Assembly: GCA_021730945.1 (NCBI GenBank)
Contig: JAKFYH010000005.1
Span: 73,014 to 137,013, forward strand
From: Acidobacteriota bacterium
GTDB lineage: Bacteria > Acidobacteriota > Vicinamibacteria > Vicinamibacterales > UBA2999
Reading direction: 5' to 3'
DNA: 64,000 nucleotides
Shown here: one piece after another, positions 1 to 64,000 of the stretch
Layout of the letters: each line of letters begins with the position of its first letter
Position numbering within the stretch: the stretch's first letter is position 1
The notes under the pieces: model-generated
Told to the model about the DNA's origin: nothing
Databases searched by the model: none
What the model saw: only the letters and a program-made list of their open reading frames with translations
Program-made: the position numbers and the translations under genes

Positions 1-1
1 G

Positions 2-376
2 ATTGCCGTGTCGTCGGCCAAGCAATGCGGACGCGCGGTGGTGCCGATCGTGGTGGAGGCGCAGGCGTGGGCCGACTATCTTGATTCGCCGATCGACGGC
101 GTAAGGCTGATCTGCGTGGAGCCGGCAGCGGTAGTGGCGCCGGCTGGAACAGGGCACCCCTTCACGGGGGGCCAGGCACGGCTGGTGCGGGAGGTTGCCA
201 AACCCGCATCGGCGCATGTCATCATCGGGCCCGAGGGCGGCTGGGCGCCCGGCGAACTGGCGGCGGCCGTGCGGCGCGGCGCCGTGCCGATTTCGCTTGG
301 CGGCCGCACCTTGCGCGCGGATGCGGCGCCCCTTGTGGCAGTGACGGCGTTACTAACGACCTGGAGCGAACTGTGA
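2..376 (+). CDS. rsmE: 16S rRNA methyltransferase RsmE, C-terminal fragment (5' end lies outside the window)
   Basis: The reading frame is open from the window edge. The C-terminus (HVIIGPEGGWAPGELAAA...ISLGGRTLRADAAPLVAVTALL) matches the conserved RsmE/SPOUT C-terminal motif. Stop TGA at 374-376 overlaps the next gene's start. Confidence 0.75.
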   Translation: MAVSSAKQCGRAVVPIVVEAQAWADYLDSPIDGVRLICVEPAAVVAPAGTGHPFTGGQARLVREVAKPASAHVIIGPEGGWAPGELAAAVRRGAVPISLGGRTLRADAAPLVAVTALLTTWSEL

Positions 377-1134
377 TGAAGCGACTCGTGATGCCCGTAG
401 TCCTGGCCCTGCTGGCCCTGGTGACCGTGTCGGCCCAGGCCCCTGATCAGTTGCCGCCGACGGTGGCGACGTTCTCGATTCTTGGCTTTGACCCCGAGAC
501 CGGTGAGGTCGGCGGCGCGGTGCAGTCGCGGGTGTTCACCCTCACCGGCGTGCTGACCGCCGATGCCGACGCTGGTGTGGTGGCCACCCAGGCGATTGTC
601 GACGTGAGCTACGGTCCCAAAGGCATCGCGCTGCTGAAGGCGGGGATGAAACCCGACGCGATCATCAAGGCCATCTGGGAGAGCGATCCCGATCCGCAGC
701 CCGAGCGCTGGACCAAGCAGGGCCGGCAGTTCGCGGTGATCGACCTGCAGGGCAACACCGCGACGTTCACGGGGCCGAAGGCCACGACGTGGGCGGGCGG
801 CAAACAGGGGAAGTTCTGCACCGCGCAGGGCAACATCCTCGCCGGGCCCGCCGTCGTCGAGGGCATGGTGAAAGCGTTCGAAGAGACCAAGGGCCATCTG
901 TCTTTGCGGTTGATGGCGGCGCTCGAGGCGGGCCAGGCGGCCGGCGGCGATACCCGAGGCATGCAGGCCGCGTCGATGGTGATCGTGAAGAAGGGCGGGG
1001 GCGTGTGGCTGAACAACGACACGGTGCTGCGCTTCCAGGTGGACGATCAGGAGAATCCCTACAAGGAGCTCCGACGGGTCGTGGAGAGCTGGAACGCTTC
1101 GCGCGCGAAGGGCGGGGCTCGGCCGGTGAAGTAG
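373..1134 (+). CDS. Secreted DUF1028-family (Ntn-hydrolase-like) protein
   Basis: Signal peptide MKRLVMPVVLALLALVTVSAQA. TFSILGFDPETGEVGGAVQS and LEAGQAAGGDTRG are typical DUF1028 blocks. The start is GTG 373 or ATG 376, overlapping the rsmE stop. Confidence 0.75.
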   Translation: MMKRLVMPVVLALLALVTVSAQAPDQLPPTVATFSILGFDPETGEVGGAVQSRVFTLTGVLTADADAGVVATQAIVDVSYGPKGIALLKAGMKPDAIIKAIWESDPDPQPERWTKQGRQFAVIDLQGNTATFTGPKATTWAGGKQGKFCTAQGNILAGPAVVEGMVKAFEETKGHLSLRLMAALEAGQAAGGDTRGMQAASMVIVKKGGGVWLNNDTVLRFQVDDQENPYKELRRVVESWNASRAKGGARPVK

Positions 1135-1230
1135 GCCGCAGATGTCTACAGCCGCAGATAGCCACAGCCGCAGTGGGAGGGGGTCGGCCTTGCCACAGAG
1201 TTTGACGGAGCGGCCCACAGCCGTAGATTG

Positions 1231-1250
1231 GAGGCGGTCGGCACCGCCTC
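1231..1250. terminator. Perfect 8-bp stem, 4-nt loop hairpin between convergent genes
   Basis: GAGGCGGT-cggc-ACCGCCTC lies 10 nt beyond the stop (TAA, 1260-1262) of the minus-strand gene. There is no clear U-run, so terminator function is uncertain. Confidence 0.35.
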
Positions 1251-1259
1251 TGAATCCGG

Positions 1260-2138
1260 TTAGTGATCGATCCTGAGCCGGCCCGGCACGTAGAAGTAGC
1301 CGACCAGGCGGTAGTCACACAGGTTCGCCCGCTCCAGTTCTCGCGCCGGCATCGCCGCACCGCTGGCATCGCAGGCCTGTGGCGGCAGCGGCCCGTGCTT
1401 GTGCGTCCAGTGCGTACCGTCGAGCCGGAGGAAGTGAAAGTCGGAGGCGTTGACGGCCAGCGCGACGTGCCAGCCGCCAGTCGCGCCCGGGGGCACCGTG
1501 ATCGGGTCGGCCGCCGGGATCAGCCCGTCAGGGGCAAGAATGGCGGCCCATTGGGTATAGCTGGTTATGGTTGACGGTCGGCTCGCCGGTGTTGCGCCCA
1601 CCGACATGCCGCCGAAGCGGCACCACACGTCCTTGACGGCATAGTTGAAGCAGTTGCTCGACTCGCAGATCTCAAATGGGAGCCAGCTCGCCGCGTCAGC
1701 GACCATGCCGCACGCGCAGGCGGTTGCCAGCGACGTGTGGTGATTGGCGGCATGACCGCACCGCCGCCAGTCGGCCTTGGCGCCGCCCGCTGCCGGTTTC
1801 TTGAGGGCGGCACTCTCAGTGACCGCGGGGAGCTTGGCCACAATCGGATCGATCATGGCGCGAAGGCGGTCGACGCCGGAATGACTGCCACGGTGAGTGA
1901 CGGCATACGTGCGGAAGACGTAGGCCCACTCGTGGCGCTCGCCTTCAGTGCGGCTGAACAGCACATCACTGCCGGCCGGCGCCAGATTGACCAGGCACTT
2001 CCAGCACAGGTCGATCGGCACGGCCGAGACCGGCAGGTCATTGATGACCGACCACAGGCGATCACTCGTGGCCGGGTCGACCGACGTCGCCCGATTTGGC
2101 CGCCCCGAATACTTCAGTTCAATCAGAGTGCTGGCCAT
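1260..2138 (-). CDS. Cys-rich hypothetical protein; C-terminal half has papain/transglutaminase-like Cys...His...Asp spacing
   Basis: Start ATG 2138 (MASTLIELKYS) is preceded by GGTGGA-actg. It overlaps the SagB stop (2119-2121) by 20 nt. SNCFNYA (C-x-x-[FY]-A) is followed 61 residues later by GGWHVALAV and then SDFHFLRLDGTHWTHKHG. GC3 is high like the neighbours. The longer track ORF (to 2225) would overlap SagB by more than 100 nt. Confidence 0.6.
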   Translation of the reverse strand: MASTLIELKYSGRPNRATSVDPATSDRLWSVINDLPVSAVPIDLCWKCLVNLAPAGSDVLFSRTEGERHEWAYVFRTYAVTHRGSHSGVDRLRAMIDPIVAKLPAVTESAALKKPAAGGAKADWRRCGHAANHHTSLATACACGMVADAASWLPFEICESSNCFNYAVKDVWCRFGGMSVGATPASRPSTITSYTQWAAILAPDGLIPAADPITVPPGATGGWHVALAVNASDFHFLRLDGTHWTHKHGPLPPQACDASGAAMPARELERANLCDYRLVGYFYVPGRLRIDH

Positions 2139-3216
2139 CAGTCCACCAATCGAGATGCGGGAGCCCCTGGTCCCTGCCGGCGGCTGGGGGCCGCCCGCAA
2201 CCGGCGACATAGACCACGCCTTCACTCACGGCGTCGATGCCGAGCGCCGCGTCAATCGCGTCTTCGTCGATGGCGTGCGTGCAAAACGGCGCCAGGCCGC
2301 GTTCGGTCGCCAGCAAGTAGAAGGTCTGGCACACATGGCCGGCTTCGATCAGCACGTTGCGATAGGCCTTCGCCACCGGATACCGCCACATCGTCCGTTC
2401 AAACACGGCGGTGAAGAGGACAACGAGCGGGGCGTGTCCGTACCAGGGTTGAGCCTGGATGAATTGGTTGATGAGTGGCCGGCCGCCGCCACGGCGCAGG
2501 CGCGCCAGGACGTGGCCGGCCGCATCGTAGTGATAGAGACCGCGCGCCAGGCCCTGGACACGGTTCGCGATCACATAGGCCTCGATCGGATGGCAGATGC
2601 CGCCCGACGGCGAGGTCTTGAGCACGACTCGGCGGTTGGCCGGGTCGCGCGCCCACCGTTGCACACCGACACTGAGCCGGAGCAGGTCGGCCAGGTCGTC
2701 CAGCGCGAGGGGCGCGCGTGAGAACTGGCGCCAGGTGCGCCGGCGTTGGAGCAGTTGCTCCAGCGGCGACGGTGATTGCGGACGGGGCAAGGGAATACGG
2801 ACCGACGCGGTACGGACGGCCGTTGGCGCCGGCGGCGGCGTGGTCTGGGCCTTGCGGGCCAGCCGCCGTTCGCCTTCCGATACGTCGGCGTTGAAGCGAG
2901 TGCCACGGGTTGAGAAGTGAAAGAAACCGGCGGCGGGATCCCATTCGCCCCAGGGATCGGGCGGCTCGGCCGCTGGGCGGGATCGCGCGGAGGCCAGGGT
3001 CGCCGCGCTCAGGGCGCGCAGGATGGCGCGGGTGGCCCCCACCGGGAGGGCCACCTCGCGCGCGACTTCAGAGGCGAGCGCCCAGCGATCGAGCGACTGC
3101 ACCACGCGGAGGATATCAGGGGTAAGCGGCACGGTCTTGCCCGTCCGGTAGTTGGAGATCAGGCACGCGCCGTCTTTCCAGTAGCCCACGAGGTGTGGGC
3201 TCCGGCGAAACCTCAC
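2119..3216 (-). CDS. SagB/ThcOx-type FMN-dependent dehydrogenase (nitroreductase superfamily) with an N-terminal winged-helix-like extension
   Basis: RRRTWRQF...LSVGVQRW...LKTSPSGGICHPIEAYVIA...GLYHYDAAGHVL...VLFTAVFERTMWRYPVAKAYRNVLIEAGHVCQTFYL is the SagB-type dehydrogenase domain pattern. The preferred start is GTG 3216, forming a GTGA overlap with the stop of the upstream small ORF. ATG 3264 in the track would overlap that ORF by 52 nt. Confidence 0.85.
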   Translation of the reverse strand: MRFRRSPHLVGYWKDGACLISNYRTGKTVPLTPDILRVVQSLDRWALASEVAREVALPVGATRAILRALSAATLASARSRPAAEPPDPWGEWDPAAGFFHFSTRGTRFNADVSEGERRLARKAQTTPPPAPTAVRTASVRIPLPRPQSPSPLEQLLQRRRTWRQFSRAPLALDDLADLLRLSVGVQRWARDPANRRVVLKTSPSGGICHPIEAYVIANRVQGLARGLYHYDAAGHVLARLRRGGGRPLINQFIQAQPWYGHAPLVVLFTAVFERTMWRYPVAKAYRNVLIEAGHVCQTFYLLATERGLAPFCTHAIDEDAIDAALGIDAVSEGVVYVAGCGRPPAAGRDQGLPHLDWWTDGQHSD

Positions 3217-3521
3217 TTCTTGCCCTTGGCCTTCTTGCCCATCTTCTTGGTGCCCGGCGGCCACGCCTTGATGGCGTCCTGGTCCACGGTGTAGAACCCG
3301 TAGTACGGGTTGGGGCAGTAGACGCCGAGGGCGGCCTGACGCACGCCGTTCAGGGCCTGGATGATGGCGTCAAGGCGCTGCCGTTCCACCGGTGTCGCGC
3401 TGGCATGCAGCGAGGCCTTGACATGCTGAGCCAGTTGCGTCGTCTTGCGGATCTCGGCGGTCAATCCGCTCGTGCTGAACGCAAAACTCACCGGGCTACT
3501 ATCCTTCTTCGCTTTCGCCAT
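3213..3521 (-). CDS. 102-aa small protein with Lys-rich termini, no recognised family; candidate substrate or partner of the SagB-like enzyme
   Basis: ATG 3521 is preceded by GGAGG (3530-3526) with a 4-nt spacer. Stop TGA 3215-3213 overlaps the GTG of the SagB gene. Sequence is MAKAKKDSS...GVYCPNPYYGFYTVDQDAIKAWPPGTKKMGKKAKGKK. Confidence 0.65.
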   Translation of the reverse strand: MAKAKKDSSPVSFAFSTSGLTAEIRKTTQLAQHVKASLHASATPVERQRLDAIIQALNGVRQAALGVYCPNPYYGFYTVDQDAIKAWPPGTKKMGKKAKGKK

Positions 3522-3542
3522 CTGTCCTCCAGGGGTGTGGAA

Positions 3543-6041
3543 TCAGTTAATCAGTTGCAACTGCCGAATCAAGTCTTGGAACGCCGGATCGGCGCGGAGC
3601 GGATCGAAGCGGGGATCGACCCCGATCCAGATCACCGAGGGCAGGCGCGCGGCCATGGCCTCGAGCAGCAATGCCATCGCGCGATCGCGCCGCCCTCGCG
3701 CCAGCTCAACGAAGGCGAGTTGGTCGGCGGCCAGCCGGCGGTCGGCGTACGCGCGTTCGAGCTGCACCATCAGTTGCTCGGCCTCGTCCGTGCGTCCGGC
3801 CAGGTAGAGAATGCGGGCGAGCTCGGCTTGCACGGGTGGCACGTCGCGATTGGGACCGGAGCGGATCATCGCGATGGCCTCGTCGTGCCGGCCGGCCGCC
3901 GAGAGGAACCGGCCAAGGCCGAGATGAGCGATGGCCGCGCTGGGATCACGAGCCAGTAACTGGCTGGACTGGTCGATCGCTTCGTCGAACCGGCGCAGGT
4001 AGTACAGGCAGATCGCCACCGCGCTGTGGCGCGAGGCGTTGAGTGGTTCCAACTGCAGGGCGGTCCGCGACTCGGCCAATGCCGCTTCGAGGCGATTGTT
4101 CGACATCAGTAATTGCGCGTAGAGGCCGCGGGTGTTGGCATCGCTCGGATTGAGGTCAATGGCGCGCCGGAAGTGCTGCTCGGCGCCGCGCCAGTCCCAA
4201 TAGCCGGTGGCCCGTACCCATCCCAGTACGGCTTCGGCATATCCCAGGCCCGGGTCGAGCGTCCGCGCGCGCTCGGCGCGGCGCTCCGCTTCGGCAAGGG
4301 CGTCGGCAATCTCGATCTCGCGGTACGAGGTGCCGAGCAATCCAGTGATGTAGCCCAGGGCGGCCTGGGCCTGGGCAAACTCGGGTGCGAGGGTCACGGC
4401 CTTGAGGAACTGGTCGCGCGCCTGCCGGGTCGGGTTGGGTGACAGGCCGTAGTATTCCTGCCAGCCCCTGAAGTAGGCCTCGAGCGCTTCACTCGAAGGT
4501 TGCGAGCTGGCTCGACGAGCTTCGGCGGTGATGGGAGAGCGCAGCGCGCCGGCCACCTCAGCGGTGATCCGCCGCTCGGTCTCGAACAGGGCGTCGAGGG
4601 TGGATTCGTAGATCGCGCTCCAGAGCACGGTGCCGGCGCCGGCCTGGACCACCCGGACGGACACCGACAACCCTCGCCCCGCGGTCGGACGCACGCTGCC
4701 TTCGACCAGCGCGTCGACGCCGATGTCGCGGGCGACTTCCTCGTGCTGACGCAGCGTCCGGTCGCTGCGCGAGCGCGTCGTCACGACGCGCAGCCGGGTC
4801 TGCTGGCCCAGGTCGGTAGTGATGAGGTCGGCGAGGCCCAGCCCCACGTGGCTGAGCGACTGGTCGGACGACAGGTCGTCGAATGGGAAGACGGCGACTG
4901 CACTGGCCGCCACCACGGGTGCGGCCGGCGCGAGCAATCGCCACCCCAGTCCAGCGACAGCCATGCCAGCGATCGCGGCGAAGGCCACCGTCAGCCAGAT
5001 ACCGGCGCGCGGGTGACTGACGGCGGGAGGGACCACCAGCGCCGATAGAGCGTCAGCCAGATCCGTCGCCGAGCGATACCGCGACGCCGGGTCGTCGCTG
5101 GTCGCCCGCTCGACCACGGTGATGAATGCCGCCGGCAAGTCCCCGCGAAGGTCTGGCAGCCGGATGCGCGACTGCTGGCGATGACCGTCGACGATCTCCG
5201 GCACGCTGTTGCCGCGCACCGGAAACCGGCCGGACACAAGGTAAAACAGCAAGACACCAAGCGCATAGATGTCGGATTGAATACTCGCCGGCCGGCCTTC
5301 GAACAGTTCGGGCGCCAGATAGAGCGGAGTACCGGCGCTGCGCGGGCGGGCGTGCGCGGCGAGATCGTGGCCGAGGCCGAAATCCATCAGCACGTAACGG
5401 CCGCCGGCCTCGCGCATGACGTTCTGCGCCTTGATGTCCCGGTGCACGAGTCCGGCGCCATGCACCGCGGTCAAGGCCCGGCACATGTCAATGCCGACCA
5501 GCGCGGCCTCGGTCGCACTGAGCGTGCCGCGGCGCTGGACGATCGTCTCGAGCGTCTCGCCGGACACCAGTTCCATCCACAGGCCGACTCGTCCGTCCAG
5601 TTGCTCCGTGCCGTGGACGGTCACCACGTTGGGATGCCGAATACGCGCCAGCAGGCGCGCTTCGCTGAGTACGCCCTCTGGCGCGCTGGCGCCGGCTGAG
5701 GGCTTCAGGAACTTGAGCGCGACCTGACGGTCGAGCCGGGTATCGATCGCGCGAAAGACCTCGCCCTGGTTGCCGCCGCCCAGCCGTTCGAGCAGCGCGA
5801 AGTGGCCCCAGTGCGGGACCGCTCCGGTGCTGGGACTGCGGACCACGCCGGCGGCCGGGCCGTCGGCGCCTGGGTCGGTCTGGTGCAGGCCGCTTAGTTG
5901 CGACACCAGGCGCAGGTTGGTGATCAGGGCCAGGTCGTCCTCAGAAACTGATGCGGCTTCGAGCGCGTCCCAGTCGATCGGCTCGCCGTCAGAAACGGCG
6001 GTCGCGACCGCCAGCCACCGGGCTTCGTCAGCGGCCTTCAT
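3543..6041 (-). CDS. Membrane Ser/Thr protein kinase with extracytoplasmic TolB-N-like and TPR repeat region
   Basis: Kinase motifs are present: GGGNQGEVFRA, VALKFL, HRDIKAQNV, DFGL, APE. One TM segment (IWLTVAFAAIAGMAVAGLGW), then AVFPFDDLSSDQS... and multiple TPR-like repeats. ATG 6041 overlaps the ECF sigma stop (6028-6030) by 14 nt. Confidence 0.9.
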   Translation of the reverse strand: MKAADEARWLAVATAVSDGEPIDWDALEAASVSEDDLALITNLRLVSQLSGLHQTDPGADGPAAGVVRSPSTGAVPHWGHFALLERLGGGNQGEVFRAIDTRLDRQVALKFLKPSAGASAPEGVLSEARLLARIRHPNVVTVHGTEQLDGRVGLWMELVSGETLETIVQRRGTLSATEAALVGIDMCRALTAVHGAGLVHRDIKAQNVMREAGGRYVLMDFGLGHDLAAHARPRSAGTPLYLAPELFEGRPASIQSDIYALGVLLFYLVSGRFPVRGNSVPEIVDGHRQQSRIRLPDLRGDLPAAFITVVERATSDDPASRYRSATDLADALSALVVPPAVSHPRAGIWLTVAFAAIAGMAVAGLGWRLLAPAAPVVAASAVAVFPFDDLSSDQSLSHVGLGLADLITTDLGQQTRLRVVTTRSRSDRTLRQHEEVARDIGVDALVEGSVRPTAGRGLSVSVRVVQAGAGTVLWSAIYESTLDALFETERRITAEVAGALRSPITAEARRASSQPSSEALEAYFRGWQEYYGLSPNPTRQARDQFLKAVTLAPEFAQAQAALGYITGLLGTSYREIEIADALAEAERRAERARTLDPGLGYAEAVLGWVRATGYWDWRGAEQHFRRAIDLNPSDANTRGLYAQLLMSNNRLEAALAESRTALQLEPLNASRHSAVAICLYYLRRFDEAIDQSSQLLARDPSAAIAHLGLGRFLSAAGRHDEAIAMIRSGPNRDVPPVQAELARILYLAGRTDEAEQLMVQLERAYADRRLAADQLAFVELARGRRDRAMALLLEAMAARLPSVIWIGVDPRFDPLRADPAFQDLIRQLQLIN

Positions 6042-6633
6042 GCATCACCTTCGCAATCTTCAACAACGCGCGGCTGATCATCATGCGGACGGCATCGGGG
6101 CTGGACCGGTCCATCGATGCCGCGATCTGCGCGTACGAGCAACCGAACTCAATCCGCGAGACCACCGCCTCGCGCTCGTCTGGGGCGAGTTGCGCCATGG
6201 CGGCCTCGTAGCGGTCGAGCGCCTGGCGGCCGATGACTTCTTCGATCGGCGACGGCTGCGGGTCCGGGAAGCTGGTGTCGAGCGGATCGTGCGGCGCGCG
6301 CGAGGCGCGCCGGACTTCGTCGATCAGCCGGTTCTGCACCGCCCGGCGCAAGTAGGCGTGAAAGCCGCCGTCGCGGGTGGGCTCGAAGGTGTCGATGTGA
6401 CGCAGCGTCTGCATCACTGACTCCTGGACCAGGTCATCGGTGTCGCGCATCTGGCGGGCCCACCGGGGCAGCCGGCCGCGCGCCCATCGTGTGAGCGGCG
6501 CCAGGTAGCGGCCGAGCAAGCTGTCGAGCGCAGCTTCGTCGCCGTCGCGGGCACGGGCGAGGAGATCGCGAGTGGACTCGACGCCGGCGGCGTGATCGGC
6601 GCGGCCTTGGGGCCTGGGTGGCGGACGATCCAT
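6028..6633 (-). CDS. ECF-type RNA polymerase sigma factor (kinase-linked type)
   Basis: Region 2 (DDLVQESVMQTLRHIDTFEP...FHAYLRRAVQNRLIDEVRR) and region 4 (REAVVSRIEFGCSYAQIAASMDRSSPDAVRMMISRALLKIA). ATG at 6633. Confidence 0.85.
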   Translation of the reverse strand: MDRPPPRPQGRADHAAGVESTRDLLARARDGDEAALDSLLGRYLAPLTRWARGRLPRWARQMRDTDDLVQESVMQTLRHIDTFEPTRDGGFHAYLRRAVQNRLIDEVRRASRAPHDPLDTSFPDPQPSPIEEVIGRQALDRYEAAMAQLAPDEREAVVSRIEFGCSYAQIAASMDRSSPDAVRMMISRALLKIAKVMHEGR

Positions 6634-6660
6634 GCGGCTGTGGTGCGCATCCTAACCGAT

Positions 6661-6870
6661 TCACGGTCTGAGCGGCGGCCGGGCAATCCGAAGTGCAAGT
6701 TGCACCCGTCCCTCCACCTGCATCTTCTTGCACGCGGCAGCGACGTGCTTCTTCACGGTGCGCTCGGAAATGCCCAGCGCCTCCGCGATGCGCCGGTTAC
6801 GCCAGCCGCGCGAGACGGCCAGCGCGACCCGGCGTTCCTGCGGCGTGAGCGTCTCCGGCGCCTCGCTCAT
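6661..6870 (-). CDS. Stand-alone LuxR/GerE-type HTH protein (69 aa)
   Basis: MSEAPETLTPQERRVALAVSRGWRNRRIAEALGISERTVKKHVAAACKKMQV is a GerE-type HTH. ATG 6870 forms an ATGA overlap with the stop of the upstream sigma-like gene. The N-terminal extension to 7047 in the track lies in a different frame from the sigma-like gene's 3' end. Confidence 0.7.
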   Translation of the reverse strand: MSEAPETLTPQERRVALAVSRGWRNRRIAEALGISERTVKKHVAAACKKMQVEGRVQLALRIARPPLRP

Positions 6871-7721
6871 CGCGACGCCTCGGCCTCGAGCGGCATGCCG
6901 ATCCAGCCGGTGACGGCGGCGCGCGTCACGCCGTCGCGCTCGATCGCGCGGCGCAGGTCGCGCAACAGCTGCTCGCAGTGACGGTAGAGCGGCTTGGCCG
7001 CCTGGGCGGTTTGCTCGGCCAGTGTTGCGAGGGAAATGCCGTGGCAATAGCGGTGGATCAGCAACTGCCGGTCGGCCGGTGCCAGCCCGTCCAGCGCGCG
7101 GCGTAACGCGGCCAGGGCGCGCCGGCGCTCGCGGGCCGCCTCAGCCTCGGCCTGCAGATCGACTGCGGGATCAGATTGGTAGTGGTCCACGCACTCGGCC
7201 GCCACGAACGTACGCCGCGACCGGGCCTTGAGCCGTTGGCAGAGCTCCCGCAACCACGAACGGTCTGTTTCGGGATAGGCGGCCAGAAACCACTGCTCGG
7301 CTTCGCTCATCGTGAAGCCGTCGCGCCGGATGAGCCGGTCCAGCTCGATGCCGAGCGGACCATGCTGGCGGGCAACCACGCTCGGACGCCACCGGCCCCA
7401 GTCGCGAATACGCTGATCGAGCAGCAGGTTGTGCGCCACGCTGGTGAGGTAGGTTTCGATCGACGCCTGTCCCCGGAAGTGCCGTAACAGGCGGCCCTGG
7501 CGGGCTGAGACCTTGACCCACAACTCCGACCGCAGGTCTTCAGCCTGGTCGTCGGTGAGGCGAAACCGCCGCGCGGTGCGAGTGGCTGCCGCTTCCACGG
7601 CCGGACCCCAGAGCTCGAATAGAGCCCGTGGATGCAGGCAGACTTCGGAACGGGACGGTCGCCGACGTGCTGGCGGCGGGACCTGAACCAACGGCGCAGA
7701 CCTGAGCACGGCTGAAGCCAA
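6867..7721 (-). CDS. Divergent sigma-70/ECF-like protein with an insertion between regions 2 and 4
   Basis: TTG start 7721 is preceded by GGAGG-tttcg. Region-2-like DDQAEDLRSELWVKV...ETYLTSVAHNLLLDQRIRDW. Region-4-like LAPADRQLLIHRYCHGISLATLAEQTAQAAKPLYRHCEQLLRDLRRAI. About 60 aa lie between them. Confidence 0.6.
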   Translation of the reverse strand: MASAVLRSAPLVQVPPPARRRPSRSEVCLHPRALFELWGPAVEAAATRTARRFRLTDDQAEDLRSELWVKVSARQGRLLRHFRGQASIETYLTSVAHNLLLDQRIRDWGRWRPSVVARQHGPLGIELDRLIRRDGFTMSEAEQWFLAAYPETDRSWLRELCQRLKARSRRTFVAAECVDHYQSDPAVDLQAEAEAARERRRALAALRRALDGLAPADRQLLIHRYCHGISLATLAEQTAQAAKPLYRHCEQLLRDLRRAIERDGVTRAAVTGWIGMPLEAEASR

Positions 7722-7849
7722 CGAAACCTCCTATGGTGACCTTTGGATCAGGTCACTTTGGTTGCATAGGGGGTAACGATGGCCGGGGGCAAAACGAACA
7801 GCCCGCCGATAAATTGTCTGGGGAGGGCGTCGAGCCCTGGGCGGGCCGC

Positions 7850-8752
7850 CTATGCCGGCCGGACGAGGCAAACCGCCTGCCAATGGTCTTCGTCCAGGCG
7901 CCGGACCTCGGCCAGGCCCGGCAGCGCGGCCAGGACCCCGTCGATTTCGGTATGGTCGAACCCGCTCACGATCAACCGGCCGCCCGGATTCACCAGGGCC
8001 GCAATCGCGCGCCCGCTCGAGGTCAGCATGCCGCCGGTCAGGTTCGCGAGCACCAGGTCGGCCGGGGCCGGCGGCGCGGCGCGAAAGTCAGACACCTGGA
8101 ACTCGATGGTGTCGGGCAGCGTGTTCATGCGGGCGCTGGTTTCGGCCGACTCAATCGCGTCCACGTCCACATCGATTCCGACGACGCGGCGGGCGCCGCT
8201 GAGCGCGGCCGCCATCGTCAGCACGCCGGATCCGGTCCCGAGGTCCAGGACGGTCAGGTCCGACACGTCAAGCTCCGACAACAGGCGCAGGCACATCCGG
8301 GTGGTCGCATGGTGGCCGGTGCCAAACCCCATCGACGGTTCGATCACGATCACGGTGGCGGCGACATCGGCGGCCGGCATGTCCCACGGCGGCGCGATGA
8401 TGAAGCGGCCCGCGTGGACCATGGTCAGCGTTGCCTGTGAACGGGCCGCCCAGTCCTCGTCTGGCAGGTCCACTGACTCGACCACCAGATGGGGCAGCGC
8501 CTCACGGATCGCGGCGGCGGCCAGGTCGCGCTCGCTGGCCTCGTTGAAGCAGACATTCCAGTGCAGGGGAGTCGGTGGCGGATCGGGAATCGGCGGGTAG
8601 GTCGGATCCCACAGCCCACCGGGCGGCAGCGGCCGCTCGGCAAGGTCATGTATGGCGACCGGCGAAAAGTCGGTGAGGACCGCGGAGACGAGGTCTTCCG
8701 AGTCATCGACGATGGTGGCGCGCAAGAACAACGCCGGCCATTGACGAGTCAT
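7850..8752 (-). CDS. prmA: Ribosomal protein L11 methyltransferase
   Basis: FGTGHHATTRMCLRLL...VLDLGTGSGVLTMAAALSGARRVVGIDVDVDAIESA is the PrmA SAM-MTase pattern. Start ATG 8752 (MTRQWPALF) avoids overlap with dnaJ. Confidence 0.85.
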   Translation of the reverse strand: MTRQWPALFLRATIVDDSEDLVSAVLTDFSPVAIHDLAERPLPPGGLWDPTYPPIPDPPPTPLHWNVCFNEASERDLAAAAIREALPHLVVESVDLPDEDWAARSQATLTMVHAGRFIIAPPWDMPAADVAATVIVIEPSMGFGTGHHATTRMCLRLLSELDVSDLTVLDLGTGSGVLTMAAALSGARRVVGIDVDVDAIESAETSARMNTLPDTIEFQVSDFRAAPPAPADLVLANLTGGMLTSSGRAIAALVNPGGRLIVSGFDHTEIDGVLAALPGLAEVRRLDEDHWQAVCLVRPA

Positions 8753-8810
8753 GCGACCGGGCAGCTTCGCGTCTGCGTCATCTGTGTCATCCGCGGCAAC
8801 GGCATTGGTG

Positions 8811-9932
8811 TCAGCCGAAGATGTCTTTGACCTTGCCAAAGATGCCGCGGTCGTCTTCGTCACGTACCTGGGGCGAGACCTTCTGTTCGGGCAGTGTCGC
8901 GGCCAGGTCCTGCAACAGTTTCTTCTGTTCCTTCGACAGTTTCTTCGGCGTCACCGCCTGAACCGTCACGAGAATGTCGCCACGCCCGCGGCCCGACACG
9001 TCGGGCATGCCCTTGCCGCGCAGCCGGAAGGTGGTGCCGGTCTGCGTGCTCTCCGGAATCTTGACCGTCTCTTCGGCGTCGATGCCGTGGATGCTGATCT
9101 CGCCACCGAGCGCCAGCGTGGTGAACGCCAGTGGCACCGAGCAATGCAGGTCGTTGCCGTCGCGCTGGAAGAATTCGTGATCCTTGACGAAGATCACGAC
9201 GTAGAGGTCGCCGGCAGGTCCGCCCAGGGTGCCCGATTCGCCCTCGCCGGTCAGCCGGAGCCGCTGCCCGGTAGCGATACCGGCCGGTATCTTCACGGTG
9301 AGCTTGCGCGTCTGTTCGGTGGTACCGGCGCCCCGGCAGGCCTGGCACGGCTTGGCGATTACCTTGCCGGCGCCGCGGCACTGACCGCAGGTGCGGGCCA
9401 TTGTGAAGAAGCCCTGCTGGAAGCGAATCTGCCCCGCGCCGCGGCAACCCGGGCAGGTGGTGGGTGAGGTACCCGGGGCCGCGCCCGAACCCTTGCAGGT
9501 TTCGCAAGTCTCCTGGCGGGGAATCTGGATGTGAGTTTCGACGCCCTTGGCCGCCTGCTCGAACTTGATCTCGAGGTCGTAGCGCAGGTCCGATCCGCGT
9601 TGCGGGCCGCTGCGGCGCGATCCGCCAAACCCGAAGATATCGCCGAGTCCGCCGAAGATGTCCTCGAAGCCGCTGAACTGCGACGGGTCGAACCCCTGCG
9701 CGCCGCCGCCGACGCCGGCGTGTCCGAAGCGGTCATAGCGGGCGCGCTTCTCGTCGTCGCTGAGGATGGCGTAGGCTTCGGCCGCCTCCTTGAACTTTTC
9801 CTCCGCCGACTTGTCGCCGGGATTGCGGTCGGGATGGAACTTGAGCGCGAGCCGGCGATAGGAGCTTTTAATCTCCTGTTCGGTCGAGGTCTTGGTGACT
9901 TCGAGAATCTCGTAGTAGTCGCGCCTGCTCAC
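8811..9932 (-). CDS. dnaJ: Chaperone DnaJ
   Basis: J domain (DYYEILEV...HPDRNPGD), G/F region and four CxxCxG zinc motifs. GTG 9932 forms a GTGA overlap with the grpE stop. Confidence 0.95.
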   Translation of the reverse strand: MSRRDYYEILEVTKTSTEQEIKSSYRRLALKFHPDRNPGDKSAEEKFKEAAEAYAILSDDEKRARYDRFGHAGVGGGAQGFDPSQFSGFEDIFGGLGDIFGFGGSRRSGPQRGSDLRYDLEIKFEQAAKGVETHIQIPRQETCETCKGSGAAPGTSPTTCPGCRGAGQIRFQQGFFTMARTCGQCRGAGKVIAKPCQACRGAGTTEQTRKLTVKIPAGIATGQRLRLTGEGESGTLGGPAGDLYVVIFVKDHEFFQRDGNDLHCSVPLAFTTLALGGEISIHGIDAEETVKIPESTQTGTTFRLRGKGMPDVSGRGRGDILVTVQAVTPKKLSKEQKKLLQDLAATLPEQKVSPQVRDEDDRGIFGKVKDIFG

Positions 9933-10459
9933 GATGCTTTTGCGACCTTCACGATGGCCGGGCGCAACAGCCGTTCGCCCAGCTTGTAGCCCTTGGCGAG
10001 CACGGCCACCACTTCGCCGTCGCGCGCGCCGTCCACTTCTTCGTAGGCCACCGCCTGGTGAAAGTGCGGATCGAAATCGGCGCCGAGCGCCTCGACGACG
10101 ACCACGCCGCGCTTCTTGAGCAGGTCGGCGAGCTGGCGCTCGATCAGTTCAAGACCGGCCTTGAACTGCTGCGCCTCGGGCGGCGCCTCGGCGGCGAGGG
10201 CGCGGTCGAAGTCGTCGGCAATCGCGAGGACGTCGTTGAGGACCTCGGCCGCGGCCCACTCGATCATGTCCTTGCGGTCACGATCGACGCGCTTGCGGAA
10301 ATTGTCGAACTCCGCGGTCTTGCGCAGCAGCCGGTCGTACAAGTCGTCACGCTCTCGCTTGATCGCTTCTGCCGGCGTGCCGGCATCGGGCGGATCGAGA
10401 GGGCCGGCTTCGGTCGCGGGCATGCCGGTGTCAGTGGGGTCGGTCAGTTCGTCGCTCAT
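9929..10459 (-). CDS. grpE: Nucleotide exchange factor GrpE
   Basis: MSDELTD...DRLLRKTAEFDNFRKRVDRD...DPHFHQAV is the GrpE signature. ATG at 10459. The track's 495-aa version is an artefactual upstream extension across hrcA. Confidence 0.9.
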   Translation of the reverse strand: MSDELTDPTDTGMPATEAGPLDPPDAGTPAEAIKRERDDLYDRLLRKTAEFDNFRKRVDRDRKDMIEWAAAEVLNDVLAIADDFDRALAAEAPPEAQQFKAGLELIERQLADLLKKRGVVVVEALGADFDPHFHQAVAYEEVDGARDGEVVAVLAKGYKLGERLLRPAIVKVAKAS

Positions 10460-10536
10460 GAAACTTGAAGCTTGAAGGGTTACAACGTCAGAAACTCGGA
10501 AAGTTGACGGTTCAACTTCCCACTGTTCAACTCTCG

Positions 10537-11592
10537 TTAGTTTACGTCCCGCAGCACACGCGCGACGGCGAGCGCGGCGATGTCGACCACGCTGATCGCC
10601 TTGGAGTAGCGCATGCGGGTGGGGCCGATCACGCCGACGGTGCCGGTGCTGCGGCCGTCGAAGTAGGTCGCGGCAATCAGGCTGAAGGGCCGCAATTCCG
10701 GATCGCTGTGTTCGGCGCCGATCACGACCGTGAGACCAGGGCCGTCGATGTACTCGGTCAGGATGCCGACCAGCCGCTGCTTCTCTTCGACCATGCGCAG
10801 CAGCCCGCGCAGGGTCGCAGCTGAAATCCCACTGGCCTGCACCACCTCCTCGAGCAGGCTCGAGGCTCCGTCGATATAGACAGCCGTCGGCCGTTCGAGG
10901 TCCGCGAATGAGCTGCTCGCCAGTCGTAGTGCCAGGCCGAGGAGCTGGTCGTAGAGCGACCGTTCCTGCCTCAGCCGGTCGATCACGCCGTCGCGGACGT
11001 CCTCGAGCGTGCGGCCGGCGAACTCGGAATTCAGGAAATTGGCGGCCTGGACCAGTTCCGAGGCCGTGACCGACTCGCCGATGTCGACGGTCTTCTGCGA
11101 CACCTGGTTGCCGCTGGCCACCACCACCACCAGGATGCGATGGCCGCTGAGCGGCACGAACTCGATGCGCTGGAACAGCGCGCGGGCGTTGGGCGGCGCG
11201 ATGGCGAACCCCACGCTGCGGCTGGCCTCCGAGAGCACGTGCGAGGTCGACGACATCAGGTCGTCCATCAGCGGAGCATCGCCGGCTTCGTGTCGCAGGC
11301 GCGCTTCGACCGCCGACACGTCCTTGGTGGCGCGGCGGCCTTCGATCAACATGTCGACATAGCAGCGGTAGCCGGTGTCGGTGGGCACGCGCCCGGCGGA
11401 GGTGTGCGGCTGCCACACGTAGCCCATCTCTTCGAGCTGGGCGAGGACGTTGCGCACCGTCGCTGACGAGACGTTCAACCCGGCCTTCTGGGCAAGCGTC
11501 GCCGACGCCACCGGTTCGCCCGTCTCGACATAGGAGCGAACCAGGGTGACCAGGATGCGGCGCGTACGGTCGGAGAGGGCCGGGCCAGTCAT
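10537..11592 (-). CDS. hrcA: Heat-inducible transcription repressor HrcA
   Basis: MTGPALSDRTRRILVTLVRSYVETGEPVASATLAQKAGLNVSSATVRNVLAQLEEMGYVWQPHTSAGRVPTDTGYR. ATG at 11592. Confidence 0.9.
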   Translation of the reverse strand: MTGPALSDRTRRILVTLVRSYVETGEPVASATLAQKAGLNVSSATVRNVLAQLEEMGYVWQPHTSAGRVPTDTGYRCYVDMLIEGRRATKDVSAVEARLRHEAGDAPLMDDLMSSTSHVLSEASRSVGFAIAPPNARALFQRIEFVPLSGHRILVVVVASGNQVSQKTVDIGESVTASELVQAANFLNSEFAGRTLEDVRDGVIDRLRQERSLYDQLLGLALRLASSSFADLERPTAVYIDGASSLLEEVVQASGISAATLRGLLRMVEEKQRLVGILTEYIDGPGLTVVIGAEHSDPELRPFSLIAATYFDGRSTGTVGVIGPTRMRYSKAISVVDIAALAVARVLRDVN

Positions 11593-11618
11593 TAGCAGTC
11601 GTCCACGGGGACTGCTAG
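11592..11618 (-). promoter_or_regulatory. CIRCE-like HrcA operator
   Basis: Sense-strand sequence is CTAGCAGTC-N9-GACTGCTAA. The consensus is TTAGCACTC-N9-GAGTGCTAA. The central C/G change is symmetric in both arms. The last A of the element is the A of the hrcA ATG. Confidence 0.75.
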
Positions 11619-11620
11619 GA

Positions 11621-11648
11621 ATTGTAACACGCCCCGGGAGACCTAGAA
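11621..11648 (-). promoter_or_regulatory. Putative hrcA promoter (-35 TTCTAG, 16-nt spacer, -10 TACAAT)
   Basis: TACAAT (11626-11621) lies 2 nt upstream of CIRCE. TTCTAG (11648-11643) overlaps the stop codon of the upstream amidohydrolase gene. Pattern match only. Confidence 0.4.
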
Positions 11649-12986
11649 CCCGGCGCGGGAGGCGAGGGCGGCGGCCTGGGCCCTGGCTTCGTCGGCACAA
11701 GTCGCCGGATCCCAACGAGTTGGCCGAAAGTCGTCCACCAGCACCTCGCCATCGACGACCGTGGTCCGGACGTCGGTGCCGCGGGCGGAATAGACGAGTG
11801 TCGAGTAGGGATCGCGAGTGGTCAGAAACTGCGGCCGGTCGCGGTCGATCAGCAGGAAGTCGGCGCGCTTGCCGGTCTCGATGCTGCCCAGTTCGTGGTC
11901 AAGGCCGATCGCGCGCGCGCCCTCGCGCGTCGCCATCCACAACGCGTCTCGCGCCGTCAGTGCGCCGGGGCCCTGGCGCACCGACTGCAGCACGGCCGCC
12001 AGGCGCATCTCCTCGAACATATCCAGGTGGTTGTTGCAGGCGGCGCCGTCGGCGCCGAGCGACACCGAGATGCCTTTCGCCCGCATCTCAACCACCGGCG
12101 CCAGGCCGGAGCCGAGCTTCAGATTCGACCCCGGGCAGTGCAGCACCTTGACCTCGCGCTCGGCCATGACCGCCTGTTCGCGATCATCCACCCACACGCA
12201 GTGGGCCAGGCACAGGCGGGGCGACGCCAGGCCGGTATGCGCGAGGTAGTCGATGTTCGACCGCCCGGTGCGCTGGCGAATCAGGGCGACCTCGTCACGA
12301 TTCTCCGACGCGTGGGTGTGGACCACCAGGCCATGTTCCTGCGACAGCGACGCCACCCCCTCCAGCAAGGACTGCGAGCACGAGACCGCGAAGCGCGGCG
12401 CGAAGGCGGCCCGGAGCCGGCCGTTGGCGCGGCCGTGCCAGCGGCGGGCCAGGGCCACGCTCTCGTCGAGTGAGTGCGCGGTTCGCTCCAGCAAGCGCGC
12501 CGGCACCGCATCGTCGGCGTCCATCATGCATTTGCCGACCACGGCACGCAGGCCCAGGGGCTCGAGTGCGGCAAACACCGCGTCGGTGTCGTGCACGGTC
12601 TCCATGGTCAAGACGGTGGTGGTGCCGCTCAGCAACAGCTCGGAGGCGGCTTGCCGCGCCGCGGCCGCCAACGAGGCGGGGGTGTGGGCCGCTTCCATCG
12701 GCCAGATCCGCGTCTTGAGCCAGTCGAGCAACGCCAGGTCGTCGGCGTAGCCGCGAAACAGCGTCTGGCACAAATGGATGTGGGTCTGGATGAAGCCGGG
12801 CACGAGATACGCCCCGCGCGCATGAATGACGCGATCGGCGCGTTCGTGATCCGCCACCACGCCGACGGAGACCAGGCGGCCGTCGCGCACCAGCACGTCA
12901 CCCTCGAGCACCGTGAAGGTGTCGTTCATGGTGACGATGGTCGCGCCGCGAATGATTAACGAAGAGCCTTGAGGTTCGGGAACCAT
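11643..12986 (-). CDS. Amidohydrolase-superfamily deaminase (MtaD / TRZ-ATZ / guanine-deaminase-like)
   Basis: IIRGATIVTMND...VLVRDGRLVSVG...YLVPGFIQTHIHLCQTLFRGYADD...VHTHASEN...HCVWV...SLGADGAACNN are amidohydrolase metal-binding motifs. Substrate is not assignable by eye. Confidence 0.8.
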   Translation of the reverse strand: MVPEPQGSSLIIRGATIVTMNDTFTVLEGDVLVRDGRLVSVGVVADHERADRVIHARGAYLVPGFIQTHIHLCQTLFRGYADDLALLDWLKTRIWPMEAAHTPASLAAAARQAASELLLSGTTTVLTMETVHDTDAVFAALEPLGLRAVVGKCMMDADDAVPARLLERTAHSLDESVALARRWHGRANGRLRAAFAPRFAVSCSQSLLEGVASLSQEHGLVVHTHASENRDEVALIRQRTGRSNIDYLAHTGLASPRLCLAHCVWVDDREQAVMAEREVKVLHCPGSNLKLGSGLAPVVEMRAKGISVSLGADGAACNNHLDMFEEMRLAAVLQSVRQGPGALTARDALWMATREGARAIGLDHELGSIETGKRADFLLIDRDRPQFLTTRDPYSTLVYSARGTDVRTTVVDGEVLVDDFRPTRWDPATCADEARAQAAALASRAGF

Positions 12987-13792
12987 TGCAGCGAGGCCGA
13001 CTTCAGCGCCTCGGCCTTGCCGCGCCGCACCGCGATCAACTCGGCGATGATGCTGACGGCAATCTCCTGCGGCGTGACCGCGCCCAGGTCGAGGCCGATC
13101 GGGGCGTGAATGCGGGCGAGCCGATCCGGATCGACGCCGCCTTCACCGAGCAGTTGTTCGTAGAGGCGGGCGACCTTGGCCCGGCTGCCGATCAGCCCCA
13201 TGTAGCGCAGTTCGCGCGGCGCCAGCGCCCGCAGCGCATCCAGATCGTTGCGGTGGCCGCGGGTCACGATCACGGCGTAGGCGGTGGCGGGCAGGGGAGT
13301 GCGTTCCAGCCAGGCCGGAATGTCGTCGACCACGACCGACGCGGCAAACGGAAAGCGTTCGGCGTTGGCAAACGCGGCGCGGTCGTCCACCACATGCACA
13401 CCGAAGCCGGCGTCGTGGGCGATGCGGGCCAGGTAGTAGCCGACGTGCCCGGCGCCAAAAATATAGACCGCCGGCGAGGCTTCGATCGGTTCGATGAACA
13501 CCTCCATCTGCCCGCCGCAGACCAGCCCGGTCTCTTCAGCGAAATCGTCGTTGAGGTCGTACTTGACGGTGGTGGCCTTGCGGGTGGCCAGCACGATCCT
13601 GGCCTTGCCAATGGCGTCGTGTTCGTAACAGCCGCCGCCGACCGTGCCCACGATCCGGCCGTCGCCGAAGACCAGCATCTTGGCGCCCACGCGCTGCGGC
13701 GTCGAGCCATTGGAGGCGACGATCGTCACCAGGGCCGCTTCTTCACCGCGCGAGAGGGCTTCCCCTAGCGCCGCGAAGACTTCATGGTTCAT
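12956..13792 (-). CDS. XdhC/CoxI-family accessory protein
   Basis: MNHEVFAALGEALSRGEEAALVTIVASNGSTPQRVGAKMLVFGDGRIVGTVGGGCYE... plus a Rossmann-like IFGAGHVGYYLARIA. ATG at 13792. The upstream part of the track ORF is Arg/Pro-rich junk. Confidence 0.8.
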   Translation of the reverse strand: MNHEVFAALGEALSRGEEAALVTIVASNGSTPQRVGAKMLVFGDGRIVGTVGGGCYEHDAIGKARIVLATRKATTVKYDLNDDFAEETGLVCGGQMEVFIEPIEASPAVYIFGAGHVGYYLARIAHDAGFGVHVVDDRAAFANAERFPFAASVVVDDIPAWLERTPLPATAYAVIVTRGHRNDLDALRALAPRELRYMGLIGSRAKVARLYEQLLGEGGVDPDRLARIHAPIGLDLGAVTPQEIAVSIIAELIAVRRGKAEALKSASLQWFPNLKALR

Positions 13793-13848
13793 GGGGAGTG
13801 ATTGTACCCGGGAACTGGTGGATGCTGTCTCCCGTCTCCCGGGCCGGA

Positions 13849-16245
13849 CTACTGAAAGTGATGCAGTTCGCAGCTGGCCAGCGGCTCCGTGCCCGAGAGG
13901 AAGGCTTCCAGGGTGACGCGGGGGCACGTGGGGGTGGCAATCTTGCCGGTGTCGCGATCGATTTCGACGAAGCTCACGCCGCCGGGAGCCTCGAAGCCGC
14001 GATTCGGGCGGCCGGCGAGTGCCTTCATCATGAACGAGGTCCAAATCGGCAGCGCGGCCTGCGAGCCGCTGAGGCCGAGCGGCTGGTTGTCGTCGAGGCC
14101 GACCCACACCACGGTCAGCAGCTCGGGCGTGAAGCCGACAAACCACGCGTCCCGCAGGTCGTTGGTCGTGCCGGACTTTCCGGCGGCGTCGAGGGTGAAG
14201 CCGGCGGTGCGCGCGCTGGCGCCGGTGCCGTCGTTCAGGACGCTGCGCAGCATGTGGGTGACCAGGAACGCCGCCGATGACCGCGCGACATTCGGGCCGG
14301 GCTCGATCTTGGGCGTCGCCTCCTGGTCGCTGCTGAGGACCCGGATAATCGACCGCAGTTTCTTGATCGTGCCGTTGTTGGGGAACACCGTGTAAGCCTC
14401 GGCAACTTCAAGCGGCGTCAGCTCGACCACGCCGAGGGCGACCGAGGGATAGGGCTTCACCTGGTCTTGCGTGCCAATCAGCGTCTTGCGCCACAAGGCG
14501 ACCACCTTGTCGTAGCCGGTCTGCTCGGCAACCTTGACGGTGGCAATGTTGCGCGACATGGCGAGCGCCCGGCGCAGGGTGATGGCGCCGTCGTATTCGC
14601 CGTCGTAGTTGCGCGGGGTCCAGGTCTGGTTGTCGAAGTTCCAGGTTGTCGGTTCGTCGTAGACCAGGGTCGCGGGTGTGATGTCGCCGGTGCCCTCGTC
14701 CGCGGCCTTGTCGAATGCCGCGAGGTAGACGAACGGCTTGAAGGTGGAGCCCATCTGTCGGCGCGCATTCGCGGCGCGATTGAACTGCGACTGGTTGTAC
14801 GAGCGGCCGCCGATGAACGACAGGATCTCGCCGCTACGCGGGTCGATCGCGACCAGCGCCGCCTGCGCCACTCGCTGGGGACCGCGTTTCCGGCGGGCCA
14901 GCACCGCGTCCACGCGGGCAATGCCTTCGCGCACCGCCTCCTGGGCGTGCCGCTGCAGGTTGAGATCGAGGGTGGTGTAGATGTCGAGGGCGCCGGGCTT
15001 GGCCGTGATGCCCGGGAACAAGCTGTCGAGCGCCGACCCCAGGTAGTCGACAAAATAGGGCGCCTCGTTGTCGACGGCGCGGGCCACAACGCTAATCGGA
15101 TCCGTGGTCGCCCGTTCGGCCGCCTCGGCCGTGATGTAGTCACCGTCGGCCATCGCGCGCAGCACCACGTTGCGGCGGTCGCGGGCGCGGTCGGGATTAT
15201 TGAAGGGCGAGTGAAAGAACGGCGACTGGATGACGCCGGCGATGAGCGCCGCTTCGCTGAGCGTCAGGTTGCGGACGTCCTTGCCGAAGAAGATCTTCGA
15301 CGCCTCGGCGACGCCGTGCAGCGCGAACGAGCCGCGATGGCCGAGGTACACGTCGTTCAGATAGAGCTCGAGAATCTCGTTCTTGGTGGCCTTGGTCTCG
15401 AGAATCACCGCCATAATCTGTTCGCGGATCTTGCGGAGCGTCGAACGTTGGCCGGTTTGCTGTTCAACCGCCATCTCGTCGGTGAGGAAAAAGTTACGCG
15501 CCAGTTGCTGCGTAATCGTGCTGGCGCCCGAGAGGTAGGTCTTGTTGCCAAAGATGTTGGTAATGAGCGCGCCGACAATGCGGATGGGATCGATGCCGGG
15601 GTGGTAGTAGAAGCGGCGGTCTTCAATTGCCAGCACCGCCTCCTGCATCCGGGCCGGAATGGCGTCGAGCGCCACCCGACGCCGCTTCTCACGGGTGCCG
15701 GTCATCAGCCCCGTCAGCAGCGGCGCATCGAGGGTCACCCGCTCGACGTTGCGGTCGGCCACCTGCAGCCGGGCGATGCGCTGCGCAACCGGCGGCGGCA
15801 CCGCGGTCTTGCGCTTGACGACCGGCGGCTCGGGAAACGACACGGTGAGCGGCTGGCCGGCGCGATCGCCGCCGCGCGAGATCAGAATCACCCGGTGCTG
15901 ATCGAGGGCAAATTCACCGGCTTTCTCCACCCGCGAGGTCTGCGCATAGCCGACATCGTTCAGCCGCGCCACCAGCTCCGCCTGGGTGAGGTTCTGCCCG
16001 GTCTGGAGGGTGATCGGGCGGCCGAACACACGCGGCACGGCGCGGTCGCGCTCGCCGTGCAGGCGCAGGTCGATGACGCGCCCGTACGAGACGTAGAGAT
16101 AGGCCAGCGAACCCATCGTCACCACGGCGGTCACGCCGAGCGTGATCAGCAGGTGGCGACGGTAAGGCTTCAGCCAGGCCGGCCATCGCAGCGTGGCCAG
16201 GTGCTTGCGCCAGCCGGAGGATTTCGATCGCGATCGTTTCGTCAA
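13849..16245 (-). CDS. Bifunctional class A penicillin-binding protein (PBP1A-type transglycosylase/transpeptidase)
   Basis: GT51 motifs (EDRRFYYHPGIDP, GASTITQQLARNFF), then transpeptidase STFKP, SRN and KSGTT. TTG 16245 forms a TTGA overlap with the bshC stop. Confidence 0.9.
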   Translation of the reverse strand: MTKRSRSKSSGWRKHLATLRWPAWLKPYRRHLLITLGVTAVVTMGSLAYLYVSYGRVIDLRLHGERDRAVPRVFGRPITLQTGQNLTQAELVARLNDVGYAQTSRVEKAGEFALDQHRVILISRGGDRAGQPLTVSFPEPPVVKRKTAVPPPVAQRIARLQVADRNVERVTLDAPLLTGLMTGTREKRRRVALDAIPARMQEAVLAIEDRRFYYHPGIDPIRIVGALITNIFGNKTYLSGASTITQQLARNFFLTDEMAVEQQTGQRSTLRKIREQIMAVILETKATKNEILELYLNDVYLGHRGSFALHGVAEASKIFFGKDVRNLTLSEAALIAGVIQSPFFHSPFNNPDRARDRRNVVLRAMADGDYITAEAAERATTDPISVVARAVDNEAPYFVDYLGSALDSLFPGITAKPGALDIYTTLDLNLQRHAQEAVREGIARVDAVLARRKRGPQRVAQAALVAIDPRSGEILSFIGGRSYNQSQFNRAANARRQMGSTFKPFVYLAAFDKAADEGTGDITPATLVYDEPTTWNFDNQTWTPRNYDGEYDGAITLRRALAMSRNIATVKVAEQTGYDKVVALWRKTLIGTQDQVKPYPSVALGVVELTPLEVAEAYTVFPNNGTIKKLRSIIRVLSSDQEATPKIEPGPNVARSSAAFLVTHMLRSVLNDGTGASARTAGFTLDAAGKSGTTNDLRDAWFVGFTPELLTVVWVGLDDNQPLGLSGSQAALPIWTSFMMKALAGRPNRGFEAPGGVSFVEIDRDTGKIATPTCPRVTLEAFLSGTEPLASCELHHFQ

Positions 16246-17942
16246 ATCGTCAGGACCCAGTGGTGGCCCATCTCGAGCGGCAGCTCGTCGATCAGCCGGT
16301 CCACCAGGGCGGGGCCGTAGCGGTTCAAGAACCAGACGAACCCGACTTCGCGTTCCTGCGGATGGCCCTGGGGGAAGGTAAGGGCCTGGGCGCGCTGGAA
16401 CTGGCGGCGCAGCGTCTCATCACGCCGCTTGGCCGCCTGGATGACCTTGTTGTGCAGCGAGTGCACCTCGTGCTGGAGCTTGCCCAGCGTCGACTTGACC
16501 GTGCCTTCGAGGGTGGGGTCGATCTGTGGCACCGCGGCCGCCACCGCCGCCATTCGTTCGTCGATCGCCGCCGCCGCCGCCGTCAAGGATTGTTCGACCG
16601 TGGGCGGCAATTGGCTCTCAAGCAACTGGTTGAGCGCCGCTTCGTCCTGGGCTCGTAGGGCTGTGAGCGGCAGCCGGTACTTGTTGAGGAAGCGCACCGT
16701 GGCCGAATCGGCCAGTGTCGCCGTGGCCCGCTGATACATGAGCGGCATCGGCACACCGAAGTGCGCGTACACGTCTTTCAGTTGCCCGAGATAGGCCAGC
16801 TCGTTCGGGCCGGCCACGTAGCAGATCGTTGGAAACACGGTGTCCTGGACGATCGGCCGCAACAGCACATTGGGGCTGAAATGCTCAGGGTGCTCGCGCG
16901 CCTCGTCGACCAGTTGCGGCAGGCTCACTTCGCGTTCGCCGATGAACGCCTGGTTGCCCTGAACCCGCACCGGGGCGCGTTCGGCATTGAGGTGAAACAC
17001 CGAGACGGTGCCCTCGGCCAGCATCGCCTGCGCGTGGTAACCCTTGGCGACCAGCGCCTCGCCGGCACGGGCCGCGATCAGGGCGGTGTGGCCAGGCTGG
17101 CCGACTTCGGTCACAAACACGTCGCGGGCCAGCAGCTTGGCCGCCGCATCAGACGAGTCGTACACCACCAGGCCGTGCGGCCCCAGCACCTCTTCGATCC
17201 ACTGGCCAAACGCCGTGGCCATGCCGGTGCCAGGGGTGTAGGCCTTGCGCAACGAGGCGATGATCCCGGCCTTGAATTCCGAGTCTGGCAGCGCGGCGTC
17301 GAGTTGGTCGATGGTGGCGGTGCTCTCGGCGTTGAGGGAAAGGCGGGCAATCGGGAGGTGGCCGGCGCCGTCGAGATCCGCCAGGCGGATGGCGACCGGC
17401 TCCAGTTCGGCGTCGAGCACCGTACATCCGCTGACTTCGGGCCAGTCGTGGTCCTCGGCATCAATCCAGAACACCGGTACGACCGGCACGCCGTGCTCAC
17501 GTTCGACCTTGGCCGCCAGTTTCATGGCGGTGAGGGCCTTGAGCAGCGTGAAGAGTGGGCCGCCAAAGACGCCCGCCTGCTGGCCAGTGATGACCACGCG
17601 GGTCGCGGAATCGGCCAGACGCGCCGCCGACGCGCGCGCGGCCGCCGGGGCGTCTCGCTGCTCCTGCTGCGCGGCGATAATCCGCGCCAGCTCGGCCGGC
17701 TGGCGGGCATAGCCCTGAGAACGGGTGATGGTTTCGGCCCAGGCGGCGGGCGTGGCGGGATCGCCGGCAAAAAACGGCGCGACGTTTGTGTACGCGAATG
17801 CGTAGTCGGACGCCAGTCGCCGAATCCACGGAAAAGTGCGAATGTCCACCGCCAACGCGGCGGAGACGGGCGAGACGTCTGAAGGCACCGCCACGTACTC
17901 TCTCAAACGGTCACTAAGACTGTCAACCGTGCGTGATAACAT
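16242..17942 (-). CDS. bshC: Bacillithiol biosynthesis cysteine-adding enzyme BshC (UPF0747/YllA family)
   Basis: Length 566 aa. VITGQQAGVFGGPLFTLLKALTAMKLA and C-terminal FVWFLNRYG blocks recall the BshC family. Recognition by eye only. Confidence 0.75.
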   Translation of the reverse strand: MLSRTVDSLSDRLREYVAVPSDVSPVSAALAVDIRTFPWIRRLASDYAFAYTNVAPFFAGDPATPAAWAETITRSQGYARQPAELARIIAAQQEQRDAPAAARASAARLADSATRVVITGQQAGVFGGPLFTLLKALTAMKLAAKVEREHGVPVVPVFWIDAEDHDWPEVSGCTVLDAELEPVAIRLADLDGAGHLPIARLSLNAESTATIDQLDAALPDSEFKAGIIASLRKAYTPGTGMATAFGQWIEEVLGPHGLVVYDSSDAAAKLLARDVFVTEVGQPGHTALIAARAGEALVAKGYHAQAMLAEGTVSVFHLNAERAPVRVQGNQAFIGEREVSLPQLVDEAREHPEHFSPNVLLRPIVQDTVFPTICYVAGPNELAYLGQLKDVYAHFGVPMPLMYQRATATLADSATVRFLNKYRLPLTALRAQDEAALNQLLESQLPPTVEQSLTAAAAAIDERMAAVAAAVPQIDPTLEGTVKSTLGKLQHEVHSLHNKVIQAAKRRDETLRRQFQRAQALTFPQGHPQEREVGFVWFLNRYGPALVDRLIDELPLEMGHHWVLTI

Positions 17943-17990
17943 TCGGAGTCAATCAGTGAGTGAAAAAGGCTTTTCGCGGGTGGCTGGAGG

Positions 17991-19547
17991 TTGGATGAGC
18001 CGGCACCGTATTTGGTTACAGACGTAGTGGACGGCGACCCCCTCGACGCGGCTTTGCGCGACTACGGTCCCGCGGCGATTGACGATCTGTTGCCGCGCCT
18101 GCGAACGATCGCCGCCACCCTGGACGAGGCGCACGCCATGGGCCAGGTCCACGGCTCACTCCATCCCCAAAATATTTTCGTCTCGGCCGAGACTACCGTC
18201 GTCACTGGCCTTGGTGTGGCGTCCATCGAGACCACGGTGCGGCCGCCCTACACCGCCCCGGAAGCAGCGGCGGGCGGTCCTGCCGTAGCGGCCTCGGATC
18301 AATTCGCCCTGGCCGCCATCGCCTACGAGTGGATGTTCGGCCGGCGCGTCTCAGGCCCGGCCACCCGCGCCATTGAGGTGCGCACCCTGCCCGGCGTCGA
18401 CCGCGACGCCCTGTCCCAGGCCTTCACGCGCGCCCTGGCACCCGAGGCCGGCCACCGCTTTGCCTCGTGCATGGCTTTTTACCAGGCCCTGTGCGCCTCG
18501 TTGATTCCCACCTTGCCGCTGGGACTGGCCGACGTCGATGACGACGCTGACCGCGGCCCGGTTGACGATTTCCAGGACGACGACCTGCTGGTGGCGACGC
18601 CTGATGTGATGGCGGTCGCCGAGTCTGGGACTCGGTCCGAGATCGAGGCCGACCTGACGCCGCTGCGCGATCAGGACGAGCCGCGATTTGCCTCTCTGGA
18701 GCCGGACCCGCCAGATCCGATCCGTCCGGTCGCGCCGGTATCAACGTGGCAGCCGAGTGCCGCCGCCACGCCAGCCAGGCCGGCGGAACGATTTGGCGGC
18801 GGCATGCTGATCGCGGCCCTGGCGGTGGGGCTGGTGTTTGGCTTCGCGGCGGGCTACATGGCTAGGCCGCGCGCACTTCAGTCGGGGCCGATCCAAACCA
18901 TGGCGCCACTGCCGGCCGGCACCGACGGCGGCCCTGTCACTGAGCCCGCCGCGGGCGGCGGGACTGACCGCCGTGCGTCAGCGCCGGTGGCGCCGGCCAC
19001 CGTGCCAGCGTCGCGGCCGGCAGAGCCCCCCCCCGAGAAGGCGGGGCGTTTGCTGGTCCGATCGACTCCGGGCGGCGCCAGCGTGGAAGTCGACGGCGTG
19101 GATCGGGGCGTGACGCCGTTGGCGCTGCGGGATCTTGACCTTGGGCCACGGACCGTCACCGTGACGCGACGCGGCTACCTCACCGAAGAGCATCGCATTG
19201 TCCTGACCAAGGCGCGTCCCTCGCGGTCGCTGGAACTGCGGCTATCAACTGCCGCCGCGCCGCGGCCGGGCACGCCCGCGACCCTCGGGCAACCACCCGC
19301 CGCGAGCCGCGGCGGCGCGGCCGCGACCGGGACGTTGCTGGTGGAATCGCGTCCGGCCGGCGCCACGATCATCATCGACGGCAAGCCGCGCGGCACCACG
19401 CCGCTATTGATCGAGGCGCTGGCGCCGGGCGACTACCGCGTCGGCCTGTCGCTGGCGGGCTATCAGTCTTTCGCAACCACAGTGCGCGTGGTTGCCGGCG
19501 AGCGCACGCGCGCGGCCGCATCGTTGAGCGCACAGGAGCAGGAATGA
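17991..19547 (+). CDS. Kinase-like (C-lobe only, degenerate catalytic loop) membrane protein with two C-terminal PEGA domains
   Basis: The TTG-start ORF begins at the hinge-like [22 protein letters not shown] replaces HRDxKxxN. APE is retained. One TM segment ([21 protein letters not shown]). Two PEGA repeats ([24 protein letters not shown]...; [24 protein letters not shown]...). The stop overlaps the carA ATG (ATGA). Confidence 0.75.
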
Positions 19548-20686
19548 ACGCGATTTTGGCATTGGAAGACGGCACCTGGTTTCAGGGCGTGTCGGCTGGC
19601 GCACCAGGTGAGACCACCGGCGAGGTGGTGTTCAACACCAGCCTGACGGGCTACCAGGAGATCCTCACCGATCCGTCGTATGCCGGTCAGATTGTCACCA
19701 TGACCGCGCCGCAGATTGGCAACTACGGCGTCGCCGGTGCCGACACTGAATCGTCCAAGCCGCAGGTGGCCGGGTTTGTCATGCGCGACGCCTCGCCGAT
19801 GGCGAGCAACTGGCGCGCAACCGGCTCGCTGCGCGACTACCTGATTCGCCACCACATCGTGGCGATCGGCGACATCGACACCCGGGCGCTGACGCGAATC
19901 CTGCGTTCGTCAGGCGTCATGCGCGGCGTGATCGCGACCGGCGCGTTTGAAGCCGCCGAGTTGGTGGAACGTGCCCGCCGGGTGCCGCACATGGAAGGCA
20001 GTGACCTGGTCAAGCAGGTCACGACGGCCGAGGCCTACGACTTCGAGACGTCACTTGCCGACGCCGTGACCGACGCCAGCTTTGGTGTGACGCCGCTGCG
20101 CCGAGCGACGCGGCCGCTGAAGGTGGCGGCCTACGACTACGGCATCAAGACCAACATCCTGCGCCGCCTCGTCGCGCACGGTTGCCAGGTGCGGGTGTTT
20201 CCCGCGTCGACGCCGGCAGCCGATGTGCTGGCGTGGCGGCCCGATGGCATCTTTCTCAGCAACGGCCCCGGCGACCCGGCGGCCGTGACCTACGCCATCG
20301 ACAACATCAGGCAACTGGCCGAGGGGACGACCCCGATGTTCGGGATCTGTCTCGGCCACCAGTTGATGGGCCTCGCCCTCGGCGCCCGCACCTACAAGTT
20401 GAAGTTCGGTCATCGCGGCGGCAACCATCCCGTCAAGCAGTTGGATTCTGGCGCCATCGAGATCACGTCGCAGAACCACGGCTTCGCGGTCGACCCCGAC
20501 TCGCTGCCGGCCTCGACGCGGGTGACGCACCTCAATCTCTACGACGGCACCATCGAAGGCCTGCGCCACGTGAGCAAGCCGATTTTCTCGGTGCAGTACC
20601 ATCCGGAGGCTTCGCCGGGGCCCCACGACGCCGATTATCTGTTCCAGGAATTCCTCGACGAGATGGAGAAAACCCAAGGTGCTTAA
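19544..20686 (+). CDS. carA: Carbamoyl-phosphate synthase small (glutaminase) subunit
   Basis: [15 protein letters not shown]...[17 protein letters not shown]...GICLGHQL...[13 protein letters not shown]. Confidence 0.95.
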
Positions 20687-20731
20687 CGTGCGTACGATGC
20701 TTGGGGTGCCAAAGGGTTGGTGCGTCCGCTA

Positions 20732-24001
<3,270 letters not shown>

Positions 24002-24030
24002 GGTACAGGACTCCCGGAACCCAGGTTCGG

Positions 24031-24058
24031 CTGAGACCTGAGACCTGAGTCCTGGGAT
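24031..24058. repeat. 7-nt tandem array (CTGAGAC x2, CTGAGTC, CTGGGAT)
   Basis: Read directly from the sequence. Lies between the carB stop (24001) and the terminator hairpin. Confidence 0.8.
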
Positions 24059-24070
24059 TTCGGCATCGCG

Positions 24071-24112
24071 AGAAACGCCACGTCTCCCAGGTGGAAGCGT
24101 GGCGTTTTCTGC
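24071..24112 (+). terminator. Rho-independent terminator of carAB
   Basis: AGAAACGCCACG-(15 nt)-CGTGGCGTTTTCT: a GC-rich stem followed by a T-run. Confidence 0.65.
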
Positions 24113-24182
24113 GTACTCCGAAGGCCATTTCCTGGGTTCCAGCCGCATTCTCGATGCCCCGCCGTTTGCTTGAGACAGTGCC

Positions 24183-26729
24183 ATGTCACTGTCACTCGCC
24201 CTTGCCATAGCGGCCGCGGCAGGTACTGCCGCCGGTGTGTTCGCCGATCCCGCATCGATGTCACTCGTCCGGTGGTTGCTGGCGATGGCCGCGGTCGCGG
24301 CGTTCCTGTTCGCCTCCCGGCACGACTGGACCCGGGCTCGTCGCAGCGGGCTGGCCGGTCTCGCGGCGGCCTGTGCGCTGCTGGCGTCGGCGGCCGAGCA
24401 GGCCGCCCTCCATCCGCCGCTTCGAACCGTGCTCGAACAGCGTCTCGGCGGATTTGCCATCGAGGGCGTCGCCGCCCCTCGCCACGACACGCCCATCGTC
24501 ATCGAGGGCAGGCTGGCGGCTGATGCCGCGCTTACTGAGAGCGGTGCGTTGGTGCGGCTGCAGATCGAGCGCGTGTGGTTAGGGCCTTGCCCCGAGCCGG
24601 CGCCGGGCGGAGCGTCGCTGACCGTGACCGGAGTGATGGCCGCCGAGGCGGTTGGGGAGTGGCGAGCCGGGCGGCGAATAAAAGCGCCGGCGCTGCTGCG
24701 AAGGCCCGCGCGCTATCTGAATGCCGGCGTGCCGGATCAGGAGCAGATGCTGGCCAGGCGGGGGCTGTCCCTGGTGGGCTCGATCAAGAGCGCCGCGCTC
24801 GTCGAGGTCGTCGGTCGCGGCAATTGGTTCGACGAATCCGCGGCGGCCGTCAGGGCACGCGTGCGTCGCGCGATGGCGCGCCATGTCGCTGTTCGCGATC
24901 GGCAGTCGGCGGCGGTCGCCACCGCGATCCTGATCGGCGATCGCGGCTCGCTGGATCCGGTCGTCGAGCGGCGGTTACAGGAGGCGGGCACCTACCACGT
25001 GATCGCGATCTCCGGCGGCAACATCGCCATTCTCGCCGGCCTGGTCCTCGCGCTGTTGTGGTGGCTTGGCATCCGCGGTGGCTGGGGCGCCGGGGCGGCG
25101 GTGGTCGTGCTGGCGTGGTACGCCTTTGTCGCCGGCGGCGGGCCTTCGGTGACGCGGGCGACCGTGATGGCGGCGATCTACCTGTCGCTGCGGACGATCG
25201 ATCAGCGGACCGCACCGTCGCACGCGCTGGCGCTCACCGTCGCCGCGATCCTCATCGTCTCGCCGCTGGCCGTGGCCGACGTCGGGTTCTGGCTGACCGT
25301 TGGCGCCACCGCCGCCATTGTCGTGGGGACCACACGAATCGGCGTCGGCAACTTCGGCCTGTCCGCCGGCACGCGGAGCGCGAAGGCGGTCGGTCCTGGT
25401 GCCGGCAACTGGCTGCGTGGACCCATGGTGTTGGTCCTGGCCTCGGCGTGTGCGGAGGCCGTGCTGATGCCGATCGGCGCCTTGGTGTTCCAGCGCGTCA
25501 CGCTCGCGGGCCTTGGCCTGAACCTTGTCGCCGTGCCGTGCATGGCCATCGTCCAGGTGGCCGCCATGGTCGTTGCCGCCATGGACGCCGTGGGGTTGGA
25601 CCGTGCGGCGTGGCCGGCGGGCTGGATCACGCACCTGGCGGTGCGGGCCCTCGTCGACAGCGCGGCGTTGGTGGACTTTGCGCCGTGGCTGACGTGGCGG
25701 GTGCCATCGCCGTCGATGGGCGTGACGGCCGCCTACTACGCCTGCTTGATCGTCGCGGTGTGCTGCCACGGAGGATGCGGAGGGAATCACGAAGGACCCC
25801 AAGGGAACCGCTCCCTTCGCGTGCTTCGCGTTCTATCGTCGCGTGCTTCGTGGTTGGCGTTGGGGTTCTTCTTGTGGATTGCCGCGGCGCCGGCCACGCA
25901 GGCTCGCGCATTGGGCGACGGCCGGCTCCACCTCACGGTGATGGACGTCGGGCAGGGCGACGCGATGCTCGTCACGCTGCCCAATGGCCGCACCCTGATG
26001 GTCGATGCCGGTGGCGTGTCACTGCGGGGCGACTTCGATATTGGCGACCGCGTGCTGGGTCCCGCGCTGCGCGCCAGGAACATTGTGCGCCTCGACTACC
26101 TGGCCATTACCCACAGCGACCCTGACCACATCGGTGGCGCAGCGTCGCTGGCGAACGACTTTCGGCCGGGCGAGATCTGGGCCGGTACTTTCGTCGCCAA
26201 CCACGAGCCCACACGGCAACTCCAGGCCGCGTCCGATCGCCATCGCGCCACGTGGCGATGGCTGCAGAAGGGCGACCGCCTGGATCTGGGCGGCGTCGAA
26301 CTGCGGGTGCACCATCCGCCGTTGCCCGACTGGGAGCGGCAGAGGGTTAGAAATGACGATTCGCTGGTGATCGAGCTGCGCTACGGCCAGGTGTCGATGC
26401 TGCTGACCGGCGACATCGGCAGGGAAGTGGAGCAGGCGCTGATTCCTACGCTGGACCTGCTGCCGATCGTGGTCCTGAAGTCGCCGCACCACGGCAGCGG
26501 CACGTCGAGTTCGCAGCCGTTCATCGATGCCGTGAAGCCAAGTGTCGTCGTGATCAGCGACGGCCGTGGGAACCCGTACGGCCACCCCGTGCCGCAGGTG
26601 CTGGAGCGCTATCGCCGCGCTGGCGCGACGGTGTTTCGCACCGACCAGGACGGACAGATCGAGCTCACCACCGACGGCCGCACGATTCGGTCCCGCACCT
26701 TCACGGGCCGGGCGACGCGTGTGCCCTAG
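24183..26729 (+). CDS. comEC: DNA internalisation-related competence protein ComEC/Rec2 (polytopic membrane domain plus C-terminal metallo-beta-lactamase domain)
   Basis: Many TM segments with the core GTYHVIAISGGNIAIL. C-terminal LHLTVMDVGQGDAMLV...ITHSDPDHIGG...LKSPHHGS. Confidence 0.85.
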   Translation: MSLSLALAIAAAAGTAAGVFADPASMSLVRWLLAMAAVAAFLFASRHDWTRARRSGLAGLAAACALLASAAEQAALHPPLRTVLEQRLGGFAIEGVAAPRHDTPIVIEGRLAADAALTESGALVRLQIERVWLGPCPEPAPGGASLTVTGVMAAEAVGEWRAGRRIKAPALLRRPARYLNAGVPDQEQMLARRGLSLVGSIKSAALVEVVGRGNWFDESAAAVRARVRRAMARHVAVRDRQSAAVATAILIGDRGSLDPVVERRLQEAGTYHVIAISGGNIAILAGLVLALLWWLGIRGGWGAGAAVVVLAWYAFVAGGGPSVTRATVMAAIYLSLRTIDQRTAPSHALALTVAAILIVSPLAVADVGFWLTVGATAAIVVGTTRIGVGNFGLSAGTRSAKAVGPGAGNWLRGPMVLVLASACAEAVLMPIGALVFQRVTLAGLGLNLVAVPCMAIVQVAAMVVAAMDAVGLDRAAWPAGWITHLAVRALVDSAALVDFAPWLTWRVPSPSMGVTAAYYACLIVAVCCHGGCGGNHEGPQGNRSLRVLRVLSSRASWLALGFFLWIAAAPATQARALGDGRLHLTVMDVGQGDAMLVTLPNGRTLMVDAGGVSLRGDFDIGDRVLGPALRARNIVRLDYLAITHSDPDHIGGAASLANDFRPGEIWAGTFVANHEPTRQLQAASDRHRATWRWLQKGDRLDLGGVELRVHHPPLPDWERQRVRNDDSLVIELRYGQVSMLLTGDIGREVEQALIPTLDLLPIVVLKSPHHGSGTSSSQPFIDAVKPSVVVISDGRGNPYGHPVPQVLERYRRAGATVFRTDQDGQIELTTDGRTIRSRTFTGRATRVP

Positions 26730-26745
26730 CGGGAACCACGCAGCA

Positions 26746-27567
26746 CTATCCGTTCGCGTCCTTCGTGGTTGTCTTGGCCACCTGCCAATGCGCCTCGAGC
26801 TGCTCCAGCGTCAGGTCGCGCATCCGTTCGCCCTTGCTCGTCACCTGCCGCTCGACATCGTCGAACCGCAACTGAAATTTGTTGTTCGCCACGCGAAGGG
26901 CGGCTTCGGGTTCAACACCGAGCTTGCGCGCCAGGTTGGCCACCGCAAACAGCAGATCCCCAAGCTCCTCCTCGGCCTCCGGTGACTTCGGCCCCAGCGT
27001 CTCGACGGCTTCGCGCAGTTCGCGGACTTCCTCGTCGATCTTGTCGAGTACGTCGCCGGGCTTGACCCAATCGAAGCCGACGGTGGCGGCTCGCGTGCTC
27101 AGTTCGAAGGCCCTGAGCAGCGACGGCATGGACCGTGGGATGCCGCTCAGCAGGGACTTCTCCGGTTCGCCGGCGTCGCCGCGCTCCTTCTTCTTGATGT
27201 CCTCCCATTGCTCCTTCACCTCGCGCGGGGTGAGCAACGCCTTGCCGTGGGCGTCGAAGACATGGGGGTGCCGCCGGATCAGCTTGTCGGCGATGGCCTG
27301 CAGCGAGTCAGCGATCGAGAAGCGGCCTTCTTCCTCGCAGATCCGGGCGAGAAACACGGCCTCGAACAGGAAGTCGCCGAGCTCCGACTTGAGGTCGTCA
27401 TAGTCCTCGCGGTCGAGGGCATCGAGCAGCTCGTAGGTCTCGCCCAGCACGAATGGGCGCAGGGTCTGCACCGTCTGTTGGCGGTCCCAGGCGCAGCCGT
27501 GCTCGGAGCGTAGCGTGCGCATGATTTCCACCAGTTGCTGAAAGCGCTCGCCGGCCTGCTCGCTCAT
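26746..27567 (-). CDS. mazG: Nucleoside triphosphate pyrophosphohydrolase MazG
   Basis: FQQLVEIMRTLRSEHGCAWDRQQT...ETYELLDAL...ELGDFLFEAVFLARI, and the second half ELGDLLFAVANLARKLGVEPEAALR. ATG at 27567. The track's 613-aa ORF is an upstream extension antisense to the next gene. Confidence 0.9.
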   Translation of the reverse strand: MSEQAGERFQQLVEIMRTLRSEHGCAWDRQQTVQTLRPFVLGETYELLDALDREDYDDLKSELGDFLFEAVFLARICEEEGRFSIADSLQAIADKLIRRHPHVFDAHGKALLTPREVKEQWEDIKKKERGDAGEPEKSLLSGIPRSMPSLLRAFELSTRAATVGFDWVKPGDVLDKIDEEVRELREAVETLGPKSPEAEEELGDLLFAVANLARKLGVEPEAALRVANNKFQLRFDDVERQVTSKGERMRDLTLEQLEAHWQVAKTTTKDANG

Positions 27568-27594
27568 GCGCCATGCTAACATTCCATCTCTTAG

Positions 27595-28416
27595 ATGCAG
27601 GCGACCGTGACCTTCCTTGGCAGTGGCACCTCGCATGGCGTGCCGATGATCGGCTGTACCTGCGCCGTGTGCCAGTCCCCCGACCCCCGCGATCGCCGAT
27701 CGCGTCCGTCGATCCACATCAAGGTGGACGGCGGGCCGTCGATCCTCGTCGATACCTCTACCGACTTGCGGCAGCAGGTGCTGGCCAACGGCATTGCCCG
27801 CGTCGATGCCATCCTGTTTACGCACAGCCACGCCGACCACGTCATGGGCCTGGACGATGTGCGGCGGTTCAACGTGATGCAGGGAGGGGCGATCCCGGCC
27901 TATGCGGACGAGCGGACGGCGGCCGACCTGAAGCGGACCTTCTCGTATATCTTCAGCCCGGCCAGCGAGAAGGGCGGCGGCATTCCCGAGATTGTCCTGA
28001 CAACCGTCACGGGTCGCTTTGCCATTGACGGTGTCGGCATCCAGCCGATTCCGCTGTTTCACGGCAGCCGGCCGATCCTGGGCTATCGCCTGGGCACCTT
28101 CGCCTATCTGACCGACTGCAATCGGCTGCCCGACGAAGCCTGGCCGCTGCTGGACGGACTCGACGTGCTGGTGCTCGATGCCCTGCGGCACAACCCGCAT
28201 CCGACCCACTTCACCGTGGCCGAGGCTCTCGGCGTGGTGGAACGGGTGAAGCCTCGCCACACCTACTTCACCCACATGTGCCACAAGCTGCCGCACGCCG
28301 AGACCAATGCCTCGCTGCCGCCTGGTGTGGAGCTGGCCTATGATGGCCTGGTGGTGACGATCGACGCCGGGGCGGCAGTCGCTGCGAATGATGGCCCGGA
28401 GGGCGGATGGACGTAA
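27595..28416 (+). CDS. MBL-fold metallo-hydrolase (PhnP/PqqB-like)
   Basis: VTFLGSGTSHGVPMIGCTCAVCQS...ILFTHSHADHVMGLDDVRRF. Confidence 0.8.
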   Translation: MQATVTFLGSGTSHGVPMIGCTCAVCQSPDPRDRRSRPSIHIKVDGGPSILVDTSTDLRQQVLANGIARVDAILFTHSHADHVMGLDDVRRFNVMQGGAIPAYADERTAADLKRTFSYIFSPASEKGGGIPEIVLTTVTGRFAIDGVGIQPIPLFHGSRPILGYRLGTFAYLTDCNRLPDEAWPLLDGLDVLVLDALRHNPHPTHFTVAEALGVVERVKPRHTYFTHMCHKLPHAETNASLPPGVELAYDGLVVTIDAGAAVAANDGPEGGWT

Positions 28417-29345
28417 TCCATTTTCCGGACGACCCCCGGCCGGCCACCTGGCGATCGCCGGTGCTGGCGCTCGGCAACTTCGACGGCTTGCATCGGGGGC
28501 ACGTGAAAATCGTCGAGCGCATCGGGCGCGGTGCGATTGAGCGCGGCGGCACCAGCGTGGTGCTGACCTTCGATCCCCATCCGCCACGGGTGCTTCGCCC
28601 CGACAAGGCGCCGGCGTTGCTCATGACCAAGGCCCAGAAGCTCGATGCCCTGGCGCGCGCTGGTGTGCAGGGCGCCGCGGTGGTGCGATTCACCGCCGAG
28701 ATGTCGCAGTGGCAACCCGAAGCGTTCGTGCGAACGGTGCTGGTGGAGTGGCTGCGCGTGGCCGAGGTGTGGGTGGGGGCCGACTTCCTGTTCGGCCGCA
28801 ACCGCAGCGGCAACTTCACGTTGCTCAAGTCGCTCGGCGCCCAGTATGGCTTTCGCGCCGAGAAGATTGATCCCATCCGCTACAAGGAGTTTGTCGTCTC
28901 GAGCACGCGCGTGCGCCGGCTGGTCGGCGAAGGGCGGGTGGATGAGGCCGGGGCACTACTGGGGCATCACTACGTGCTGGACGGCCTCGTCGTGGAAGGC
29001 GCCAAGCGTGGCCGCGAGTTGGGGTTTCCGACCGCCAACCTGCAGACCGAGAACGAACTGATTCCGCCCCATGGCGTCTACGCCACCGCGATGACGGTGG
29101 ATGGGGCGGTGTATCCCAGCGTCACCAACATCGGCCAACGCCCGACCTTTGGCGATCAGCTGGCCACCACCATCGAGGCGCACCTGATCGGCCAGACTCG
29201 CGACCTCTACGGCAAGACGGTGCGGCTGGCCCTGGTACAGCGGCTCAGGGATGAGCGCAAGTTTCCGGATCTCGAGGCGCTCCAGGACCAAATCGCGGCG
29301 GATGTTCGCCGCGCCACGCGATTGTTCGATAGACTATCGGTCTGA
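28407..29345 (+). CDS. ribF: Bifunctional riboflavin kinase / FAD synthetase
   Basis: ALGNFDGLHRGHVKIVERI..., C-terminal GFPTANL...GVYA...RPTF...IEAHLI. Confidence 0.9.
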   Translation: MDVIHFPDDPRPATWRSPVLALGNFDGLHRGHVKIVERIGRGAIERGGTSVVLTFDPHPPRVLRPDKAPALLMTKAQKLDALARAGVQGAAVVRFTAEMSQWQPEAFVRTVLVEWLRVAEVWVGADFLFGRNRSGNFTLLKSLGAQYGFRAEKIDPIRYKEFVVSSTRVRRLVGEGRVDEAGALLGHHYVLDGLVVEGAKRGRELGFPTANLQTENELIPPHGVYATAMTVDGAVYPSVTNIGQRPTFGDQLATTIEAHLIGQTRDLYGKTVRLALVQRLRDERKFPDLEALQDQIAADVRRATRLFDRLSV

Positions 29346-29350
29346 TTCGC

Positions 29351-29617
29351 ATGTCCCCCAAATCGTTCACCTTCAAACTCACCGTACCCCGCGATCCCGA
29401 AGTGGCCCCCATCGTCACCGACCTGGCCAGCCACGCCGTCGGCTATGCCGGGCTGCCGGCGGCGGCCGGGACCGCGTTGGTGGCCCAGGTCGCGGCGGCG
29501 GCGGCCGGCGTTCTGGCCACGACGGGTCCGCCCGTACTGATCGTGGTGACCAGCGACGAGACGACGCTGACCTTCGCGATTGACGGCGTGCCGGTGTCGA
29601 TGCCGCATTCGAACTAG
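29351..29617 (+). CDS. Hypothetical 88-aa protein
   Basis: An ATG-start ORF fills the ribF-cysS gap with high GC3. No family recognised. Confidence 0.45.
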   Translation: MSPKSFTFKLTVPRDPEVAPIVTDLASHAVGYAGLPAAAGTALVAQVAAAAAGVLATTGPPVLIVVTSDETTLTFAIDGVPVSMPHSN

Positions 29618-29623
29618 CCCATC

Positions 29624-31036
29624 ATGCGCCTGTACAACACCCTGACCCGCCAAGTGGAACCGTTCGCCCCGGTGCGTAACAACACCGTCCGCATGTACAC
29701 CTGCGGCCTCACGGTGTATGCCCGCGGCCACATCGGCAACTTCCGGACGTTCGTCGGGGTGGACGTGTTGCGCCGGGCCTTGAAGTACGTGGGCGGCTTC
29801 CAGATGCACCACGTCATGAACTTCACCGACGTGGACGACAAGACCATCACCGGCGCCGAGAAGGCGGGCCTGCCGCTGCGCGAGTACACCGACCAGTACA
29901 TCCAGGCCTTCCGCGAAGACGCGCTGGCGCTCGGGATCGAGCCCGTGGAGGACACCCCGCGCGCCACCGATCCTGAGAACCTGCAGGCGATGGCCGACAT
30001 GATTAAGCAACTCGGCGAGCACGGCCACACCTACCAGACCGACGGCTCGATCTACTTCAAGATTGCGACGCTGCCCACCTATGGCAAGTTGGCGCGGCTG
30101 GATCACGAGGGCATCCAGGCCGGTGCGCGGGTGGACTCGGACGAGTACGACAAGGAGAATGCCCGCGACTTCGTCTTGTGGAAGGCAACCAAGCCCGGCG
30201 AACCCACCTGGGATGTCGGCTGCGGGCCCGGCCGGCCCGGCTGGCACATCGAGTGTTCGGCGATGGCGCTGCGGCTGCTCGGCGAGTCGCCGATCGACAT
30301 CCACACTGGCGGCGTCGACCTGGTGTTCCCGCATCACGAGAACGAGATCGCCCAGAGCGAAGGCGCGACCGGCAAGGAGTTCTCGAAGTTCTGGTTCCAC
30401 ATCGAGCACCTGCTGGTGGACAACCAGAAGATGTCGAAGTCGGTGGGGAACGTCTACACCGTGCAGGACGTGCTCGATCGCGGGTTCCGCCTGTCGGCGT
30501 TGCGCTACATCCTGCTGTCGGCGTACTACCGCAAGCAGTTGAACTTCACCTGGGTCGGACTCGAGCAGGCTGAAGAGTCGCTGCGCCGCATCACCGACTT
30601 CCTGGGCCGCGTCGGCGGATTGTCGGGAGGCGTCGCGCATGTGGAGGTGGCGACCCGGGTGGCCGAGGCGGTGCAGCGGTTCGATGCCGCGCTGGCCGAT
30701 GACCTCAACACCGCGGCCGGACTCGGCGAGCTGTTCGACCTGATCCGCGCGCTCAATATCGCCATGGATGCCCGGCAGGTGGGCGAGGCCGACGCGCCCG
30801 GCATCCAGGCGGCGTTCGACCATTTCGACCAGGTGCTCGGCGTGCTGTCGCTGCGTCACGCCGAAGAGGCGACTCCGCCCATTCCCCAGGCCGAGATCGA
30901 CGCCGGGATCGAGGCCCGCCAGGACGCCCGGCGCCGCCGCGATTTTGCCGAGGCCGATCGGATTCGCCAGGAGTTGCTCGACAAAGGCGTCATTCTCGAG
31001 GACGGCCCGAAGGGAACACGATGGAAGCGCCGCTGA
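29624..31036 (+). CDS. cysS: Cysteine--tRNA ligase
   Basis: MRLYNTLTRQVEPF...YTCGLTVYARGHIGNFRTF (HIGH-type) and KMSKSVGN. Confidence 0.95.
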   Translation: MRLYNTLTRQVEPFAPVRNNTVRMYTCGLTVYARGHIGNFRTFVGVDVLRRALKYVGGFQMHHVMNFTDVDDKTITGAEKAGLPLREYTDQYIQAFREDALALGIEPVEDTPRATDPENLQAMADMIKQLGEHGHTYQTDGSIYFKIATLPTYGKLARLDHEGIQAGARVDSDEYDKENARDFVLWKATKPGEPTWDVGCGPGRPGWHIECSAMALRLLGESPIDIHTGGVDLVFPHHENEIAQSEGATGKEFSKFWFHIEHLLVDNQKMSKSVGNVYTVQDVLDRGFRLSALRYILLSAYYRKQLNFTWVGLEQAEESLRRITDFLGRVGGLSGGVAHVEVATRVAEAVQRFDAALADDLNTAAGLGELFDLIRALNIAMDARQVGEADAPGIQAAFDHFDQVLGVLSLRHAEEATPPIPQAEIDAGIEARQDARRRRDFAEADRIRQELLDKGVILEDGPKGTRWKRR

Positions 31037-32346
31037 TCCGTACGCCACTGCCGGGCCCCAGGGCCAAGGCCATCATTGAGCGCGACGCCTTGGTGGTGTC
31101 GACCTCCTACACCCGCGGCTATCCGTTCGTGATGGCGCGCGGATCCGGGGCCGCGGTCGAGGACGTGGACGGCAATGTGTTTCTCGACTGCGCGGCCGGC
31201 ATCGCGGTCAACTCCACCGGTCATTCCCATCCCGCCGTCGTCGCCGCCATTGTCGACCAGGCGCAGAAGTTCCTGCACATGTCGGGGACGGACTTTTTCT
31301 ATGAGCCGCAAGTGGCTCTTGGCGAAGCGTTCAACGAGATTGCGCCATTCTCCGGACCCAAGCGGTCGTTCTTCTCGAACTCGGGCACCGAGGCGATCGA
31401 GGCGGCGATCAAGCTGGCGCGCTATTCGACCAAGCGCTACGGGATGATTGCGTTTCTCGGCAGCTTTCACGGCCGCTCGCTGGGATCGCTGGCGCTCACC
31501 TCGAGCAAGGCCATCCAGCGCAAGGGATTCGGGCCGATGCAAGCGGGGACGTTTCATACGCCGTATGCGACCTGCTATCGGTGCCCGGTCGGCCTCAAGC
31601 CCGAGTCGTGCCAGGCCGAGTGCCTGGACTTTCTCGAACAGCAGGTGTTGGTACACCTGATTTCGCCTGACGAGGTCGCCGGCGTGGTGGTCGAGCCGAT
31701 CCAGGGCGAAGGCGGCTACGTCGTGCCGGCGCCGCAGTTTCACGAGCGCCTGCGCGCGCTGACCAGCAAGCACGGCATCCTGTTGATTGCCGACGAAGTG
31801 CAGTCGGGCATGGGCCGCACCGGCAAGATGTTCGGCATTGAGCATTTCGGCGTCGAGCCCGACATGGTGGCGGTGGCCAAGGGCGTGGCCTCGGGCATGC
31901 CACTGGGCGTGACCACTGCCAGCGCCGGCGTGATGAACTGGCCCCCGGGCACCCACGCCAGCACGTTCGGCGGCAACCCGGTGTCGTGCGCGGCGGCCCT
32001 GGCCACCATCACGCTGCTCAAGGATTCGTTGATGAAGAACGCCGCCGAGGTCGGTGCGTTCATGATGGATCGCCTGAAGGAACTGCAGCAGAAGCACGCC
32101 ATCATCGGCGATGTCCGCGGCCGCGGCCTGATGATCGGCATTGAGCTGGTCAAGGACCGTGTGACCAGGGAGCGGGCGGTGGTGGAGCGCGACCAGGTGG
32201 TCGACGCCTGCTTTGCGCGCGGCCTGCTGGTGCTGGGGGCAGGGAAGAACGCGATTCGCCTGTCGCCACCGCTGGTGCTGACCAAGGCCCAGGCCGCCAC
32301 GGCCGTCGAGATCATCGATCAGGCCCTGTCAACCATCGCCTCGTAG
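31021..32346 (+). CDS. Class-III PLP aminotransferase (GabT / acetylornithine aminotransferase-like)
   Basis: GIAVNSTGHSHPAVVAAI...NSGTEAIEAAIKLAR...LIADEVQSGMGRTGKMF...KGVASGMPLG. Confidence 0.9.
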   Translation: MEAPLIRTPLPGPRAKAIIERDALVVSTSYTRGYPFVMARGSGAAVEDVDGNVFLDCAAGIAVNSTGHSHPAVVAAIVDQAQKFLHMSGTDFFYEPQVALGEAFNEIAPFSGPKRSFFSNSGTEAIEAAIKLARYSTKRYGMIAFLGSFHGRSLGSLALTSSKAIQRKGFGPMQAGTFHTPYATCYRCPVGLKPESCQAECLDFLEQQVLVHLISPDEVAGVVVEPIQGEGGYVVPAPQFHERLRALTSKHGILLIADEVQSGMGRTGKMFGIEHFGVEPDMVAVAKGVASGMPLGVTTASAGVMNWPPGTHASTFGGNPVSCAAALATITLLKDSLMKNAAEVGAFMMDRLKELQQKHAIIGDVRGRGLMIGIELVKDRVTRERAVVERDQVVDACFARGLLVLGAGKNAIRLSPPLVLTKAQAATAVEIIDQALSTIAS

Positions 32347-32401
32347 GGCGCGCTCGTCGGGCGCGCGCCGATCAGGCACGGCCCTTGCTCCCGCCCCGCG
32401 C

Positions 32402-32770
32402 ATGACTTACGCACGTCAGCAACTGGGGCTGCGCGGCGAGGATTTCGCGCGGGTCGAGCTTGAGCGACTTGGGTATCGCATACTCGATAGGCGCTACCGT
32501 TCCCGTTTCGGCGAGATCGACCTCGTCGCGCGCGACGGCGGCACGGTAGTATTTGTGGAAGTGAAAACCAAGACCGACAGCACATTCGGCGATCCCGCCG
32601 AGATGGTCACCCGGCAGAAACAACGACGCCTGGTCTCGATGGCGGAGGAGTATGTGGCCGGCCATCACTTGCAGGCCATGCCGTGCCGCTTCGACGTGGT
32701 GGCGATTGACGCGTCGGTCGCGCCGCCTCGCATTACGGTCTATCGCGATGCCTTCAGGCCCGGATGGTAG
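32402..32770 (+). CDS. yraN: YraN-family (UPF0102) endonuclease-like protein
   Basis: GLRGEDFARVELERLGYRILDRRYRSRFGEIDLVARDGGTVVFVEVKT. Confidence 0.8.
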   Translation: MTYARQQLGLRGEDFARVELERLGYRILDRRYRSRFGEIDLVARDGGTVVFVEVKTKTDSTFGDPAEMVTRQKQRRLVSMAEEYVAGHHLQAMPCRFDVVAIDASVAPPRITVYRDAFRPGW

Positions 32771-33786
32771 AGACCGAGCTTAGGCGCGACCCGATCACCG
32801 GCCGATCGGTGTTGATCGACCTGACCGCCCAACCCCATCCCAACGATTTCCTGCTGGAGCCGGTTCGCCAGGACGATGAGCCGGCGGCGTGCCCGTTTTG
32901 CGAGGGCCGCGAGGGGAACGCGGGGCCGGAAGTGCTGGCCTGGCGCGAGCACAGTGCGGCCAACGCGCCCGGGTGGTCGGTGCGGGTGGTGCCGAACCGG
33001 CGGCCGATGCTGCGGATTGAGGGCAGCCAGGCGGGTCGCGTCGACGGCATCTACGAGTCGTGGGACGGGCTGGGCGCGCATGAAGTGGTGATCGAGACGC
33101 CGGTCCACGATCAGCCATTGCAGGACCTGCCGGCCGATCGGCTGTGGCGGGTGCTGTGGGCCTGGCGCACCCGGTTACAGGACCTGAAGCGCGATGCGCG
33201 GTTTGTCAGCGCGGTGGTGTTCAAGAACCACGGTCGCGCCGCCGGCGCCCGCCTGGACCATTCGCACTCGCAGCTTGCCGCCTATCCGATCGTGCCGTCG
33301 GTGTTGCACGAGAAGGTGCGGGGGGCGGAGGCGCACTTCGACCGTACCGGGCAGTGCGTCTTTTGCGCCATCACTGCGCAGGAATTGCTAGACGGCCGGC
33401 GAATGGTGTCAGACACCCTTCCAATAATTGCCATCACCCCGTTTGCCTCGCGCGTGCCGTTTGAGACCTGGGTCATGCCGCGGGTCCATGCGCCGCGGTT
33501 CGAGGAGGCGTCGGACGAGACGCTGACGGCCATGTCGGTCGTGCTCGGGGAGGTCATGGCCGGGATCGACTGGGCGCTGGAGCGGCCGGCCTACAATCTG
33601 GTGCTCCACACCGCTCCGTTTGGGGGTGGCGACGATCGCTGGTTCCATTGGCACCTGGAAGTGATTCCCCGGGTGACCCGCTGGAGCGGGCTCGAGTGGG
33701 GCAGTGGCATTCCTCGGAATCCGGTGTCGCCGGAAGAGGCGGCGCGGGTCTTGCGATCGGCTAACCCGCGTAGAGGCGGGCTTTAG
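32764..33786 (+). CDS. Galactose-1-phosphate uridylyltransferase family (HIT superfamily) protein
   Basis: CPFCEGRE zinc motif and the HSHSQL active-site histidine motif. Length 340 aa. Confidence 0.8.
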   Translation: MVETELRRDPITGRSVLIDLTAQPHPNDFLLEPVRQDDEPAACPFCEGREGNAGPEVLAWREHSAANAPGWSVRVVPNRRPMLRIEGSQAGRVDGIYESWDGLGAHEVVIETPVHDQPLQDLPADRLWRVLWAWRTRLQDLKRDARFVSAVVFKNHGRAAGARLDHSHSQLAAYPIVPSVLHEKVRGAEAHFDRTGQCVFCAITAQELLDGRRMVSDTLPIIAITPFASRVPFETWVMPRVHAPRFEEASDETLTAMSVVLGEVMAGIDWALERPAYNLVLHTAPFGGGDDRWFHWHLEVIPRVTRWSGLEWGSGIPRNPVSPEEAARVLRSANPRRGGL

Positions 33787-33808
33787 CCGGTTGGCGGGCC
33801 CAGAATGC

Positions 33809-33838
33809 TTGCCTGTCGCGCTACCCATCTGTTACAGT
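33809..33838 (+). promoter_or_regulatory. Putative tRNA promoter (-35 TTGCCT, 17/18-nt spacer, -10 TTACAG/TACAGT)
   Basis: Hexamers read from the sequence about 17 nt upstream of tRNA-Gly. Pattern match only. Confidence 0.4.
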
Positions 33839-33854
33839 GGGTTGTTCTCGGCGA

Positions 33855-33929
33855 GCGGGAATAACTCAGTGGTAGAGTGCGACCTTGCCAAGGTCGAAGT
33901 CGCGGGTTCGAATCCCGTTTCCCGCTCCA
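33855..33929 (+). tRNA. tRNA-Gly (anticodon GCC)
   Basis: Manual cloverleaf. Acceptor GCGGGAA/TTCCCGC, D stem ACTC/GAGT, anticodon stem CGACC/GGTCG with loop TTGCCAA, T arm GCGGG-TTCGAAT-CCCGT, encoded CCA. Confidence 0.9.
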
Positions 33930-33991
33930 ATTTTCGCTGTGGTTGCTGGCGAAAATTGTCCCGCCGAAGCTTGCGAAGCAAGCGAAGGCGG
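33929..33991 (+). other. Two-hairpin tRNA-Gly trailer
   Basis: Hairpin 1 is AATTTTCGC-(11 nt)-GCGAAAATT (33929-33957). Hairpin 2 is CCGCC-GAA-GCTTGC-GAA-GCAAGC-GAA-GGCGG (33961-33991). Confidence 0.6.
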
Positions 33992-34100
33992 ACCACAGCG
34001 CTTGGCAGGCGACCACGGACTAAAGACCCCCTAACGTCGAATGACCGCCCTCCAGTCGACCCCACGCCCCATTCTCAACTAGCATTAGCTGTTCCAAAGC

Positions 34101-34174
<74 letters not shown>

Positions 34175-34235
34175 CCCTTCGCTCTGTAGTGCGCGAAGGG
34201 TGCCCACCATAGCTCTCGAAGCGAGCGACGGTGGG
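34175..34235 (+). other. Two-hairpin tRNA-Cys trailer with the same architecture as the tRNA-Gly trailer
   Basis: Hairpin 1 is CCCTTCGC-(10 nt)-GCGAAGGG (34175-34200). Hairpin 2 is CCCACC-ATA-GCTCTC-GAA-GCGAGC-GAC-GGTGGG (34203-34235, one inner mismatch). Confidence 0.6.
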
Positions 34236-34251
34236 CGGCGGCGGACCTCTC

Positions 34252-35547
34252 TCACAAATCCAAACGGTGTGCGCTGGCGATCTGTCCAGCCATGTCACCA
34301 GCCAGCTTCGCCTTGGCGGCGAACTCCGGCCACCGCGTGACCGCGGCTCTCACCTCCTCGTACATCGCCTCCGCTCGTCCGCGCTTCAGGCCCGCGCTCT
34401 TCGCCACCGCCCTCACATCGTCCATCACCATGCCGTCGCGCTTGCCGTTGACGGTCATCTGGTGCGTGGCGGTCCAGTCGCCTGAGGGGTTGTAGCTGTA
34501 GGTCACGTCAAACGCCGGCGCCAGGCTCCACTGGCCGTCGCGGTCCATCAGGAAGGCGATGTTCTTCACATGATCGTCCTGGTTTCTGGCGACGATGTTG
34601 AACAGCATGCGGCGGAATTGTTGCTCGAGCGCGGCCATGGGCAGGTCGAGCTGGCGAATGGTCATGAGCGCCTGCTCGTACGAGTAAGCGCCCGGCTGGT
34701 TGTAGTCGAAATGCGCCATCGCGCCGAGCGATTGCATGTGCAGCTTGCCGCCGTCCGGCAGGCGGTCGAACCGCCGGGTCATGAAATGACGCCGGCCGTT
34801 CTCCTCGAGCAGCCGACATTCGCTCATGGTGATGCCGGCCGCGCGCGCCATCAGCGAGTAGGCGTACTCGATGACGCCGTAGCCCTTCGGGTCCTCCAGC
34901 TCCTTGTCCTTGTTGCCGGCGACGCCGTCGAACTTCAACAGCCAGTAGGTAAAACCAGGCCCGGCAGCGATCTGGCCCGACCGCACCTCGTTGGTCTTGC
35001 GATGCCACGCGATCACCGCCTTGGCCCGCGCGCCGCCCGCCGACGTCCCGACCTTGAGGATGTCGGCCAGCGCCTTGCGGCGGTTGACCGCCGATAAGCG
35101 GCCCTTGAGATTGCGCCGCTCACTGAGAATGTCGGAAGCCAGTTTCACCAGGGCGTCGATATCGATTCGGGACGCCGTGCGCGGCTTGGGTCCGAGCGCC
35201 GGCACAAACTCGAGCGCGCCCATGCCGCGGGCTCCGGTGTAGCAGAGACGTTCGATCGGGCTGAAGCTCTCTCGGGAACGGCCGGTGGTGGCCAGCCAGG
35301 CATCGATGAGAGCGTTACCGAAACGGTCGGGCAGCGAATCAACCAGCAGACCCGGCAGCCCGAGGAAGGTGCGACGGGGAAGGTCAGGAAACTCGTAGAT
35401 GCGGCGGGCGAGCGGCAACATCAACGGCGCGACCTGAATGCCGCTGCCGGCAAACTCCCCGGTGTACTCGAAGGCGGCGTGTCCGCGCGGGTCGGGCATG
35501 GAGACCGCGCCGATGGTGCGGCCCCACAGCCGTACTTCGGCGATCAC
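34252..35547 (-). CDS. hipA: Type II toxin HipA-family Ser/Thr kinase
   Basis: N-terminal EVRLWGRTIGAVS...FEY...APLMLPL...LPGLLVDSLPDRFGN, and C-terminal HFMTRRFDR...ARNQDDHVKNIAFLMD. GTG 35547 forms a GTGA overlap with the hipB stop. Confidence 0.9.
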   Translation of the reverse strand: MIAEVRLWGRTIGAVSMPDPRGHAAFEYTGEFAGSGIQVAPLMLPLARRIYEFPDLPRRTFLGLPGLLVDSLPDRFGNALIDAWLATTGRSRESFSPIERLCYTGARGMGALEFVPALGPKPRTASRIDIDALVKLASDILSERRNLKGRLSAVNRRKALADILKVGTSAGGARAKAVIAWHRKTNEVRSGQIAAGPGFTYWLLKFDGVAGNKDKELEDPKGYGVIEYAYSLMARAAGITMSECRLLEENGRRHFMTRRFDRLPDGGKLHMQSLGAMAHFDYNQPGAYSYEQALMTIRQLDLPMAALEQQFRRMLFNIVARNQDDHVKNIAFLMDRDGQWSLAPAFDVTYSYNPSGDWTATHQMTVNGKRDGMVMDDVRAVAKSAGLKRGRAEAMYEEVRAAVTRWPEFAAKAKLAGDMAGQIASAHRLDL

Positions 35548-35900
35548 GACTCATCCCCCCAGGTCCACTTGCGCGTGCGGCCCGCGGATGTCTCGCGAGC
35601 CGCCGAGGCCCGCTTGCGCTGGCGTCCCGCCAGGCGAAGCTGCTCTACGGGACTCGGCGCGGGCAGGGGAACCAGCGCATCGAGGCGGTCCATGAGCCCC
35701 AGGATCCGGCACACGCGCACCAGTCCCGACAGGCGCGCCGCGACCTCGCCCGACTCGAGCCGCTCGACGGTACGCTTCGACACGCCGGCCTCGTGAGCCA
35801 GTTGCGCCTGGGTCAGGTTACGGGCCAGGCGCAGGGCGGCCAGCCGGCCGCCGAGCTCCTTGAGAATCGCTTCATCCGAGAGTTGTTTGGTGAGCCACAT
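35544..35900 (-). CDS. hipB: HipB-like XRE-family HTH antitoxin
   Basis: LGGRLAALRLARNLTQAQLAHEAGVSKRTVERLESGE is an XRE HTH. Positioned immediately upstream of hipA and coupled to it. Confidence 0.8.
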   Translation of the reverse strand: MWLTKQLSDEAILKELGGRLAALRLARNLTQAQLAHEAGVSKRTVERLESGEVAARLSGLVRVCRILGLMDRLDALVPLPAPSPVEQLRLAGRQRKRASAARETSAGRTRKWTWGDES

Positions 35901-35903
35901 AAA

Positions 35904-35959
35904 TCGTCCTATATGACGAATTATACCTCAATAGTTGCTTAAGTCGTCATATAGGACGA
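35904..35959 (-). promoter_or_regulatory. hipBA promoter with twin 16-bp operators flanking a perfect TATAAT
   Basis: TCGTCCTATATGACGA (35904-35919) has its exact reverse complement TCGTCATATAGGACGA at 35944-35959. Each is a TCGTC-N6-GACGA palindrome. On the minus strand, TATAAT (35925-35920) sits between them. The proximal operator ends 3 nt before the hipB ATG. Confidence 0.6.
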
Positions 35960-36064
35960 GTAGAGAGGATCAGATGGCGTGATCCTGGATTTGGCCGCCA
36001 TATCCATGCGCTTGGCTCTTTGAATGCCACTTCGGCCCAAGATCTGCGAGGATTCGTCCCACAC

Positions 36065-37669
36065 ATGACGCCTAACCCTCAACCCGGCCTTCGACTTGTC
36101 CTCATGGTCACGCTTCTGCTTGCCAGCTATGCTCCGGCCGGCGCCCAGGCGCTCGACCTCGACCGTGCGACCGTCGCGGACTTGAACTCCGCGTTCGACC
36201 GGGGCACGCTGACCGCGGAGAAGCTGGTCCAGTTGAGCCTGGCGCGCATCGACGCCTACGACCGGCAGGGCCCGGCGCTGCGCGCGATCATCACCCTCAA
36301 TCCGAAGGCGCTTGAGACCGCGCGGGCGCTCGATGCCGAGCGCAAGGCGAAGGGCAGGCGCTCGCCTCTGCACGGCATTCCGGTGGTCCTCAAGGACAAC
36401 TTCGATACCTTCGACCTGCCGACCACCGGCGGCTCGGTGCTGCTCGAAGGGTCCATTCCGCCGGACGATGCGTTTGTGGTGAAGAAACTGCGCGACGCCG
36501 GCGCGATCATCCTGGCCAAGGTGAATATGTCGGAGTTTGCCTCGGGCGGTGCTCGCAGTTCGATCATCGGGCCGTCGCGCAATCCGCACGCGCTCGACCG
36601 CAGCCCGTCAGGCTCGTCGGGCGGCACCGGGGTCGCCATTGCCGCCGGCTACGCCACCATCGGCCTTGGCACCGACACCGGCGGCTCCATTCGCGGTCCC
36701 GCCTCGTCGAACGGCATCGCCGCTCTCAAGCCGACTCTGGGACTACTGAGCCGCGACGGAATCATTCCACTGGCCCTCAGCTTCGACACCGGCGGTCCGA
36801 TGGCTCGCAGCGTCTACGACGTGGCGGTGGCGCTCGGCGTGATGGCCGGCGTCGATCCGGCCGATGCGGCAACGGCGCAGAGCGAGCGCCGATTCGAAAA
36901 TGACTACACCAGGTTTCTGAAGCCCGACGCGCTCAAAGGCGCCCGCCTGGGCATTGCGCGCGACTTCATGGGCGCCGATGGCGACGTCGACTGGCAGGTC
37001 GAGGCGGCGATCGCAGCCATGCGCAAGGCCGGCGCCACCGTGGTCGACGTGCGGTTTCCCAAGTGGATGCTCGACGCCAAGGGCGAGTTCTACACGGCGA
37101 TCCGCTACCCGGAGTTCCCGGTCCAGATTGAGGCGTACCTCAAGACACTTGGCGCCGGCTACCCGAAGAACCTGCAGCAGATCATCGATCGGGCGCAGTC
37201 GGTGACCTCACCGCGGCCTGACGGCGCGGGCCCGAACCCGACGCGCTGGTCGATGTTCGCGCGCGAACTGGCGAGCGGGTCGATGGACGAGGTCCGTTAT
37301 ACGGCGGTGCGCGACCATGGCCTGCCGCTGATTCGGCAGATGGTTGATGGCGCTCTTGCCGCGCAGTCGCTTGATGCGATCATCTACCCGACGGCATCGC
37401 GCCGCCCAGACCTGGTGGCCGCTCCTCCCGAAACGCCGGGCGGTGCCGCCGCGTCGGCCACCAACATTGCCAACCTCACCGGCTATCCCGACCTGATCGT
37501 GCCGGCCGGCTTCAGCGCCGATGGACTGCCGATCGGCTTGTCGTTCCTGGGACCGGCCTTCAGCGAAGGGAAGTTGCTCGGCCTGGGCTACAGCTTCGAG
37601 CAGTTGACGCACGCCCGCCGGCGCCCCGTTCACACGCCGGGCTTGCCGGGCGAGGTCTTGGGCAAGTAG
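36065..37669 (+). CDS. Secreted amidase-signature (AS) family amidase
   Basis: Signal-like MTPNPQPGLRLVLMVTLLLASYAPAGAQA. AS motifs PLHGIPVVLKDN and GSSGGTGVAIAAG. ATG 36065 is preferred over the track start 36020. Confidence 0.85.
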   Translation: MTPNPQPGLRLVLMVTLLLASYAPAGAQALDLDRATVADLNSAFDRGTLTAEKLVQLSLARIDAYDRQGPALRAIITLNPKALETARALDAERKAKGRRSPLHGIPVVLKDNFDTFDLPTTGGSVLLEGSIPPDDAFVVKKLRDAGAIILAKVNMSEFASGGARSSIIGPSRNPHALDRSPSGSSGGTGVAIAAGYATIGLGTDTGGSIRGPASSNGIAALKPTLGLLSRDGIIPLALSFDTGGPMARSVYDVAVALGVMAGVDPADAATAQSERRFENDYTRFLKPDALKGARLGIARDFMGADGDVDWQVEAAIAAMRKAGATVVDVRFPKWMLDAKGEFYTAIRYPEFPVQIEAYLKTLGAGYPKNLQQIIDRAQSVTSPRPDGAGPNPTRWSMFARELASGSMDEVRYTAVRDHGLPLIRQMVDGALAAQSLDAIIYPTASRRPDLVAAPPETPGGAAASATNIANLTGYPDLIVPAGFSADGLPIGLSFLGPAFSEGKLLGLGYSFEQLTHARRRPVHTPGLPGEVLGK

Positions 37670-40209
37670 GGCCGCACCAGGACGGCCGCCACCGCGTGCA
37701 GGCGGCGCGTGGGATCGAGCTGCTCGCCAAGCCGCCGCACCAGGCCGTGCCAGTTGCTCTCTTCCACCGCCTTGTCGTTGAAGGCGCGGGCGCGGATGGG
37801 GCGTTGGGAGACGGCCTTCGCCCAATCCATCCTGAGCTTGCCCGACGCGTCGATCGCCACCACCTCAAAGGCCGGGCCGTCCTTGTAGATGGCGACCAGG
37901 CCGGCGTTGGTCTCGTCGCCGATCGCCATTTCAAAGCGCACCGCGCGGCCGAGCGCCCCTTCTTCGTAGTGCGCGAAGATGCCCTCGACGAGGGGATGGC
38001 CCGAGGCGAAGAAATCAATCGACTCATTCTCGACCGCCTCTTCGCGATCGAAGGTGCCGACAAACGACGAGCCGGCTGGCACTCCGGGCAAGCTGTCCAC
38101 CAATGCCTGGTTCGCCAGTTCGACCGAGAACACCCGATGCCCCTTGGGGTGCGCGATGGTGAAGCCCAGGCCGATGGCCGCCGTGATCACGACTTCCTGG
38201 TTGAGTTCGTCGAGTTGCTTAGGCACCCGGTTGAGAATGCCCGGTCCCATGCTGGCGCGATACGGGTCGCGATGCAGCTGCTGATACGCCGCTTCGCGAA
38301 TACGGGTGCGGGCCGCCTGCGACTCGGTGACGAGGGCAGCAAACCGCTCGTCCGAGAGCGTCGCCAACGGGTCCAGGGCGATCTCCTCCAGTGCGCCCTC
38401 GATGTGGGCCAACTGGGGCTCGAGTCCGGCCAGCGGCTCCTGGAACAGCCCGAGCGCCTCGAACAGACGCACCACATCGCGGCCAATCCCCGAGGGGGGC
38501 CGGAAGTAGATCACGTCGACAGGGATCCGCCGGCCAATGCGGTCGAGCCGGCCAATCCGCTGTTCCACAACCGACGGCTTCCACGGCAGATCGAACAAGA
38601 CCAGCCGCTTGCAGAACTCGAAGTTGCGACCCTCGCCGCCACACTCGGTCGACACGAGTACGCTCGGGCCGTCGGCTTCCCGGAATCGCGCGACTTCGGT
38701 ATCCCGGCGGGCGGGTGTCAGTTCCTCGTGAAAGACGCCGGTGGCCACATGCGCACGACTGCCGAGTGCGGTGCGCACCATCTCGAGCGTCTCGCGATGC
38801 GCAACGAAGATCAGCGTCTTCTCGCCGGCCTGCCGCCACAGCGGCGCGTGTTCGGCCAGCCAGAGCACGCGGGCGTCGATCGCATCCATGGCCTCGGCTT
38901 GGGGGCGAATCGGATCGTCAGTGCCGCTCACGGCGGCGAGTGCCGCCCCCGACGCCAAAGCGCGACGGACGCGATCCACCTTGTCACGTTCGGCCACGGC
39001 GTTGGCCGCCGGGGTGCCACGGACGGCTCGTTCGACGGCGTCACGCCGCTTGGCGCTCCTGGGATCGCCCAGGTCAATCGGAATGCCGACGCGGGGCGGC
39101 AGGCCGCCAATGTCCGCCCGCCGGGTCGAGCTCGTGCACGCCGGCAGGGGAGTGCCATCGGCCAGACGCTGTTCGAAGCTCATGCCCTCCGGAAACTCCT
39201 GCGGCCGCAAGAGCTGCAACAGCCGGAAGAATCCGTGCGCATCGTCTTCGAGCGGCGTCGCACTCAACAACAACACATGCCGGCCCAGAGCGGCGATTGG
39301 CGCAATGGCCCGCCAGCCGGGTTCGCCCGGATGGCCCGGCGGCCGCCGCAGGTGCTGCGCTTCATCCACGACGAGCAGGTCGATGCCGGCCTTCACGGCC
39401 AGGCCGGTGAGGTGCGGCCGCGCGATCAGCATCTCCAGCGAGATCACGGTGCGGCGGTGGAGTTCGAAGGGATTGAAGTCGTCGCCGAAGTCCCTGGCGA
39501 CATCACCCAGGCGTTCTGAGTCGAGCAGGGTAAACACCTGGTGGTATTTCCGCCACAGCTCGCCCAGCCACTGCACGGTCAGGGTGTCGGGCGCCACCAC
39601 CATGCAGCGGGTGACTTTGCCGGCGTGCACCAGCCGATTCAGGATCAGCGACGCTTCAATGGTCTTGCCGAGGCCGACCTCGTCTGCCAGCAGCCACCGC
39701 ACGGGATCGCTCGCGCTGGCCCGTTCGGCGACGTGCAGCTGATGCGGAAACAATCGCACGCGTCCGCCGAGGAACGGTCCCAGGCCGCCGGCCTCGCGCA
39801 GGCCCAGCAAGTGCAGGATGTTCATCCGCGTCACGAAGTCCTCGACATCGTCGAGATCGCCGTTGGCGAGTCGTTCGAGCAGGGCTCCTTCCAGCTCCAC
39901 CGGCCACAAGGCGTGAGCGGTGGCCGCGCGTCCGTTGGCGAGCGTCAGCGTGCCGTCGGGCTGTCGCGAGACAATCGTCGTCTCTTCGCCGGTCGCGGTC
40001 ACGCGCACCGGACGGCCGGGACTGAGGTCCACTGCTACCAGGGCGTCAGTGTTCGCGGCCAGCTTCAGTGACGTGCCCGATCGCGGAAAGTCCACCACGA
40101 GGGTGCGGCGTTCCAGGGCCGAGACTCGCCCGATGCCAAGTTCAGGGTTGAAGCGATGGGTGAGGTAGTCACCGATGGCCCAGGTGGGGCGTGGAATGTG
40201 GGTAGCCAG
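37630..40209 (-). CDS. RapA/HepA-like SNF2-family ATPase (start codon unresolved)
   Basis: N-terminal WAIGDYLTHRFNPELGIGRVSALERRTLVVDFPRSG resembles the RapA N-terminal domain. SNF2 motifs LFPHQLHVA...LLADEVGLGKTIEA...VVDEAQHL, and helicase-C motifs RIGRLDRIGR. Coordinate 40209 is a CTG. The nearest in-frame ATG/GTG/TTG is more than 360 nt upstream, antisense to another gene (see findings). Confidence 0.8.
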   Translation of the reverse strand: MATHIPRPTWAIGDYLTHRFNPELGIGRVSALERRTLVVDFPRSGTSLKLAANTDALVAVDLSPGRPVRVTATGEETTIVSRQPDGTLTLANGRAATAHALWPVELEGALLERLANGDLDDVEDFVTRMNILHLLGLREAGGLGPFLGGRVRLFPHQLHVAERASASDPVRWLLADEVGLGKTIEASLILNRLVHAGKVTRCMVVAPDTLTVQWLGELWRKYHQVFTLLDSERLGDVARDFGDDFNPFELHRRTVISLEMLIARPHLTGLAVKAGIDLLVVDEAQHLRRPPGHPGEPGWRAIAPIAALGRHVLLLSATPLEDDAHGFFRLLQLLRPQEFPEGMSFEQRLADGTPLPACTSSTRRADIGGLPPRVGIPIDLGDPRSAKRRDAVERAVRGTPAANAVAERDKVDRVRRALASGAALAAVSGTDDPIRPQAEAMDAIDARVLWLAEHAPLWRQAGEKTLIFVAHRETLEMVRTALGSRAHVATGVFHEELTPARRDTEVARFREADGPSVLVSTECGGEGRNFEFCKRLVLFDLPWKPSVVEQRIGRLDRIGRRIPVDVIYFRPPSGIGRDVVRLFEALGLFQEPLAGLEPQLAHIEGALEEIALDPLATLSDERFAALVTESQAARTRIREAAYQQLHRDPYRASMGPGILNRVPKQLDELNQEVVITAAIGLGFTIAHPKGHRVFSVELANQALVDSLPGVPAGSSFVGTFDREEAVENESIDFFASGHPLVEGIFAHYEEGALGRAVRFEMAIGDETNAGLVAIYKDGPAFEVVAIDASGKLRMDWAKAVSQRPIRARAFNDKAVEESNWHGLVRRLGEQLDPTRRLHAVAAVLVRPYLPKTSPGKPGV

Positions 40210-40232
40210 AGCTACGACGTTACCCCAGAATT

Positions 40233-40272
40233 GGGTGCTCGGGTGCTCGGGTGCTCGGGTGCTCAGGTGCTG
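40233..40272. repeat. 8-nt tandem array (GGGTGCTC x4 plus AGGTGCTG)
   Basis: Read directly from the sequence. Lies in the divergent intergenic region between the RapA-like gene and the 40345 ORF. The 8-nt unit is not a multiple of three. Confidence 0.85.
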
Positions 40273-40344
40273 AGGCCCGCCGGCCGCGGGCCGCTGCGGC
40301 GAGGTCTCGCCGTAGCTCGCCCGATCGTGCGCGAGCGCAGGCGG

Positions 40345-41208
40345 ATGCTGAGGTGCTGCTACGATGTGGGCATCGTGGATGAGGCGATCGACCGACTGTA
40401 CCAGCTTCCGCTTGACCAGTTCACGCCCGCTCGCAATGCGCTTGCCAGGACCGCGGGTCCGCGCTCGGCGGAGATCAAGTCCCTCGAAAAACCGAACGTG
40501 GCGGCCTGGGCGGTGAACCAGTTGTTCTGGTGTGAGCGGGCGGTCTACGACGAAGTCGTGGACGCCTCTCAACAACTGCGGGCGGCCTATCGCGATCAAC
40601 TGGCCGGGCAATCCGCCGATGTGCGCGGCGCCGAGGCCGCCCACAAGGCGGCGGTGAAGAAGGCGACCCAGGCGGCGCGCGCCCTGGTCGAGGCCGATGG
40701 CGGCAAGGCATCCGACGCGGTGATGGAGGCGGTGCGCGAGACGCTCGACATTCTGCCGGGCGGGGAGCAGCCGGGACGATTGACCAGGCCGCTCAAGCGC
40801 ACCGGCTTCGAGGCGCTCGAAGGCTTCACGTTCGCCGCCAGGCCACGGCCGGTGCCAACCAGGCTTGAGCCGAAGGCGGGGCCGTCGAGGCCGCGTCCAA
40901 CCGAGGCCGAGAAGCAGGCGGCCGCGGCCGCCGAACGCGAGCGCGACATGACGCGCGAGCGGCTGCGGTTTGCCGAGGCCGGCGCCCGCGAGGCAGAGGC
41001 CGCACTCGATCGCGCCCGGCGGGCCGCCGAGCGCGCCGAGCGAACGCGTGCGCGCATCGCCCGCGAGCTGGCGGAGGCGTCGAAAGTTGAAGCGGAGTTG
41101 TCGGGCGAACAGGCGAGGGCGCAGGCCGCTTACGACCAGGCGATCGCAGAGCGCGATCGCCTGGCCGGCATGGTCAGCTCGGCTTCTTCTCCGCGATCGC
41201 CTGCTTGA
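40345..41208 (+). CDS. Hypothetical protein with Ala/Arg/Glu-rich coiled-coil C-terminus
   Basis: DEAIDRLYQLPLDQFTPARNALARTAG... looks like a conserved N-terminus of uncharacterised proteins. The start is uncertain (ATG 40345, GTG 40366 or 40375). The track start 40156 would translate through the 8-mer array. Confidence 0.55.
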   Translation: MLRCCYDVGIVDEAIDRLYQLPLDQFTPARNALARTAGPRSAEIKSLEKPNVAAWAVNQLFWCERAVYDEVVDASQQLRAAYRDQLAGQSADVRGAEAAHKAAVKKATQAARALVEADGGKASDAVMEAVRETLDILPGGEQPGRLTRPLKRTGFEALEGFTFAARPRPVPTRLEPKAGPSRPRPTEAEKQAAAAAERERDMTRERLRFAEAGAREAEAALDRARRAAERAERTRARIARELAEASKVEAELSGEQARAQAAYDQAIAERDRLAGMVSSASSPRSPA

Positions 41209-42082
41209 TCAGGTCGACCGTGCGGGTGGCGCGGGCATCCACGATGGCGCGGGCCCACTCGCGCGAGCGGTTGAGGTTCGAGATGTCCACGCCGTTGATG
41301 GTGGCCTTCTTCGCCTTCACGCGCGCCTCCCAGCGCACCGAGTTGGGGTCGCTCAGCATCATGTTGAGCGTGATGCCCGGGCTGTCGTGCAGCCCATCAT
41401 CGGGCATCCCGTCCTTGACGACGCCGAGCTGGCGCAGCACGTTGGGCGTGCCGGGCGGCGCCGTGTAGTAGCCGGGAATGGTCGCCACGAAGGCGCTGCC
41501 GGCAAACTGGGCGGTCAGCTTGTCAGCTACGGCCTTCTGGCCGTTCTGGTTACCGCCGCTGTCGCCAATCATGATGATGTTCTTGAAGCCGTGCATCTTG
41601 AGGCTGTGCGCGATGTCGGTGAGCAGCGCCTGGAAGGTCTCTTCGCGCAGGCTAATGGTGCCGGGGCTGCGCATGTGGCCGCTGGGCGGATCAATGCGGC
41701 CTTCGGGCACGTACTCGATAATCGGCGCGCACAAGGCGTTGCCGAGCTTGCGGGCGATGGCCTCGCAGTTGGTGCGCAGCACGTAGTTGTGCTTGCCGGT
41801 GACCAGCCAGGGTCCGTTGGGTTCCATGCCGCCGGTGGCGATGATGGCAGTGGTGTTGCCGGCCTTGAGCGAGTCGCGGACGTCCATCCACGTCATCTCT
41901 TCGATCCACACCGTGTTGGGCATCGGCAGCGGGTTGGGCGCGTCGGCGCAGTTGTAGGCGTTGTCGCGACAGTCGCCACCGCCCATCGATCGGGGATCGG
42001 GCGCTCGCTGGGGAGCCTGGCCCGACAGTAGGGCGGTCAACAAGGCAAGGGTGGCTGCGGCCGTCAGGGTGGTCCTTAACAT
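41174..42082 (-). CDS. Secreted creatininase-family amidohydrolase
   Basis: Signal peptide MLRTTLTAAATLALLTALLSGQA. TTAIIATGGMEPNGPWL...ISLREETFQALLTDIAHSLKMHGFKNIIMIGDSGGNQ. Confidence 0.75.
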   Translation of the reverse strand: MLRTTLTAAATLALLTALLSGQAPQRAPDPRSMGGGDCRDNAYNCADAPNPLPMPNTVWIEEMTWMDVRDSLKAGNTTAIIATGGMEPNGPWLVTGKHNYVLRTNCEAIARKLGNALCAPIIEYVPEGRIDPPSGHMRSPGTISLREETFQALLTDIAHSLKMHGFKNIIMIGDSGGNQNGQKAVADKLTAQFAGSAFVATIPGYYTAPPGTPNVLRQLGVVKDGMPDDGLHDSPGITLNMMLSDPNSVRWEARVKAKKATINGVDISNLNRSREWARAIVDARATRTVDLIKQAIAEKKPS

Positions 42083-42209
42083 GATGGGTCTCCGGTGGCA
42101 ATTGTAAGAGATGTGGGAAGACGCTGGTTAGGTCCGTCTCTGTTCAATGACGTCGGGTCTCACAACGAGCCCGGCCCTCGGCCACATCAAGATGAGCGGA
42201 GGTACCCCC

Positions 42210-43331
42210 ATGCTCGTGCGTTCAACTCGCCTGTTCATCCCCGTTATTGCGGCTTTCGGGCTGGTGACTACGCTGGCCCCGCGACCGGCGCGCGCCCAGG
42301 CGCCGGAGCGGATCGTCACCGTGCGCTGTGACAACGGCGCCAGCCTGCAGCGCCGGATCGACAACTTCGCCGACGAAGCAGCGGCCGGCAGGCGTCGCTT
42401 CGTATTCGAGATTCACGGCTTCTGCGCCGAGCGGGTTGAGATTCGCTATCCCTTGACGCTTCGGGGACTCGATCCGTCGTCGTCAGGTATCACCGGCCCC
42501 GCCGACCTTGAAGGTCAGGTCGGCCTGGTCCAGGTGCTCGGCGTGTTAGGAGCGCCGGCGGCGCCTCCCAGAACGGTGCAGATCGACAACCTGACCATTA
42601 AGGACAGCCCCCAGACTGGTTTATTGATCGTCAATTCAGAAGTCGGTCTCGACGACGTGGTGATTCGTAATAACTTCCAGGATGGCCTGTCGGTTACGAG
42701 CGCCGGGTTCGTGATCGCGAATCGTGCAACCATCAGCGACAACCGCCTGAACGGTATCAACTCGCGGGTCAGTTCTCGGGTGTTCTGCTCGGACTGCGTG
42801 ATGGATGGCAACGGCGTGACGACCGGCGCTGCCGCCGTGACGACCTCGGTGGGCGGCCTGGCGAGCCTCTCCAACCCGGCCATCAGCGGGGTCAACGGTC
42901 TCAGAACCAACGGTGGAGAAATCATCCAGAACGGCGGCACCGTCGCCGCGACCGGCAAGAGTGCGTTTATCACCCGTGGCCATCTCACCTACCAGAATAA
43001 CGCGCAAGTCTCCGGCGACGTCTGGTGCGAGATCGGCGCGACGGTCACTATGTCTGGCGCCAACAACAGCACTGCGTTCACCCAGACCGCTACCTCGCCG
43101 ACGGGCTACAACAGTTTCGCCACGTCGTGCACCGTCTCGGTGCTACTGGTGAATGCCACCTTCGTGGGCACCACCCAGATCACGCACCGTGCGCACCTTG
43201 GGGTCGTGCCGACCGGGTCGGCGACCCTTGACACCCTGAACTGCTACACCGGGGGCACGGCGGCGGCCGGCAATACCGCCCCATTCGTCGTGGGCGGCAT
43301 TGCCGGCGTGCCGGTGGCGTGCAACCCGTGA
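42210..43331 (+). CDS. Secreted right-handed beta-helix repeat protein
   Basis: ATG 42210 is preceded by GGAGG with a 7-8 nt spacer. Signal peptide MLVRSTRLFIPVIAAFGLVTTLAPRPARA. Repeated IxNNxxxGxxV-type turns (IKDSPQTGLLIVNS, IRNNFQDGLSVTS, ISDNRLNGINS). Confidence 0.7.
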   Translation: MLVRSTRLFIPVIAAFGLVTTLAPRPARAQAPERIVTVRCDNGASLQRRIDNFADEAAAGRRRFVFEIHGFCAERVEIRYPLTLRGLDPSSSGITGPADLEGQVGLVQVLGVLGAPAAPPRTVQIDNLTIKDSPQTGLLIVNSEVGLDDVVIRNNFQDGLSVTSAGFVIANRATISDNRLNGINSRVSSRVFCSDCVMDGNGVTTGAAAVTTSVGGLASLSNPAISGVNGLRTNGGEIIQNGGTVAATGKSAFITRGHLTYQNNAQVSGDVWCEIGATVTMSGANNSTAFTQTATSPTGYNSFATSCTVSVLLVNATFVGTTQITHRAHLGVVPTGSATLDTLNCYTGGTAAAGNTAPFVVGGIAGVPVACNP

Positions 43332-45314
43332 CTACCGGCGAACGCCGGAGTACTCCAGCATCTGCGTAGTCAGGTCCATTGGATAGGAGATGGTGACGTC
43401 GGTGATCTGGCCGTTGGTCATCACCGGCGTCAACTTCGGCATCACGAACCCGGTGTAGGACGGCAGGTTCAGCTTGTCTACGCGCGCGACCACCTGGTCG
43501 CGCAGCTTCGGGTCGAAGTGCACGCCGTAGGTCGAGAACAGCTTCTTGGCGGCGGCGTAGTCGCCTTCGGACTTGATGCGCTGGACCTCGGCGAGCAGCG
43601 TGCCGACGCCGGCCCGGAACGCCTGCGGATCGATCATCACCAGGTAGGTCTTGCCCTCGCGCGTGCGCTCCTCGATGGCCTTGGTGTTGGCCATCAGCCA
43701 CCGGACAATCATCTGCCGGTTGCGCATGTGGTCTTCCTCTATCTGGCTGCCCTCGCGCATGCGGCGCAGTTGCACCAGTGCGTTGCGGGTGTAGGCCTCG
43801 TACTCGGCGCGGATCATGCCGTCGTGGTCGGCCGCGGGAATGATGCCCAGCTCCACCAGCTTGGGGTCGGCGATGAAGTAGAGGCCGACCAGGTCGGCGC
43901 GGCCTTCTTCGAGCGCCGAGAACTCTTCCTTGATGAGCGCCTGCGGATTGCCCTTGCCCGGCGCCTGCTGGCCCGAAGCGTGTCCGATTACCTCGTGCAT
44001 GTCGGTGGTCAGCTCGCCGGCCAGCGTCCCGTATTTGTTGGCCCGCTCGGTTTCCTCGGGCGACCAGGTGAACTCGCCGCGCATGGAGCCCGGCGTGGAG
44101 CGGTCGTAGGCTTCGTTCACGTTTGACAGCGCCACCGATTTGCTGCCGAACTTCTCGCGGATGGCCTGGTCGTTGGGCAGGTTGATGCCGATCGGCGTGA
44201 CCGGCCCGGAGTCGCCGGTCTCGACCACCACGTCAATGGCGTTGGCGACAATGCCCTGCACGCTGGCCTTGCGGTACTTGGCGTCCCACGGCATGCGGTC
44301 CTCGAACCACTGCGCGTTGGTGGCGATGGTCTTGATGCGCTGGGTCTTTTCCTGGTTGACGTAAAAGACCAGGCCTTCCCAGCCGCCCTTCACGCCGCGC
44401 GGATCGAGATAGACCTCGATGAAGCCGTTGATGGTGTCGACCGGCGACTCTTTGTCCTGGACCCAGGCAATGTCGTAGGCCTCGCGATCCCTGACTTCTC
44501 CGGTCCGGTAGAACGTGACGAGCGCCGCCAGCGCCTTGGCCATGGGCGGCTCAGCAAATGCCTGCGCGGCTTCCAGGTGCGTCACAATCTCGCTGATGTA
44601 TTTTCCGTAGCGGCCATCAATGCGATAGACCTCCTCAAGCAACTTGCCGTTCTGCTTGACCAGGCGCGAGTTCAGGCCGTACTTCTCCTCGAATCCCTTG
44701 AGGTCGGCGACCGTGACGCCCGAGTACAGGTTGTTGGCGCTCGACTGCAGGATGTCCTTGCCCGGGCCGGGTGTCTTGTTGGTGACGATGGGATCCACGG
44801 CGGGGTCGAAGAACATCGGCTGCAGCCGGGCGACGGCGGCGGCGTCGGCGCCCGCGGTCTTCGCGGCGGCGGCGAACGCGTCGGGCGTGCACGCCAGGAC
44901 AAACTTGCGCGCCGTCAGGTTGTTGTAGGGGCCGTTGTTGAGCCAGAACAGCTTGGTGTAGCGCTGGACCTCGGCGAGCGTAGGGCCGTCCACGCCTTGC
45001 GGGTTGGCGATGATGCGCTCGAGGATGCCGCGCATTTCGAGGGCATCCTTGTGCTTCTGGTCAATGAAGATGTCGCGGCCGGCAGTGGCGGCCTGGTAGA
45101 GGTGCCAAATCAGGGTCTTCTGTTTCAACGGCAGCGACGAGAATCCATCCGCGTAGAGCTGCACGACGGAGGCATCGTCCACGCGCTCGAGCAGATACTT
45201 GCGATCGGCCTGAGCCGGGGTTGCGGCCGGCTGAGCTTCGGTGGCAGGGGCCGGGCTGGAACAGGCCGGAACCAGGGTGGCGAGGACGAGGATCAGGGCA
45301 TGACGCAGTCTCAT
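43332..45314 (-). CDS. Lipoprotein, dipeptidyl-peptidase III (M49) family metallopeptidase
   Basis: Lipobox LATLVPAC. HEVIGH (HExxGH) and EEGRADLVG (EExxAxxxG) zinc motifs are characteristic of M49. Confidence 0.85.
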   Translation of the reverse strand: MRLRHALILVLATLVPACSSPAPATEAQPAATPAQADRKYLLERVDDASVVQLYADGFSSLPLKQKTLIWHLYQAATAGRDIFIDQKHKDALEMRGILERIIANPQGVDGPTLAEVQRYTKLFWLNNGPYNNLTARKFVLACTPDAFAAAAKTAGADAAAVARLQPMFFDPAVDPIVTNKTPGPGKDILQSSANNLYSGVTVADLKGFEEKYGLNSRLVKQNGKLLEEVYRIDGRYGKYISEIVTHLEAAQAFAEPPMAKALAALVTFYRTGEVRDREAYDIAWVQDKESPVDTINGFIEVYLDPRGVKGGWEGLVFYVNQEKTQRIKTIATNAQWFEDRMPWDAKYRKASVQGIVANAIDVVVETGDSGPVTPIGINLPNDQAIREKFGSKSVALSNVNEAYDRSTPGSMRGEFTWSPEETERANKYGTLAGELTTDMHEVIGHASGQQAPGKGNPQALIKEEFSALEEGRADLVGLYFIADPKLVELGIIPAADHDGMIRAEYEAYTRNALVQLRRMREGSQIEEDHMRNRQMIVRWLMANTKAIEERTREGKTYLVMIDPQAFRAGVGTLLAEVQRIKSEGDYAAAKKLFSTYGVHFDPKLRDQVVARVDKLNLPSYTGFVMPKLTPVMTNGQITDVTISYPMDLTTQMLEYSGVRR

Positions 45315-45447
45315 GCCGCTAGGGTAGCGCAGCTATGCGCCGGGTCGCTAGGAGCCATCGGAACCGGGTATAGTGGAGCCTCGGCCACGGTGGCCGCGCT
45401 CGAGCGGCCCGGCGTAACGGCCCAGCACATCAGTGAGAGGACACACC

Positions 45448-46158
45448 ATGCGTCTCGTTTACGGTCTTGCGATTGCAGTTGCACTTTGTTCGCCGGCGGC
45501 CATCCTCGCCCAGGCACCGGCGGCGCAGCCCGACGGCGCCATTGCGGTCAAGGACGGCGGCATCTTCGCCAAGGGCTGGATGGGCAAGATTGATCCCCAG
45601 GAAGAAAAGGCCGGCCAGGTGCTGAACAATGCGCGCCTCGCCGAAAAGGGCGGCACCCTGGAAGTGCGCACGGGTCCGGCGACCACGTACTGGAATCCGG
45701 CCAATAAGGCGACCGGTAATTACACGGTCAAGGCCACGTTCAACGAGCCCGCCTACATGAGCATGATGAACCACCCGCACCCCTACGGCATCGTGATCGC
45801 CGGCAACGACCTGGGTACCGCGGAACAGAGCTTTGTCTACTGCTCGGCCTACGGCGATGGCACCTTCATCGTCCGCGGCATGGGGCCGGCGCCGTTCGCC
45901 GTGAGCTCGCGCAAGCCCGAGCCCAACGCCGCCATCAACAAGGCGGCCGGCAAGATGGCGCCCGTGAAGCAGGAGATCGCCATGACGGTGACCGCCGACA
46001 AGATCGAGTGCGCGATTAACGGTACGGTGGTGGGCAGCTACCCCAAGACCGACGTGGTGGTGGCCGGCAAGCTCAAGTCCACCGACGGTACCTACGGCAT
46101 CCGCTTCGCGCACAACACCGAAGCCACGGTGACCGGCTTGACCATGACCAAGCACTAA
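45448..46158 (+). CDS. Secreted hypothetical protein (beta-sandwich-like)
   Basis: ATG 45448 is preceded by GAGAGGA. Signal peptide MRLVYGLAIAVALCSPAAILAQA. High GC3. No family recognised. Confidence 0.6.
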   Translation: MRLVYGLAIAVALCSPAAILAQAPAAQPDGAIAVKDGGIFAKGWMGKIDPQEEKAGQVLNNARLAEKGGTLEVRTGPATTYWNPANKATGNYTVKATFNEPAYMSMMNHPHPYGIVIAGNDLGTAEQSFVYCSAYGDGTFIVRGMGPAPFAVSSRKPEPNAAINKAAGKMAPVKQEIAMTVTADKIECAINGTVVGSYPKTDVVVAGKLKSTDGTYGIRFAHNTEATVTGLTMTKH

Positions 46159-46181
46159 CCGCGCCGCAACATTCGACTAAT

Positions 46182-46222
46182 GGAAAAGGCCGGGTGGGAA
46201 CTGCTCCCACCCGGCCTTTTCC
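46182..46222. terminator. Bidirectional rho-independent terminator
   Basis: GGAAAAGGCCGGGTGGGA-actgc-TCCCACCCGGCCTTTTCC is a perfect 18-bp stem with A/T runs on both sides, between convergent genes. Confidence 0.75.
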
Positions 46223-46225
46223 ATC

Positions 46226-46257
46226 CTGGCACCCAAGCACCTGAGCACCCCAGCACC
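46226..46257. repeat. 8-nt tandem array (CTGGCACC CAAGCACC TGAGCACC CCAGCACC)
   Basis: Read directly from the sequence. The reverse complement GGTGCTnn is the same core as the 40233 array. Lies between the terminator and the stop of the dienelactone hydrolase gene. Confidence 0.7.
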
Positions 46258-46263
46258 CTTAAT

Positions 46264-47154
46264 CTACCGGACGTACTTATTGAAATGCGCGATGGTGCGC
46301 TCCCAGGCGAGCTTCGCGGCCGCCGCGTCGTAGCGGGGCGTGGTGTCGTTGTTGAACCCATGCTGGGTACCGGCGTAGATGAAGCCTTCGTAGCGCACGT
46401 TGTTGGCCTTCAGTGCGGCTTCCCAGGCCGGCCAGCCGGCATTGATGCGTTCATCGACACCGGCGTAGTTGATCAACATGGCCGCCTTGATCCGGGCGGT
46501 CTCCTCAGCGGTGGGCTGGCCGCCGTAGAAGGGCACGCCGGCCGCCAGGTCGGCGCCCAGCCGCGAGGCCAGCATGCTGACCACGCCACCGCCGTAGCAG
46601 AAGCCGACGGCGCCGATCTTGCCGGTGCAGTCGGGCCGGGTGCGGATGTAGTTGGAGCAGGCGATGAAGTCCTCGCGGACCTTGGGTTGATCGAGCTTCG
46701 GAAACAGCTCGCGTGCTTTCTCTTCATCGCCGGGATAGCCCCCGAGCGGCGTCAGCGCATCGGGTGCGATCGCCATGAAGTTGTCGAGCGCCAGCCGGCG
46801 GGCGATGTCCTCGATGTGCGGGTTGAGGCCGCGGTTTTCATGGATGACGACGATGGCCGGCAACTTGCCGGTGGCGCTGGCCGGCCGGCAGACATAGGCG
46901 TTGATCGTGCCGTTGCCCTTCGGGGAAGCGACCGCGACCCGCTCCGTCTTCAGCCGCGCATCGTCCTTCGGAACCTGCTGCGCCTCGGCAAACTTCGGGC
47001 TGAGCGAGTCGAGCAGCATCCCGGCGGTAATGCCGCCAACAGCAAACTTGGCCGCGCGATCGAGAAAGCCGCGGCGATCGATGGCGCCGTGCACGTACTG
47101 GTCGAAGATAAGCAGCAGTTCCTGGTCGTAATCCTGAGCGGTCTTGCGTTCCAT
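46264..47154 (-). CDS. Dienelactone hydrolase family protein with Tat-like N-terminus
   Basis: MERKTAQDYD...IDRRGFLDRAAKFAVGG (twin-Arg-like). IVVIHENRGLNPHIEDIARRLA. Nucleophile elbow GFCYGG. ATG at 47154. Confidence 0.85.
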   Translation of the reverse strand: MERKTAQDYDQELLLIFDQYVHGAIDRRGFLDRAAKFAVGGITAGMLLDSLSPKFAEAQQVPKDDARLKTERVAVASPKGNGTINAYVCRPASATGKLPAIVVIHENRGLNPHIEDIARRLALDNFMAIAPDALTPLGGYPGDEEKARELFPKLDQPKVREDFIACSNYIRTRPDCTGKIGAVGFCYGGGVVSMLASRLGADLAAGVPFYGGQPTAEETARIKAAMLINYAGVDERINAGWPAWEAALKANNVRYEGFIYAGTQHGFNNDTTPRYDAAAAKLAWERTIAHFNKYVR

Positions 47155-47165
47155 GTAGATCTCCC

Positions 47166-48413
47166 CTAGTTGATCGTCCAAAGCGAAATCGAGCTCACAT
47201 CCTTGACCAGCAGCCGCTGGCCCGCCAGGACCGGCTGCGCCCACGTGGCACTGGTGGCCACGGTGTAGCGTTTGAGCACTTCCAATTGCGAAGGGTTGGC
47301 GCGCGCCACCATCAGTTCGGCCTCGGCCGTCAGCGCGAACCAGAGGTCGCCGGCGCGCACGACAGCGGCGTTCTCCGACTGGCGAGCCGCCGACAGCCAC
47401 CGCGTCTCGCCGGTATTGGCGTCCACCGCGAAGAACTGGCCGCTGTTCTTGGCCGAGAACCCGTAGAGCGTGGTGCCAATGACCACGCCGGTACTCATGT
47501 CCATGTTGACGTCGGCGTTCTCCCACGCCGCCTCCTGCACCCACTCACCACTCCGGTTGAACACGCGGAACGCGCTGACCGGCATGCCCAGGCCCGAGAC
47601 AATCAGCAGTTGCCCGACCACGATCGGCGTGACGGAATTGCGGGTGGCGCGAACGCTGTAGGGCCGCCGCCACAGCAGCGCGCCGGTCTCGGCGGAGACG
47701 CCGACCAGGTTGTCCTGCGTGAAGGTGACAATCTGCCGGGTGCCATCGAGCACGGCGGCGATCGGCGATCCGTAGGCCGGGCCGTCGCCGTTCCAGCTCC
47801 ACTTGACGTCGCCGGTGCGCGCATCGAATGCCGTGAGCGCGCCGTTGCCGTGACCACCGACATGCACGATCACCAGCCCGCGATCGACCAATGGCGACAT
47901 GGCCGTGTGGTAGAGCGTCTCGACCGGCGGCGCCGGCTTCTGCCAGACCTGCGCGCCGGTGGCGGCGTCAAACGCGGTCACGATGCCGCTCATCCCCAGC
48001 GTGTACAGCCGGCCATCGGCAAAGGTCGGCGTGGATTTCGGTCCGGTGCCGTGCTTGCTGGTGGCGGCCGGGTTGGGCTTGAAGGCCGCGACGTATTTGG
48101 ATTCCCAGATGGTCTTGCCGGTGGCGGCGTCGAGCGCCCGCATCACTTCGCTGTCGTCCTGCCGCGAATAGGCATAGACGCGGTCGCCGACGATGATCGG
48201 CGCCGAGTAGCCGAGGCCGACCTCGGTCTTCCACTTCAAGGTGAGGGCGTCGGGCCACGTAGCCGGCGCGCTGAAGCCGGCGGCGCCATCGCGATTGGCT
48301 CCGCGCCACTGTGGCCAATCGGCCGCCACTTCGACTCGATTCTGCCGGGATTGGCCCGACAGAATCTCGCTCAGGGCAAGCAGTGCGACAGCCGTGATCG
48401 TGAGCTTTCGCAT
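47166..48413 (-). CDS. Secreted PQQ-like / BamB-like beta-propeller repeat protein
   Basis: Signal peptide MRKLTITAVALLALSEILSGQ. DWPQWRGANRDG and repeated GxVYxxxxxG propeller blades. ATG 48413 overlaps the peroxiredoxin stop (TAATG). Confidence 0.8.
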   Translation of the reverse strand: MRKLTITAVALLALSEILSGQSRQNRVEVAADWPQWRGANRDGAAGFSAPATWPDALTLKWKTEVGLGYSAPIIVGDRVYAYSRQDDSEVMRALDAATGKTIWESKYVAAFKPNPAATSKHGTGPKSTPTFADGRLYTLGMSGIVTAFDAATGAQVWQKPAPPVETLYHTAMSPLVDRGLVIVHVGGHGNGALTAFDARTGDVKWSWNGDGPAYGSPIAAVLDGTRQIVTFTQDNLVGVSAETGALLWRRPYSVRATRNSVTPIVVGQLLIVSGLGMPVSAFRVFNRSGEWVQEAAWENADVNMDMSTGVVIGTTLYGFSAKNSGQFFAVDANTGETRWLSAARQSENAAVVRAGDLWFALTAEAELMVARANPSQLEVLKRYTVATSATWAQPVLAGQRLLVKDVSSISLWTIN

Positions 48414-49081
48414 TACCTGGGCTGCGGCACAATGCGCAGGTACGGCTTCGGCGCCTTCCACCCCTGCGGATACGTCTTCTTCGCGTCTTCGTCGTTCACC
48501 GACGCCAGGATGATGACGTCGTCGCCATCCTTCCAATTCACCGGCGTCGCCACCTTGTGCCTGGCGGTGAGCTGCATCGAATCGATGACGCGCAACACCT
48601 CGTCAAAGTTACGCCCGGTGCTCATGGGATACGAAATCACCAGCTTGATCTTCTTGTCAGGGCCGACCACGTAGACGTTGCGCACGGTCGCGTTGTCGGC
48701 GGCGGTGCGGCCGTCGCAGGACTCGCCGGCATCGGCCGGCAGCATGCCGTAGAGCTTGGCGACCTTGAGGTCGGTGTCGCCGATCATCGGGTAGTTCGGC
48801 GCCGTACCCTGGGTCTCGGCAATGTCGGCGGCCCAACCGGCATGCCTTTCGACCGGATCGATGCTGAGGCCGATGATCTTGACGTTGCGCTTGTCGAACT
48901 CAGGCTTGATGCGCGCCATATATCCCAGCTCGGTGGTGCAGACCGGCGTGAAGTCCTTGGGATGGGAAAAGATCACGCCCCAGGAATTGCCCAGCCATTC
49001 GTGAAACCGAAGGGGGCCTTCGGTGGTCTGCGCCTCAAAGTCAGGTGCGTCGGTGCCAATCGGCAACGGTCCGGTGCTCAT
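48413..49081 (-). CDS. 1-Cys peroxiredoxin (Prx6-type)
   Basis: IGTDAPDFEAQTTEG...WGVIFSHPKDFTPVCTTELG. ATG 49081 is preceded by GGAGA. Confidence 0.9.
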   Translation of the reverse strand: MSTGPLPIGTDAPDFEAQTTEGPLRFHEWLGNSWGVIFSHPKDFTPVCTTELGYMARIKPEFDKRNVKIIGLSIDPVERHAGWAADIAETQGTAPNYPMIGDTDLKVAKLYGMLPADAGESCDGRTAADNATVRNVYVVGPDKKIKLVISYPMSTGRNFDEVLRVIDSMQLTARHKVATPVNWKDGDDVIILASVNDEDAKKTYPQGWKAPKPYLRIVPQPR

Positions 49082-49098
49082 GGTCGATCGTCTCCTGC

Positions 49099-49141
49099 AA
49101 AAAAGAGTAAGGGCCTGAAGGCGACGCTCGCCTCCAGGCCC
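49099..49141 (-). terminator. Rho-independent terminator after the Gly/Tyr-rich protein gene
   Basis: Minus-strand GGGCCTGGAGGCGA-gcg-TCGCCTTCAGGCCC followed by TTACTCTTTTTTG. Confidence 0.75.
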
Positions 49142-49167
49142 CACAGATTACTTCAGGTCGACGACCG

Positions 49168-50463
49168 TTAGAATGCGCCGCCGGGTGGCCGCGGCACGGC
49201 CGTGCGGGCGCCGGAATCGCCGCTCGATCCGCTCGATCCGGTCGAGCTGCCGGTTGATCCGCCGGAATAGCCCTGCGACGACACGCCACTGGATCCGCCC
49301 GAATTGGCACCGGACCAACCCGCGCTCGAGCCGTTGCCGTTGTTACCCGTGCGCACTGGCGGTTCACTTTCGCGCGGCCGCACCTGTGTGTAGCCCCGGC
49401 CATTGACGACCCGACCCTCAACTTGCGGTATTCCCGCAGTCGGCTCGGGGTTCACGCTGACCCATCCCCCGGGGTAGTAGTTGCCGTAGTAGTTGCCGTA
49501 GCCATAGTTGCCGTACAGCGAGCTGTAGTACGGCGAATACATCGACCCGCAGGCCGAGTAATAGCTGCGGTAGCCGAAGCCGGTGTAGCCGTAGCAGTCG
49601 GCAAAGGCGCTCCCCATGAGGAACGGCGCCATGAACGGGTCGTAGTAGCCACCCATGGCAATTCCGACCGGTGCGGACGACCCGTAGTTACCGCGGCGCT
49701 CGACCACGAAGCGCTGGGGAAAGGCGATGCCGATCATCAAATCGATGACCGTCTCCGAGACGCCGGCGTCGGCCAGTGCGACCAGCGACTTCTTGTTCAG
49801 GTCGAAGCGGCCCTTGGCTTCGGCGACGGCGGCCTGCACGGCTTCGGCCGGCACCTTGCCGCTGGCTTCGATGACATCGGCGACATTCCACAGCGCATCG
49901 TCGGCGGTCAGCGTGCGAGCGTTCCCGCTGACGACTGTCTGCATGACGGGCGAGCCGTCCGCCAGCGTCTGGTTGATGGCGCGCCGGTAGCGCTGGACCC
50001 GCACCGCCCGATCGCCGCCCCCCTCCACCAACTGCACGTTGATCCACGAGGGACCCGGGTTGAGAAACGCGATGCTCGCAATCTTGCGCGCCGGCTCGGC
50101 ACCGCAGGTCACGTCGGTATGCCGGAACAGGCGCTGGCCATCGGCAGACCACTCCGCCCGCTCGGTGCCCGTGCATTCCTTGTCGACGATGGGCCGCTTC
50201 ACGCCGTCGGCTTGCAGGCGCTCGGTACTGCCCACGACCGTGGCGATGACGGTCTGCAGGCGAACGCCCGGCGTGTCGGGCGTGATGCACAGCCGGGCGC
50301 CGGTACCGGCCAGGTCGTCTTCGAGCCGCCAGCATCCCAGCCAGCTGGCAAAGCGTGCATCGACCTGCGCCGTCGGCGCGGGAGCCGCAGTGGTGGGCGC
50401 GGGCGTCTGGGCCGACGCGGCGCCGGCAGCCAGTGAGAACGCGAGAACCAGTGTCGTTTTCAT
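49168..50463 (-). CDS. Secreted hypothetical protein with Tyr/Gly-rich and Ser/Gly-rich low-complexity C-terminal regions
   Basis: ATG 50463 is preceded by GGAGA. Signal peptide MKTTLVLAFSLAAGAASAQ. Residues about 258-334 are GNYGSS...YGYTGFGYRSYYSACGSMYSPYYSSLYGNYGYGNYYGNYYPGGW. Residues about 373-417 are an SG-rich tract. Confidence 0.6.
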   Translation of the reverse strand: MKTTLVLAFSLAAGAASAQTPAPTTAAPAPTAQVDARFASWLGCWRLEDDLAGTGARLCITPDTPGVRLQTVIATVVGSTERLQADGVKRPIVDKECTGTERAEWSADGQRLFRHTDVTCGAEPARKIASIAFLNPGPSWINVQLVEGGGDRAVRVQRYRRAINQTLADGSPVMQTVVSGNARTLTADDALWNVADVIEASGKVPAEAVQAAVAEAKGRFDLNKKSLVALADAGVSETVIDLMIGIAFPQRFVVERRGNYGSSAPVGIAMGGYYDPFMAPFLMGSAFADCYGYTGFGYRSYYSACGSMYSPYYSSLYGNYGYGNYYGNYYPGGWVSVNPEPTAGIPQVEGRVVNGRGYTQVRPRESEPPVRTGNNGNGSSAGWSGANSGGSSGVSSQGYSGGSTGSSTGSSGSSGDSGARTAVPRPPGGAF

Positions 50464-50476
50464 GGTTGGTCTCCGG

Positions 50477-51271
50477 CTAGAACGAGTAGCGGAATCCGGC
50501 GCCAAACCGGAATCCGCCGAGATCCATCGGCTCGAAATCAATGAAGTCGGCGCTGAGCTTGGCCTTGGCCCAGGCATAGCGCCCGTCAATCGACATGGAG
50601 ATCCGCCTGTAGACCTGAATGTCGGCGCCGGCAAACACCAGTGCCGTCGGGGCGAAACCGTGCGAGCGAAACGTGTCGGTGAACACCCGGTTGTCGCTGA
50701 AGTCGACGAAGTCGCCTACTTGCTTGAAGTCGTAGTTGGTGACGCCGCCGCCGGCGCCAACGTACGGCACGAACGCCGCGGGAATCCACGCGAAGCGGCT
50801 GATGGCGCGCCCGCGCGGCACGATCGCGAACTTCACCGCCGCGAACATGCTGGTTTGCAGGAGGGACGTCTCCTGCTGGATTGGCAGGTTGCGATTGTCG
50901 ACAAACGCCCGATACTCGGACGGGGTGGTCGACTTCGAAAGGTCGATCCCGGCAACCAGGTCCAGGCGGGGCTTGAGGCTGATCGACACGTCGGCGCCGA
51001 ACCCGGGCGTGTTGAACGACGATTTCTCCAGAGTCAGCTGCTCGGTGACGAAGTCGAAGATGTCCGACTTGGCGCTGGCGACCATCCATCCGCCGCGCAC
51101 GCCAACGCTCGCACGCGGGCGTCCCAGCATGAAGTCGGGATTCGACGGAGCCTGGAAAGTGCCAGATGACGAAGCGCTCTGTGCGGCCGCCGGGGTTGGC
51201 GACCAGCTGAGCAACAGGGCGGCACCGGCGGTCACCAGGAGACCACGGATATCCTGGCCGAAGTGAGCCAT
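50477..51271 (-). CDS. Outer-membrane beta-barrel protein
   Basis: ATG 51271 is preceded by GAGGTAG. Signal peptide ends AAAQS. Alternating amphipathic strands. C-terminal GAGFRYSF ends in the aromatic residue typical of OMPs. Confidence 0.7.
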   Translation of the reverse strand: MAHFGQDIRGLLVTAGAALLLSWSPTPAAAQSASSSGTFQAPSNPDFMLGRPRASVGVRGGWMVASAKSDIFDFVTEQLTLEKSSFNTPGFGADVSISLKPRLDLVAGIDLSKSTTPSEYRAFVDNRNLPIQQETSLLQTSMFAAVKFAIVPRGRAISRFAWIPAAFVPYVGAGGGVTNYDFKQVGDFVDFSDNRVFTDTFRSHGFAPTALVFAGADIQVYRRISMSIDGRYAWAKAKLSADFIDFEPMDLGGFRFGAGFRYSF

Positions 51272-51341
51272 AGCTACTACCTCTGAAAGCCGGCGCCTGC
51301 TGGCGAAGGGCCTGCTCAGGTCAAGGGTAGCAGAAAAGGCC

Positions 51342-51397
51342 GGGGTCCGGGGTCCGGGGTCCGGGATCCGGGGGCCGGGATCCGGGATCCGGGATCC
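51342..51397. repeat. 7-nt tandem array, 8 units (GGGGTCC x3, GGGATCC, GGGGGCC, GGGATCC x3)
   Basis: Read directly from the sequence. Lies between the blaR1-like stop (51406) and the OMP gene start (51271). Nine G3-5 tracts separated by 3-4 nt. Confidence 0.9.
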
Positions 51398-51405
51398 GGG
51401 TGGCT

Positions 51406-52650
51406 CTACTTGAGGGTGAAGGTCATCTCGATGGTTACTTCAACGGGAACCGGCTTGCCGTCCTTCGTGCCGGGCTTGAACTCCCACTGCGTGAGTGCGC
51501 GGCCGGCTTCCTTGTCGAGACGCGGGTGCAGGGCCCGGGTAATCTCGATATCGCCAACTGTCCCGTCGGGCAACACCACGCAACGCATCCACACTGAGCC
51601 TTGGACCTTCTCGCCGCTCAGCATGTCCTTCGGGTAATCGGGCTTGACCTCCTTCACGACCAACGGCAGCGTGATGCCGTCGCCGGGCTTGTAGACCGTG
51701 TCTTGCGTGACGACGGCGCCGAGCATGGGCACCGAGCCGGCGGCGGAGAGGGTCGCGGCCGTGATGAGGGCGGCGGACAGCACAAGGAGCGAGGCGACGC
51801 GAATGCGGGACATGGAAACCTCCTCGGCGATAAGGGAGATGCGCTGGCTGAGCTGACGCCGGCCAATCAGCGCCGTGGCGCCGATCAAGTGCCGCTGTGG
51901 ATTGGCGAACGCGAGTAGCGCTTCCGCGTAGGCGCGGCGGTCGCGTGTGTGCCGAATGGTCTCTTCGTCCACCAGCATCTCGCGCGCCAGGCAGGCCTGC
52001 GACGTGATCAGCCGGGCGCCAGGGTGGAACCAGAGCGCGGCACACCAGGTCTCTTCGAGGACGGTGGCCAGCCAGTCGCGCCGGCGGACGTGGATCAATT
52101 CGTGGCACATCACGGCGCGCTGGGCGGCGGGCGACAGCTCCATGACGCGGCGCGGCAGCAGGACGACGGCGCGCCGCCAGCCGACGGTGGCCGGGCCATC
52201 CACTTCGTCCGAAAACATGACGTCGGCCTCGGCCCGCAGACTCTGTTTCAGTTCACCTGACACTGCATCCAGTGACGCGGCCGCCACCGCGCGACGGCGA
52301 ATGGCGCGCAGGCGGACGAGGCCGAAGCCGAGCCACGACAGCCGGATCGCCGCGCCCGCGATCACGGCGATCGCGACCAGCGCCATCGGCTCGCGCTCTG
52401 AAGCGACTGGCACGTTGTCGGCGACGGTGCTCGACATGAACGTGATCGACGACCGGATGGTCTTGCTGGGACTCGTCGTCCACGGCTGCAACAACGGCAG
52501 GACGAGCGCCACGGTCAGCAGGAGCTGCCAGAATCGCAGGGTGACTCGAGGGGCGTGGAGCCGAAACAGCGCCGTCACGGCGGCGGCGGTCACGGCGAGG
52601 ACTGCGAGTTGCACGCTGTAGGCGCCAAGATTCCAGAGCCAGATCGTCAT
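51406..52650 (-). CDS. BlaR1-like M56 peptidase sensor fused to a C-terminal TonB domain
   Basis: HELIHVRRRDW zinc motif in a polytopic N-terminal region. C-terminal YPKDMLSGEKVQGSVWMRCVVLPDGTVGDIEITRAL...KPGTKDGKPVPVEVTIEMTFTL is a TonB-C fold pattern. ATGA overlap with blaI. Confidence 0.85.
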   Translation of the reverse strand: MTIWLWNLGAYSVQLAVLAVTAAAVTALFRLHAPRVTLRFWQLLLTVALVLPLLQPWTTSPSKTIRSSITFMSSTVADNVPVASEREPMALVAIAVIAGAAIRLSWLGFGLVRLRAIRRRAVAAASLDAVSGELKQSLRAEADVMFSDEVDGPATVGWRRAVVLLPRRVMELSPAAQRAVMCHELIHVRRRDWLATVLEETWCAALWFHPGARLITSQACLAREMLVDEETIRHTRDRRAYAEALLAFANPQRHLIGATALIGRRQLSQRISLIAEEVSMSRIRVASLLVLSAALITAATLSAAGSVPMLGAVVTQDTVYKPGDGITLPLVVKEVKPDYPKDMLSGEKVQGSVWMRCVVLPDGTVGDIEITRALHPRLDKEAGRALTQWEFKPGTKDGKPVPVEVTIEMTFTLK

Positions 52651-53024
52651 TCCCCCTCCTTGTCGAGCAGCTTCTGCAGTTCTTTCCGCTCGGCGGCGGT
52701 GAGTCCTTTTTCCTTGAGCAAGTGCACCAGCAGTGGGCGGGCGGAGCCGTCGAAGACCCGGTCCACGAACTCGCGCACCATCGATCGGACGACGGTCTGC
52801 TGCGGGCGGACGGGAACGTAGGTCTGCGCCCTGTCTCCTGGCTCTTTCCTGAGGTGTCCCTTGGACTCCAGCACGTTCATCATCGTCTGCACCGAGGTGT
52901 AGGCAATGGTGCGACGGGTCTTGAGGTCCTCGTAGACCTCACGCACGGTCGCGCGACCGGTGCGCCAGATGACCTTCATCAATTCGAGTTCCTGGCCGGT
53001 GAGCGTGTCCGACTTGGGGCGCAT
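52647..53024 (-). CDS. BlaI/MecI/CopY-family transcriptional repressor
   Basis: LTGQELELMKVIWRTGRATVREVYEDL...IAYTSVQTMMNVLESKGHL. Confidence 0.9.
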   Translation of the reverse strand: MRPKSDTLTGQELELMKVIWRTGRATVREVYEDLKTRRTIAYTSVQTMMNVLESKGHLRKEPGDRAQTYVPVRPQQTVVRSMVREFVDRVFDGSARPLLVHLLKEKGLTAAERKELQKLLDKEGE

Positions 53025-53059
53025 ACTAATTAATTAGTATTAACGAATTCATCTGTCAA
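53023..53059 (-). promoter_or_regulatory. blaI promoter/operator: -35 TTGACA plus an 18-bp perfect AT-rich palindrome covering the -10 and the start codon
   Basis: ATACTAATTAATTAGTAT (53023-53040) is a perfect palindrome. TTGACA on the minus strand is at 53059-53054. ACTAAT (53038-53033) follows after a 15-nt spacer. The blaI ATG (53024-53022) lies inside the palindrome. Confidence 0.6.
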
Positions 53060-53111
53060 GTGGTTTGTTGCGACCAGCTGGCCGCCGCTCCGGCCGCGCT
53101 ATGATGGCGCC

Positions 53112-53831
53112 ATGGACTTCGTTGGCGTTCTGGGCCGCGTTGACGCGTTTCTGACCGGGCACGGCTGGCGATTCGCTCTGGTCGGCGGCGTCGCTCTTGC
53201 CGCCTACGGAAACCCCCGATTGACGCTGGATTTGGACGTGGTCACCGACGTCGAGGCGCAAGAGGCCCTGGTGGCGTGGATGGAAACCGAGGGCTACCAA
53301 ACGCTGTATCGCTCGTCTGGCTTCTCCAATCATCAACACGCGAATCGCGATCAAGGCAGAGTTGACTTCATCTATGTGCGCGACGAAACGGCGTCCAGGC
53401 TGTTCGCGGGTGTCGACGTGGTGCCCGGCCCAGGCGGCAGACCAGTGCCGGTGCCTCGCAAAGAACATCTGATCGCCATGAAGGTGCAGGCCATGAAGAA
53501 CGATCCGACGCGGACGCTGCAGGAGATGGCTGATGTCGGCTACCTGCTCAAGCTTGATGGCACCGACCGTGAGGAGGCGCGCGGATACTTTGATAGAGCG
53601 GGCTCGCGGCCCAGTGGGAGCAACTGCGTCGTGTCCTCTGATCAGCACCTGAATCTTGATCGCGACCTGCCCGTGACGGCAGAGGATTCTGCGGCGTTGC
53701 GGCGCCTCAAGGCAGAAGTACCGTCGTGGCTGTTGTTGAATGCGCGGGAGCTTCACGCACTGATTCCACCTGAGGGCAGGCGCGTTCGCCCGGTCGCTAA
53801 CGATCGCTGGCTGCCGTTTTCACTGGACTAG
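53112..53831 (+). CDS. Nucleotidyltransferase-fold hypothetical protein, probably frameshifted near 53600 or fused to a downstream small ORF
   Basis: ALVGGVALAAYGNPRLTLDLDVV...VDFIYVRDE...HLIAMKVQAMKNDP resembles small NTase-fold proteins of about 170-190 aa. GC3 is visibly lower than in the neighbours. An alternative frame gives a natural-looking C-terminus (see findings). Confidence 0.55.
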   Translation: MDFVGVLGRVDAFLTGHGWRFALVGGVALAAYGNPRLTLDLDVVTDVEAQEALVAWMETEGYQTLYRSSGFSNHQHANRDQGRVDFIYVRDETASRLFAGVDVVPGPGGRPVPVPRKEHLIAMKVQAMKNDPTRTLQEMADVGYLLKLDGTDREEARGYFDRAGSRPSGSNCVVSSDQHLNLDRDLPVTAEDSAALRRLKAEVPSWLLLNARELHALIPPEGRRVRPVANDRWLPFSLD

Positions 53832-55098
53832 CCGGTAGGCCGATCGCAATCGCGGCACCGACCACCAGCACGCCCGCCAAGGCCAGCAAACCGCCCTCGA
53901 AGCTGCCGGTCGCCTCGCGCACCCAGCCGATCAGGAACGGCCCGGCGAAGCCGCCGATGTTGCCGATCGAGTTGACGATGGCGATGCCGCCGGCGGCGGC
54001 GGTGCCACGCAGCAACGCCGTCGGCATGGCCCAGAAGGGACCCAGGGCGCCCCAGATGCCAAAGGCAGCAATCGACAGCATGGCGAGTGACATGCCGGCG
54101 GTTTGCGGGGCCAGGACAGTCAGCACAAATCCGGTCGCGCCAATCAGGCACGGCACCGCGACGTGCCAGCGTCGCTCGGCCGTGGCGTCCGATCGCGATC
54201 CGATCACCACCAGGCCGATGGTGGCGGCGATGTAGGGGATCGCGGTCAGCAGAATGACTGTTGCCGAACTAAGGTGGCCGGTCGCCTGCACGATCTGCGG
54301 CAGCCAGAAGCTCACGCCGTAGAAGGCGATCACGATGCAGAAATAGAGCGCCGACAGGGCCCACAGTCGTCCGCTCCGGGCGGCAGCGGCCAGCGTGAGG
54401 TGCACGTTCTGCGTTTGCGCCTGCTCGTGAGACATCTCGCGCGTCAGCCACTCGCGTTCGTCCGTCGCGAGCCACAGGGCGTCGGCCGGCCGCTCCGTCA
54501 GCCGTCGCAAGACGACCGGTGCCAGCAGCACGGCGGGCAAGCCTTCAATGATGAACAGCCACTGCCAGCCGCGAAGGCCGGCCATGCCGTCGAGCTGCAG
54601 GATCGCGCTGGAGATCGGTGCCCCGATCACGCCGGCCATGGCGGTGGCGGTCATGAACAACGCGACGGCGCGCGCCCGTTCGCGGGCCGGAAACCAATGG
54701 GTCAGGTACAGGATCAGGCCGGGAAAGAAGCCGGCTTCGGCCGCGCCCAGCAGGAACCGCAACCCGTAGAAGGACAGCGGCGTCGTCACCAACACCATGG
54801 CCATCGACACCAGCCCCCACGAGATCATGATGCGGGCGATCCAGCGGCGGGCGCCGACCCGGGCCAGGATCAGGTTGCTCGGCACCTCAAGCAGCGTGTA
54901 GCTCAAGAAGAAGATCCCCGAGCCGAAGCCGTAGACGGCCGCGCTGAAGCCCAGGTCCCGATTCATGTCGAGGGCCGCATAGCCGACGTTGACCCGGTCC
55001 AGGTAGGCGACGATGTACAGCAGGAACAGGAAGGGGATGAGCCGCCAACGAACCTTGGCAAGCGTGCGCTGCTCGACGTCCGACACGTGCGGCATCAT
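53797..55098 (-). CDS. MFS transporter (anion:cation symporter-like)
   Basis: RLIPFLFLLYIVAYLDRVNVGYAAL...GARRWIARIMISWG and 12 predicted TM-like segments. GGAGG lies upstream of the tandem ATGs at 55098 and 55095. Confidence 0.85.
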   Translation of the reverse strand: MMPHVSDVEQRTLAKVRWRLIPFLFLLYIVAYLDRVNVGYAALDMNRDLGFSAAVYGFGSGIFFLSYTLLEVPSNLILARVGARRWIARIMISWGLVSMAMVLVTTPLSFYGLRFLLGAAEAGFFPGLILYLTHWFPARERARAVALFMTATAMAGVIGAPISSAILQLDGMAGLRGWQWLFIIEGLPAVLLAPVVLRRLTERPADALWLATDEREWLTREMSHEQAQTQNVHLTLAAAARSGRLWALSALYFCIVIAFYGVSFWLPQIVQATGHLSSATVILLTAIPYIAATIGLVVIGSRSDATAERRWHVAVPCLIGATGFVLTVLAPQTAGMSLAMLSIAAFGIWGALGPFWAMPTALLRGTAAAGGIAIVNSIGNIGGFAGPFLIGWVREATGSFEGGLLALAGVLVVGAAIAIGLPASPVKTAASDR

Positions 55099-55144
55099 AC
55101 CTCCGGGAACCCCACCCGCCCGGGCACCGTAGATTTACGTAACC

Positions 55145-57619
55145 ATGGACCGATTCCTCCAAGATCTGCGCTTCGCCTTTCGCGTGCTCTGGAAGGATCG
55201 GAGCTTTGCCGTCACCACGGTGGGCACGCTCGCCCTGTGCCTGGCTGCCAACGTCGCCATCTTCGCCATTGTTGATGGCGTCTTGCTCAAGCCGCTGCCG
55301 TTCGAGCAGCCGGAGCAGTTGGTTCGCATCTACAACAAGTACCCCGGCGCCGGCGTGGCCGTGGCCGACAACGGCGTCCCCGACTACTTCGATCGCCGCC
55401 GCGCCCTGACCGCGCTCGCAGAGCTCGGGATGTTCCGCGAGACCGGCGTCACCATCAGCGGCAGCGGACTCGGCGATGCTGAACGGGTGCAGGCGATGGC
55501 CGTGACCCCCTCGTTCTTCCGAGTGCTCAAGGTGGCGCCCTTTCGCGGCCAGACGTTTACCGAAGCGCAAGGCGAGGTGGGCCAGGAGAAGGTGGTGGTC
55601 CTCGGCTACGGTCTTTGGCAGCGCCTGTTTGGCGGCAAGGACGATGCGATTGGGAAGGACCTGCGGTTGGGCGGGGAACCCTATCGCGTGGTCGGCGTGC
55701 TGGACCCGCGGTTCCGGTTCCTGAATCCCGACATTCAGCTCTACCGGCCGGCCGCGTTCACGGCGCAGGAGAAGTCCGATGAATCACGGCACAGCAACAA
55801 CTTTCAGCAAGTGGGCCGGCTCAAGCCCGGCGCCACCGTGGCCCAGGCCCAGGCGCAGGTCGATGCGCTCAATGCCGCCAACCTTGAACGCTTCCCGGCG
55901 TTCAAGCAGATCCTGATCAACGCCAGGTTTGGCACCGATGTCCTCGACTTCCAGGACAACCTGATCGGCGAGATGCGCCCGACGCTGGCGCTGCTGTGGG
56001 GCGGCGCCATCTTCGTGTTGTTGATTGGCAGCGTCAACGTGGCCAACCTGGCGCTGGTGCGATCGACCGCGCGCGTTCGCGAACTGGCGACCCGGCACGC
56101 CCTCGGCGCCAGTTTCTCGCGCCTGGCCCGGCAGTCGCTGACCGAGTCGGTGCTGCTGGCCTTGATCGGGGGCGCGGCGGGCCTTGGCCTGGGGTGGTGG
56201 GCGCTGCAAGCGGCGCCGTTCTTCGGCTTCGATCGCCTGCCGGCTGGCACCGATGTCGCCATCGATGGACGCGTGGTCGGCTTCACCATGATGCTGGTAT
56301 CGGCCGTCGGCGTCGCGGTTGGCCTCATTCCAGTCATTGCCATGCGGCGGGCGAACATCGCACAGGTGGTTCGCGAAGAGGGCCGCAGCGGCACGCAGGG
56401 GCGCGGACCCCGGCTCATGCGGCGGGTGCTGGTGACCAGCCAGGTGGCCTTCGCCTTGATCCTGCTGATTGGCGCCGGTGTGCTGCTGGCCAGCTTCGAT
56501 CGGGTGTTGCAGATCGATCCGGGGTTCCGCGCCGAGAATGTGCTGACCGGGATGGTCAGTTTGCCCCCGTCCCGCTACGACAGCCCCGAGCGCATCCGGG
56601 CCGCGACCGATCGCATTCTCGAGGGCCTGCGCGCCGTGCCGGGTGTCGAGCTGGCGGGGGCGACGACCAGCATCCCGTTCTCAGGCAACTACAGCGATAG
56701 CGTCATCCTGGCCGAGGGCTATGAGATGAAGCCTGGCGAGTCGCTGATCTCGCCGGGCCAGGTGATGGCATCCGACGGCTACTTTGAGGCCATGGGCGTT
56801 CGCCTGTTGAGCGGCCGGCTGTTCACGCCGAGCGACGAAGGGCGTGCGCGGGTCACGGTGATCGATGAGACGCTGGCGACGCGCTTCTGGCCCAATGGCG
56901 ATGCGCTTGGGCGCCGGCTGTATTTTCCCGCCAGCATCGAAAATCTGCTCGCCAAGCCGGACGAGGATCAGATGATCACCATTGTCGGTGTGATCGCGCC
57001 CATGCGAATCCGCGGGCTGGTGGACTCGGCCAGCAACCGCCGCAACGGCAACTACTTCTTTCCGCTCAGGCAGAATCCGTCACGCGCGTTGGGGCTGGCC
57101 ATCCGCACCCACCAGCAGCCAGCCACCGTCGTCAGTGCCGTCCGGAGCGCGATCGCGCAGATCGATGCCGAGGTTCCCTTCTATGAGGTGCGGACGATGG
57201 AGGAGCGCCAGTCGGCGTCGGTGATGGACCGGCGGACGCCGATGATGCTGGCGATCGGCTTCGCTCTGGTGGCGCTGTTGTTGGCCGGCATCGGCATCTA
57301 CGGTGTGTTGGCCTACCAGGTCTCGCAACGCCGGCGGGAAATTGGCATCCGCATGGCCCTGGGTGCGGCGAGCGGGAGCATTGTCAGCCTGGTCTTGCGA
57401 GAGGGCGGCTTGATGGTGGCGCTGGGCACGGCGTTCGGCGTGGCCGGCGCGTTCCTGCTGCGGCAGACCATCCAGGCGCAACTCTACGAAGTCGGCGCGA
57501 TGGATCCCCGGGTGGTTGTGTCGGTGGCGGCCCTGCTGCTGGGAGTCGCCCTGGTCGCATGCCTGTTGCCGGCCCGCCGGGCGGCCAAGACCGATCCGGT
57601 GATCGCGCTGTCAGAGTAG
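55145..57619 (+). CDS. ADOP-type duplicated MacB/FtsX-like ABC transporter permease
   Basis: N-terminus MDRFLQDLRFAFRVLWKDRSFAVTTVGTLALCLAANVAIFAIVDGVLLKPLPF. Two FtsX-like 4-TM modules. Ends KTDPVIALSE. No adjacent ATPase gene. Confidence 0.9.
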   Translation: MDRFLQDLRFAFRVLWKDRSFAVTTVGTLALCLAANVAIFAIVDGVLLKPLPFEQPEQLVRIYNKYPGAGVAVADNGVPDYFDRRRALTALAELGMFRETGVTISGSGLGDAERVQAMAVTPSFFRVLKVAPFRGQTFTEAQGEVGQEKVVVLGYGLWQRLFGGKDDAIGKDLRLGGEPYRVVGVLDPRFRFLNPDIQLYRPAAFTAQEKSDESRHSNNFQQVGRLKPGATVAQAQAQVDALNAANLERFPAFKQILINARFGTDVLDFQDNLIGEMRPTLALLWGGAIFVLLIGSVNVANLALVRSTARVRELATRHALGASFSRLARQSLTESVLLALIGGAAGLGLGWWALQAAPFFGFDRLPAGTDVAIDGRVVGFTMMLVSAVGVAVGLIPVIAMRRANIAQVVREEGRSGTQGRGPRLMRRVLVTSQVAFALILLIGAGVLLASFDRVLQIDPGFRAENVLTGMVSLPPSRYDSPERIRAATDRILEGLRAVPGVELAGATTSIPFSGNYSDSVILAEGYEMKPGESLISPGQVMASDGYFEAMGVRLLSGRLFTPSDEGRARVTVIDETLATRFWPNGDALGRRLYFPASIENLLAKPDEDQMITIVGVIAPMRIRGLVDSASNRRNGNYFFPLRQNPSRALGLAIRTHQQPATVVSAVRSAIAQIDAEVPFYEVRTMEERQSASVMDRRTPMMLAIGFALVALLLAGIGIYGVLAYQVSQRRREIGIRMALGAASGSIVSLVLREGGLMVALGTAFGVAGAFLLRQTIQAQLYEVGAMDPRVVVSVAALLLGVALVACLLPARRAAKTDPVIALSE

Positions 57620-57673
57620 AAACACCGGCCGCAGCGGGCGGGGAATGGGATGCCGGGATAGAATTTGAGGCTC

Positions 57674-58657
57674 ATGAGCCTCGCCGAGACGTCCGCCCTG
57701 GTCAGCGCCCTCCAGAAAGAGCTTCGCCGCGTCATTGTCGGGCAAGACGAGGTGATTGCCGAGATCCTGACCGCGTTTCTGGCGGGTGGCCACTGCCTGC
57801 TGCGAGGCGTCCCCGGGCTGGCCAAGACCCTGCTGATCAAGACGCTGGCGCAGGCGGTGCACCTGAAGTTCAGCCGCATCCAGTTCACCCCCGACCTGAT
57901 GCCATCGGACATCATCGGCACGGAGGTGATCGAAGAGGACCGCGCCACCGGTGCGCGCAACATCCGCTTCATTCCCGGACCCATCTTCGCCAACATCATC
58001 CTGGCCGACGAGATCAACCGTACGCCGCCCAAGACCCAGGCCGCCCTGTTAGAGGCGATGCAGGAATACCAGGTGACCGTTGGCGGCGTGCGCCACACGC
58101 TCGAGCGGCCACTGTTTGTGCTGGCGACGCAGAATCCGATCGAGCAGGAAGGCACGTATCCGTTGCCTGAAGCCCAGTTGGATCGCTTCATGCTGAACGT
58201 CGTGATCAATTACCCCGGTGCCGGCGACGAGCGCCAGATCCTGGCGCAGACCACCACCGGGCTTGAACCGTCGGCCAGGCCGGTGGCGACGGGCGAGCAG
58301 ATTGAACGAGCACGCCTATTGGTCCGCGAGATTGTCGCCGCCGACAACGTGATCGACTACGCCGCGAGGCTCGTCCGGGCGTCGCGGCCGACGGGCAGCG
58401 AGGCCGACCAGGTGCCGGAGTTCGTGAAGCAGTGGCTGCGCTGGGGCGCCGGTCCGCGCGCCGGGCAGGCGCTGCTGCTGGCCGGCAAGGCCCGCGCGGT
58501 CCTGAACGGGCGGCCCGCGGTCTCGCTTGACGACATCCGGGCAGTCGCACCGCCCGTGTTGCGGCACCGGCTGCTCGTAAACTTCCAGGCGGAGGCCGAC
58601 GGCATTGACGCCGAGACCGTGGTGACACGGTTGCTCGACGCCGTGCCCGCTCGCTAA
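57674..58657 (+). CDS. MoxR-family AAA+ ATPase
   Basis: VIVGQDEVIAEILTAFLAGGHCLLRGVPGLAKT...LADEINRTPPKTQAALLEAMQE...VLATQNPIEQEGTYPLPEAQLDRF. ATG 57674 is preferred over TTG 57665. Confidence 0.9.
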   Translation: MSLAETSALVSALQKELRRVIVGQDEVIAEILTAFLAGGHCLLRGVPGLAKTLLIKTLAQAVHLKFSRIQFTPDLMPSDIIGTEVIEEDRATGARNIRFIPGPIFANIILADEINRTPPKTQAALLEAMQEYQVTVGGVRHTLERPLFVLATQNPIEQEGTYPLPEAQLDRFMLNVVINYPGAGDERQILAQTTTGLEPSARPVATGEQIERARLLVREIVAADNVIDYAARLVRASRPTGSEADQVPEFVKQWLRWGAGPRAGQALLLAGKARAVLNGRPAVSLDDIRAVAPPVLRHRLLVNFQAEADGIDAETVVTRLLDAVPAR

Positions 58658-58663
58658 GCCACC

Positions 58664-59536
58664 ATGTCGCGCGCCCACGTGGTGACATCGGCGGAGTTGC
58701 AGTCGCTCCGCGACCTCGAACTCGTCACGCGCAAGACGGTGGAAGGGTTGCGGCAGGGGCTGCATCGCAGTCCGTTTCATGGCTACAGCGCGGAGTTCAG
58801 CCAGTATCGGCATTACCGGCCCGGCGACGATCTCAAGTACGTCGACTGGAAGGCCTTCGCGCGCACCGACCGGTTGTACACGCGCCAGTTCCGCGAGACC
58901 ACGAACCTGTCGGCCTTGTTCGTGATCGATGTCAGCCGGTCGATGGACTTTGCCGGCAAGTTCGACCTGGCCCGGCAGGTGACGGCCATCCTGGGGACGC
59001 TGGTGTTGGACCAGGGCGATGCCGCGGGCCTGCTGGCGATGGACGATCGCGCGCGCCTGGTGCCGCCGCGCAGCGGCCATCACCACCTCCGGGTGTTTCT
59101 CTCCCAACTGGCGCGGCTGACCCCTGCGAGCACCACCAGCGTGAGCCACGCGCTGAAGCAGGCTGCCAGCGTAATGACGCGGCGGGGCTTGGTGATCGTC
59201 GTGTCGGATTGCTATGAAGAGGACGACGCGCTGACGCAGGTGCGCCGGCTCGCGCGCATGGGGCACGACGTGGTGGTCGTGCACGTGCTCGCCCGCGAGG
59301 AACTATCGCTCGATGTGGGTGGCGCCGCGGAGTTTGTCGATCTCGAGAGCGGACGCACATTGATGGTGCAGCCCTCGGCCATTCGCGATCGCTATGCCGG
59401 CGCCGTGGCGCAGTGGCTGGCCAAGGTGCACGACACTGTGACGCGCGACGGCATGCAGTACCTCCGCCTGGTCACCGGCGCGCCGCTGGAGCCGGCCCTG
59501 CGACGGTTCCTGTTGCAACGGCGTGGAGGCGGGTAG
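58664..59536 (+). CDS. DUF58 (vWA-like) protein
   Basis: GLHRSPFHGYSAEFSQYRHYRPGDDLKYVDWKAFARTDRLYTRQF is the DUF58 hallmark. Follows MoxR. Confidence 0.85.
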   Translation: MSRAHVVTSAELQSLRDLELVTRKTVEGLRQGLHRSPFHGYSAEFSQYRHYRPGDDLKYVDWKAFARTDRLYTRQFRETTNLSALFVIDVSRSMDFAGKFDLARQVTAILGTLVLDQGDAAGLLAMDDRARLVPPRSGHHHLRVFLSQLARLTPASTTSVSHALKQAASVMTRRGLVIVVSDCYEEDDALTQVRRLARMGHDVVVVHVLAREELSLDVGGAAEFVDLESGRTLMVQPSAIRDRYAGAVAQWLAKVHDTVTRDGMQYLRLVTGAPLEPALRRFLLQRRGGG

Positions 59537-59537
59537 C

Positions 59538-60674
59538 GTGCAGGTACTCTGGCTGACGCCGATCGCGTGGCTTGGCCTCACGCTGGTGGCCGTGCCCGTG
59601 GCCATTCACCTGCTGGTGCGCCAGCAAACCCGCCGCGTGGACTATCCGTCCCTGCGCTTCCTGAGGCAGTCTCAGCTGGCGGCGTTTCGCCCGCGGAGCC
59701 CGCGGGACGCGCTGCTGCTGTCGTGCCGCGCGGCGGCGGTCGTGGCGGCGATTGCGGCCCTGGCCGGTCCGGTGCTCACCACCAGTGCCCGCGCCACCGC
59801 CTACAGACAGCGCGTGGCCAGGGCCGTAGTGGTGGAGCCGGGCACCGCAGTTGAGGCGCCGGATGGGGTGACTGGAGACGCGTTGGTCTCGCGCGTGTTT
59901 GCGAGAGACCACCTGGTTGACGCAGTCGCCGACGCCAATCGCTGGCTGGCCGTGCAGCCACCGGCATCCCGCGAGTTGGTGCTGGTTGGGACGTGGCGGC
60001 GCGGCAGCGTCACGGCCGCCGCGCTCGACGCGATCCCGCCCTCCACTGGTGTTCGATTCGTATCGACGAGCGTTCCCGCGCCCAGCCGCGAGGTGCCCTG
60101 GCCTGTGCTTCACGCCGGTTCGGGTGGCGCCCTGGTGCTCGAACGCCGGTCGGTGCGCCTGGACGACGAGGCCACCAGGGTCGCGCCGGGTGTGCAGGTA
60201 CCGGTGGTGCCGGCTCCGGTGCAGATCGTCGCAGCTACCGCGGATCAGCCACTCGCCGAAGCGGCCTTGCGCGCCGCCTTATCGGCGGGCGTGCGATGGT
60301 CGGTCGAAGATACGCGGGTGGTGGTGGCCTGGGCAGGCGCCGACGAGAGTGCCGTGCGCGGGCTGTCGAGCGGGGCGTCGTTGGTCCGCATGAGCAGGCC
60401 GATGCCGGCGTCCGGCGCGGCTTCCGCCGTGCTGGCGGCCATTGAGAGTGTGACCGCACCAGCCACCGATGCACTGGAGCCGGTCGCGATCGGCGTCGAG
60501 CAGTTGCGCGCGTGGTCGCGGCCGCCGGCCGGAGTGCCGGTTGATGCGGTGCCCGTTGATGAGGGCGATCGCCGGTGGCTCTGGGGACTCGCGCTCGGCT
60601 TATTGATGTTGGAGCATGGCCTGCGCCGTTCGCCGGTGGCCGCCTCCGCCAGCGTGGAGACGCGCGTTGCCTGA
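59538..60674 (+). CDS. BatA-like N-terminal double-TM domain protein
   Basis: GTG 59538 is preceded by GGAGG with an 8-nt spacer. VQVLWLTPIAWLGLTLVAVPVAIHLLVRQQTRRVDYPSLRFL is the aerotolerance-operon N-terminal motif. Confidence 0.65.
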   Translation: MQVLWLTPIAWLGLTLVAVPVAIHLLVRQQTRRVDYPSLRFLRQSQLAAFRPRSPRDALLLSCRAAAVVAAIAALAGPVLTTSARATAYRQRVARAVVVEPGTAVEAPDGVTGDALVSRVFARDHLVDAVADANRWLAVQPPASRELVLVGTWRRGSVTAAALDAIPPSTGVRFVSTSVPAPSREVPWPVLHAGSGGALVLERRSVRLDDEATRVAPGVQVPVVPAPVQIVAATADQPLAEAALRAALSAGVRWSVEDTRVVVAWAGADESAVRGLSSGASLVRMSRPMPASGAASAVLAAIESVTAPATDALEPVAIGVEQLRAWSRPPAGVPVDAVPVDEGDRRWLWGLALGLLMLEHGLRRSPVAASASVETRVA

Positions 60675-62688
60675 GGCACCGATTGCCGGCGTCGTCGCTC
60701 GGGTGCGCCGGCGCGCGCGCACCCGGGCTGCGCTGTGGAGCGGCGCCGTTGGTGGCGCGACGGCGACCGCCGTCAGTCTCGCCGCGATGCTGACTGGTCT
60801 CGCCGAACCGACACGACTGCTGTGGTCGGCGACCGCAGGTCTGGCGGCGGGGATCAGTCTTCTCTGGAGGGGATGGCCCCTCACCGCCATCGAGGCGGCC
60901 GGTGCGATCGAGCGGGCGTGGCCGCTCGACAATCTGCTGATTACGGCGGTCGAACTCGGCGAGCAGCCGCGGCCGGTGCGCGCCGACCTTCACGACGAGA
61001 TTCTTCGGCAAGCCCAGGACCGCATCGCCGCCCTGGACGTGGCTGGTGTCGTCCCGCTGCGCCAGCCGCTGGCGGTGATGCTGACCGTGACAGCCGGAAC
61101 CGTGGCGATGCTGACCCTAGGTGCGGGGGGCAGCGGGTCGTCGTTACTCGGTCGTGCCGATGTGCAAGCCATCACGCGGGGGATCGAGGCGTTCTCGGTG
61201 GCGGTGACGCCGCCGCCGTACTCAGGTCTGGCCGGCGACACCTGGGCGTCTCCCGTGCAGATCAGCGTGGCCGCGGGGAGCCGGGTGACGCTGCTGGTCA
61301 CGACGGCGGCCGAAGGCGTGACCGCGGAGTTTGCCGGGCGGCCGGCCATGGCCCTGACCCGCGCCGGCGGCCTCTGGACCGGCGAATGGGTTGCCGACCA
61401 AACGACCGCCGTCTCTCTGCGGCCGGCGGGCGGTGACGCGCGCGATGGGCAGTTCCTGTCGGTGATCGTCGTTCCCGACCTGCCGCCGGTGGTGCAGGTC
61501 CCGGCGCCAGGCCGCGATCTGACGGTGAGCGGCAGCAAGGGGCAGATCACCATCGAGGTCGACGCCCGCGACGATCTCGGCATGGCCGCACTCGCGCTCC
61601 GGTTTACCAAGGCGTCCGGTGGCGGCGAATCGTTGACCTTCACCGAAGGCGAGGTGCCACTCGCGATCACGCGCGTCGACGCGCGCCATTGGCGTGGGCG
61701 AGCCGTGTGGGTGCTCGACGGCCTCAACCTCTCGGACGGCGATGTGCTGGTGTATCGCGCCGTCGGCCGTGACCGCAACCCCAAGGGCAGCCCGGTGCAG
61801 TCGGAGCAGTATCTGGTGGAGGTAGGTGGGCTGGCCGGCGCCGTCGGCGCCGGCTTCGCGCTGCCAGCCGAGGAGAAGAAGTACGCCATCAGCCAGCAGA
61901 TGGTCATCTACAAGACCGAGCAGTTGATTGCATCGGCGAAAGGCGCGCCGGCCGCCGGCCGCGGTGACGGCTGGCTCCAGCAGAACCAGTTACTGGCTGT
62001 CGAGCAGCGGATGGTGCGCGCCGAGGTGGTGTTTCTTGGCGGCGGGGAGGTCCAGGACGAAGTGGAGGAAGCGGCCCATTCGCACGAGGTGGCGGAAGGC
62101 CGCCTGGAGAACACCGGCCGGGCGGAGATGTTGCGCGCCATCAACTTCATGTCGCTGGCCGAAGCGCAGCTGAACGACGGCAACGCCGGCGCCGCCCTGG
62201 TCCTCGAGCGGGAGGCGCTGAAGAGTCTCGAGCGCGCCTTCGATCGCCGGCGCTACTTCCTGCGCACCCTGCCGGACCGCTCGCGGATCGAACCGGCCCG
62301 GCGGCTGAGCGGCGACCTGAAGGATGCCCGATCGTGGCGGCGCGAAGGCCATCGCCCCGGCGCCGCACCGAGCCTGGATCAGTCGCGTTCGCTCATGCGC
62401 GACTTGGCGATGGCCGCCGGCAGCGGCGCCGGCATTGACGCCGGATTGGCCGCGCGGGTCGCCGCGCTCGATCCCGCCGCCACTTCCTTGCAGCAGGCGG
62501 CGGTCGCACTGGCGTCAGCGGCCACCGTCGAGACGCGCGGCGAGGCCGTGTGGCGCGCCATGCAAGCCGTCACCGCGCATGCCCTCGAGTCATTGGGGTC
62601 GGCGAGCACGTTGCCACTGAAAATCGATCCACTCGCCGGCGCGCTGGCCGATGAGCTGGTCCGGTCCGCGCGGGGCGGCAAGCAATGA
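60667..62688 (+). CDS. Membrane-anchored hypothetical protein of the MoxR/Bat-like operon (DUF4175-like by context)
   Basis: Two N-terminal TM segments and a long extracytoplasmic region. The start is uncertain (TTG 60667 overlapping the upstream stop, or the track start 60616). The stop overlaps the next ATG (ATGA). Confidence 0.6.
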   Translation: MPEAPIAGVVARVRRRARTRAALWSGAVGGATATAVSLAAMLTGLAEPTRLLWSATAGLAAGISLLWRGWPLTAIEAAGAIERAWPLDNLLITAVELGEQPRPVRADLHDEILRQAQDRIAALDVAGVVPLRQPLAVMLTVTAGTVAMLTLGAGGSGSSLLGRADVQAITRGIEAFSVAVTPPPYSGLAGDTWASPVQISVAAGSRVTLLVTTAAEGVTAEFAGRPAMALTRAGGLWTGEWVADQTTAVSLRPAGGDARDGQFLSVIVVPDLPPVVQVPAPGRDLTVSGSKGQITIEVDARDDLGMAALALRFTKASGGGESLTFTEGEVPLAITRVDARHWRGRAVWVLDGLNLSDGDVLVYRAVGRDRNPKGSPVQSEQYLVEVGGLAGAVGAGFALPAEEKKYAISQQMVIYKTEQLIASAKGAPAAGRGDGWLQQNQLLAVEQRMVRAEVVFLGGGEVQDEVEEAAHSHEVAEGRLENTGRAEMLRAINFMSLAEAQLNDGNAGAALVLEREALKSLERAFDRRRYFLRTLPDRSRIEPARRLSGDLKDARSWRREGHRPGAAPSLDQSRSLMRDLAMAAGSGAGIDAGLAARVAALDPAATSLQQAAVALASAATVETRGEAVWRAMQAVTAHALESLGSASTLPLKIDPLAGALADELVRSARGGKQ

Positions 62689-64000
62689 GCCGGCACTGGT
62701 TACGGCTCGTGCTCAGGACGACGGCGATCGCAATTGCGATGGCGGGTGTGATCGATCCCGTCATGACGGTGTCGCGCCAGGCTCCGCGCCGGGTTGTGCT
62801 GGCGCGACTGGCATCAGCCGACACCGCGGCCGTCGAATCGGCGGTCCGCGCCGGGCTCCCCGGAGTCGACGTGAGTATCCGAAGCCGAGTCGATGGCCGC
62901 CTGCCCTGCGACCCAGGCGTCCCCTGCATCGTCCTGGCCGATGGTTCGATCGAGGCCGAGATTCCGAGCGACGTGACCGGGCCGCTCTCGGTGATCGAGT
63001 TGGCAACTCCAGCCGGGCCCAATGTCGAGATCCGGTCGGTGACGGCCACCTCGGTCCAGCGCGCCGCCGGCGCCGGATTGGTTCGCGTGACCATGACAGG
63101 GGAGGGCATGCAAGGCCGTCGCACCGAGGTGCGGGTACTCGACGGCGGCGCCCTGGTCGGCTCGGCCAGCCACGAATGGAGCGCCGGCAGCGAGGCCGTC
63201 GTCGACGTGCCGTGGTGGGCGCTGGCGGCCGGGTCGCGCGCGCTGCGGGTGGAGGCCGTGCCTTTCGACGGAGAGGCGACCCTCATCGACAACGCCGTCG
63301 ACGTCGGCGTGTCGATTGCGCTCGATGCCGTGCCGGTGCTGGTGTTCGACACGCGGCCGTCGTGGGCGAGTACGTTCGTTCGCCGGGTACTCGAGGATGA
63401 TCAGCGATTCCGAGTGGAGTACCGCGTGGGCCTGGCTCCGGGTATGGACGCGGCCACGCCCGCCGGCCGGCTCGACCCTCGGTCGCTTGATGCCGCCGGA
63501 GTCGTGGTGGTTGGCGGCCCCGAGGGGTTGAGTGCCCGGGACGTGGACCTGCTCGAGCGTTTCGTGCGGACCAGGGGTGGGACGCTGATCCTGCTGCCGG
63601 ATCGGATGCCGGCCGGGCCGGTGACACGACTGTTGGGCCGAGGTTGGAGCGAGCATCTCGAAGCGTCGCCCGCCGCCGTTGGTTCATTGCGCGCCTCGGA
63701 GACCTTGCGCCTGGCCGAGGCCGGGCCGGGCGACGTGACCCTTGGCGGCGTGAACGGCCGGCCGGTGATGGTGTTGTCGCCTCGTGGCAACGGCCGCCTC
63801 GTGGTCTCTGGTGCCATGGACGCGTGGCGGTATCGCGACGCCGATGCCGGCGCCTTTGATGGCTTCTGGCGATCGGTGGTGCTCGAAGCGGGCGTCCTCA
63901 GCGCATCGCTGCGGTTGGAGTTTGCGCAGCCCATTGCCGCGGTCGCGCGGCCCATGCCCTTTGTGGTGAGGTCTCAGCGCATGGATCCGGCGGCGGCCGA
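62685..64000 (+). CDS. Membrane-anchored hypothetical protein, 3'-truncated by the window end; not in the supplied ORF track
   Basis: I translated manually from ATG 62685 (MSRHWLRLVLRTTAIAIAMAGVIDPV...). The frame has no stop through 64000 (438 codons) and shows the high GC3 of real genes. The listed ORFs in this interval are Arg/Pro/Gly-rich shadows. Confidence 0.65.
   Translation, partial: MSRHWLRLVLRTTAIAIAMAGVIDPVMTVSRQAPRRVVLARLASADTAAVESAVRAGLPGVDVSIRSRVDGRLPCDPGVPCIVLADGSIEAEIPSDVTGPLSVIELATPAGPNVEIRSVTATSVQRAAGAGLVRVTMTGEGMQGRRTEVRVLDGGALVGSASHEWSAGSEAVVDVPWWALAAGSRALRVEAVPFDGEATLIDNAVDVGVSIALDAVPVLVFDTRPSWASTFVRRVLEDDQRFRVEYRVGLAPGMDAATPAGRLDPRSLDAAGVVVVGGPEGLSARDVDLLERFVRTRGGTLILLPDRMPAGPVTRLLGRGWSEHLEASPAAVGSLRASETLRLAEAGPGDVTLGGVNGRPVMVLSPRGNGRLVVSGAMDAWRYRDADAGAFDGFWRSVVLEAGVLSASLRLEFAQPIAAVARPMPFVVRSQRMDPAAA

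Follow-up and report, generated by a model that had tools for sequence, protein, structure and literature searches.

A predicted kinase–sigma factor operon with a SagB-like output module in an uncultured soil acidobacterium

Introduction

Direct activation of a sigma factor by an adjacent Hanks-type kinase, as well as ECF autoregulation, both have precedents (PMC13147305, PMC7826278). Kinase-linked ECF modules include those of the ECF43 type (EcfP/PknT of Vibrio parahaemolyticus and EcfK/PknS of Xanthomonas citri), with others in groups ECF59-62, 217, 267 and 283. In such modules the sigma gene is joined directly to the gene for a transmembrane Hanks kinase with an extracytoplasmic sensor, there is no anti-sigma factor, the target genes (T6SS or polymyxin resistance) are adjacent and autoregulation is likely (PMC13147305, PMC7826278). 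In ECF43, phosphorylation substitutes for the acidic sigma2.2 motif, which is replaced by an uncharged, Thr-containing one (PMC13147305).

A second set of relevant systems is built around SagB-type FMN dehydrogenases, a branch of the nitroreductase superfamily that includes the SagBCD and McbBCD enzymes of TOMM/LAP clusters and ThcOx/CyaGox. In the systems defined by the NCBIfam model TIGR04511 ("putative peptide maturation dehydrogenase"), a dehydrogenase is found together with a small peptide and with a large signalling protein that contains TPRs. For SagB-like dehydrogenases that bear an RRE, such as the TfxB/TfxC pair of trifolitoxin/tiarin, the precursor is encoded just upstream and the chemistry extends beyond azoline oxidation (bioRxiv 10.64898/2025.12.02.691738). 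The locus analysed here has features of both sets.

Results

Gene organisation and boundaries

Seven minus-strand genes of an uncultured soil acidobacterium are packed between positions 7721 and 1260 of the window, by which we mean the whole 64-kb stretch of DNA analysed (Table 1). A preliminary description had read them as one co-directional block; its seven ORFs and six junctions were all found again in the sequence and the block is real, while its interpretation there is partly supported. Tight junctions by themselves are commonplace in high-GC operons; the block rises above chance because its gene arrangement is conserved in relatives.

Table 1. Coordinates of the genes and predicted signals, as positions in the window.
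Feature	Position	Strand	Description
Promoter-like motif	7775-7800	-	ECF-type, TGTTCG-N16-CGTT (TGTTCGTTTTGCCCCCGGCCATCGTT); conserved upstream of g1
Leader region	7729-7774	-	outer stem encloses inner hairpin GTGACCT...AGGTCAC (7736-7756)
g1, sigma-like	6867-7721	-	ORF; TTG start; AGGAGG 5 nt upstream
g2, GerE-like	6661-6870	-	ORF; ATGA overlap with g1
Spacer element	6634-6660	-	ATCGG(A/T)TAGGATGC(C/G)CGC; conserved, 27 nt, before g3
g3, ECF sigma	6028-6633	-	ORF; 27-nt gap after g2
g4, kinase	3543-6041	-	ORF; 14-nt overlap with g3
g5, small ORF	3213-3521	-	ORF; 21-nt gap after g4, containing GGAGG
g6, SagB-like	2119-3216	-	ORF; GTG start at 3216, GTGA overlap with g5
g7, Cys-His-Asp protein	1260-2138	-	ORF; 20-nt overlap with g6
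Hairpin	1231-1250		GC-rich, 8-bp stem; lies where g7 and the DUF1028 gene converge

The only doubtful junction is g5/g6, for which the ORF listing has g6 begin as far upstream as 3264, whereas the choice of metagenome gene callers, GTG 3189, would put a 23-nt gap between it and g5. The comparative data favour the start originally proposed, GTG 3216, because every orthologue keeps the N-terminal M-x-F-R-R-S-P as far as that codon; in one of these (locus L015) the gene begins at the equivalent codon, an ATG within an ATGA overlap.

No terminator-like site was found on the minus strand of the block, and the 27- and 21-nt gaps are too short to hold one. The earlier statement that the block contains neither hairpin nor terminator stands for terminators only, since GC-rich inverted repeats do occur within the ORFs (for example at 2738-2771, 4773-4791 and 6289-6315), as expected at 67% GC. 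The two hairpins that had been placed at its ends both exist, with stems of 7 and 8 bp. The downstream one (-18.8 kcal/mol, z -4.7) is likely the end of the transcription unit; it was not scored as an intrinsic terminator because it has no U-tract on either strand. The upstream one is not a boundary terminator, since it lies downstream of the promoter motif, in the 5' leader before the ribosome-binding site.

Conservation of the cassette

Eight independent metagenomic loci carry the cassette, its tight junctions preserved; the distribution is patchy and rare. In six Vicinamibacterales-type loci it occupies the same prmA/DUF1028 site. In L015 the full set of seven genes lies in another genomic neighbourhood, with g7 preceding g6, and L019 has the kinase, the small ORF and a g6::g7 fusion. 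The GerE-like g2 is present in L008, L010, L014 and L015 and deleted in L006 and L007, where 75-87 nt are left at its place; L009, with both g1 and g2 deleted, consists of the five-gene core only. This obligatory core comprises the ECF sigma factor, the Hanks kinase, the small protein, the SagB-like enzyme and the Cys-His-Asp protein, while g1 and g2 are lineage-specific accessory regulators. In every locus examined, g7 adjoins a SagB-like gene or is fused to one, and a SagB-like gene likewise adjoins its more distant homologues (24-27% identity) in every contig examined.

The synteny comparison that had been put forward as a check thus came out in favour of conserved linkage, including in the other genomic context of L015; the eight loci, the L015 swap and the L019 fusion mark the regulators and the SagB module as a conserved unit, not a chance run of co-directional genes. 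The preliminary picture of three regulators hard-wired to this module holds for the ECF sigma factor and kinase, which are constant, but not for g1 and g2, given their losses in L006, L007 and L009.

The regulators

The first gene, g1, encodes a protein of 284 aa from the sigma-70 family, ECF-like and with a long linker between sigma2 and sigma4 (TIGR02937 47.3 bits, cutoff 42.9; Pfam Sigma70_r2 E 9e-5, under the gathering score); its orthologues are 54-56% identical, that of L015 35%. The g2 product is a 69-aa stand-alone LuxR/GerE-type HTH (Pfam GerE E 2.3e-15), and g3 encodes a 201-aa ECF sigma factor (Sigma70_r2 E 6e-12, Sigma70_r4_2 E 8e-10, TIGR02937 66.9 bits; 59-75% identity among loci) in which the sigma2.2 motif RDT(D/E)DLVQES and a linker Ser-Pro are invariant. 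The 832-aa Hanks-type Ser/Thr kinase g4 (52-74% identity among loci; Pfam Pkinase E 1.9e-41, TPR families, TolB_N E 0.0024) has a 75-aa N-terminal extension, a kinase domain with HRD, DFG and APE motifs recognisable in the translation, one transmembrane segment and then an extracytoplasmic TolB_N/FlgO-like and TPR sensor region. Its overlap with g3 is 14 nt in the close loci and shorter in L009 (4 nt) and L015 (11 nt).

What had been regarded as an unusual regulatory load is, as regards the overlap of ECF sigma and Hanks kinase genes, a known signalling pair (PMC7826278, PMC13147305), and the locus shares with the modules described above the direct gene linkage, the topology of the kinase, the lack of an anti-sigma factor, the adjacent target genes and a likely autoregulation. 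It differs from them in the second ECF-like sigma and mini-LuxR gene in front and in its SagB-type output. Moreover, since g3 retains the acidic DTDDLVQE that phosphorylation replaces in ECF43, its activation step may differ.

Promoter-like motif and leader

When ECF promoter motifs were sought, as the preliminary description had advised, a shared one, TGTTCG-N16-CGTT, was found upstream of 7721, as the sole exact match in the window (matches with one mismatch being at chance level). In each of the eight loci in which the upstream end is present, L015 among them, it occurs 5' of the first gene of the cassette, its 16-nt spacing constant. Its persistence in L009 despite the loss of g1 and g2 indicates g3 as the cognate sigma factor, and it would presumably act as a promoter. 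Just past the -10 element, CC(U)CC/CCUAUG is predicted to form the outer stem of the leader with the AGGAGG ribosome-binding site. The fold of 7725-7770 (7-bp inner stem plus outer stem) has -16.1 kcal/mol (z -3.0), and for 5 of 7 loci the prediction includes this outer anti-SD pairing. Variation in the hairpin is slight: an A>G change in L007 and a C>U change in L014 both leave G-U pairs in place on the sense strand, and the L009 variant is 8 bp long. The 27-nt spacer element before g3 is kept in all loci, including L009 and L015 (there as ATCGGTTACTATGCCCG).

The output genes

The small ORF g5 encodes a 102-aa basic protein (78-114 aa among homologues, which form only 15 clusters in 5.8 billion proteins), with a conserved core of about 70 aa and variable Lys-rich tails, and has neither a signal peptide nor a Pfam or NCBIfam match. 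The core includes, in this order, FAFSTxxLT, two predicted helices and C-P-N-P-Y-Y-G-F-Y-T-V-D; C69, P70 and T78 are invariant, and N71, T17 and T21 nearly so, the latter two within a conserved, Ser/Thr-rich N-terminal motif FAFSTxxLTxEI (T-x-x-I/L/V pattern). Its gene always directly follows that of the kinase, with GGAGG/AGGAG 4-6 nt before the ATG. Presumably g5 is the modification substrate.

The 365-aa g6 is a SagB-type FMN dehydrogenase (TIGR03605 125 bits, cutoff 78.4; Pfam Nitroreductase E 6e-20) with profile matches in the PDB to 3eo7, CyaGox (5lq4), BmdC (7ly4), McbC (6gos) and 8pz5; in the aligned segment it has W-R-Y where CyaGox has W-K-Y. TIGR04511 is its best-scoring subfamily model, at 211 bits under the 240 cutoff, and the L015 and L019 proteins are likewise under cutoff. 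In contrast to the TIGR04511 systems, g5 and the kinase sensor region match no partner family and g7 has no counterpart. The N-terminal winged-helix (RRE-like) domain has an HTH_IclR match in the L008 orthologue (E 1.9e-5), other matches being weak, and none to the PqqD/RRE model. This domain, the candidate substrate gene immediately upstream with its strong SD, and a chemistry that need not involve azoline oxidation are all reminiscent of TfxB/TfxC (bioRxiv 10.64898/2025.12.02.691738). However, there is a single dehydrogenase here, not a pair, no exporter, and an obligate Cys-His-Asp partner, and the candidate substrate, 78-114 aa long, looks folded in its conserved core and has an invariant Cys-Pro-Asn in place of a conserved Gln.

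That partner, g7 (292 aa; the "Cys-rich" protein of the preliminary description), has two domains and no Pfam, NCBIfam, PADLOC or PDB sequence match; judged by sequence, it is the founder of a new protein family (358 representatives at E<=1e-3). The N-terminal domain is beta-rich, the protein has a conserved Cys/His cluster (C45, C48, C127, H129, H134, C141, C143), and the C-terminal domain carries an invariant Cys163/His235/Asp257 (NNCYNYA, HFLRLD, CDxxG). This C-terminal domain resembles uncharacterised giant-virus proteins. In the AF2 model (pLDDT 90.5, pTM 0.90) Cys163 is at a helix start and His235 on a beta-strand, as in the Cys, His, Asp order of the papain-like clan CA (C39 bacteriocin leader peptidases, Josephin, NlpC/P60), and the H-F-x-x-x-D and D-x-x-G-like motifs are similar too. 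Papain-like proteins, C39-like ones included, are the sole recurring theme among the weak Foldseek matches (probability <=0.2 against PDB). Although the extra N-terminal domain, the Cys/His cluster and the lack of any family profile match set g7 apart from clan CA, these residue, secondary-structure and Foldseek patterns hint weakly at a papain-like fold.

Discussion

The best reading of these sequences is that the seven genes form one predicted, self-contained signalling-plus-output operon. We consider it about an even chance (roughly 0.5) that this operon is kinase-activated and self-amplifying and that its output consists in modifying a conserved small protein in the cytoplasm, by a chemistry that is putative. 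The TPR region of the kinase would detect a cue in the envelope or outside the cell, and the kinase would activate the co-translated sigma factor, probably by phosphorylation, by analogy with other kinase-linked ECF sigmas, the sigma2-sigma4 linker being a likelier site than sigma2.2. The sigma factor would then drive the TGTTCG-N16-CGTT promoter and amplify its own module, with g5-g7 expressed from the same mRNA via translational coupling. In the cytoplasm, g6 would dock g5 by its winged-helix domain and oxidise it, the most plausible site being the invariant Cys-Pro-Asn or its vicinity. The g7 protein may work on g5 too, either as a hydrolase or as a transferase of the papain- or C39-like thiol type.

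Alternatively, g5 could be chiefly a phospho-substrate or adaptor of the kinase, a small signalling protein, with g6 and g7 as unrelated redox and hydrolase stress enzymes that share its regulon. The fixed position of g5 directly 3' of the kinase gene and its near-invariant T17 and T21 would suit such a role, and Hanks kinases usually have several substrates (PMC13147305). Nevertheless we find this unlikely: g6 and g7 are an obligate pair, adjacent at each of the loci examined and once fused, the g6 winged helix is of the kind used for docking peptide substrates, g5, g6 and g7 are translationally coupled, and the cassette has no FHA or other phospho-reader domain.

Marginally less probable is a reading in which the genes form the end of the heat-shock operon hrcA-grpE-dnaJ-prmA, or else two to three independent transcription units that are co-directional by chance. 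The cassette is on the same strand as the heat-shock genes, and read-through from prmA is possible, since the prmA-g1 spacer, just 128 nt, has no convincing terminator (none was scored, and folds in relatives are no better than shuffles). However, L015 has the cassette and its promoter motif without heat-shock genes, and in L009 the motif stays in front of g3. An internal signal could reside in the conserved spacer element that precedes g3, but gaps within the block are at most 27 nt, and the 3' end of the kinase gene, before g5, shows no excess synonymous-site conservation suggestive of an embedded promoter.

The name "SagB module" suggests an azole-peptide cluster, and a canonical TOMM/LAP-type RiPP antibiotic locus would have g5 as leader-core precursor, g6 as azoline oxidase, g7 as leader peptidase and an exported product. 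The TIGR03605 score and the azoline oxidases CyaGox, BmdC and McbC among the g6 matches, the invariant Cys of g5 and its placement upstream of g6 behind a strong SD, and the weak C39- and papain-like structural matches of g7 are all in keeping with this. We judge it slightly less likely again, as neither the block with its flanks nor the different flanks of L015 contain a YcaO or E1-like cyclodehydratase, an ABC exporter or an immunity gene, and g6 falls under the cutoff of the nearest peptide-maturation subfamily. Moreover, g5 has no Gly-Gly site or hypervariable core, its putative core being its most conserved part; long, conserved throughout that core and more conserved than g7, it is atypical as a leader-core precursor. 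Considering the lack of exporter, immunity gene and signal peptide, the locus is more likely to yield a small protein that is modified and stays inside the cell than an antibiotic for secretion.

Finally, it is very improbable that the cassette serves in anti-phage defence or another kind of conflict, with infection sensed by the kinase and g5-g7 as effector: although the kinase domain scores against the defence-kinase models PD-T4-6, mad6 and PglW, g7 has its giant-virus resemblance and the distribution is patchy, the PADLOC kinase matches are generic, g2 matches only as a generic HTH and g1, g3 and g5-g7 not at all, the neighbours of the cassette are housekeeping genes and its chromosomal site is stable and shows no signs of mobile elements, and the extracytoplasmic sensor fits envelope or environment sensing.

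The kinase-activated operon would be an undescribed signalling-plus-modification unit, in which a receptor kinase and a sigma factor are coupled to three uncharacterised genes. Because the same cassette recurs in a few other metagenomic bacteria, the unit appears to be real, rare and so far undescribed.

Organization of the cassette

The cassette consists of seven minus-strand genes (g1 to g7), and all of the open reading frames and junctions that the preliminary description had listed between 7721 and 1260 are present in the sequence. They are preceded on the same strand by hrcA, grpE, dnaJ and prmA; downstream of g7 lie two convergent neighbors, the DUF1028 gene and rsmE.

Features of the cassette and its surroundings in the window, in order of transcription, with the two tRNA genes last (gaps and overlaps refer to the preceding gene)
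Feature	Position	Strand	Remarks
prmA stop	7850	-	
A/T-rich element	7801-7850		
Promoter-like motif TGTTCG-N16-CGTT	7775-7800	-	prmA-g1 spacer
CCUCC/CCUAUG tract	7757-7774	-	just after the -10 element
Leader hairpin	7736-7756		
AGGAGG of g1	7725-7735	-	
g1, sigma-like, 284 aa	6867-7721	-	TTG start, AGGAGG 5 nt upstream
g2, GerE-type HTH, 69 aa	6661-6870	-	ATGA overlap
Spacer element before g3	6634-6660	-	
g3, ECF sigma, 201 aa	6028-6633	-	27-nt gap
g4, Ser/Thr kinase, 832 aa	3543-6041	-	14-nt overlap
g4 codons 681-700	3942-4001		
g5, small protein, 102 aa	3213-3521	-	21-nt gap with GGAGG
g6, SagB-like, 365 aa	2119-3216	-	GTGA overlap
g7, 'Cys-rich', 292 aa	1260-2138	-	20-nt overlap
Downstream hairpin	1231-1250		
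tRNA gene	33855-33926	+	
tRNA gene	34101-34171	+	

A consensus scan of the minus strand detected nothing resembling a terminator in the block. The claim that there is no hairpin inside it is thus sound for terminators but too strong as worded, since GC-rich inverted repeats occur within the open reading frames. The two flanking hairpins do exist, and each folds more stably than its shuffled counterparts. The one near g1 had been placed upstream of the unit; in fact it sits between the TGTTCG-N16-CGTT motif and the ribosome-binding site and, because it lies downstream of this conserved promoter motif, it can be ruled out as the prmA terminator. In the relatives, stem-loops in the prmA-proximal part of the spacer are no more stable than shuffled sequence. 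At the gathering threshold, the only Rfam matches in the 64-kb window are the two tRNA genes, and there is no known riboswitch or leader RNA near the cassette.

With respect to g6, metagenome gene calls start it either at GTG 3189 or far upstream. The translationally coupled start proposed earlier, GTG 3216, is supported because the orthologue alignment and the junctions in related loci agree: M-x-F-R-R-S-P-H/F-L is kept from this codon onward (R4, R5 and S6 invariant), locus L015 begins at the equivalent position with an ATG in an ATGA overlap, L008 has the same GTGA overlap as the window, and L009 and L019 have a stop-GTG with zero gap. GTG 3189 was rejected because it would cut off the conserved FRRSPHL. 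In the window (2119-3264) and in loci L001-L003, L006, L007, L010, L011 and L014 the SagB start calls disagree (GTG 3189, GTG 3216 or 49 nt upstream). As a result, entries of this family in the databases often lack 9 N-terminal residues or carry 10-16 extra ones.

Conservation and distribution

The distribution of the cassette is narrow. Among 5.8 billion proteins, g7 homologues form 11 clusters and g5 homologues 7 (15 with a profile search); a GTDB scan found the cassette in one of 185,579 species representatives, a Vicinamibacterales MAG, and a JGI scan returned one locus. Taken with the shared prmA/DUF1028 synteny and a GC content of 67%, the MAG suggests a related acidobacterium as the source of the window.

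In five metagenomic loci (L006, L007, L008, L010 and L014), prmA/DUF1028 synteny places the cassette at the chromosomal position that it has in the window. In L006 and L007 g2 is deleted, with 75-87 nt left in its place; L009 has lost both g1 and g2 except for the ribosome-binding site and first codons of g1, which are now joined to the spacer that precedes g3. Locus L015 has all seven genes in an unrelated neighborhood, with g7 (36% identical) before g6, and L019 has the kinase, the small open reading frame and then a single 648-aa g6::g7 fusion. Since the g7-family homologue P0028 is the same protein as the L019 fusion, there is one independent fusion only. The more distant contigs that were examined carry g7 homologues of 24-27% identity, and in all of them a nitroreductase/SagB-like gene lies directly beside the homologue; at 1-2 kb, these contigs are too short to show kinase or sigma linkage.

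Judging from gene content across L006-L010, L014, L015, L019 and the distant contigs, the constant core is g3-g4-g5-g6-g7, within which g6-g7 is the tightest pair, and g1 and g2 are accessory. The synteny comparison proposed in the preliminary description thus shows a conserved linkage, including in the unrelated L015 context. Its view of three regulators hard-wired to the SagB module holds for g3, which is constant, but not for g2, gone in L006 and L007, or for the g1-g2 pair, gone in L009.

In L014 (Logan contig) frameshifts interrupt both the kinase gene (2304-4785) and g7 (6185-6860); the kinase N-terminus is uncalled, and the g7 call covers 184 aa, the C-terminus being readable in a different frame. 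The downstream neighbors are different as well (SBP_bac_3, VWA). Either the copy is decaying, or the contig is misassembled or chimeric.

The small protein, the SagB-type enzyme and its partner

Orthologues of g5 are 78-114 aa long, have a single invariant Cys and no signal peptide. A conserved core of about 70 aa comprises FAFSTxxLT, two predicted helices and, as its most conserved part, the C-terminal motif CPNPYYGFYTVD, with an invariant Cys-Pro followed by a near-invariant Asn; the tails are variable and often Lys-rich. Residues 13-24 read FAFSTxxLTxEI, with near-invariant Thr17 and Thr21 in a T-x-x-I/L/V pattern, in a protein encoded directly downstream of the kinase gene; on sequence grounds these threonines are a candidate phospho-acceptor site. 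No FHA domain was found in the cassette.

The g6 product passes the SagB-domain model TIGR03605 (125 bits; cutoff 78.4), and its PDB profile matches are 3eo7, CyaGox, BmdC and McbC. The nearest model is TIGR04511 (SagB_rel_DH_2, a putative peptide maturation dehydrogenase), yet scores of 211 (window), 199 (L015) and 161 (L019) fall below its curated cutoff of 240 bits, and membership was rejected. Within the first 90 residues (about 27-90) winged-helix matches recur, from HTH_IclR in one orthologue (E 1.9e-5) to weak ones with EutK_C, TFE and KdgR; the PqqD model gave no match. The winged helix is the fold class of RiPP recognition elements (RREs), whose PqqD-like docking domain is a winged helix preceded by a three-stranded sheet.

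For g7 there is no sequence match in Pfam, NCBIfam, PADLOC or the PDB. An exhaustive profile search gave a family with 358 or more representatives (50% clustering), of which 17 are near full length with E <= 1e-30. Residues C163, H235, R238, W244 and D257 are invariant in 46 sequences; across 67, C163, H235 and W244 are invariant, and D257, R238, H246 and K247 are at least 90% conserved. In an AlphaFold model built from the 67-sequence alignment (pLDDT 90.5, pTM 0.90), Cys163 opens a helix (163-167) and His235 lies on a strand (234-240). Papain-like (clan CA) and C39 enzymes have their Cys at a helix N-terminus, the His on a following beta-strand and Asp or Asn as third polar residue. Foldseek found no significant PDB match for the model; papain-like proteins recur among the weak ones (Josephin, MepS, the PCAT1 C39 domain and PLpro), each with probability <= 0.2.

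Against BFVD, the same model matched three uncharacterized giant-virus proteins at Foldseek probability 1.0, namely F2Y2U4 (E 7.6e-5, TM 0.60 on the target), M1HB16 and Hokovirus A0A1V0SF80; nucleocytoplasmic large DNA viruses may have this domain as well. The metagenomic protein P0088/P0174 (1111 aa) combines a g7-like C-terminal domain (962-1098) with a transglutaminase-core domain (281-415), and the g7 domain is therefore distinct from, but combinable with, the Cys-His-Asp transglutaminase fold.

A YcaO-independent modification system?

With its SagB-type FMN-dependent dehydrogenase, the cassette resembles the TOMM / linear azol(in)e peptide clusters. These carry a YcaO cyclodehydratase with an E1-like or Ocin-ThiF partner, and their precursor is a short peptide with a conserved leader and a variable core rich in Cys, Ser and Thr. 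The g5 protein differs in its length, its one invariant Cys and its conserved C-terminal motif, only the tails being variable. Neither a YcaO gene nor an exporter or immunity gene was found in any locus (the window neighbors rsmE, DUF1028, prmA, dnaJ, grpE and hrcA; L006-L010, L015, L019), and for want of these genes a canonical TOMM cluster was rejected. A true azole RiPP is one of the alternatives. Because g5 is long, evenly conserved and cytoplasmic, a modified small protein is favored over a secreted peptide.

A different role for g5 would be as a substrate of the kinase, for which Thr17 and Thr21 are the candidate residues.

We favor an output half made of enzyme plus substrate, in which the winged-helix-bearing SagB-type flavoenzyme g6 would act on the upstream-encoded g5, and g7, as an obligate thiol-type partner, would act on the same small protein. 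There is precedent in tiarin and trifolitoxin, where RRE-bearing SagB-like enzymes act on an upstream-encoded precursor with non-azole chemistry (bioRxiv 10.64898/2025.12.02.691738). A bolder reading is that g5-g7 may be a new YcaO-independent post-translational modification system: the previously unrecognized Cys-His-Asp family g7, obligate and sometimes fused partner of a SagB-type flavoenzyme, would modify the invariant Cys-Pro-Asn of a small basic cytoplasmic protein, and modified g5 would be the intracellular output of the ECF-sigma/Hanks-kinase pathway, for example as a nucleic-acid-binding or redox-active factor. This bolder reading is tentative, and we would give it roughly one chance in five.

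A probable kinase-linked ECF sigma operon

For the regulatory half there is good support for a self-contained kinase/ECF operon that probably regulates itself. In the g4 product the Hanks kinase domain is intact (Pkinase E 1.9e-41) and retains the HRD, DFG and APE motifs; the protein also contains one transmembrane segment and a region of TolB_N/FlgO-like and TPR type, while g3 is a standard two-domain ECF sigma (Sigma70_r2 and Sigma70_r4_2); the overlap of their genes is conserved in the relatives. Of the accessory regulators, g2 is a clear GerE-type HTH protein (E 2.3e-15), and g1 matches a general sigma-70/ECF superfamily model (47.3 bits; cutoff 42.9), its Pfam scores being sub-threshold. 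A Pfam/NCBIfam-type domain search gave no anti-sigma match in any of the seven products; it is possible that the 75 N-terminal residues of the kinase have a cryptic anti-sigma role.

ECF sigmas adjoining Hanks kinases without an anti-sigma are a recognized class (ECF43, 59-62, 217, 267 and 283; PMC7826278), and direct phosphorylation of the sigma has been shown for EcfP and EcfK (PMC13147305). Like ECF43, g3-g4 pairs an ECF sigma with sigma2 and sigma4 only with a co-encoded Hanks-type Ser/Thr kinase, and g1-g7 include no anti-sigma factor. In ECF43, however, the sigma2.2 motif DxxDxxQE characteristically gives way to uncharged residues, including a conserved Thr as phospho-acceptor (QTTA consensus; PMC13147305), whereas g3 keeps the acidic DTDDLVQE, and RDT(D/E)DLVQES is invariant in six orthologues. 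Because of this motif g3 was not assigned to ECF43; it may belong to another kinase-linked group. Its linker has an invariant Ser-Pro, and EcfK also carries linker phosphosites (PMC13147305). By analogy, g3-g4 would work like a kinase-activated ECF pair.

All eight loci have the motif TGTTCG-N16-CGTT in the same form and with the same spacing. It is kept amid unrelated surrounding sequence in L015 and now stands directly in front of g3 in L009; its persistence there, with g1 and g2 gone, points to g3 as the sigma that reads it, and autoregulation is common among ECF sigmas (PMC7826278). The 64-kb window holds one exact match, and matches with one mismatch are at chance level. A search for separate copies before g3 and g5, as suggested earlier, found none in any locus. 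Read-through or independent transcription units would be the alternative to a single operon. At the 3' end of the kinase gene third-codon-position conservation is 0.25-0.30 against a gene average of 0.28, so nothing indicates an embedded promoter for g5-g7.

On the minus strand the CCUCC/CCUAUG tract can pair with the AGGAGG of g1, a pairing that encloses the inner hairpin and is predicted in 5 of 7 loci; the positions that vary in the hairpin alignment are few, and L009 fits it poorly. Should the ECF-driven transcript begin past the tract, one may speculate that only prmA read-through RNA would have a masked ribosome-binding site.

Three further conserved stretches were observed. Codons 681-700 of g4 have a third-position conservation of 0.65 in five close loci, the sole raised 20-codon bin in the body of the gene (the first 20 codons, overlapping g3, reach 0.55); no promoter motif was found there, and chance, or the codon bias of a TPR repeat, may explain it. 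The spacer before g3 holds the element ATCGG(A/T)TAGGATGC(C/G)CGC (ATCGGTTACTATGCCCG in L015), also present in L006 (2400-2429), L009 (about 415-448) and L015 (5890-5919), which survives in loci without g2 or without both g1 and g2. No matching -35 was seen; the element may act as an internal -10-like sequence, in translation, or as a site to which a protein binds. Finally, an A/T-rich stretch, AACTATTTTT, is conserved in the relatives some 8 nt upstream of the -35-like hexamer (L006 1357-1401 and equivalents; ACAATTTATC in the window); it is an UP-like element or else the U-tract of a weak terminator for prmA.

That the cassette is a defense system seems the weakest alternative, PADLOC giving only generic kinase-domain and HTH matches and none for g1, g3 and g5-g7.

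Implications

The cassette is solidly real and experimentally tractable. Its types of ingredient, a kinase-linked ECF sigma and a SagB-type enzyme, are already known; no description of their combination, of the g5 and g7 families or of the g6-g7 partnership was found in the open-access literature or in family libraries. Kinase-linked ECF sigmas are a recently established signaling mechanism, and to our knowledge very few of their outputs have been identified, namely T6SS and polymyxin resistance. In this cassette, output and regulators would share one mRNA, and one small locus would therefore give signal, regulator and target. Because the g7 family, with no Pfam, NCBIfam or PDB relative, adjoins a SagB-like gene in every locus examined, the cassette also points to SagB chemistry that does not need a YcaO cyclodehydratase, an open area in RiPP enzymology. 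At 6.5 kb it is small enough to synthesize and express, so that substrate, modification and sigma-promoter pair are directly testable although the hosts are uncultured Acidobacteriota. If g5-g7 are indeed a modification system of the kind proposed, a RiPP-type enzyme would here serve signaling and not an exported natural product.

Follow-up and report, generated by a model that had tools for sequence, protein, structure and literature searches.

A single-cysteine small protein of Acidobacteriota is encoded with a YcaO-less SagB-family dehydrogenase and may be a substrate or partner in the same cassette

The window analyzed here, a stretch of 64,000 nucleotides from an Acidobacteriota bacterium (contig JAKFYH010000005.1), carries a short open reading frame whose stop codon overlaps the start of a gene for a SagB-like enzyme, and the locus raises the question of what a protein of 102 residues with a single Cys does in the company of such an enzyme. 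A preliminary description, made from the DNA sequence, proposed that the protein is a possible substrate of the enzyme. We therefore compared the gene, its product, and its neighbors with those of homologous loci. The features that bear on the question are the following.

1260..2138, minus strand: orphan Cys/His-rich protein, 292 aa, overlapping the stop of the enzyme gene by 20 nt (gene calls, homolog alignment)
2119..3216, minus strand: SagB-family FMN dehydrogenase, 365 aa, with an N-terminal domain of ∼100 aa followed by a nitroreductase-fold domain with a W-R-Y motif (PF00881, TIGR03605, PDB matches)
3213..3521, minus strand: small protein gene, 102 aa plus stop, ATG start, TGA stop (ORF translation, homologs, alignments, AlphaFold2 model, dN/dS)
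3526..3530, minus strand: Shine-Dalgarno sequence GGAGG, 4 nt upstream of the ATG of the small gene (read from the sequence)
3543..6041, minus strand: receptor Ser/Thr kinase, 832 aa, with a Hanks kinase domain, one hydrophobic segment, a TolB_N/FlgO-like region, and a TPR region (Pfam; transmembrane segment by eye)
6028..6633, minus strand: ECF-type sigma factor, 201 aa, with Sigma70_r2, r4_2, and ECF matches; conserved in the cassette
6661..7721, minus strand: two regulator genes farther upstream that accompany the cassette (Pfam), namely the next two features
about 6661-6870, minus strand: short GerE/LuxR-type HTH protein (Pfam)
6867-7721, minus strand: 284-aa protein with weak sigma-70 region 2/4 matches

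As described, the ORF at 3213..3521 runs from ATG to TGA on the minus strand, and its translation of 102 aa begins with MAKAKKDSS, ends with GTKKMGKKAKGKK, and has its lone Cys at residue 69, inside GVYCPNPYYGFYTVDQ. Sequences resembling the Shine-Dalgarno sequence of the window also precede the homologs in nearly every other lineage, that of L015 being weak. Judged from this conserved GGAGG, from a dN/dS of ∼0.32 overall (six close orthologs), and from homologs that reach down to 28% identity, the lowest value among them, the small ORF is a real gene and more than a chance ORF. In the same six orthologs, dN/dS is ∼0.5 in the tails and falls to 0.12 at residues 67–82, the part under the strongest purifying selection (0.12 compared with 0.32 overall).

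A full HMMER scan of 1.84 billion representatives returned 11 representative clusters for the small protein at E <= 1e-3. The family is rare and unnamed, and its cassette is a soil-bacterial one. No family in Pfam or NCBIfam matches the small protein, a sequence-profile search of the PDB returned nothing meaningful, and a literature search found no description of the family or its cassette. Scans of the small protein and its homologs against Pfam, NCBIfam, and PADLOC yielded no consistent family; isolated weak matches to DibA, FrmR, CsoZ, and Uperin were each limited to one or two members (a single one for FrmR and for CsoZ) and were treated as chance. The preliminary description had also claimed that an NHLP/Nif11 leader and a Gly-Gly motif are lacking, and this holds: the Gly-Gly motif is absent from the small protein sequence, the NHLP/Nif11 leader models of NCBIfam at E <= 10 were unmatched by 7 and by 16 members, Nif11 of Pfam at E <= 10 was unmatched by 16 family members (HMMER filters may hide very weak matches in both scans), and no known RiPP leader family fits in the Pfam and NCBIfam scans. 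An NHLP/Nif11 precursor was rejected for lack of a match in these databases.

Family members are 78–114 aa long and share the motif C-P-[NQ]-x, followed downstream by [TS]-[VI]-D, together with a helix-cap Glu. In the alignment, Cys-Pro, Asp80, and Glu46 are invariant across the family and Asn71 and Thr78 nearly so, and 15 of 16 members contain a single Cys. The second Pro of C-P-x-P is present in most members, yet it is not invariant (CPNA and CPNG occur). The proposal under study had been made to depend beforehand on the existence of homologs that conserve the aromatic patch around the Cys. Such homologs were found by the HMMER scan and the alignment, and the Cys-containing patch is kept in them, but its Tyr/Phe-rich character is specific to one clade, and distant members read CPNPMYNILTID or CPNGMHNLFTID at the patch. 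Similarly, the Lys-rich termini are a property of the window copy (3 Lys in the first 9 residues and 8 in the last 20) but vary across the family: they are absent from 4 of the 16 members, and basic tails switch ends in some others. The number of residues that follow Asp80 ranges from 4 to 27.

The AlphaFold2 model of the small protein (pLDDT 80.8) has a compact β-α-α-β fold with the Cys-Pro in a loop. The predicted layout comprises strand β1 (residues 10–15), two helices (18–36 and 44–66), the loop Cys69-Pro70-Asn71-Pro72, and strand β2 (75–80), with disordered Lys-rich tails. The strand following the Cys packs against the N-terminal strand in this model, and both strands tend to swap jointly between aromatic and aliphatic residues across members. 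A Foldseek search with the model returned generic helical-hairpin matches alone (E at least 0.07). As modeled, the small protein is predicted to be a folded mini-domain, with no obvious leader plus floppy core.

Every homolog with a readable context sits in one type of cassette, with protein identities of 30% to 76%. The order of genes is ECF sigma factor, receptor Ser/Thr kinase, small protein, and then a SagB-family FMN dehydrogenase and/or an orphan Cys/His-rich protein of ∼290 aa. Homologs in unrelated contexts, which had been named in advance as speaking against the proposal, were not found, and no ribosomal or nucleoid operon occurs among the readable loci. In all cases the small gene immediately follows the kinase gene, at a distance of ∼14–47 nt; the kinase stop lies 21 nt before the small gene in the window, and the kinase gene is upstream of the small gene also in L001, L002, L014, L015, L017, L020, L021, and L023. 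The sigma factor and kinase genes, which are the most constant neighbors of the small gene, overlap by 14 nt, an arrangement kept in eight other loci. Farther upstream, the sigma-like gene and the HTH gene are both present in L002, L006, L021, and L023, and the sigma-like gene is additionally present in L001, L014, and L017. As in a kinase-associated ECF module, the ECF sigma factor stands beside a Hanks-type kinase without an anti-sigma factor (Pfam and NCBIfam), and the sigma factor retains an acidic DTDD stretch (by eye, window translation).

In the window, the cassette is flanked by prmA/dnaJ on one side and by DUF1028 on the other. The cassette contains no transporter, recognized peptidase, or immunity gene and no conserved sulfur-transfer genes, and no called gene of L001, L002, L006, L014 (20 kb), L020, L021, or L023 has a YcaO annotation in Pfam. 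Base composition gave no sign of foreign origin, Rfam identified two distant tRNAs only, and the promoter and terminator scan was uninformative.

On its downstream side, the small gene lies 0 to 68 nt from the next gene or overlaps it, examples being a GTGA overlap in the window clade and L021, TAA-GTG in L020, TAG-TTG in L023, and a spacing of 68 nt in L014. In the window, the GTGA is formed by the TGA of the small gene (3215-3213) and a GTG of the enzyme gene (3216-3214); gene callers placed the enzyme start at another GTG, 27 nt further down, at 3189. The peptide between the two candidate starts, (V)RFRRSPHLV, is preserved at the protein level in L015, L019, L020, and L021; further, the overlap GTG is the only available enzyme start in L021, and a GTG immediately follows the TAA stop of the small gene in L020. 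These loci therefore support the stop/start coupling to the enzyme gene that the preliminary description had read from the window. In two divergent lineages (L022 and L023), the orphan Cys/His-rich gene and not the SagB-like gene is directly downstream of the small gene, and the SagB-like gene may be absent from these loci, in both of which the contig ends early. This order indicates that the small protein has the cassette as its partner and that the SagB-like enzyme need not fill this role by itself.

The enzyme belongs to the SagB family, with a match to PF00881 (5.6e-20) and a score above the cutoff for TIGR03605, the SagB-type dehydrogenase domain (125.2 bits, cutoff 78.4, residues 172–342). 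Its best-scoring named family is TIGR04511, "putative peptide maturation dehydrogenase," for which the score of 211.2 bits lies below the cutoff of 240, with model positions 109–368 of 380 matched. PDB matches include 3eo7 and CyaGox; the WRY of the enzyme aligns to the WKY of CyaGox and, by coordinates, also matches residues 201-202 of McbC, the catalytic Lys-Tyr pair (PMC6395948). The N-terminal domain gave repeated weak winged-helix matches (IclR, MarR, KdgR, TFE, and PDB entries; E 0.007–0.3) and, on the strength of these, may be RRE-like or a peptide-binding winged helix; an RRE or peptide-clamp domain precedes the oxidase domain in ThcOx (PMC5108345) and in TfxB/TfxC (bioRxiv 10.64898/2025.12.02.691738). 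There is one nitroreductase-fold gene per cassette. With the enzyme as query, matches were obtained in one GTDB species genome (a Vicinamibacterales MAG) and two JGI metagenome contigs, and no viral contigs matched. In L019, where the kinase gene is also present, an enzyme 40% identical to that of the window (motif WKY) is paired with another small ORF at the corresponding place. The product of this ORF has a helical N terminus and two C-terminal Cys, and the ORF itself has a GGAGG site, overlaps the enzyme gene at a GTGA, and shows no detectable homology to the family (hhalign, 1% probability).

The 292-aa protein has no match in Pfam, the PDB, or PADLOC, and its conserved motifs are CWKC, RRCxH, CxCG, SNC[FY]N[FY]A, GWHVALA, and HFLRLD. 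In the alignment, an invariant C163 is followed by H224 and D240, both nearly invariant, in an order and spacing that fit a Cys-His-Asp triad. The AlphaFold2 model is poor (pLDDT 61.7), including around C163, and Foldseek matches to papain-like folds (PCAT1 C39 domain, NlpC/P60 including MepS, and FMDV Lpro) are non-significant (E at least 0.46). Taken from the motifs and these non-significant matches, the protein may have a papain-like Cys-His-Asp triad.

Among known systems, the window enzyme resembles the azoline dehydrogenases SagB, McbC, and ThcOx/CyaGox (TOMM/LAP and cyanobactin pathways) in its nitroreductase fold and in the SagB-domain model that it passes. It aligns with CyaGox and McbC at the catalytic Lys-Tyr position, which is Arg-Tyr in the window enzyme, and shares with ThcOx an extra N-terminal domain, which may be a winged helix that binds a peptide. 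As in TOMM/LAP systems, there is a small ORF immediately upstream. In contrast to these, none of the cassette loci carries an annotated YcaO cyclodehydratase or E1-like partner, and the small protein has one Cys, a length of 78–114 aa, and a predicted fold, not a Cys/Ser/Thr-rich core. A TOMM precursor was rejected given the lack of YcaO at the loci and the single Cys in 15 of 16 members.

In tiarin clusters such as that for trifolitoxin, the RRE-containing SagB-family proteins TfxB and TfxC, which occur as a pair, are proposed to install a non-azole modification; the precursors (TfxA), of 23–65 aa with a conserved Gln motif, are encoded immediately upstream with a strong Shine-Dalgarno sequence; YcaO is accessory and dispensable for the family; and many clusters include tRNA synthetase, GNAT, or export genes (bioRxiv 10.64898/2025.12.02.691738). 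The cassette, which has no YcaO, shares with them a SagB-family enzyme with a possible recognition domain and a small gene upstream with a strong Shine-Dalgarno sequence, but differs in its single enzyme, Cys-Pro motif, longer folded protein, orphan Cys/His-rich partner, and sigma factor and kinase genes. With one nitroreductase-fold gene per cassette and no conserved Gln in the small-protein alignment, the cassette was, on these two features, not counted among the tiarins.

In the uncharacterized cassettes of TIGR04511, a gene for a small peptide accompanies one for a large protein of signaling type with a TPR region, which the kinase-TPR gene of the window cassette parallels. Set against this likeness are the score below the cutoff, the unmatched N-terminal 108 model positions, a kinase neighbor instead of a cyclase, and a small protein that matches no NCBIfam peptide family. 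The overlap of the ECF gene with a Hanks-type transmembrane kinase gene and the lack of an anti-sigma factor recall kinase-associated ECF sigma factors (ECF43-like; PMC7826278, PMC13147305), a likeness that covers the regulatory half of the cassette but not the small protein. A literature search found no description of the small protein, SagB-like enzyme, and orphan protein as the regulon of ECF/kinase pairs.

We favor, with confidence that is about even, the reading that a two-enzyme module has the small protein as its dedicated substrate (protein or peptide) or as an obligate partner and modifies it at the Cys-Pro loop, with gene context pointing to the substrate role. The small protein would be folded and cytoplasmic, with ∼80 core residues and a function centered on the invariant Cys-Pro between helix 2 and the last strand, and would be made together with the YcaO-less SagB-family enzyme and the orphan Cys/His-rich protein from tightly spaced or overlapping genes. 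The helical hairpin would then serve as the recognition element and the Cys-Pro loop as the site of chemistry, and the neighboring pair of receptor Ser/Thr kinase and ECF sigma factor would turn the module on. Consistent with this reading are the recurrence of the same cassette across lineages with tight spacing, purifying selection that peaks at the loop with its invariant Cys-Pro and, in 15 of 16 members, single Cys, an enzyme that passes TIGR03605 and approaches the peptide maturation dehydrogenases of TIGR04511, the alignment of its W-R-Y with CyaGox and McbC, the repeated weak winged-helix matches of its N-terminal domain, the second pairing of an enzyme with a small ORF in L019, and the precedent of tiarin SagB-family enzymes for which YcaO is merely accessory.

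Several observations count against the same reading. The model is compact and pairs the N-terminal strand with the one beyond the Cys, which does not resemble a flexible core peptide, and many RiPP families have variable cores, whereas the motif region is the most conserved part of the small protein. The cassette has no transporter, recognized peptidase, or immunity gene, the SagB-like gene is not the immediate neighbor in L022 and L023, and the reading is further weakened because the RRE call comes from weak matches and the papain-like call from motifs and non-significant Foldseek matches. In addition, because the cyclodehydratase is missing, the canonical SagB substrate, an azoline, cannot form. 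It is conceivable, albeit unlikely, that a SagB-type enzyme without a cyclodehydratase acts directly on the Cys-Pro and the orphan protein acts next, so that the kinase/ECF pair would trigger a new modification, cofactor, or signal in Vicinamibacterales-like Acidobacteriota. McbC operates by C-alpha deprotonation and C-beta hydride transfer, and by analogy the enzyme might carry out an alpha-beta dehydrogenation, either of the Cys or of the pre-formed proline ring.

The small protein could instead be a regulatory or accessory part of the ECF sigma factor and Ser/Thr kinase pathway that is not chemically processed by the enzymes; it might be phosphorylated by the kinase, modulate the sigma factor, or act as an adaptor that senses redox state and signals it through its Cys. 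Such a role agrees with a small gene that always lies right after the kinase gene, with the sigma factor and kinase as its most constant neighbors, with a product that is predicted to be folded, with a cassette without export or immunity genes, and with the known kinase-associated ECF groups without anti-sigma factors (PMC7826278). However, the invariant residues of the family are Cys-Pro, Asp80, and the helix-cap Glu and include neither Ser nor Thr; it is with the enzyme genes downstream that the small gene is tightly coupled; L019 retains the kinase and the pairing of an enzyme with a small ORF, but this ORF is unrelated; and the acidic DTDD stretch is kept in the sigma factor. We regard a purely regulatory role as rather unlikely. 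The same lack of export and immunity genes, together with the lack of a recognizable cleavage motif, argues against a classical RiPP precursor, in which a helical leader of ∼66 residues would be cleaved, perhaps by the 292-aa protein, and the modified peptide from near Cys69 would be a secreted antibiotic or signal. Here the putative core would be the most conserved part, is predicted to lie within the fold, and would extend 4 to 27 residues beyond Asp80, and the NHLP and Nif11 models are unmatched. Although a SagB-family enzyme adjoins a small ORF with a strong Shine-Dalgarno sequence, an analogous small ORF exists in L019, and the 292-aa protein combines a possible Cys-His-Asp triad (C163, H224, and D240) with scattered papain-like Foldseek matches, all of these matches are non-significant (E at least 0.46), and we consider a precursor of this type distinctly unlikely.

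A single invariant Cys in an exposed loop, a C-P-x-P in most members, a small folded protein, and a redox enzyme as partner would also suit a Cys-based carrier or ligand binder (TusA-like persulfide, metal, or haem) that ferries a group to the flavoenzyme or away from it and is not itself permanently modified. TusA has its CPxP at a helix start in a β-α-β-α-β-β fold, from which the predicted β-α-α-β topology differs; moreover, the TusA Pfam model was unmatched by any member at E <= 10, the second Pro is not invariant, and the cassette has no conserved sulfur-transfer genes. A TusA homolog was rejected on the lack of a Pfam match, the predicted β-α-α-loop(CPNP)-β topology, and the variable second Pro, and a carrier of any of these kinds appears very unlikely. 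Finally, the Lys-rich N and C termini of the window copy might be taken to indicate a generic basic nucleoid- or ribosome-associated protein that is a chance neighbor of the enzyme, but with tails that are missing in 4 of 16 members and swap ends in others, selection on the Cys loop and not on the tails, and all homologs with context in the same cassette, this identity is scarcely credible and was rejected.

To our knowledge, nearly all that is understood of SagB-family dehydrogenases concerns their action as YcaO-dependent azoline oxidases, and trifolitoxin-like systems have only recently pointed to other SagB-family chemistry. The cassette provides a clean, minimal, and conserved case, with one YcaO-less SagB-like enzyme, a single-Cys folded small protein, an orphan protein, and a kinase/ECF switch. 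Should the small protein be no more than an accessory regulator, the result would be a modest annotation of a lineage-restricted operon. If it is a substrate, as in the reading that we favor, the three short genes would be open to direct testing and would represent a new modification chemistry and a new unnamed family in the poorly studied soil Acidobacteriota.

The small protein is encoded in a cassette on the reverse strand of the window, arranged as follows.

Genes and signals of the cassette, in cassette order
6661-7721 (-), sigma-like 284-aa protein and short GerE/LuxR-type HTH protein, in that order
6028-6633 (-), ECF sigma factor
3543-6041 (-), TPR-containing receptor Ser/Thr kinase
3526-3530 (-), Shine-Dalgarno sequence GGAGG of the small gene, 4 nt ahead of its ATG
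3213-3521 (-), small protein, 102 aa, ATG start, TGA stop
2119-3216 (-), SagB-like enzyme, directly after the small gene
1260-2138 (-), orphan 292-aa protein, 20-nt overlap with the enzyme stop

Translation of the small ORF bore out its preliminary description: the product starts with MAKAKKDSS, ends with GTKKMGKKAKGKK and has its sole Cys at residue 69, inside GVYCPNPYYGFYTVDQ. The kinase gene stops 21 nt upstream of the small-gene ATG. Beyond one end of the cassette lie hrcA-grpE-dnaJ-prmA and beyond the other DUF1028-rsmE. GC content is even across the region and thus gives no hint of recent transfer. The 284-aa protein gave only weak matches to sigma-70 regions 2 and 4. Its gene and the HTH gene accompany the cassette in several loci; counting the ECF sigma factor, one small operon can hold as many as three regulators of sigma-like or HTH type. 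Rfam matched nothing in the 64-kb window except two tRNA genes, at 33855-33926 (+) and 34101-34171 (+).

The TGA stop of the small gene shares bases with a GTG codon in a GTGA junction. In public annotations of identical contigs, the SagB-like enzyme begins at GTG 3189, 27 nt downstream of the GTGA start. The peptide encoded between the two candidate starts, (V)RFRRSPHLV, is conserved at the protein level in distant loci (EFRRSRFLV in L015, LFRRAPGLV in L019, ITFRRSRHLV in L020 and TFRRSPHLV in L021). Further, L021 has no downstream enzyme start, leaving the overlapping GTG as the sole option, and in L020 the TAA stop of the small gene is followed at once by GTG. Stop/start coupling of the small gene to the enzyme gene, as originally proposed, therefore holds. 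Within 3189-3216 (-), comparison favors GTG 3216, a start that extends the enzyme by the conserved N-terminal peptide VRFRRSPHL, and the public start at GTG 3189 is likely a systematic start-site misannotation.

A word-indexed search retrieved seven close homologs of the small protein (62-100% identity), and in a full HMMER scan 11 of 1.84 billion cluster representatives matched at E <= 1e-3, with identities down to 28%, indicating by sequence a genuine, yet rare, family. Among six close orthologs, dN/dS was ∼0.32 for the whole protein and 0.12 at residues 67-82, compared with ∼0.5 in both tails; selection is thus focused on the Cys-Pro loop. In the 16-member alignment, Met1, Glu46, Cys69, Pro70 and Asp80 are invariant, and Ala2, Asn71 and Thr78 nearly so; a single Cys is kept in 15 of the 16 members. 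The Cys/Tyr/Pro patch initially noted survives in its Cys69-Pro70 core, but its Tyr/Phe richness is restricted to one clade, distant members having CPNPMYNILTID, CPNGMHNLFTID or CPQPFFGFYTVD instead. Pfam, NCBIfam and PADLOC scans of the members returned no consistent model match, in agreement with the first impression of a protein with no NHLP/Nif11 leader and no family placement, and public sources label it only "hypothetical protein." Tested as an NHLP/Nif11, TOMM-precursor, tiarin or TusA member, it qualified as none of them.

AlphaFold2, run on a 16-sequence alignment, gave a model with a mean pLDDT of 80.8 (93-97 across residues 21-60) and the following elements.

Predicted elements of the small protein (AlphaFold2)
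Residues 10-15, strand 1
Residues 18-36, helix 1
Residues 44-66, helix 2
Residues 67-74, loop with Cys-Pro-Asn-Pro
Residues 75-80, strand 2
Both ends, disordered tails

Glu46 appears to complete a T-x-x-E helix-capping box, and its invariance is therefore probably structural. The strands tend to switch together: one clade combines FAF with GFYTV, and the other has VAI or LLV together with ILTI or IVTV, which fits the predicted strand pairing. Foldseek against the PDB returned generic helical matches only. In the model, the small protein looks like a folded mini-domain presenting Cys-Pro and not a floppy leader-plus-core peptide.

The SagB-like enzyme has a nitroreductase fold and scores above the cutoff of the SagB-domain model TIGR03605; against TIGR04511 ("putative peptide maturation dehydrogenase") it scores 211 versus a cutoff of 240, with the N-terminal region unmatched. 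By score, it is a SagB-domain protein and not a TIGR04511 member. Among solved structures, its nearest relatives are 3eo7 and CyaGox, a cyanobactin oxidase. The W-R-Y of the enzyme (W-K-Y in the L019 enzyme) aligns to W-K-Y of CyaGox and, by coordinates, also to McbC residues 201-202, the Lys-Tyr pair responsible for abstracting the C-alpha proton in azoline oxidation (PMC6395948). The catalytic Tyr of this SagB-family flavoenzyme is thus kept. The first ∼100 residues comprise conserved strands (YWK.G.C...N[YF]RT) followed by a region with repeated, weak winged-helix matches, a layout expected of a RiPP recognition element, as in ThcOx (PMC5108345) and TfxB/TfxC, and hence a putative one here.

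The orphan protein, with 11 homologs, carries about ten conserved Cys, in motifs including CWKC, RRCxH and CxCG. Searches of Pfam, PDB and PADLOC gave no match; neither sequence nor fold comparison produced a significant hit, and the predicted model was poor. In the alignment, C163, H224 and D240 are ordered like a papain-like, transglutaminase-like or NAT-like triad, making a Cys163-His224-Asp240 triad possible.

The window gene order is repeated in L001, L002, L014, L015, L017 (a Vicinamibacterales MAG), L020, L021 and the JGI contig carrying family member P0017, although identity of the small proteins to the window copy is no more than 30-76%. In two divergent lineages, L022 (287-544) and L023 (5699-6235), which carry members P0012 and P0011, an orphan-protein homolog directly follows the small gene with no SagB-like gene between (TAG-TTG junction; BLASTP E = 1e-24); each contig breaks off before any SagB-like gene further along could come into view. 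The small gene, constantly tied to the cassette, overlaps or is very tightly spaced with whichever enzyme gene comes next, and the orphan protein may matter for its function as much as the SagB-like enzyme. L019, whose enzyme is ∼40% identical to that of the window and convergent with a kinase-TPR gene, lacks the orphan protein and any small-protein family member. Occupying the small-gene position (5753-5962) is an unrelated 69-aa ORF, MAKLDH...SCVLMSGWGTACIFSK, which has its own GGAGG site and overlaps the start of the enzyme gene as GTGA. It may represent a second family of substrates used by this enzyme clade. Degradation seems to have affected some cassettes: L006 retains just a TPR-only ORF of the kinase gene (2334-4785) and has a truncated third gene (6185-6739), and in L014 the third protein is present only as a 101-aa C-terminal fragment (11981-12286). 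In L020 the third gene is followed immediately by a 44-aa ORF (5731-5865) that repeats the N-terminal stretch of that gene's product (MADWLTELRFSGRPNP...) and may be a partial duplication.

Because a conserved protein under Cys-Pro-loop-focused selection is associated with the cassette, tightly spaced with its enzyme genes and accompanied by a SagB-family flavoenzyme that keeps its catalytic Tyr, we give an even chance to the small protein being a dedicated substrate or obligate partner of a two-enzyme module, with chemistry at the Cys-Pro loop. The kinase and ECF sigma factor, a kind of pair already known (PMC7826278, PMC13147305), would control its production; that the small protein is itself a non-modified regulatory or accessory component of this pathway seems rather unlikely. 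No YcaO, transporter or recognized peptidase is annotated in the eight loci that share the window order, and a classical RiPP, cleaved and secreted, is doubtful. A TusA-like or ligand-binding Cys carrier is slightly more doubtful still. The Lys-rich termini first described are present in the window copy, but across the family the tails rich in Lys/Arg range in length from 2 to 30 residues at each end, and 4 of the 16 members lack them. The homolog search called for at the outset found the cassette in every readable context and not ribosomal or nucleoid settings, and its reading as a generic basic protein of the nucleoid or ribosome is highly improbable.

With regard to the substrate or partner reading, a canonical azoline substrate is unavailable since the cassette has no cyclodehydratase. 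In the tiarins, SagB-family enzymes with an RRE are proposed to carry out different modifications independently of YcaO, on a precursor whose gene lies just upstream (bioRxiv 10.64898/2025.12.02.691738). The cassette logic resembles, in general, that of known small RiPP-like or protein-modification modules but is unusual in its folded single-Cys substrate candidate, orphan partner enzyme and dedicated signaling pair. On current sequences, the cassette is limited to a few uncultured Acidobacteriota lineages. If a Cys-Pro-directed flavoenzyme reaction were proved, it would be a new reaction, and the importance of the cassette would rise sharply.
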